Assembly (NCBI GenBank): GCA_036338695.1
Contig: JAYZBQ010000008.1
Coordinates: 1 to 26,180 of the forward strand
Source of the DNA: Myxococcota bacterium
GTDB taxonomy: Bacteria > Myxococcota > UBA4151
Reading direction: 5' to 3'
Length of the DNA: 26,180 nt
Of the stretch, positions 1 to 26,180 are shown piece after piece; within the stretch, counting starts at the first letter, position 1, and each line of letters starts with the position of its first letter. The notes below the pieces were generated by a model, which had not been told where the DNA came from, made no database searches, and worked only from the letters and a program-made list of their open reading frames with translations. A program made the position numbers and the translations under genes.

Positions 1-1
1 T

Positions 2-634
2 CGGCGCGCCTCGGCGCTCGCTGTCGTGCGGGCGCTCATCCTAGAGCCGCCCGCAGCGGTCGCATGGCCGACGCTGTACGAGGCCGCGCGGGCGCGCGGC
101 CGGTTGGACCTCGCAGAGATTTTCCGTTTGCCGGAAGGCCCCGGGGACACCTTAGCTCGACCCCTGCTCGATCGCGAGTTGCTCGAGCAGGGCGTGGGTC
201 GACGCGTGGCGCTCGCTCGGCGGGCGCCGATCAATATGATGGAGCGGCTGGTTCTAGACCACGAACCGCGGGTCATCGAAGCCCTGCTCGAGTCTCCACG
301 GATTCGAACTCAAGAGGTCCTGCGGGTGACGACTCGGCGTCCCCTGCCGACGGCGATTGCGCGCACGGTGCTCTGCTCGGATCGATGGAGCGCCGAGTAC
401 CCAGTCGTTCGCTCGCTCGCACGTAACGAGACCTTGGTCGATCGGTGGGGCAGCGCGCTCACGTTGTTGCTCACACCACGCGATCTGGCGGAGGTCGCCG
501 CCGATCCCAAAGCGACCCTTGCGCGCCGCCGCATCGCTCGCTTTCGTCACTTGGCCAGTCAAGGTGCTCCTCAAGCGACACCCGTTGACGACATCCCTGT
601 GATCTCGCTTGACCCCTTACCGGCCGACGACTAG
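2..634 (+). CDS. Hypothetical alpha-helical repeat (LRV/HEAT-like) protein, probably 5'-truncated
   Basis: The frame is open from the window edge (no stop before GTG 26) to TAG 632-634. The pattern RVALARR..ERLVLDHEPRVIEALLESPR..RRP..RWS..YPVVRSLARN resembles conserved myxobacterial helical-repeat hypotheticals (from recall). Confidence 0.6.
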   Translation, partial: RRASALAVVRALILEPPAAVAWPTLYEAARARGRLDLAEIFRLPEGPGDTLARPLLDRELLEQGVGRRVALARRAPINMMERLVLDHEPRVIEALLESPRIRTQEVLRVTTRRPLPTAIARTVLCSDRWSAEYPVVRSLARNETLVDRWGSALTLLLTPRDLAEVAADPKATLARRRIARFRHLASQGAPQATPVDDIPVISLDPLPADD

Positions 635-643
635 GTTTTGGGC

Positions 644-1603
644 ATGATGCGCTTACCCTTCGCCGTGCTGTTGCTGAGTCTCGCCGCGCCGCCTGCGTGG
701 GCGCGCAGTTACGACGTCAGCTTGAGCCGTCTGCGAGAGACGCCGGCGGACGAGGCGAAGTACCGTGGTGTTGCACGTGAGATGGGGCTCGTCCTCGCCC
801 CCTTGCACATCGGTCCGGCGCGCACGACGGGTCACAGTGGTTTTGAGTTCACGCTGCGGATGAGCAGTCACAACATTCATCAAACCCGTCCCTACTGGAC
901 CGACCTCACGCTTGGGGGTGTGATGGACCTCGACGGGGGGACCAACGCGCCGGATACCCTGACCACCACAACCATTGAGGTGCGCAAGGGGCTGCCCTTC
1001 GGTTTGGAGCTCGGGACAAACCTGAGCTGGCTCGAGAACAGCGAGACCTTGGCGCTGGGTGGTCGGCTCCGCATCGGGTTGCTCGAGGGCTATCAGGACA
1101 GCTACGCCCCAGATGTCTCGGTGTACGCAGCGGTCAACCGCATGCTTGGCTCGTCCGAGCTCGACCTCACGACGCTCGCAGCGGGCGCCACCTTGTCGTA
1201 TCGGCAGAGCATCTCCGGTGTCATGAGCGTTTCGCCCTTCTTTGGGTTCGACTTCATTCTTGTTCAGGCTGGCAGTAGCTTGCTCGCCGACCCCAAATAC
1301 GAAGAGGCGCTGGCGGCGGGTTGTCCAGATGGCGGGGCTCAAGGTGATACCTGTCCCGGGCAGTGGGAGGACCCCTCGAACCCGGACAACCTGACGCCTG
1401 CCTGCTACGAGTGCCCTCAGCAGTGGATCGTCTTCGATTCGCTCGATCTTGACGACGCCGACAATCAGTGGAGCCGGGTCCGTTACGGCTTGAGGATCGA
1501 GACGATCCTGATGGCGATCACTCTGCAGCACGACGTGCCGATTGGCGAGTCTCAGCGGCCGGACCAGCACGCGATCAGCGTTGGCTTGAGCGCACACTTT
1601 TAG
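644..1603 (+). CDS. Exported protein, probable outer-membrane beta-barrel
   Basis: Sec-type signal peptide (MMRLPFAVLLLSLAAPPAWA). Many amphipathic beta-strand patterns. Ends in ...ISVGLSAHF with terminal Phe (BAM beta-signal-like). ATG 644/647 preferred over TTG 638. Confidence 0.65.
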   Translation: MMRLPFAVLLLSLAAPPAWARSYDVSLSRLRETPADEAKYRGVAREMGLVLAPLHIGPARTTGHSGFEFTLRMSSHNIHQTRPYWTDLTLGGVMDLDGGTNAPDTLTTTTIEVRKGLPFGLELGTNLSWLENSETLALGGRLRIGLLEGYQDSYAPDVSVYAAVNRMLGSSELDLTTLAAGATLSYRQSISGVMSVSPFFGFDFILVQAGSSLLADPKYEEALAAGCPDGGAQGDTCPGQWEDPSNPDNLTPACYECPQQWIVFDSLDLDDADNQWSRVRYGLRIETILMAITLQHDVPIGESQRPDQHAISVGLSAHF

Positions 1604-1612
1604 GAGACGGTC

Positions 1613-1771
1613 ATGGGTATGGTAGAGGTTCTGATCATCGGTGGGATCGTCGTGCTGATCTTCGGCGGGTCACGCATCCCTGGCCTGCTCAAGGCGATGG
1701 GCGAGGCGAAGGCGGGATATCGCCGCGCCATCGACGGTAAAGAAGACGGCGACGCCGAGTCGGTGGACTGA
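1613..1771 (+). CDS. tatA: Twin-arginine translocase TatA/TatE family subunit (52 aa; not in ORF track)
   Basis: RBS AGGAG at 1602-1606. Translation MGMVEVLIIGGIVVLIFGGSRIPGLLKAMGEAKAGYRRAIDGKEDGDAESVD: Glu at the start of a TM helix, FG hinge, P, amphipathic helix, acidic tail. Confidence 0.9.
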   Translation: MGMVEVLIIGGIVVLIFGGSRIPGLLKAMGEAKAGYRRAIDGKEDGDAESVD

Positions 1772-1924
1772 CAGCGCGCCGCTGATAGACTGAGCTGTGC
1801 GCAGACAGGCGCGTCACGAGGTGACGCGCTCACTTCGTTAAATCATGATCACCTCACGGAGCGGTGGCGCAAGCCCCTGGCCGGCGTCTTTACGCCTGGG
1901 CTGCCGCAATTGCCTCTTGTCGGC

Positions 1925-1980
1925 CTTGAACCTGATTGGCTCTTATTGTACTTAATTGTTGTTGAGTGGTGCTATTTGGG
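1925..1980 (+). promoter_or_regulatory. dcw promoter region with 10-bp-phased repeats, putative MraZ boxes
   Basis: AT-rich stretch upstream of mraZ. Pentamers TTGAA, TTGGC, TTGTA, TTGTT, GTGGT, TTGGG start at 1926, 1936, 1946, 1956, 1966 and 1976. MraZ is known to bind GTGG/TGGG-like direct repeats at 10-bp spacing. Confidence 0.55.
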
Positions 1981-2000
1981 TTTTAGCGTAAGGGGATGTT

Positions 2001-2507
2001 TTGGGGCTGGCGCGAGCACACGGTTATGTCGGCTGCGCCCAGACGACCCTCAATAAAGTGGGGCGAACGCCGATCCCAGCGGCGTGGCTCCCGCGGGTTC
2101 AGGCGCAGAGCCCCGGTGAAGATCGCAGCCTGGTGATCGGTCTCTCGCCGGACACGAAACGCCCAGCCCATCTCTTGGTGTTAGCGCCCGAGGACATCAG
2201 CGAAGCGATCTCGATGCTCGAGCGTTACCCCAGCGATGCGGTGCGGCACGCTGTCTGGCGGCGATTTAATCGGCACTGCGTGCAGATCACACGCGACGGG
2301 AGCGACCGGATCGTGATCCCGAAGTCGTTGCGGGAGCAAGCGGGGCTTGAGGTTGGTGAGCTTCATTGGTTGGGTGAGCGTAACAAGCTCCGCCTCTTTA
2401 GCGCCGAGGGTTGGGCGCTCTATCGTGAGATCGAGGAGGCCGAACTGGCGCTCCCTGACGCCGAAGAGCTGGTAGGCTACCGCGGGCAAGTCGGCGGGCT
2501 TCTCTAA
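2001..2507 (+). CDS. mraZ: Transcriptional regulator MraZ (divergent)
   Basis: Two SpoVT/AbrB-like motifs (TLNKVGRTPIP and RDGSDRIVIPKSLREQAGL). First gene before rsmH. AAGGGG lies 5 nt before TTG 2001. Confidence 0.85.
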   Translation: MGLARAHGYVGCAQTTLNKVGRTPIPAAWLPRVQAQSPGEDRSLVIGLSPDTKRPAHLLVLAPEDISEAISMLERYPSDAVRHAVWRRFNRHCVQITRDGSDRIVIPKSLREQAGLEVGELHWLGERNKLRLFSAEGWALYREIEEAELALPDAEELVGYRGQVGGLL

Positions 2508-3457
2508 TGAGCGCTGGGGCGAACGCAGAGCCCCACGTCCCTGTCCTACTTCAGGACTGCCTTGACCTCCTAGAGCCTACTCGGGGCGGCTGCTTTGTCG
2601 ACTGCACCCTGGGCGCAGGCGGGCACGCACGCGCGATCTTGGAGCGCCTCCCAGCGAGCGCACGCTTGATCTGCATTGATCAAGATGTGCGCGCACATGA
2701 CGAGGCTGCTCGCTCCGGCCTCGCTGCCGATCCTCGCGTGTGCTTGGTCCGCGGGAACTTTGAAGTGCTCGGTCAGCTGCTGCTCCAAGAAGGCGTGACG
2801 AAAGTCGACGGCTTACTCGCTGATTTTGGTGTCTCGAGTATGCAGCTCGACGAGCCAGGCCGCGGCTTTAGTTTTCGGCGCGACGAGCCGTTGCGCATGG
2901 TCATGGACCAGAGCGCCGATCAGAACGCTCAAGAGTGGCTCAACACGGTCGATGAAAAGGAGCTAGCGGACGTGATCTATCGTTACGGTGAAGAGCGGGC
3001 GAGTCGCCGCATTGCCGCAGCGCTGGTCGCAGCGCGGCCCTTGTTGACGACAGGTCAGCTCGCCGAGGTGGTCTGCGCCGCGCTTCGGCGCTGGCCTCGG
3101 GTGGGTCAGAGGCACCCGGCGACCCAGGTTTTCCAAGCGGTGCGCATCGCCATCAACCGTGAGCTCGCCGTGATCGAGCGGCTGCTGGAGCAGCTGCCGG
3201 ACCTAATGGCTGATGGGGGGCGTGCGGCGTTTATCTCGTTTCATTCGTTGGAGCACCGGCTGGTCAAGTCGTGGGCGAAGCGTGAGTCGACCGACGACTA
3301 CGGTCCCCCGCTCGCCGCACGTCGTGAGCCGATTCGTGTTCGGCGTTTTGAGCGGCTCACGCGCAAGGCGGTTCAAGCCAGCGATGAGGAGCGGCAGCGC
3401 AACTCTCGAGCGCGCAGTGCCCAGCTTCGAGTCGTTCGTCGCTTGGAGGCGCCATGA
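2507..3457 (+). CDS. rsmH: 16S rRNA m4C1402 methyltransferase RsmH (MraW)
   Basis: HVPVLL, DCTLGAGGHA, DFGVSSMQLD, RGFSF, FQAVRIAIN, ISFHSLE, NSRARSA motifs. Confidence 0.98.
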   Translation: MSAGANAEPHVPVLLQDCLDLLEPTRGGCFVDCTLGAGGHARAILERLPASARLICIDQDVRAHDEAARSGLAADPRVCLVRGNFEVLGQLLLQEGVTKVDGLLADFGVSSMQLDEPGRGFSFRRDEPLRMVMDQSADQNAQEWLNTVDEKELADVIYRYGEERASRRIAAALVAARPLLTTGQLAEVVCAALRRWPRVGQRHPATQVFQAVRIAINRELAVIERLLEQLPDLMADGGRAAFISFHSLEHRLVKSWAKRESTDDYGPPLAARREPIRVRRFERLTRKAVQASDEERQRNSRARSAQLRVVRRLEAP

Positions 3458-3771
3458 AGGCTGAGAGTACGCGCCTAGGCGCATGGCGTCGCGGTGATCG
3501 CAGCGAGCGCGTTGGCTTCGGTGTTTTTCTATTTTGGTCGGTCGTTCCCTTGCTCTGCGCCTTGTTGGTGCTGACGTGGGCGCGCGTAGAGACTCGGCGC
3601 GTCCAGTACGCGCTGGCGCAGGTGGCTCAAGAGGAGCGTGATTGGAGTCGCCGTGCCCGGCGTGCAGAGGCAGAGTGGCAAGCTGTGAGCAGCCGCGAGA
3701 GCTTGACGCGCGCAGCGCGCATGATGGGGCTTTCAACGGCGCGACCGCATCAGCGGATTAAGCTGCCATGA
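3454..3771 (+). CDS. ftsL: Cell division protein FtsL
   Basis: 105 aa with one TM segment, a coiled-coil and a ...AARMMGL..P...I tail. Lies between rsmH and ftsI with ATGA overlaps. Confidence 0.85.
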   Translation: MKAESTRLGAWRRGDRSERVGFGVFLFWSVVPLLCALLVLTWARVETRRVQYALAQVAQEERDWSRRARRAEAEWQAVSSRESLTRAARMMGLSTARPHQRIKLP

Positions 3772-5975
3772 GTCGGCGACCGCAGCGTGCCATGTTGAGC
3801 AGCACGCGCCTGAATTGGGCGATGGGAATCGGCGTTTTCCTGGCTGTGGCGGTCGTGGCTCGAGCTGCGCTCATGCCGGTTGTCTACGCCGACGAGCTGG
3901 CGCGCATCGCCGATCGGCGGGGTGGGACGACCTCGGTTGAGAGTTATCGAGGCGCTATCTTTGACCGACACGGTGTGGCGCTGGCGGTGACGCGTCCGTC
4001 GGTGCAGCTCAGCCTCGACCTGCGCGTGCTTAGTCGCGAGCTCGCTGTACAAGGCGCTGAGCTCGGAACCTTCCTGGCGGACCTGTCGCGCAGACTCGGG
4101 CTCGAGACGGATGATGTGCGCGCGATCGACGAAAAAATCGGAGTCTCAGTGCTCCGAGGTGTCCTGCTGCATCGCGAGCTTCTGGCCTCACGCGATTTCG
4201 AGAACCGCAAGAAGCTCAAGCGGGCGATCGCCGACCTGCCGCGCTACGTAGCGATTCTCAAGCGTCAGAGCCTAGGTCACGGCGAGCTCCTTAGAAAACT
4301 CAAGAGTCAGGCGCGGATCGGAAAGCTGGTGAGCGAGGCGGCGCAGGCTGACGGCGTGATCCCAGGTTATTATGCCGCCATCATTATTGAGCAGCAGCCT
4401 CAGCGTAGCTACCCTGAGGGGCAATTAGCTGCGAAAATTCTCGGCTTTACAGACCGCAACATGAAAGGTGTCGAGGGTGTCGAACGGGCGATGAATTCGG
4501 CGTTGAACCCCCGGCGGCAAATGGTGCGCGGGGCGCGTGACCGCCGGCGTCGGTTCCTTCCCGAAGATGAGATCCCGGTCTCCGATGCACTCGCTGGTGG
4601 GAGCGTCTACCTTACGATCGATCAGCGGATCCAAGCGAGCCTCGAAGAAGCCCTGATCGAGCGAGTGCGAGATCAGCAGGCTGAGGCAGGCGCCGGCGTG
4701 GTGCTCGACGCCAAGACCGGCGCGGTGTTAGCTATGGCGTCCGTCCCGGTGCTCGAGAGCGGCGAGCGGGTGGCGCGCATGGCGCCCGAGTTTAAAGAGC
4801 GCGTCGCCTTTTATGGTTACGACCTCGGCTCGACCGTCAAGCCATTCGTGGTCGCAAAGGCGCTCGAGGCGCGCGCCATCAAGGCGCATCAGACCTTTGA
4901 GTGCGACAACGGTCGCATCCTGATCCCAGGCAAGCGGCGCCCAACCTTTGATCACCACAAGATGGACAAGTGCACGGTCACCGAGATCATTGCGCACAGC
5001 TCGAACGTCGGCGTCGTCAAGATCGGTCGGATCACAGGGCTCAACCCCATGCGCAGCTATTTCGAGGAGGCGGGGCTCACGGCGACGCCGCCCTTGGGCA
5101 TCGGTCGGCCGCCGCGCGGCGCGCTGCCGAGGCTTCGCAATGGTCGCCTGGTGAGCCGCACCGACGGGGAGGTTATGCTGTTTGGGTATGCCCTGCGCGG
5201 CACGCTGCTCTCGATCACGAGCGCCTACACCGCCTTTGCCAATGAGGGGGTCCGTATCAACCCGTATCTGGTCGATCGGGTGGTCAAAGACGACCTCGAA
5301 GAGGTGCTTCCTCGTGGGAAGCGTCAACGTCTGATGGGCGCGCAGACCGCCCAGGCGATCTTGCCGATGTTGACAGCTGTCGTACACGGTGGCGAGCAAC
5401 ACCCGGCGAGGATTCCGGGTGTCAAGGTGGGCGGCAAAACGGGCACGAGCCAGAAGTTGGTGCGTGGGCTGGGCTATCAAGGGCACCGTAAACGCTACGC
5501 GTCGTTTGTTGGCATCGCGCCGATCGACGACCCACGCTTCGTGATCGGCGTGATGATCGATTCGCCAAAGGATCGCTACGGAGCCATCGCCGCAGGGCCG
5601 GTTTTTCGTCAGGTGGGTCACTATGCCCTGACGCGGGTTGCGGGGATGGAGCTGCCCGATCTCGATGGGCTCTCCGCTGAGGCGCTTGCGATCCTGGCGC
5701 CCGGCGAGACGTCGGATGAGACGCAGGTGGCGGAGGCACACATCGGTGATCTGCTCAAAGGGATGGCCGATGAGCAGCGGCGCAACCAGCGGATTCTTGG
5801 GGCATTGCCCGATTTTGTCGGCTTGGATGCGCGCTCGGCGCTCTCGGAGATCGCCACCCTTGATCTGCCGGTTCGGGTTCAAGGAAGCGGGCGCGTCCTC
5901 AAGCAGGTTCCCGCGCCGGATACGCCTCTGAGTGAGATCCACGGGGCCATCTTTTTGCAGCTAGGGACCCTCTGA
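3768..5975 (+). CDS. ftsI: Class B penicillin-binding protein FtsI/PBP3 with C-terminal PASTA domain
   Basis: N-terminal TM, RGAIFDRHG, RSYPEG, GVEGVE. Active-site motifs STVK, SSN and KTG. PASTA-like tail LPDFVGLDAR...GSGRVLKQVPAP. Confidence 0.95.
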   Translation: MSRRPQRAMLSSTRLNWAMGIGVFLAVAVVARAALMPVVYADELARIADRRGGTTSVESYRGAIFDRHGVALAVTRPSVQLSLDLRVLSRELAVQGAELGTFLADLSRRLGLETDDVRAIDEKIGVSVLRGVLLHRELLASRDFENRKKLKRAIADLPRYVAILKRQSLGHGELLRKLKSQARIGKLVSEAAQADGVIPGYYAAIIIEQQPQRSYPEGQLAAKILGFTDRNMKGVEGVERAMNSALNPRRQMVRGARDRRRRFLPEDEIPVSDALAGGSVYLTIDQRIQASLEEALIERVRDQQAEAGAGVVLDAKTGAVLAMASVPVLESGERVARMAPEFKERVAFYGYDLGSTVKPFVVAKALEARAIKAHQTFECDNGRILIPGKRRPTFDHHKMDKCTVTEIIAHSSNVGVVKIGRITGLNPMRSYFEEAGLTATPPLGIGRPPRGALPRLRNGRLVSRTDGEVMLFGYALRGTLLSITSAYTAFANEGVRINPYLVDRVVKDDLEEVLPRGKRQRLMGAQTAQAILPMLTAVVHGGEQHPARIPGVKVGGKTGTSQKLVRGLGYQGHRKRYASFVGIAPIDDPRFVIGVMIDSPKDRYGAIAAGPVFRQVGHYALTRVAGMELPDLDGLSAEALAILAPGETSDETQVAEAHIGDLLKGMADEQRRNQRILGALPDFVGLDARSALSEIATLDLPVRVQGSGRVLKQVPAPDTPLSEIHGAIFLQLGTL

Positions 5976-7415
5976 ATGGAGGTGGTAGCGAAGCTGCGGC
6001 GAGCAGGTGTTCGCGCCTTGACGGTCGACAGCCGCCGAGCTGCGCCGGAGGTTGCGTTTGTCGCTCTGCCGCCCGCCACGCCTGCGAGTCATGACGGGCG
6101 GGACTTCGCGCACAGCGCGCTCGCCTGCGGCGCACCGATTGTGCTCGGACAAGGCGCGCGCCCCGAGACCGTCCCCGAGGCGCGCTGGGTCGAGCTCTCG
6201 GACGTACGTAAGGACTACCCGGGCATCGCCGCTGAGTTGGCGGGTGAGTGGGGTCAAAACGTCAGCGTTTTTGGGGTCACCGGTACAGACGGTAAGACCT
6301 CCGTCGCCTGGCTCGCCAGCGAGCTGCTCAGCGCACTCAGTGGGGGCGCCTGCGCCCGGTTGGGGACGCTCGGTGTTCAGTGGGCAGGTGTGGACGAGCA
6401 ACCCGGTTTCACGACGCTGCCAGCGGCGGCGCTGCATCCGCTCTTGGCGCGGATGGCGGGCGATGGGGTACGCTGGCTGGTGATGGAGGTCAGCTCGCAC
6501 GCGCTGGCGCTTGGGCGCGTCGGCGCGGTTCGGTTCCGCGCCGGTATGCTCACGACGCTTGCGCGCGATCACCTCGACTTTCACGGCGACGTCGAGCGTT
6601 ACCACCGATGTAAGCTCGACTGGTTAGACGGGTTGCCGAGCGATGCGGCGATCATCGCCCCGAAGGCTCTGGTCCACCGGTTCAAAGAGCCCGAGCGTGT
6701 GCGCTCCGTCGGTGGCTCGGGGGTTCGGATCCAATTGCTTACTTGGCAGCGAGGCTGGAGCGACGTCCAGCTCGAGTGGGCAGGGGGCGCCGTGGCGACA
6801 CGGACGCGTCTGACGGGTCAGCTGATGCTCGATAATCTTGCGATGGCTTGCGAGCTCGCTCGCCACGCCGGCTTTGGTTGGACGCAGATCGCTGAGGCGA
6901 TCCCGAAGGTTGCGCCCGTTCCGGGGCGGTTTGAGCCGGTCGGCGCGCAGAGCGTGGTGGACTATGCCCACACACCCGACGCGCTGGAGCAGGCGCTGCG
7001 CGCGTTGCGGACGCAGTGCTCACGGCGCCTGATCGTCGTCTTCGGGGCTGGCGGTGACCGTGACCGCGGCAAGCGCGCAGAGATGGCGGCGGCGGCTGAG
7101 CGGTTGGCGGACGTTGTGATCGTCACGACGGACAACCCGCGCAACGAAGCGCCGGAGATGATCATCGACGAGATCGCTGCCGGCTTTCGAGGCGCCGAGC
7201 TGCCTGTTGATGAGCTGAGCGATGCACAAGCCGGCTGGGCTCGTGTGGAGGACCGCCGGCTTGCGATCGAGCGAGCCTACGCGCTGTGCGCGCCCGGCGA
7301 CCTGTTGTTGGTCGCAGGGAAGGGGGCTGAGCAGACCCAGGAGGTCGCCGGTCAATTCCTACCGTTTGATGATCGACGCGTACTGCATCAGGTCATCGGA
7401 GAAGAACCATGTTAA
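5976..7415 (+). CDS. murE: UDP-MurNAc-tripeptide synthetase MurE (meso-DAP type)
   Basis: DSRR, GVTGTDGKTS, MEVSSHAL, DHLDFH, DYAHTPDA, GGDRDRGKR, DNPR (meso-DAP signature), AGKG. Confidence 0.96.
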   Translation: MEVVAKLRRAGVRALTVDSRRAAPEVAFVALPPATPASHDGRDFAHSALACGAPIVLGQGARPETVPEARWVELSDVRKDYPGIAAELAGEWGQNVSVFGVTGTDGKTSVAWLASELLSALSGGACARLGTLGVQWAGVDEQPGFTTLPAAALHPLLARMAGDGVRWLVMEVSSHALALGRVGAVRFRAGMLTTLARDHLDFHGDVERYHRCKLDWLDGLPSDAAIIAPKALVHRFKEPERVRSVGGSGVRIQLLTWQRGWSDVQLEWAGGAVATRTRLTGQLMLDNLAMACELARHAGFGWTQIAEAIPKVAPVPGRFEPVGAQSVVDYAHTPDALEQALRALRTQCSRRLIVVFGAGGDRDRGKRAEMAAAAERLADVVIVTTDNPRNEAPEMIIDEIAAGFRGAELPVDELSDAQAGWARVEDRRLAIERAYALCAPGDLLLVAGKGAEQTQEVAGQFLPFDDRRVLHQVIGEEPC

Positions 7416-8734
7416 CGACCTCGGTGCTGCGAAAGGCGTGTCGTGTTTTGGGCTGGACCGCGATCGGTACGTGGCCTGAGCGACTCGATGGGGTCGGGAC
7501 GGACTCGCGTGCGTCGCTCGAGCATCAGCTGTTTGTGGCGCTGGTGGGTGAGCGGTTCGATGGTCATGAGTTTCTAGATGCAGCCGTCCGTCAGGGCGCA
7601 CGTGTCCTGCTCGTTCAGCGTCTCTATGCGGCGCGCTGGGGTCGTAAACACCCGGAGCTGCTGGTGGTCGGTGTTGAGGACACGCTGTATGCCCTGGGTG
7701 AGCTCGCTCGATTGGCGCGCGCTGAGGACCCTCGCCCGGTCGTAGCGATCACGGGTTCCGCAGGCAAAACAACGACCCGCTGGGCACTTGTCCAAGCGCT
7801 TGAGGCGGCGGGTGTCACCGCACACACGCAGGTGGGCAACGAGAACAACCGTATCGGCGTACCTCGCTTTTTGCTCAACCTCCCTGAGCCGGTGCTTGGT
7901 CCCGAGGTCGTGGTGGTGGAATGTGGCACCTCTGAACCGGGTGAAATCGCCCGGCTCGGCGCGATCTGTTGGCCGAACGCCTCGATCATTACGGCGGTCT
8001 GCGCGGCGCACACTGAGCTGCTCATCGATGAGTCGGGAGTGGCGCATGAAAAAGGCGATCTCGCGCGTGCTGCATCGCCGGGCGAGGGCTTCGCCGTCGT
8101 GGTTCCTGGCGATGAGCGGCTCGAGGCCGCAGCGCTCGAAGGTGAGCGTCGCCTGCTCGCGCCCTATGATTTGATGAACGCCCCCGGTTGGTCGGGCGCT
8201 CCGGCGCATCTGCGCGCCAACGGCAGTAAGGCGCTTGCGGTCGTCGCCGCGCTGGGGTTTGAATTGACCGATTCGGTCGTTCGCGGCGCCCGTCTGGACC
8301 CGCCAGCAGGGCGTGGAGGCGTCATCGACGTCCATGATTGGCGCGTCATGGACGACAGCTACAACGCCAATCAGGCGAGTATGATCGCCGCGCTCGATAC
8401 AGCTGCAGCCGCCGCTGCGCTCGATGGCTTGCCGCTTGTCGCCTGCCTCGGCGAGATGCGCGAGCTGGGTGATCAAGCGGAAGAGGCGCACCGGCAGGTA
8501 CTCCAGCACGCAATCGACGTTGGCGCCCAAAAAATAGTTTTTACAGGCCCTTACGCGGCGCTCGCTGCAGCCCAAGCCGAGGGCCATGAGGCGGTCGAGG
8601 TAACAGTCGCCGACGATGCGTCCGATCTACTGAGTCGGATCGATGATTTGCCCCGCCCAGCGTTCGTTTTGGTCAAGGGCAGCCGTGGCGCTCGCATGGA
8701 GCGATGGATCGACGCGATGAGGGAACGAGGCTGA
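7409..8734 (+). CDS. murF: UDP-MurNAc-pentapeptide synthetase MurF
   Basis: TDSR, FVALVGERFDGHEF, ITGSAGKTTT, NNRIGVP, DDSYNAN, GEMRELG, VKGSRG. Confidence 0.95.
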   Translation: MLTTSVLRKACRVLGWTAIGTWPERLDGVGTDSRASLEHQLFVALVGERFDGHEFLDAAVRQGARVLLVQRLYAARWGRKHPELLVVGVEDTLYALGELARLARAEDPRPVVAITGSAGKTTTRWALVQALEAAGVTAHTQVGNENNRIGVPRFLLNLPEPVLGPEVVVVECGTSEPGEIARLGAICWPNASIITAVCAAHTELLIDESGVAHEKGDLARAASPGEGFAVVVPGDERLEAAALEGERRLLAPYDLMNAPGWSGAPAHLRANGSKALAVVAALGFELTDSVVRGARLDPPAGRGGVIDVHDWRVMDDSYNANQASMIAALDTAAAAAALDGLPLVACLGEMRELGDQAEEAHRQVLQHAIDVGAQKIVFTGPYAALAAAQAEGHEAVEVTVADDASDLLSRIDDLPRPAFVLVKGSRGARMERWIDAMRERG

Positions 8735-9879
8735 TGCTCTATTTGTTGCTGTACCCGCTGCACAACGACTACGGATTCTTCAACCTGTTCCGGTATACGA
8801 GCTTCCGTATGATCATGGCGGCGCTGACGGCGCTCGTGGTGGCGCTTTGGCTCTTTCCTGCGGTCATCAAACGGCTGGCAGCGATCGGCACCCAGCCCAT
8901 CCGCGACGATGGGGTCGCCCATCACGTCGAGACGAAGGCGAAAACACCGACCGCTGGTGGCAGCCTGATCATGGCGTCGGTGGTGTTCTCGACCTTGCTG
9001 TGGGGTGACCTGCAGAATCACTACGTGCTGGTCTTGCTCGCTGTGATGACCCTGTTTGCGCTGGTGGGTTGGTACGACGACTGGCGCAAGATGAAGTATC
9101 AAGACACCAAAGGCTTGAGCGGTAAGCTGCGCTTGTTGGTCGAGTTCACGGTCGCCTTTGGCGCGGTCTACTGGCTGACCTCGGTCGGCATGGAGACCCG
9201 CCTCGATCTGCCCTTTACGTCGAGCTGGCAGCCGGATTTAGGCGTCATCGGGACGGTTTTGTTTGGTGGCTTCGTGATCGTCGGGACCGCCAACGCGTGC
9301 AACCTGACCGACGGCTTGGATGGTCTAGCGATTGGACCTGTCTTGATCTCCGCCGCGACCCTTTTGGCGCTTGCCTACATCGCAGGTACCCCGCTCGGCG
9401 TGGTCACCGACTGGGGCGCCGCTGGCGCTCCGTCCGGCGTGGGGGATCCGGCGCAAGCGGTCGTGCTGGCGGACTACCTCAAGATCTTGCGCGTCCCCGG
9501 CGTGGAGGAGGCGGCGGTCGTCGCCGCTGCTTTGCTCGGCGCAGGCATGTCTTTCTTATGGTTTAATGCGCACCCAGCCTCCGTCTTCATGGGGGACACC
9601 GGCTCGCTCGGGCTCGGTGGTGCGCTCGGGTTGCTCGCCGTGATGACCCGCAAAGAGCTCTTCTCTGCGGTCTTGCACGGGCTGTTCCTCTTTAACGCCT
9701 TGAGCGTCATTATCCAGGTCTTCTGGTACAAGCGGACCGGCAAGCGCGTGTTTCGCATGGCGCCCTTTCATCACCACCTCGAGCTCGGGGGTTGGGCTGA
9801 GACCAAGGTCGTGATCCGTTGGTGGTTGCTCTCGATCGTGCTCGCGCTGGCCGCGGTTGCGCTGTTGAAGATTCGCTGA
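8734..9879 (+). CDS. mraY: Phospho-MurNAc-pentapeptide transferase MraY
   Basis: Start reassigned to ATG 8734 (TGATG overlap with murF; MLYLL...FNLFRY). KTPTAGG, YDD, NLTDGLDGL, FMGDTGSL, MAPFHHH motifs. Confidence 0.97.
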   Translation: MLYLLLYPLHNDYGFFNLFRYTSFRMIMAALTALVVALWLFPAVIKRLAAIGTQPIRDDGVAHHVETKAKTPTAGGSLIMASVVFSTLLWGDLQNHYVLVLLAVMTLFALVGWYDDWRKMKYQDTKGLSGKLRLLVEFTVAFGAVYWLTSVGMETRLDLPFTSSWQPDLGVIGTVLFGGFVIVGTANACNLTDGLDGLAIGPVLISAATLLALAYIAGTPLGVVTDWGAAGAPSGVGDPAQAVVLADYLKILRVPGVEEAAVVAAALLGAGMSFLWFNAHPASVFMGDTGSLGLGGALGLLAVMTRKELFSAVLHGLFLFNALSVIIQVFWYKRTGKRVFRMAPFHHHLELGGWAETKVVIRWWLLSIVLALAAVALLKIR

Positions 9880-11138
9880 TGGTCGAGAGTGGCGCTCAAG
9901 GCGTTTTGATCGTCGGCTGTGGTCGCAGCGGGCTGGCCGCTGCGCGGCTGCACGCTCGGCGCGGTGACCCGCGTCCGCTCTGGGTGACGGACGATCAGCC
10001 GGGCGCGCTGCGTGCAGCGCAAGACCTTGGGCTGTCGGTGTGGGGGGGCGACGTCGCTGAGGTCGCCTTCGCCGTTTGGAGTCCGGGTGTGCCCTTGGCG
10101 CAGCCTCTCGCTGAGCGGCTGCGGGCTGCAGGTGTTCGGATTGTCTCTGAGTTAAGCTTTGCGGCGCCCGATCTGCCTCAGGCGATCGTCGTGACAGGCA
10201 CCAACGGGAAAAGCACGGTCTGTGAGCTGATCACCGCCATGCTGCGCGCCGATAACCGGCGCGTCGCGTGCGTGGGCAACGTGGGCGTCCCGGCGTCCGA
10301 TCGAGCGCTCTGCGGGGAGCACGACGAATGGGTCGTCGTGGAGTGCTCGAGTTATCAGCTTGAGCTGCCGTTGGCGCTTGATGTTCGAGCCGCCGTGCTG
10401 ACCAATTTAGCGCCGGATCACTTGGATCGATATGAGCATGTCACGGCCTACTACACCACCAAGTGGTCGATGTTTGAGCAGCTCGCACCTGGCGGGGGCG
10501 CTGTCCTTCCGTACGACCTCGCCGCAGTCGACGCGCTCCCCGAGCGCGCCCCGATCGCAGGGCGCTGCCTACCCGATGCGATGAGCTCGGTCATCGGGTG
10601 GTCTCGAAGTGGGGCGTTAGCTGGTCAGGTGGGTCTGGAGAATCTGGCTCAGGCGGTCGCCGTCGGTCGCATGATCGGCGTGGGTGACGAGGTGATGGAG
10701 CGGGTCGCTGCGACGTTTGAGGGGCTGCCTCATCGGGCGCAGCTCGTGGGCTCATGGGGCGGCATTGCGTACATCGACGACAGCAAGGCGACGAACGTCG
10801 CTGCGGCGATGGCGAGCCTTGAGCGGGTCGACGGCGAGGTCGTCATCTTGCTCGGTGGCGCCGGCAAAGGTGAGGATTACAGCGGGCTGGCTCAGCGCAT
10901 CATTCAGCGCGGCGCCCAGCCCGTCTGCTTTGGCGCGGAAGCCGAGCGGCTGGCAGCAGCCACAGGCGGCCCCGTGGTCAAAGACCTCGCATCGGCTACC
11001 GAGCTCGCTAAGGGGCGCTTGGTCGGTGGCGGGACCATCTTGCTCGCGCCCGCTTGCGCCAGCTTTGATGCCTACGGCTCCTACATCGAGCGCGGGCGAC
11101 ATTTTGCCCAGCTCGCCGAGGGGCAGGTGGCCTCATGA
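9879..11138 (+). CDS. murD: UDP-MurNAc-L-Ala:D-Glu ligase MurD
   Basis: Start at ATG 9879 (TGATG overlap). GCGRSG, SPGVP, VTGTNGKST, ECSSYQL, DHLDRY, DDSKATN, APACASFD...RG. Confidence 0.96.
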   Translation: MVESGAQGVLIVGCGRSGLAAARLHARRGDPRPLWVTDDQPGALRAAQDLGLSVWGGDVAEVAFAVWSPGVPLAQPLAERLRAAGVRIVSELSFAAPDLPQAIVVTGTNGKSTVCELITAMLRADNRRVACVGNVGVPASDRALCGEHDEWVVVECSSYQLELPLALDVRAAVLTNLAPDHLDRYEHVTAYYTTKWSMFEQLAPGGGAVLPYDLAAVDALPERAPIAGRCLPDAMSSVIGWSRSGALAGQVGLENLAQAVAVGRMIGVGDEVMERVAATFEGLPHRAQLVGSWGGIAYIDDSKATNVAAAMASLERVDGEVVILLGGAGKGEDYSGLAQRIIQRGAQPVCFGAEAERLAAATGGPVVKDLASATELAKGRLVGGGTILLAPACASFDAYGSYIERGRHFAQLAEGQVAS

Positions 11139-12256
11139 GCACGCTCGCTGTCTCTGAGGATCGCGTCTGGGGTGATCGCTACCTGGTGGTTGCGGCGCTG
11201 GTCCTCGCCAGCCTCGGGTTGCTCAGCGTCTTCGCCACCACCGGAATTCACAGCGGCGTTGCGGGGCTTCGTTCACAGGCTCAGGGCCTGGTGATCGGCA
11301 TGTTCGCTTGCATCGTGCTGACTCAGATCCCCGCGCAGACGCTCTTACGGTTTGCGCTGCCACTCGCAGGGCTGGCGCTGGCGCTGTTTGTACTGACGCT
11401 TTTTACGGACCTGGGGGTCCTCAAGAACGGCGCGCGCCGGTCGATGAAGCTTGGTCCGGTCTTTGTGATGCCGGCTGAGCTGGCGAAGCCCGCGCTGATC
11501 CTCCTCGCCGCGCGCGTGCTGACGGAGTGGGGTGGCTGGAGTCGCGGTATGCGGTCGGTTTACGGCGCCGTGGCGCTGTCGATTCTGGTGCTCATGGTGG
11601 CGACCAAAGACTTGGGGACGCCGCTCGTGATCGTGATGACACTCGGCGCCATGTGGTTTTTGTCCGGCGCCAAACTGCGCCATGTGTTCGGGGTGATCGC
11701 TGCGGGCGTGGGCGGTGTGGTGGCGCTCATCTTCGTTGCGCCGCACCGGATGCGTTACGTCAGCGCGTGGCTCGATCCCTTCTGCGAGCGCGCCGCAGGT
11801 GATGCGCTCAGAGCCTGCCTCGACGCAAGCGCCGCGCTGCGGGCGAGCTACATGGCGATCGCCGACGGTGGTCTGACCGGGCGCCCCCTCGGGGGTGGTC
11901 AAGGTCCGATGCACCTGCTTGAGGCGCATAATGACTTCATCGGCGCCGTCGTCGCCGAGCAGTTTGGTCTGATCGGCTTTGGTGTCCTGGCGATGTTGTT
12001 CATCCTGGTCATCGGGCGCGCGTTGCGGCTTGCGTACCTGGCAGACGCTCCTGATATCGCCTTGGTGGCAGCAGGGTGCGGCATGGTGATCGGGCTTCAA
12101 GGGTTGGTCCACCTCGCCGTCGTCTCGGGCGCCGTGCCGCCCAAGGGGCTCACCTTGCCGCTGGTGAGCGTCGGGACCTCGAGCTTGGTTGCGACCGGTA
12201 TTTTGCTCGGCATGTTGCTTCGGCTCGGGCGTGAGCAAGCCTGGAGCGAGCGATGA
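11135..12256 (+). CDS. ftsW: SEDS peptidoglycan polymerase FtsW
   Basis: Polytopic membrane protein. NGARR, PAELAK, KDLGT, EAHNDFI, PPKGLTLPLVSxGxSS. Lies between murD and murG. Confidence 0.93.
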   Translation: MSTLAVSEDRVWGDRYLVVAALVLASLGLLSVFATTGIHSGVAGLRSQAQGLVIGMFACIVLTQIPAQTLLRFALPLAGLALALFVLTLFTDLGVLKNGARRSMKLGPVFVMPAELAKPALILLAARVLTEWGGWSRGMRSVYGAVALSILVLMVATKDLGTPLVIVMTLGAMWFLSGAKLRHVFGVIAAGVGGVVALIFVAPHRMRYVSAWLDPFCERAAGDALRACLDASAALRASYMAIADGGLTGRPLGGGQGPMHLLEAHNDFIGAVVAEQFGLIGFGVLAMLFILVIGRALRLAYLADAPDIALVAAGCGMVIGLQGLVHLAVVSGAVPPKGLTLPLVSVGTSSLVATGILLGMLLRLGREQAWSER

Positions 12257-13365
12257 GCCGACTGTTGCTCGCAGGCGGTGGGACCGGCGGGCATCTGTTT
12301 CCAGCGATGGCGGTCGGTGAGGCGTGGCGAGAGGCGTTCGGCGAGGACGCTGAGCTCTTGTTTGTAGGGACGGCAGACCGCATCGAGGCGCACGCCGTGC
12401 CGGAAGCCGGTGAGCGGTTCGAGGCGATCGACGTCTCGGGGATCGTTGGCTTGCGCGGCTGGCGTCGCCTGCTCGGGCTCCTGCGGCTGCCGCTCGCCGT
12501 CCTTCAGGCCCTGCGTATCGTGCGCCGATTTCGGCCGGATGTGGTGGTCGGTGCGGGCGGTTTCGCAAGCGGACCGACGGTCTTGGCGGCGTGGCTCTTG
12601 CGCACCCCGACGGCGATTCTTGAGCAGAACGCCATGCCCGGGGTCACCAATCGCATCCTCGGGCGGCTGGTGGCGCGCGTCTTCACCCATTTTGAACAGT
12701 GTGAGGCTTGGTTCGCTGAGCGCAAGATTCGCCGCTTCGGTAACCCCGTGCGCGCAGCGCAGCTGGCGGCGCTTCAGGATCAGCAGCCCGAGCGTTCGGG
12801 TGAGACCCTCCGGATCTTGGTCATGGGGGGATCGCAAGGCTCTAAGGCGCTCAATGACGGGCTACCTGCTGCCTTCGCTGAACTCGAGGGTTCGACCACT
12901 GCGCTGCGACTTGTTCATCAGTGCGGTCGTCAGGGGGATCCGGACGCGATCACCGCAGCTTATCGCCGCGCCGGCGTGGAGGCTGAGGTGCTCGAATTCA
13001 TGAACGATATGGCGGCACGCTACGCCTGGGCCGATCTGTGCATCTGCCGAAGCGGCGCCATGACGGTCACCGAGATGGCGATCGCGGGGAAGCCCGCAAT
13101 CTTTGTGCCCTTCCCCGCCGCAACCCATGACCACCAGACGCACAACGCGCTGGAGCTGGTCGAGCAGAGCGCGGCGCTGCTCGTTCCTCAAAAAGATCTC
13201 AAATCGAGTCTTGGCCACACCCTTAACGGTCTGTTAAACGATCGCGCCACGTTGGCGGCGATGGGTGAGGCGGCGCGTCGCGTCGCTCAACCACAAGCCG
13301 CCCATAAAATTGTGCGAGAACTGGCCGATTTATCGGGTGTAGGGGGCAAGGGTTCATGGACTTGA
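12253..13365 (+). CDS. murG: Lipid II GlcNAc transferase MurG
   Basis: GGGTGGHLFP, GGFAS, EQNAMPG, GNPVR, GGSQG, RSGAMT, HQTHNA. Confidence 0.98.
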   Translation: MSRLLLAGGGTGGHLFPAMAVGEAWREAFGEDAELLFVGTADRIEAHAVPEAGERFEAIDVSGIVGLRGWRRLLGLLRLPLAVLQALRIVRRFRPDVVVGAGGFASGPTVLAAWLLRTPTAILEQNAMPGVTNRILGRLVARVFTHFEQCEAWFAERKIRRFGNPVRAAQLAALQDQQPERSGETLRILVMGGSQGSKALNDGLPAAFAELEGSTTALRLVHQCGRQGDPDAITAAYRRAGVEAEVLEFMNDMAARYAWADLCICRSGAMTVTEMAIAGKPAIFVPFPAATHDHQTHNALELVEQSAALLVPQKDLKSSLGHTLNGLLNDRATLAAMGEAARRVAQPQAAHKIVRELADLSGVGGKGSWT

Positions 13366-14747
13366 GGCGCAAGGTCAAGCGGGTCCACTTCGTGGGCATT
13401 GGCGGTATCGGCCAGAGCGGTATCGCCGAGGTCTTGCACGCGCAGGATTTTGAGGTGACCGGCTCCGACCTCAACGGCGGCAGCAACATCGAGCGTCTGC
13501 GAGCCAAAGGGATCACCATCACCGTCCCGCACCAAGCACCAGCCGTCGAGGGCGCCTGTGTCTGTGTCGTGAGCACCGCGATCCCTGAGTCGAACCCCGA
13601 GGTGGTGCGCGCACGGGCGCTTGGGATCCCGGTGATCCGTCGCGCCGAGATGCTCGCTGAGTTGCTGCGCCTCCAGAGCGGCCTGTGCATCGCTGGGCAG
13701 CACGGAAAGACGACGACGACGTCGATGGTCGCTGATGTGTTCACTCACGGTGGGGCGGACCCGACGGTGATCAACGGCGGCGTGCTGGCGAGCTTGGGCA
13801 GCAACGCCCGGTTCGGAAAGGGAAGCTACCTCATCTGCGAGGCGGACGAGAGCGACGGCAGCTTTTTGTCGCTCTCACCAACGTACGCCGTGATCACGAA
13901 TCTCGAAGGCGCCGATCATCTCGAGACCTGGCCGGGAGGGATCGAGTCGATCAAAGAGGCCTTCCTCAACTTCGCGAACTCGGTGCCCTTTTATGGTCTG
14001 GTGATCTTGTGTCACGACGACGAGCACTTGCGTGATCTGCTGCCTCGTCTGAAGCGGAGCTACGTCACCTATGGCGTCTCCGCGAGCGCCGATTACCAAG
14101 CCACCGCCATTTACCATGAGGCGGGCTGCGTCTGCTTTACGGTGTCGATTCGTGGCGTGGTTCAAGGCGAGGTGAGGTTGCCGCTGCCGGGACATCACAA
14201 CGTCCTCAATGCGCTCGCTGCGGTCGCCGCTGCCGACGAGTTCTCGATCCCGTTTCCGCAGATCAAAGAGGCGCTCGAGAGCTTCCGAGGCGTCGGGCGG
14301 CGTTTTGAGATCGCCGGGACCTTTGGCGGCGTCACGGTCGTTCACGATTACGGTCACCACCCCACCGAGATTACCGCCGTGCTCGACGCGGCGAAGCAGG
14401 CTTGGCCGGAGCGACCGATCCGAGTCTTGTTCCAGCCGCATCGGTGGTCGCGCCTGCGCGACCAGTGGCAAGCTTTTGGCGCCTGTTTTGATCTGGCGAG
14501 CGACGTCGTGGTGAGCGCTGTCTATGCCGCCAGTGAGCAGCCTCTGGAGGGGTATTCAGAGGCGCGCTTCGTCGAGGACGCTACGGCTCACGGTCACCGT
14601 AGCATGCGCTTTGTCGGCGACGCCGAGGCTTCCGCTCGGCGGCTAGCTTCAGACGCTGAGCCCGGCGACGTCCTGCTGGTGTTTGGTGCGGGTGATATCG
14701 ACCGGCAGGTCCCCCTTCTTTGCGAACTCTTGGAGGCTTCAGCATGA
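13356..14747 (+). CDS. murC: UDP-MurNAc:L-Ala ligase MurC
   Basis: HFVGIGGIGQSG, RAEML, HGKTTTTSM, EADESDGSF, DYGHHPTE, FQPHR, GAGDI. Confidence 0.98.
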   Translation: MDLRRKVKRVHFVGIGGIGQSGIAEVLHAQDFEVTGSDLNGGSNIERLRAKGITITVPHQAPAVEGACVCVVSTAIPESNPEVVRARALGIPVIRRAEMLAELLRLQSGLCIAGQHGKTTTTSMVADVFTHGGADPTVINGGVLASLGSNARFGKGSYLICEADESDGSFLSLSPTYAVITNLEGADHLETWPGGIESIKEAFLNFANSVPFYGLVILCHDDEHLRDLLPRLKRSYVTYGVSASADYQATAIYHEAGCVCFTVSIRGVVQGEVRLPLPGHHNVLNALAAVAAADEFSIPFPQIKEALESFRGVGRRFEIAGTFGGVTVVHDYGHHPTEITAVLDAAKQAWPERPIRVLFQPHRWSRLRDQWQAFGACFDLASDVVVSAVYAASEQPLEGYSEARFVEDATAHGHRSMRFVGDAEASARRLASDAEPGDVLLVFGAGDIDRQVPLLCELLEASA

Positions 14748-15661
14748 GCCAGGCGTTACGAATTATGCCCACCTTATTACCCGCCGAGGACTGGGCGAGC
14801 AGCTTTCAGCGTCAGCTAAGCCACAAGGTGCAGCGCGGCGTGGCGCTGAGCCACTACACGAGCATCGGTATCGGTGGACCCGCGACCCTGTTTGGTCGAG
14901 CGGGCTCGCGTGATGAGCTAGCGCAGATGATCCTGATGGCGAGACGTCACGACGTCGAGGTCCTCATCCTTGACGACGGCCGCCGGCTGTTAGTCGGCGA
15001 TTGGGGCTTTGATGGCTTTGCGGTTCGACTTGAGGGCGAGCTGAACAGTGTCCGGCCGCAGTCGGGCGGTCTAGCGGTTGGCGGCGCGTGTGGCGTCGGT
15101 CGCGTGCTGGAGACCTGCCTGGCTGCCCGCATCGACTGTTCGGTCTTAGCCGAGTTCCAAGGGCAGGTGGGGGCTGCTGTACTGCGCGCCTCGGCGCGTC
15201 AGAAGGAGCGCCTTGCCACGCTGGTGCGTGCCGTCGAGATCGTGGATTGGAGCGGCCGCTGCCAGGTGCTCTCGAGCCTCGATGACTTGCCCGAGCAGGT
15301 CGCAGCGATCACCCGGTTGGATCTGGGCGGACCGGCGATCCTCGACGCACAGGATGTCGCCGACCGAGTCGAAGCTCGCCGGATGCTGCTCGCGAGCAGG
15401 ACGCCATCCTACCAGAACCTAGGCGCCGTCTTACGGCTCGAAGACGGGCAGAGCGCCGCTCGAGCCGTCCAAGAGGTCGGCTTGGCGGGCTTGTCCATGG
15501 GGCCGGTGGCGATCCCAAAGACCCACGCTGACACCGTCATCAATCTGGGCGGCGCAACGGCGCGTGACGTGCTCGATCTGATCGATTGTGTGGCGGCTCG
15601 ACTGTACGGTCGGCTCGAGCTGACCCTCGACCCAGATCTGCGCATCGTGGGGAACCTCTGA
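14744..15661 (+). CDS. murB: MurB-like protein with degenerate FAD-binding and catalytic motifs (possible pseudoenzyme)
   Basis: murB position after murC. LSHYTSIGIGGPA, LLVGDWGFDG, INLGGATARDV and the C-terminal LxLDPDLRIVG match the MurB fold. GxGSN, YRxS, GSxFKN and HANF are altered or missing. Start at ATG 14744 (ATGA overlap, GGAGG RBS). Confidence 0.8.
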   Translation: MSQALRIMPTLLPAEDWASSFQRQLSHKVQRGVALSHYTSIGIGGPATLFGRAGSRDELAQMILMARRHDVEVLILDDGRRLLVGDWGFDGFAVRLEGELNSVRPQSGGLAVGGACGVGRVLETCLAARIDCSVLAEFQGQVGAAVLRASARQKERLATLVRAVEIVDWSGRCQVLSSLDDLPEQVAAITRLDLGGPAILDAQDVADRVEARRMLLASRTPSYQNLGAVLRLEDGQSAARAVQEVGLAGLSMGPVAIPKTHADTVINLGGATARDVLDLIDCVAARLYGRLELTLDPDLRIVGNL

Positions 15662-16386
15662 TGACGAAGCACCCGACGTTATGGGCTCGCGCCGCAGAGG
15701 ACCGCCGCTGGACGACGGTCGTGCTGGCTGTGCTCTGTATTGCGCTGGTCGCCTGGACCTTTCGCGTCGCCGTCGGGGGGAGCCTGTTTCGCCTCCAAAA
15801 AATCGAAGTCGTCGGCGTCGGAGAGCCCCACGCCGAGCTCGTGCGGGTCTACGCAGCGGAACCAAGCGGTCAGTATCTATGGCGAATCCAAGAGCAGCGC
15901 GTGGCGCAGCGCGTCCGCCTGATCCCATGGGCTCGAGCGGTGCGTGTGCACAAGATTTGGCCCGATCGTTTGCGCGTGACGGTGCGTCGTGACGAAGCGG
16001 TTGCACAGGCCGTGATCGAAGGGCGCCTGGTCGAGCTCTCAGCCCACGGTCGTATGATCGGGTTGCGTCAATCGGCGACGGATCAACCGCTCGTCCAAGG
16101 TGTCGATGACGCCGCGTCGCGCAAGATGGCGATGGCGGCGCGCCGCGGGTTCAACGCCGTTCGGTCGGAAGAGGAGCTCTCGGAGCTGCGCGTTCATGAG
16201 CTCGGTGTCTCGGTCTATGACCGCCAAGGCGTCGAGTATCGGCTCGGGCGTGACCGGTTTGAGAGCCGGCTGCGTAAAGCGGAGCGGGTTCGGCACAACC
16301 TGGATAAGCGACGCGTTCGCTACAACCAGATGATCTTAGATGACGAGCGACGGCCAAACCGAGTCGTCGTGCGTCGCGGTACGTAA
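15661..16386 (+). CDS. ftsQ: Cell division protein FtsQ/DivIB
   Basis: Start at ATG 15661 (TGATG overlap). TM segment followed by a POTRA domain (FRLQKIEVVG...PWARAVRVHKIWPDRLRVTV). Immediately precedes ftsA. Confidence 0.9.
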   Translation: MTKHPTLWARAAEDRRWTTVVLAVLCIALVAWTFRVAVGGSLFRLQKIEVVGVGEPHAELVRVYAAEPSGQYLWRIQEQRVAQRVRLIPWARAVRVHKIWPDRLRVTVRRDEAVAQAVIEGRLVELSAHGRMIGLRQSATDQPLVQGVDDAASRKMAMAARRGFNAVRSEEELSELRVHELGVSVYDRQGVEYRLGRDRFESRLRKAERVRHNLDKRRVRYNQMILDDERRPNRVVVRRGT

Positions 16387-16392
16387 GAGGGG

Positions 16393-17652
16393 GTGGATCA
16401 CATGCAGTTCGACGATTTGTTTGTCAGTTTGGACGTTGGATCGAGCAAGGTGGTCGCCACGGTCTGTGGTGAGGTTGAGGGTGACGACCGCTTGCACGTG
16501 CTGGCGAGCTCATCGGTTCCGAGCGATGGGCTCCGGCGCGGGATCGTGATCGATATTCAGCGCACCGCCAACGCTATCCGCCGTGCCATCGAGGACGCCG
16601 AGCTTCAGGCGGGCGTCGACATCGACTCGGCGACCGTCGGCGTCGCCAACAGCAACATCCGAAGCCTGAACTCAGAAGGCGTTGTAGCCGTGCGGGGCGC
16701 TGCGATCACGCCCGCCGATGTGCGCCGCTGCATCGAGGCGGCGAAGACACAGGCGATCCCGGCGGATCGTGAGGTGATCCACTCGCTCCCTCAGAGCTAC
16801 GCCGTCGACAACCACGACGGTGTTCGCGAGCCGGTCGGCATGGCAGGGCGGCGCCTGTCGGCGCGCGTCCACGTGGTGACAGCCGCCATCTCCAACATTA
16901 AGAACACGGTCCAGAGTATCAAGGCGGCTGGCTATGAGGTGGAGGACATCGTCCTCGAGCCGCTCGCGTCGGCTTACAGCGTGTTGCACAATGACGAAAA
17001 AGACCTTGGCGTCTGCGTCGTCGACTTAGGCTGCGGAACCACTGATCTCGCTATCTACTCGGATGGCGAACTCAAGCACACGCAGGTCCTTGAGATGGGC
17101 GGCGAGACCTTGACGCGTGAGCTCAGCGCTGAGCTGCTGACGCCGCTCGTCGACGCCGAGCGCATCAAGTGCGAGTGGGGTGTGGCGGTGGCGCACCGTG
17201 TCGAGGAGGGCGACTGGGTCGAGATCCCGTCGGTCGGTGGGCGTGCCAGCCGCAAGGTGGAGCGTCGACGCATCGCTGAATTTATTGAAGACCGCTTGGG
17301 GCGGCTCTTTGAGCGGATCCTGCACGCGCTGCAGCAGAGCGGTTACAGCGACCGGCTCGGTGGCGGCGTGGTCATCACAGGCGGCGGCGCCAACCTGCGT
17401 GGCTTAGCGGAGCTGGCCGAGCGGGTCTTGCATCTTCCCGTGCGGCGGGGCGTGCCTCACAACCTGGCGCAAGAGCGCGGGGTTGGCCCTGAGTCGGCTG
17501 TCGCCATCGGTCTGTGTCAGTACGCTCGGCATCACGCGGATGACGTCGGGGTGACCTTTAGGCGGCATCGGCATGTGGACGGTGAAACCACTGGGTTCTT
17601 CAAGATTTCCAGGCGTTTGAAAGAGATATTTTCGGCCTCACATCAAGGTTGA
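16393..17652 (+). CDS. ftsA: Cell division protein FtsA (canonical copy)
   Basis: LDVGSSKV, GLRRGIVID, 1C domain HSLPQSYAVD...EPVGMAGRRL, EPLAS, DLGCGTTD, GVVITGGG, amphipathic tail FFKISRRLKEIF. The start could also be ATG 16402. Confidence 0.97.
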   Translation: MDHMQFDDLFVSLDVGSSKVVATVCGEVEGDDRLHVLASSSVPSDGLRRGIVIDIQRTANAIRRAIEDAELQAGVDIDSATVGVANSNIRSLNSEGVVAVRGAAITPADVRRCIEAAKTQAIPADREVIHSLPQSYAVDNHDGVREPVGMAGRRLSARVHVVTAAISNIKNTVQSIKAAGYEVEDIVLEPLASAYSVLHNDEKDLGVCVVDLGCGTTDLAIYSDGELKHTQVLEMGGETLTRELSAELLTPLVDAERIKCEWGVAVAHRVEEGDWVEIPSVGGRASRKVERRRIAEFIEDRLGRLFERILHALQQSGYSDRLGGGVVITGGGANLRGLAELAERVLHLPVRRGVPHNLAQERGVGPESAVAIGLCQYARHHADDVGVTFRRHRHVDGETTGFFKISRRLKEIFSASHQG

Positions 17653-17749
17653 GGCGGATCGAGTTTAAGCGAGGCCCGGGTTGGGCCGTCGCTTGGTGGA
17701 GAGCGGCGCACGGAGCGCCACGGGTATGATGAAAGGAACGGCAGCCCCC

Positions 17750-19819
17750 ATGACCATCGATTTTGTTCAGTTCGTAGATGAGGAAGAAGAGATCACCGCA
17801 GACCAGGAGTTGTTCTGTGACGAGCCGACCTCCAATGAGGCCGAGTTGTTCTGTGATGACCCCGTGACGGACGTGAGCGAAGAGGCGGTCGAGTCGGCGG
17901 CTGCGCGCCAGGCGGAGACGATCCGCACCGCGCTGGATCAGCCCGTGCTGGAGGCCTGGAGTCAGGATCTTGCCATGGGCCCGACCATCACCGTCCTCGG
18001 TGTCGGTGGCGCGGGCTGCAACGCACTCGGGAGCTTGGTGCGCAGTGGGTTTGACGCGGCCACCATGGTCGCCTTCAACACCGACGTCCAAGATCTGCAC
18101 CTGTGCCCTGTGAGCGAGCGAGTTGTGCTCGGTTCGGAGTTGTGTCGTGGGCGCGGGGCAGGCGGTAAACCTGAGGTGGGCGCACTTGCGGCGCAGGAGT
18201 CACGGGCTCAGATCGAGCGAGCGCTTGCGGGTGTCGACCTCGCCTTTGTGGTCTTTGGCGCAGGTGGGGGCACCGGCTCAGGCGCAGGGCCCGAGATCTG
18301 CCACATCGCACGGGAGCTGGGCTGTCTCACCGTCGCTGTCGTGACCAAACCTTTCGCTGAAGAGGGTAAGCGCCGTCGCCGCAACGCCGCCGAGGCGTTC
18401 GAGGCGCTCGAGCGCTGCGCCGACTCCACCGTCATTGTGGCGAATGATCACATCGACAAGCTGTGTGACGAGAACGACTCGGTCGCCGCTGGGTTTGAGA
18501 CCGCTGACGGGATCCTTCGAGACGCGGTCGTCGGGATGGTGCGTCTCGCTCAGGCACCTGCGACCGGGCGTGGGAAATTGAACGTCGATTTCCAGGACGT
18601 CCGCACGGTCATGGAGAATCGTAAGAATGCGTTGATCGGGATCGGCGTTGCCAGCGGTCCCAACCGCGCCAACGAGGCGCTCCACGCCGCGATCTCATCG
18701 CCGCTGCTCGAAGACGCCACGCTGGAGGGCGCAACCGGTGTGCTGTGTCATATTCGCTATGGGTCCGCGTCGCTCACGATGACCGAGAACCGTCAGGTCA
18801 ACGCGTTGCTCACGGACGCGATCGATGAAGACGCTGAATTTATCACCGGGTTCTGTCAGGATCCCAGCTTGGGTGACGATATCGCCATTTTGGTGGTCGC
18901 CACAGGCTTCGATATGAACCCGTCGACGGCTGCGCCCTCCGAGGTAGCGGAGGCGTCGGCGCCTGCCGTTGGGAGCGTCCGTCCTGCCAAGATGACCTCC
19001 CGGGCGGAGGTCTCGGCAGATTGGCGGCTCGGGACGGCTGCAGAGCGCCATCAGCAGCGCATGGACGCCTTGGCGAAGCGTCGCGCACAGAGCCCGTTTC
19101 AGGCTCCGCCGTCGAGAGTGGCAGCCGCTCATCTCGACGATCACGGGATTCGGCGAGCCGCATCGCAAGGCGAGCTTGCGCTAGCGAGGGTCCACGCGTT
19201 GGTGCACCCACCCGCTGAGGCGAAACCAGCGGTTGCGACGACAGCGAGCTTCAACCCGCCGGCACCCCACGACCTGGGTGCGCCGGAGGTCGCAGGGTTC
19301 TCCATGCCAGCACAGGCTGCCGCAGCGCCCGCCGTGGCGCCGCTGGCTGCGGTCGCACACGAGCCGGCTCCAGCTGCACGCCCCGAGCCCTCGCAGCCCG
19401 CTCCGGTCTCGGCGCCTGAGCCTACGCTCGAGCGCCCGGCTCAGCCGGCCGCCGTGCGGCGCGCCGAGGAGGGGCGACCCATCCGTAAGCACGCTGTTCA
19501 GTTCGCGGCGCCCGAGATCGATCCCGGTGACAACCGCCTGTTTGGCTTTGAGGGGACCGAGGACGGGGAGCCCTCAGGGCAGTACATCGAAAACCTCACC
19601 TCACTCGTGCCGCAGGCGGCTCCTGCGGCGGTGGTGACGACCGCTGTTCATCAGGGCGCCCCCTTCGCCATGCAGCGACAGCAGGGTGGGCAGCCCGTCG
19701 AGTCGGCTGCTCGCGATCAGATCATCCAGGGTGAACCGGTCCAGCTCGAGCGCTCGGGTCAGCAGAACCTCTTGGGAATCGATGAGGACATCGATCTGCC
19801 GCCTTTCCTGCGTCGCTGA
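17750..19819 (+). CDS. ftsZ: Cell division protein FtsZ with N-terminal acidic extension and very long linker (about 689 aa)
   Basis: GVGGAGCNA, NTD, GAGGKPEVG, GGGTGSG tubulin signature, NVDFQDV T7 loop, VATG, C-terminal peptide DIDLPPFLRR. Start uncertain (17726, 17729, 17750 or 17975). AAAGGAA precedes 17750. Confidence 0.93.
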   Translation: MTIDFVQFVDEEEEITADQELFCDEPTSNEAELFCDDPVTDVSEEAVESAAARQAETIRTALDQPVLEAWSQDLAMGPTITVLGVGGAGCNALGSLVRSGFDAATMVAFNTDVQDLHLCPVSERVVLGSELCRGRGAGGKPEVGALAAQESRAQIERALAGVDLAFVVFGAGGGTGSGAGPEICHIARELGCLTVAVVTKPFAEEGKRRRRNAAEAFEALERCADSTVIVANDHIDKLCDENDSVAAGFETADGILRDAVVGMVRLAQAPATGRGKLNVDFQDVRTVMENRKNALIGIGVASGPNRANEALHAAISSPLLEDATLEGATGVLCHIRYGSASLTMTENRQVNALLTDAIDEDAEFITGFCQDPSLGDDIAILVVATGFDMNPSTAAPSEVAEASAPAVGSVRPAKMTSRAEVSADWRLGTAAERHQQRMDALAKRRAQSPFQAPPSRVAAAHLDDHGIRRAASQGELALARVHALVHPPAEAKPAVATTASFNPPAPHDLGAPEVAGFSMPAQAAAAPAVAPLAAVAHEPAPAARPEPSQPAPVSAPEPTLERPAQPAAVRRAEEGRPIRKHAVQFAAPEIDPGDNRLFGFEGTEDGEPSGQYIENLTSLVPQAAPAAVVTTAVHQGAPFAMQRQQGGQPVESAARDQIIQGEPVQLERSGQQNLLGIDEDIDLPPFLRR
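17807..17856 (+). repeat. Direct repeat GAGTTGTTCTGTGA x2 (36-nt period) encoding ELFCD
   Basis: Exact 14-nt copies at 17807-17820 and 17843-17856, in frame with ftsZ. Confidence 0.9.
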
Positions 19820-20298
19820 TGATCGCTGCCCGGCTCGTTGAGCAGCTCGCGCAGCGGGGTTGGTCCGTGGCAGCAGCCGAGTCCTGTACCGGTGGGATGA
19901 TCGCCAGCGCCTTGACCGAGGTGCCTGGCTCGTCAACTGTCTTTCGCTACGGGGTCGTCACCTACGCCAACGAGGCGAAAACGCGCCTGCTCGGCGTGCC
20001 CCCCGAGGTCTTCATCGCTGACGGTGCGGTCTCGGAGTCATGCGCTCGAGCGATGCTCATAGGGCTAAGGGAGCTCGCACAGGCGGAGCTCTGCTGCGCC
20101 GTGACCGGGATCGCTGGACCGGGTGGGGGATCCGCAGAGAAACCTGTGGGCACCGTCTGGGTGGGGCTGGGCGCGCTGGAGCGCAGCTGGCTCAAGCGGC
20201 ATCACTTCGAAGGGAGCCGGGCGCAGGTCCGCACCCAGGCGCGCCAGGTCGTCCTCAGGGGGATGAGTCGAATTTTGGAAGGGAGCTCACCATGGTAA
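19819..20298 (+). CDS. pncC: CinA C-terminal domain protein / NMN deamidase PncC family
   Basis: AESCTGG, PGSS, TYANEAK, GAVS, TGIAGPGGGS..KPVGTV. Stand-alone 159-aa domain. TGATG overlap with ftsZ. Confidence 0.9.
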   Translation: MIAARLVEQLAQRGWSVAAAESCTGGMIASALTEVPGSSTVFRYGVVTYANEAKTRLLGVPPEVFIADGAVSESCARAMLIGLRELAQAELCCAVTGIAGPGGGSAEKPVGTVWVGLGALERSWLKRHHFEGSRAQVRTQARQVVLRGMSRILEGSSPW

Positions 20299-21563
20299 GT
20301 GGTTTCTCATGGTTCAAGGAGCCGCACCAACGGCGCGACGGGTTGTGCACCGCCGTCGTGGACCTTGGCGCTCAGGTGATCCGAGTCTCGCTCGTCGATG
20401 ACGAGGGCTGCGCCCTCGCCTACGTGCCGGCGCCATCTGAGGGCATTGCGCAGGACGGCGCCTTGGTCGAGATCGACCGGTGTGGCGACCTCCTGAGTGG
20501 TTTGATCGCTCAGGCTGAGGGGCTCGGCGCCCACCAGGTCGATCGGTTGGTGCTGACGGTGCCGGATACCCAGCTCTTTAGCTTCTCCGGAACCGGGCAT
20601 GCCGGGATATCCAACCCAACCGTCGAGGTCAGTGACCTGTCGCGCGCGGCTGAGAACGCTGTTTTTAGTCAGGAGATCGCCGTCGGTCAGAAGCTCATTC
20701 ATGCGATCCCGACCGAGTGCATGCTCGACGGTCAGAGCGGTATCGAGGACCCCGTCGGGCTCGCCGGCTATCGCCTCGGTGTGCAATTCTTTTGGGTCTT
20801 TTGTCAGTCTGAGCATGTTGAGAACCTTCAGCGCCTTTGCGAGCGAGCGGGCTTGCCGCAGCCTGAGCTGATCGCTGCGCCGCTCGCCGCGGCGATGGGC
20901 GGCATCACACGCGACGAGGCGGAGCTCGGCGCCGTGGTCGTGGATCTCGGTCATTTGTGCACCTCGATGACCGCCTGGTCCGAGGGGGCGCCGCGCTGGA
21001 TGGGGCACGTGCCGACAGGTGGTCGCCACCTGAGCTCGGACCTGCTTCAGGTCTTCAAGCTGAGCGCCGAGCAGGCGGAGCGCACCCTCGTCAGTGGTTT
21101 ATCTGGCGTGGCTGAGCTCGAGGAGGCCGGCGGTCAGCTGTCGATCGGGCGGCGGCGGATCGACCGGCACAAGGCGGCGCGCGTGATCCAAGCTCGGCTG
21201 GAGGATATCTTTGAGCGCGTGCGCAACCGACTGACCACGCAAGCTTGGTGGCGGGTCGCTGAGAACGGGGTGATCCTGACCGGAGGTGCGGCTCAGATTC
21301 CGCACATCGATCGGCTCGCCGAGGTGGTCCTGGAGTGCCCGGTGCGGATCGCCAGCATGGAGCGGATCGAGCGCGACTGGACCTGGCCACCCGTTAACGC
21401 TGAGGTGGTGACGTTTCGGCGCTTGCCAGATCGAATGACCATCGCCGGTCAGCTTGAGTTCGTCCGTATGAACCACCTCCATCACCGCCAGATCGCCGCT
21501 CAGCGGCCGTGGCCTGCACCCGATCTGCGCGACCTCCATGAGGTCTTCGCTCGGGTGGGCTGA
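20292..21563 (+). CDS. Divergent second FtsA paralogue (FtsA-like actin-fold protein, 423 aa)
   Basis: Start reassigned to ATG 20292 (GGGAG RBS). Colinear with the FtsA at 16393: VDLGAQVIR, SEGIAQDGALVEI, IHAIPTECMLDGQSGIEDPVGLAGYRL, APLAAA, ELGAVVVDLG, GGRHLSSDL, IQARLEDIF, GVILTGGAAQI. Confidence 0.88.
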   Translation: MVSGFSWFKEPHQRRDGLCTAVVDLGAQVIRVSLVDDEGCALAYVPAPSEGIAQDGALVEIDRCGDLLSGLIAQAEGLGAHQVDRLVLTVPDTQLFSFSGTGHAGISNPTVEVSDLSRAAENAVFSQEIAVGQKLIHAIPTECMLDGQSGIEDPVGLAGYRLGVQFFWVFCQSEHVENLQRLCERAGLPQPELIAAPLAAAMGGITRDEAELGAVVVDLGHLCTSMTAWSEGAPRWMGHVPTGGRHLSSDLLQVFKLSAEQAERTLVSGLSGVAELEEAGGQLSIGRRRIDRHKAARVIQARLEDIFERVRNRLTTQAWWRVAENGVILTGGAAQIPHIDRLAEVVLECPVRIASMERIERDWTWPPVNAEVVTFRRLPDRMTIAGQLEFVRMNHLHHRQIAAQRPWPAPDLRDLHEVFARVG

Positions 21564-21616
21564 GGTCTTGGAGCGCAGCGTGAGCGCGTTCACCGTGCGA
21601 CATTTTTGACGCAACC

Positions 21617-21659
21617 CCTCCGTCAGATGACCGATACATGCTACGACACCTGACGGAGG
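21617..21659. repeat. Perfect 10-bp inverted repeat (hairpin or operator) between ftsA2 and the next gene
   Basis: CCTCCGTCAG (21617-21626) and CTGACGGAGG (21650-21659) with a 23-nt spacer. No U-tract follows on the + strand. Confidence 0.7.
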
Positions 21660-21701
21660 CAGGCTGCCCGCAGCCGCTCGGTCGCAGAAGAGGAGCAGAT
21701 C

Positions 21702-23057
21702 ATGCAGGTCGGTAACCCCAAATCGCAGTCCGGACTCACTGGCTTTCACTGGGCGGCGCAAGCTCAGGAGAACATGGCGAAGAGCCCGATGGGTGGCGTG
21801 GCCGGTATGCAACGCATGCTCGGTCAGTTCGGCGACTTGAGCAACTCGATGTCACCGTGGACGGCGACGACGACGGTCGGCTACGCAGCGCTCCCTGATT
21901 TCAGCAACTCGGGGCATCTTGACCTCGACAAGAGCAAGAATCTGGTCTCGACCCCTGGCGGCTACCAGATCACGGTGGACGAGGGCACCGTCCGGATTAA
22001 GACCCCCGAGGGCAAATGGACGCAGCTTAAGGCGGAGCCGCCGAATCGAACCCTGGTGAACACCACGGACGATGTGCAGACTCGCCAGCAGGCGACCGTG
22101 GAGCGTCAGCTCGCCCGTGACCCGGTGGTGCGGGAGTCCGACGGTGACGTGTGGCGCTATCAGGGCACCGGCTCGTTCCATCTCCCGGACGGCACCAAGA
22201 TCACGATTCACGAGAAGGGCGCCGGCAAGGATCTGCACATCGACCAGGTCGACATCTACAATGGCAACAAGCACGTTGGGATCAAGAGCCAGCTCACCGC
22301 GTCGGAGTGGCAGACGGTGGATCGCAAGGTGGAGCGCAGCGTCGGCAACTGGCGCACGACCTCGAGCAACCGCCGCACGCAGTGGCAGGGGCGCCGCGGT
22401 CAAGTGATCCGCACCGACACGCAGCAGCGCACGATCCGCACGACGACGACGGAGACGCAGCACGCCAAGCAGCAGTTCGCAACGACCTTCACCGACGTTA
22501 CGCGTGACGGCTTCGCTCACGACATGCGCACCGACGACGGGCGCACCTTCCGCATCGCCGGTGACGGTGATGACTGGTCGGAGAAGGGGCGAGAGGTCAT
22601 GAGCGGCGCAGGTAAGGGCAAGGACGATAAGACCCTAGCGTACAAGCTTGGCGCGAAGGTGGACCCGAGCTGGGCGGGCTTCCGCCCGGTCGAGGTGCCG
22701 TGGAACGTCTACGCCTTTGGGATGACGACGCTGACTCCGAACATGATGACCGAGCAGTGGAACCAGAGCCCCGAGCACTTCGAGCAGCTTGGACAGCAGT
22801 TCGCAGGCCACCTTCTGCAGGGGCATCTCGGGATGACGACGTCGGTGACGAACATGGGCGGCTTTAACGCCATCCATGGCGGCCCAATCGGCGGGGCTGC
22901 GCTGTTCGGCGCAGGCTACAACGCTGGCTTCAACGCCGCAGCGCAGACCGCAGCGATGCAGAGCTCGGTGATCAGTATGCTCGGCGTGTTTAGCCAGATC
23001 GATCAGCTCAGCGACAACCTGAGCGCGGCATGGCTCGGCTCCCAGGTTCTTCGCTGA
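21702..23057 (+). CDS. DUF1521/MIIA-like domain protein, putative type III-secreted substrate (451 aa)
   Basis: Strong RBS (AGAGGAG) and strongly C/G-ending codons. GGYQITV...DPVVRESDG..W...GSFHLPDGTKITI...VDIYNG...DG..HD...DG resembles DUF1521 (from recall). No Sec signal peptide. Coupled to a SycD-like gene. Confidence 0.6.
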   Translation: MQVGNPKSQSGLTGFHWAAQAQENMAKSPMGGVAGMQRMLGQFGDLSNSMSPWTATTTVGYAALPDFSNSGHLDLDKSKNLVSTPGGYQITVDEGTVRIKTPEGKWTQLKAEPPNRTLVNTTDDVQTRQQATVERQLARDPVVRESDGDVWRYQGTGSFHLPDGTKITIHEKGAGKDLHIDQVDIYNGNKHVGIKSQLTASEWQTVDRKVERSVGNWRTTSSNRRTQWQGRRGQVIRTDTQQRTIRTTTTETQHAKQQFATTFTDVTRDGFAHDMRTDDGRTFRIAGDGDDWSEKGREVMSGAGKGKDDKTLAYKLGAKVDPSWAGFRPVEVPWNVYAFGMTTLTPNMMTEQWNQSPEHFEQLGQQFAGHLLQGHLGMTTSVTNMGGFNAIHGGPIGGAALFGAGYNAGFNAAAQTAAMQSSVISMLGVFSQIDQLSDNLSAAWLGSQVLR

Positions 23058-23737
23058 TGGCGGGGGATGACGGCAGCCGCTCGGATTTTGAGAAGCCTGC
23101 GCTCAGCCTCGACGAGCTCAGCCCAAAACCTAAGCAAGCGACGGAGTCGGCCAGCAGGCCGGCTCCTGTCGCGTCCGAGCCGATCGCAGCGGAGATCACC
23201 GCGGAGCGTCCGGCTTACCGTCAGCATCGGGCGGCGCCGCCGGATGCTGACCTGAACACCCAGATCGATCCGGAGACCCGGACGCGCCTGTTCTTGCAAG
23301 GCGAGATCAACCTGGCGGAGCTGTACGCGCTGAGCCACGAGGAGCTGTATGACATCGCCGTTCAGGGGCAGCGCTTCTTTGACGCCAAACGGCATGACGA
23401 CGCGCTGAAGGTCTTTGAGGGGCTCACGGCGCTCGATCCGTACAACGCGGACTTTCACGCCGGGCTCGGGGCGATCAAACAGTTCAAGAAAGACAAGGAC
23501 GGCGCGCTGATCGAGTACGATCGAGCGATCCAGCTGCATGAAGGCCACGTAGCGGCTCTGACAAACCGCGCGGAGATCTACGTCGAGCGCGGCGAATACG
23601 AGCTCGCCTTCAAGGACTTGAGCGTCGTGGCGACGGTGGACCCCGAGGGTAAGGACGGACACGCCGGCCGTGCCCGCGGATTGACCAAGGCGGTGATGCG
23701 CCTGCTGCAAGATCGCCTCGAGGGCGAGCAGAGCTGA
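23057..23737 (+). CDS. TPR protein, SycD/LcrH-like (class II T3SS chaperone-like)
   Basis: Start at ATG 23057 (TGATG overlap). GEINLAELYALSHEELYDIAVQGQRFFDAKRHDDALKVFEGLTALDPYNADFHAGLGAIKQ fits the SycD/LcrH layout. About three TPR motifs follow a disordered N-terminus. Confidence 0.7.
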   Translation: MAGDDGSRSDFEKPALSLDELSPKPKQATESASRPAPVASEPIAAEITAERPAYRQHRAAPPDADLNTQIDPETRTRLFLQGEINLAELYALSHEELYDIAVQGQRFFDAKRHDDALKVFEGLTALDPYNADFHAGLGAIKQFKKDKDGALIEYDRAIQLHEGHVAALTNRAEIYVERGEYELAFKDLSVVATVDPEGKDGHAGRARGLTKAVMRLLQDRLEGEQS

Positions 23738-23744
23738 GCCCTCC

Positions 23745-24212
23745 ATGACCTTGTGGATTGATGCGGACGCCGCGCCGCGGCTGATGAAGGATGTCGCGTA
23801 CAGGGTCTCGGATCGAACCGGGCTCAAGGTGACCTTAGTCGCCAACCGCTGGCAGCGGACCCCGACCTCGCCGCATATTCGCATGATCGTCGTGGGCGAT
23901 GGGTTCGACGAGGCAGACGATTACATCGCCGAGCACTGTGAGCCAGGCGATGTGGTGGTCTCGGCGGATATCCTGCTCGCTGATCGCATCGTCGCCAAAG
24001 GCGTCGCCTTGATCACCCCCAAAGGTGAAGAGCTCGATGCGGACAACATCGCAGAGCGCGTCGGGCAGCGAAATTTTATGGAAGAGGCGCGCAGCGCCGA
24101 GCTGGTGAGTGGGGGACCGCCGCCCTATTCAGCGCGCGATCAACAGAGCTTTACCAACGCCCTCGATCGCGTGCTCACGGCGCAGCGGCGGCGTTTCCCG
24201 TCGAGTCGCTGA
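23745..24212 (+). CDS. yaiI: YaiI/YqxD family protein (UPF0178/DUF188)
   Basis: LWIDADAAP, LVAN, GFDEADDYI, DVVVSADILLA, GGPPPY...F.NALD. Confidence 0.9.
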   Translation: MTLWIDADAAPRLMKDVAYRVSDRTGLKVTLVANRWQRTPTSPHIRMIVVGDGFDEADDYIAEHCEPGDVVVSADILLADRIVAKGVALITPKGEELDADNIAERVGQRNFMEEARSAELVSGGPPPYSARDQQSFTNALDRVLTAQRRRFPSSR

Positions 24213-25020
24213 CCATCGTATCCGGTAGCCCGAGCAGATAACTGCCGACACGTTTCGAGCCGAGCTCACCGTAACCACGCTCCCAGGTGTAGCCAGATGA
24301 TTCGATCTGGGCGAGCAGCTCATCGAGGTCTTCAAAGCGGTAGATCCGCGGCATAGAGGCTTGACCGTCCCAGGCATAAAATAAGGGCAGCACGGGGATC
24401 AGGTAGGTCCAGACGAGTTGTCGCCAGGTGAAGGGGCGCACGCACGCCGATTTGACCAACGCGAGGAGCGCGACGATCAGGAGCCCGATCGGCAGCGTGA
24501 TGCACCAGAGCGCAAAGGGTACGAGTTGATGTCCGCCCATCTCATAGATGAGCAGCGGCTGGCGACTTTGAGCAGCCGACGCAAGGATGTTGCGCGCCTG
24601 ATCGGGGGTCATGTGATGAAAGCAGTTGACCAGGGTCTTGAGGCCAGCCGGAGCCTTCGCAAGCTCCGTCGCGTCCACCGAAGCGCTTAGATAGCGGATC
24701 GGTCCTTGAGACGCCTCAGGGAAGCGCCGCCTCCCCTCGATGTTGGGGAATTTATCGGTCAAGGTGAGCTCCGTGACGAGCTTAGGCTCGGCTTGAGCTA
24801 GCTCTTTGAACACGTCGGGCATGACGCCCCCGGCGCCCGAGCCGAGGTCGACGACGGATTGTTGTGAGCGACCGCCGAGCGCCCGCTTGATCAGCCCAGC
24901 CAGCACCCGAGGGACGCCCAGCCAGCGCGCCCTCACGACAATATTTTGGGTCCTCGGCGTTCGAAGTGTCTCTGGGAACCAGCTCTGGTCTTCAAACTCA
25001 AACAGCTGACGGCGAAGCAT
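24175..25020 (-). CDS. Class I SAM-dependent methyltransferase-like protein
   Basis: VVDLGSGAGG motif I, LTLTDKFP, VDAT, FHH. N-terminal QLFEFEDQSWFP and a hydrophobic hairpin ending in WDG. GAGG RBS upstream. Confidence 0.8.
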   Translation of the reverse strand: MLRRQLFEFEDQSWFPETLRTPRTQNIVVRARWLGVPRVLAGLIKRALGGRSQQSVVDLGSGAGGVMPDVFKELAQAEPKLVTELTLTDKFPNIEGRRRFPEASQGPIRYLSASVDATELAKAPAGLKTLVNCFHHMTPDQARNILASAAQSRQPLLIYEMGGHQLVPFALWCITLPIGLLIVALLALVKSACVRPFTWRQLVWTYLIPVLPLFYAWDGQASMPRIYRFEDLDELLAQIESSGYTWERGYGELGSKRVGSYLLGLPDTMVSDSTGNAAAAP

Positions 25021-25332
25021 GGTGTCGCGCTACCTCAGCCGGGCGCAGACCGAGCAGACCGAATCAGACAGGAGGGCGCTGACGCGGTGGGGGAAGCGCA
25101 CGGAGCGGGCAGCCAAGGAGCAGAGTCGTTTCGGCGTCACAGGTTCTCCTTGTCGGCCTGGCTACACCCGTCGTGGGTTGCCTGCAATCCCTGGCGTGCT
25201 GCGCGCCGCGCGTGGCGCACGAGGCGCCGGGAAACCTGGGGATGACGATGGGCACCTTCGTCACTAGATAATTCTGTGTTTGTGATTTATCGACAATGAT
25301 CGCTCATTTCGTGCGGCAATTGACGTTTATAA

Positions 25333-25347
25333 TTGCGATTTGAGCAT
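25333..25347. promoter_or_regulatory. Putative LysR recognition site (T-N11-A) in an AT-rich divergent promoter
   Basis: TTGC-N7-GCAT imperfect palindrome within AT-rich 25265-25355, just upstream of the lysR start. Confidence 0.5.
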
Positions 25348-25374
25348 CATTTAGATGGATGTAGGTGAGGTCGA

Positions 25375-26180
25375 TTGGACAAGCTGCAAGCGATTCGTTT
25401 CTTTCTCAAGCTTGGCGATACCTTGAGCTTCAAGGGGACCGCCGCACACTTTGGGGTGCCCCCTTCGACGGTATCTCGTGCCATTAAGGCGCTCGAGCAG
25501 TCGCTTGGGACCTCACTGGTCGAGCGGACCACACGGCAGGTACGCCTCACCGAGACGGGAGCTTGGTACCGCAGCGAGGTGAGCGGCCCGCTCCGGGCGA
25601 TCGCTGCCGCCAATGAGGGCGCACAGGAGCGTGCGTCAGAGCCGGTCGGCACCGTTCGGCTGACTGCGCTGCCTGGCTATGGAGAGATCCGCCTTTTTGC
25701 TGTGCTCGAGCGTTTTCGCGCCGCGTATCCTCAGATCGTCTGCGATCTCGAGCTCACCGATCGATACCTCGACCTCTCCACCGGCGAGGTGGACGTGGCG
25801 TTGCGCGCAACCGCCGATCCGCCTGACTACATGATCGCTCGACGGTTGCATTCGAACCGGTTCACGCTGGTGGCTTCGCCCGCTTACCTTGAGCGGTGCG
25901 GGCGCCCGACATGTGTCAGCGAGGTGGCTGAGCATGCAGCGCTCGCCTACCGAGGGCCGGCTGGCGCCAAGCCGTGGCCTGCGATGCGGAGCGACGGTGA
26001 GCTGTTGATGATCGAGCGCCGTCCTGTGTTGATCAGTAACCATGGCTTGATGATCCTCGACGCAGCGATCGCTGGCGAGGGCATCGCTTATCTTCCGGTC
26101 TGGGGCGTCTCGGACGCGCTCGCTGACGGCCGGCTCGAAGAGATCGTACTTGGGGACGCGCAGGTGGGGCGCGTCGGCGC
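25375..26180 (+). CDS. LysR-family transcriptional regulator (CrgA-like), 3'-truncated; not in ORF track
   Basis: GGTGAGG RBS then TTG 25375. MDKLQAIRFFLKLGDTLSFKGTAAHFGVPPSTVSRAIKALEQSLGTSLVERTTRQVRLTETG HTH, then GTVRLTA, YPQI, DVALR, VASPAYL. Open to the window edge. Confidence 0.95.
   Translation, partial: MDKLQAIRFFLKLGDTLSFKGTAAHFGVPPSTVSRAIKALEQSLGTSLVERTTRQVRLTETGAWYRSEVSGPLRAIAAANEGAQERASEPVGTVRLTALPGYGEIRLFAVLERFRAAYPQIVCDLELTDRYLDLSTGEVDVALRATADPPDYMIARRLHSNRFTLVASPAYLERCGRPTCVSEVAEHAALAYRGPAGAKPWPAMRSDGELLMIERRPVLISNHGLMILDAAIAGEGIAYLPVWGVSDALADGRLEEIVLGDAQVGRVG

Follow-up and report, generated by a model that had tools for sequence, protein, structure and literature searches.

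Gene layout at the locus

The window (the whole stretch of DNA analysed, 26,180 nt) comes from contig JAYZBQ010000008.1 of a Myxococcota bacterium (assembly GCA_036338695.1; G000 below, 3.36 Mb in 99 contigs and 93.6% complete, with C-numbers denoting its contigs). Two co-directional genes (Table 1) follow the dcw genes. Directly ahead of the pair is a second ftsA-like gene, itself preceded by ftsZ and a cinA-like gene. This ORF ends at 21563, which makes the 138-nt intergenic gap reported in a sequence-only reading of this DNA exact, and the GAGGAG in front of gene 1 agrees with the ribosome-binding site of its own that the same reading gave it. Also as reported, a TGATG overlap joins the two genes, the TGA of gene 1 (23055–57) sharing a base with the ATG of gene 2 (23057–59). 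The ORF list starts gene 2 at 23030; its closest homologues start at the methionine equivalent to 23057. The yaiI/yqxD gene that follows has the same position in L007 and not in L008, L010 or L011, and its adjacency is probably incidental. The location of the pair after the dcw genes is likewise incidental, because neighbouring genes vary among relatives. The G+C content is 0.64, which is unremarkable. Gene 1 shares 388 of 451 residues with its orthologue in L006 at a dN/dS of 0.065, the mark of a constrained gene under purifying selection.

Table 1. Features of the gene pair and its surroundings in the window, followed by contigs of the same genome with related genes.
Feature	Position	Strand	Description
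sigma28 (FliA/WhiG)-like element	21611-21636	+	GCAAC-N15-CCGATA; putative promoter
Ribosome-binding site	21690-21695	+	GAGGAG, 6 nt ahead of the gene 1 ATG; from sequence
Gene 1	21702-23057	+	451-aa divergent DUF1521 protein
Gene 1, N-terminus	aa 1-60		low complexity
Gene 1, core	aa ~61-325		beta core
Gene 1, insertion 1	22026-22112	+	aa ~109-137, ~25 aa inserted immediately before Asp-Pro
Gene 1, R139-D140-P141-V142	22116-22127	+	aligned to GDPH
Gene 1, insertion 2	22299-22481	+	aa ~200-260, ~52 aa inserted at 203-256; Thr/Arg/Gln-rich, net +7
Gene 1, C-terminus	aa ~412-450		predicted amphipathic helix, low confidence
Gene 2	23057-23737	+	226-aa LcrH/SycD-like TPR chaperone, coupled to gene 1 via TGATG
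yaiI/yqxD (DUF188)	23745-24212	+	7 nt 3' of the pair
C42			needle/Bsp22-like, CdsG-like, FliA/WhiG-like sigma and SctI-like genes
C59			sctJ/L/N/O
C45			sctP/Q/R/S/T
C74			sctU, X, SctY-like gene, 365-aa protein with needle-like C-terminus
C17			SctD-like gene
C92			GDPH-DUF1521 + chaperone
C1			further chaperone

Gene 1, a divergent member of the DUF1521 family

Gene 1 begins with the Ser/Gly/Gln/Met-rich segment that had been described (residues 1–62: Gly 15%, Ala 11%, and Ser, Gln and Met at 10% apiece) and has no Sec signal as judged by eye. Its C-terminus (residues 326–451) is Gly/Ala-rich (13% G, 11% A) and moderately hydrophobic, again as described; the highest 19-residue Kyte-Doolittle mean in this region is 1.15 and we therefore take the protein to have no transmembrane helix. 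The DUF1521-like core proposed between these segments is matched by gene 1 alone at E 0.0046 and 17.4 bits (PF07481), under the Pfam cut-off of 23.6 bits. The same cut-off is passed by the orthologues P0019 (26.8 bits), G292 (28.0), G305 (28.2) and G317 (24.3), and 9 of 39 gene 1 homologues carry PF07481. Furthermore, a family profile built from gene 1 and 35 of its 39 hits (leaving out three partial proteins and the match of gene 1 to itself) aligned in hhalign with a canonical DUF1521 profile over 163 columns (99.9%, E 1.3e-32); the canonical profile has 35 rows, 24 of them picked by GDPH. These profiles place gene 1 in the DUF1521/MIIA family as a divergent member. No catalytic family was matched in Pfam, NCBIfam or PDB sequence searches, and the predicted structural model is beta-rich. 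The named relatives are Myxococcota, in agreement with the comparison to Myxococcus in the earlier reading.

MIIA domains undergo a Ca2+-dependent cut after the Asp of a GDPH motif and DUF1521 relatives are secreted proteins, according to the accessible text of PMC6506597. At the aligned site of the gene 1 family the Asp-Pro (D140, P141) is present in 36 of 36 sequences, the Gly in five and the His in none, position 142 being Ala (20 rows), Val (14) or Ile (2). The His is invariant in the 35-row canonical alignment, 24 rows of which were chosen by GDPH. In the VWD domain of FCGBP, a His-to-Asn replacement stops cleavage at GDPH (PMC10880436, in the part available). Because the GDPH His is missing and its replacement blocks cleavage in FCGBP, we predict that gene 1 is probably non-cleaving; the invariant Asp-Pro calls for caution with this prediction. 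Gene 1 could instead be merely a divergent MIIA substrate that still cuts itself at D140-P141 in a Ca2+-dependent manner, like NopE1 and VIC_001052. The invariance of D147 and G148 downstream of the Asp-Pro (36/36) and the dN/dS of 0.009 of core segment 138–199 (against L006) fit such a site. The loss of the His and of most Gly residues, the FCGBP precedent and the replacement of the strand ahead of the Asp by an insertion make continued self-cleavage quite unlikely. Thus, the description of gene 1 as 'MIIA-like' holds for DUF1521 homology and, by our prediction, fails for the autocleavage that it implied.

Two insertions interrupt the core. The first is not in canonical DUF1521 proteins in a joint alignment and has a dN/dS of 0.027 against L006; the predicted structure has a pLDDT below 50 at residues 125–139 of this region. 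The second is hydrophilic and predicted to form a long beta-hairpin (strands 190–214, 218–229, 232–242 and 245–263; pLDDT 62–94) with both faces polar. Its length ranges from 38 to 63 aa among homologues, with deletions clustering at the turn, and its dN/dS against L006 is 0.056.

Gene 2 and the conservation of the pair

The SycD/LcrH layout attributed to gene 2 is borne out by its top NCBIfam match, the LcrH/SycD family TIGR02552 (E 2.3e-19, 69.5 bits, below the cut-off of 104.8), which spans profile positions 2–118 of 136 (the N-terminal helix and three TPRs). The next-best family is nine orders of magnitude weaker (E 6.4e-10), and gene 2 is the best of 21 TIGR02552 matches in G000. The chaperone next to the canonical DUF1521 gene of an intact cluster in the complete genome G245, where the pair lies between sctU and sctV, scores 70.7 bits; a score below the cut-off is therefore normal for this group. 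Gene 2 also matches AcrH, PcrH and SycD in the PDB (E 4e-7 to 6e-6). In a tree whose backbone is not resolved, it is short-branched among chaperones linked to the 'needleless' type III secretion system of myxobacteria (T3SS*), and generic TPR controls are long-branched.

Full-length gene 1 orthologues are present in 8 of 401 genomes of the phylum, including four of five family relatives, and the chaperone lies immediately 3' in all eight (with one copy truncated at the edge of a contig and another interrupted by Ns), so that the pairing is conserved. A ninth genome, and likewise P0063, has a partial gene 1 fused to the chaperone ORF. The gene 1 form is the only DUF1521 form found in the four family relatives, whose assemblies are 85–94% complete. 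G000 carries a second, GDPH-type DUF1521 gene paired with a chaperone on C92, and a chaperone lies downstream of the canonical gene in 19 of the 21 such loci fetched. Across the 401 genomes, DUF1521 occurs in 111 and sctV in 220: 100 have both, 11 (including G000) DUF1521 only, 120 sctV only and 170 neither, counts that include related, non-independent genomes and one unpublished sctV genome (G195). Seven of the eight genomes with a full-length gene 1 orthologue have sctV. The patchy distribution argues for gene 1 as an accessory or interchangeable part.

Class II chaperones bind a client peptide, P/VxLxxP. This motif is absent from gene 1, and 3 of 36 aligned rows have a chance-like C-terminal match. 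We rejected gene 1 as a classical SctE/SctB translocator, a role that had been suggested for it, in view of its lack of a transmembrane segment, its beta-rich model and the missing motif. The family assignment and position of gene 2 suggest that it is likely the dedicated LcrH-type chaperone of gene 1, and gene 1 is quite likely its substrate and secreted.

The pair very likely belongs to a dispersed T3SS*

The T3SS expected elsewhere in the genome was found: G000 carries sctJ/N/Q/R/S/T/U on other contigs, distinct from the flagellar copies, and T3SS* pieces are spread over at least seven contigs. SctR and SctU exceed their cut-offs and SctN scores 603.6 against a cut-off of 604.75. The sctV gene was not found in the G000 assembly (93.6% complete) and is over the cut-off in all five family relatives. 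When the intact G245 cluster is compared gene by gene with G000, the top matches fall on C42, C59, C45, C74 and C17, with identities of 65% for SctN and 60% for SctR. The content of the G245 cluster agrees with the published T3SS* as far as described in the available text of PMC10433427. Because the scattered sct genes match the intact cluster, we read the pair as one piece of a dispersed T3SS*; that it belongs to this module is very likely. The pair does lie apart from the sct genes, and DUF1521 homology, an LcrH-like chaperone and conserved pairing support its reading as a likely substrate-chaperone pair. Its proposed stand-alone, orphan status does not hold, as the whole T3SS* is scattered and a paralogous GDPH pair sits inside intact T3SS* clusters. 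The sequence-only reading named four findings that would have counted against it (no DUF1521 structural match, a grouping of gene 2 with generic TPR proteins, no T3SS or flagellar export genes and an unconserved pairing), and none of them was observed.

We also considered whether gene 1 stays inside the cell, bound to gene 2, as a regulator or an SctX/SctW-like partner of the gate. Consistent with such a role, the export gate is where SctY-type chaperones, homologues of LcrH, do their work (PMC9163089, accessible portion). A separate sctU-X-SctY-like trio on C74 and the secretion of DUF1521 relatives (PMC6506597, in the text available) render it extremely improbable.

A sigma28-like element and needle-like genes

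We identified by eye an element, GCAAC-N15/16-CCGATA, 65 nt 5' of gene 1. The element resembles the sigma28 -10 consensus. The window contains one copy versus 0.01 expected, and 1 of 100 shuffles contained one. G000 has 12 matches at spacers of 15/16 nt, four of which had defined the motif; the 16 remaining spacer lengths between 8 and 25 nt gave 23 in total (mean 1.4). Copies stand 5' of the C92 DUF1521 gene, the C74 protein and the C42 needle-like gene, and of the first gene of the G245 cluster. Other G000 copies lie ahead of genes for transglutaminase-like, DUF5995 and weakly matching CHAP proteins and for two proteins of no known family; of the remaining ones, one precedes a probable lipoprotein and one has no ORF. 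The element is retained upstream of gene 1 in L006, L007 and L009 (L008 has no upstream sequence) and absent upstream in L010, L011 and L048. It is also absent before the DUF1521 and small needle-like genes of G245 itself and before four flagellin-like genes and flgM. Five other genomes gave 39 matches versus 11 for a reversed control. Among the 30 of these 39 loci that were examined, six lie 5' of gene 1 orthologues or needle-like genes and five lie 5' of Flp or TadE pilin genes. At other loci the gene that follows encodes an amidase_2 + PG-binding protein, a transglutaminase-like protein or an EF-hand protein; a further 11 loci are without assignment or likely chance, and four are without an ORF. 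A FliA/WhiG-like sigma factor and a CdsG-like chaperone adjoin the C42 needle-like gene. We infer that this sigma factor reads the element and that the pair is co-regulated with needle/filament-like genes.

The pair might instead serve flagellar export or an unrelated pathway, with gene 2 a generic TPR protein and its T3SS* link historical. Indeed, a complete-looking flagellar system with its own FliA lies on C76/C48, separate from the scattered sct set, and TIGR02552 also matches weakly in 12 of 14 control genomes. Some sources call gene 2 homologues 'TadD', and in relatives Flp/TadE genes are among those with the element in front of them, which makes a Tad/Kil link possible. The location of canonical pairs inside T3SS* clusters, the lack of the element before flagellins, the lead of LcrH/SycD over the next family and the position of gene 2 in the tree make this explanation very unlikely.

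In 5 of 21 short loci, and also in the two larger regions taken from G245 and G181, the canonical pair has a small gene of 71–77 aa on each side, the two being near-identical (271 of 273 nt in G245), and one small needle-like gene lies 3' of the gene 1 pair in L011 and L048. The small genes match PF09392 weakly and over its full length (E 0.01 and 2.9e-4, below the cut-off; 2 of 8 A3 members). Their profile also matches one chain, 43 residues long, in the structure of a T3SS needle-chaperone complex (PDB 7y6c_F, E 8.6e-6). This chain is presumably the needle subunit, although the entry is labelled with the name of the co-chaperone. SctI and SctF are homologous, and G245 has a separate SctI-like gene beside sctJ. 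Furthermore, P0069 has a GDPH-DUF1521 core fused to a needle/Bsp22-like C-terminus, as judged by eye. SctF was reported absent from Myxo systems by Abby and Rocha (PMC3459982, in the part available). The profile matches suggest that the genes flanking canonical pairs are SctF-like, though the system is described as needleless.

Proposed function of the pair

The usual clients of LcrH-type chaperones are translocators or gate components rather than effectors. We lean towards gene 1 being a chaperoned T3SS* cargo of the late-substrate type, predicted not to cut itself, that acts as a structural, prey-facing tip or adaptor and not as an enzyme. The T3SS*-encoded FliA-like sigma factor would recognize the element and drive joint transcription of the pair and of needle/filament-like subunit genes. 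The TGATG overlap would give matched amounts of cargo and chaperone, whose binding is suggested by family and synteny. By analogy with class II chaperones, gene 2 may keep the signal-less cargo export-competent and pass it to the SctN/SctV gate. Outside, the core might fold as a VWD-like beta-sandwich, to which all structural matches are weak, and, judging from VWD mutagenesis, would stay intact because the His is gone. The hydrophilic beta-arm, modelled at ~8–12 nm if straight, could then project outwards, to associate with its neighbours or to make contact with the prey envelope.

A structural or distal role seems somewhat better supported than that of an enzymatic toxin, given the class to which the chaperone belongs, the link to needle-like genes and the DUF1521-filament fusion in P0069. 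The lack of a catalytic signature and the proposal that nopE substitutes for the translocon gene nopX (PMC7643967, in its accessible text) favour the same reading. Gene 1 as a delivered effector or toxin, its Arg-rich arm damaging the prey envelope as a beta-pore or as an LPS/peptidoglycan binder and gene 2 serving as chaperone and self-protection, is unlikely. Hairpins that span membranes do not share the two polar faces of the arm, purifying selection on the arm is strong, and the chaperone is of a class that generally serves other clients.

A broader scheme extends the structural role of gene 1, and we offer it tentatively, as rather unlikely. The overlooked SctF-like subunits would build a needle or filament, with chaperoned, VWD-like DUF1521 proteins as exchangeable tip or translocation parts directed at bacterial prey. 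These parts would come in a self-cleaving GDPH form and in the non-cleaving form of gene 1, and the long beta-arms of the latter would assemble into a conduit or grappling arm. A T3SS*-encoded sigma28-like factor would co-express these parts with Kil/Tad pilins and signal-less peptidoglycan hydrolases. If true, the promoter element would list the long-sought T3SS* effectors.

Comparison with known systems and significance

Like NopE1 and NopE2 of Bradyrhizobium and VIC_001052 of Vibrio coralliilyticus, gene 1 combines a homologous beta core with an Asp-Pro at the aligned site, a low-complexity, signal-less N-terminus and a T3SS association. It differs from them in having RDP[AVI] for GDPH, insertions at two sites (~25 and ~52 aa) and a coupled LcrH-like chaperone, and in its association with a myxobacterial T3SS* and not a host-directed injectisome. 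The canonical myxobacterial pairs (on C92 and, within clusters, in G245 and G181) have the same gene order and chaperone family, and the C92 pair also shares the promoter-like element; the canonical form has GDPH, lacks the arm and is widespread, whereas the gene 1 form is confined to 8 of the 401 genomes. As in LcrH/SycD-YopB/D, PcrH-PopB/D and AcrH-AopB/D, a TPR chaperone adjoins its presumed client, yet gene 1 is all-beta and hydrophilic, with neither the transmembrane helix nor the P/VxLxxP motif of YopB/D-type clients. VWD domains such as those of FCGBP and mucins are matched weakly throughout, and gene 1 differs from them in having no disulfides, a lost His and a long added arm.

The T3SS* of Myxococcus xanthus (MXAN_2434-2464) has the same core gene set as G000, with several LcrH homologues (PMC10433427, accessible text); in G000 the genes are scattered, and our analysis found both small SctF-like genes and DUF1521 clients. 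In the portions available, reviews and a 2025 study describe the Myxococcus T3SS* as required for prey lysis, as having several unexplained LcrH homologues, and as without needle, tip, translocon or known substrates (PMC10433427, PMC12075869, PMC12428579, PMC3459982). Our literature searches turned up no paper connecting DUF1521 with either myxobacteria or LcrH chaperones. Some of the genes may already be mentioned in the primary T3SS* genetics (Cell Reports 2022), in the NopE/MIIA mutagenesis papers or in supplements to these.

New here is the shared promoter-like element and, beyond the earlier reading, the loss of GDPH and the two insertions. The locus provides a named candidate client for the unexplained LcrH homologues of the T3SS*, and the natural, predicted non-cleaving variant is a probe of the purpose of MIIA autocleavage. 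The promoter element gives a short list of candidate substrates and needle-like subunits, narrowing the question of the cargo and conduit of the T3SS* to specific genes.

Dispersed secretion genes and needle-like proteins

The head of the myxobacterial 'needleless' type III secretion system (T3SS*) cluster is isolated from the remainder in the window's own genome (G000). A 365-aa protein encoded on another contig (C74) has the promoter-like element GCAAC-N15/16-CCGATA before its gene, ends in a needle-like C-terminus and weakly matches SseD (E 7e-4). These sequence features make it a candidate filament or translocator. The flagellar genes of G000, a small myxobacterial genome (3.4 Mb), appear to form a complete set that includes several flagellin-like genes.

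In T3SS* clusters, the canonical DUF1521–LcrH pair is bracketed by two near-identical SctF-like genes (71–77 aa), a finding at odds with the 'needleless' label. The two copies in the complete genome G245 are the same at 271 of 273 nt and locus L036 has three; such repeats could permit cassette exchange. Other DUF1521 proteins join the domain to a needle-like C-terminus (P0069) or to the chaperone (P0063), carry two domains in tandem (P0070) or combine a gene-1-type domain lacking the arm with an additional region of 450 aa (P0057). A needle-like C-terminal helix also terminates both a distant gene-1 relative and the product of its neighbour (L012).

Features of the window (W), of G000 contigs (C) and of other loci (L)
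Feature	Position	Remark
FtsZ ORF	W:17681-19819	712 aa
Second, divergent ftsA-like gene	W:20295-21563	3' of ftsZ and cinA
Perfect 9-bp inverted repeat, CTCCGTCAG / CTGACGGAG	W:21619-21627, 21650-21658	
Needle/Bsp22-like gene, CdsG-like chaperone, FliA/WhiG-like sigma factor, SctI-like gene (cluster head)	C42:30138-33021 (L059)	
365-aa protein	C74:17535-18632 (L003:6536-7633)	3' of sctU/X/SctY-like genes
Flagellar gene set	C76:57182-84645, C48:437931-446875	
Element-preceded genes	L062, L063, L064, L065, L066	C48, C80, C38, C65, C22
SctF-like copies, G245	L045:14129-14401, 16544-16816	
SctF-like copies around canonical pair	L045 (G245), L056, L044, L039, L031, L036, L037	
Distant gene-1 relative and neighbour	L012:2-2087	Record labelled Bdellovibrionales

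Upstream region and genes behind the putative promoter element

In the window, the FtsZ ORF is extended by about 100 residues at the N-terminus and about 300 at the C-terminus; its counterpart in L006 is 697 aa long. L006 and L007, both of which have a gene-1 orthologue, also have a second ftsA-like gene. The inverted repeat overlaps the window's promoter element and is a possible operator or hairpin; only its right arm is well conserved in L006 and L007.

The element also precedes G000 genes for transglutaminase-like, DUF5995, CHAP-like and two unknown proteins, and an amidase_2 plus PG-binding protein gene in G245 (L074). Judged by eye, the products at these six loci have no obvious signal peptide, and they are candidate T3SS* substrates. 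In family relatives (L082, L091, L095, L086, L092) the element lies upstream of Flp pilin and TadE-like genes, and G000 has a comparable Flp/TadE-like case with one mismatch (C53, near 23322). This placement hints that Kil/Tad and T3SS* may be co-regulated.
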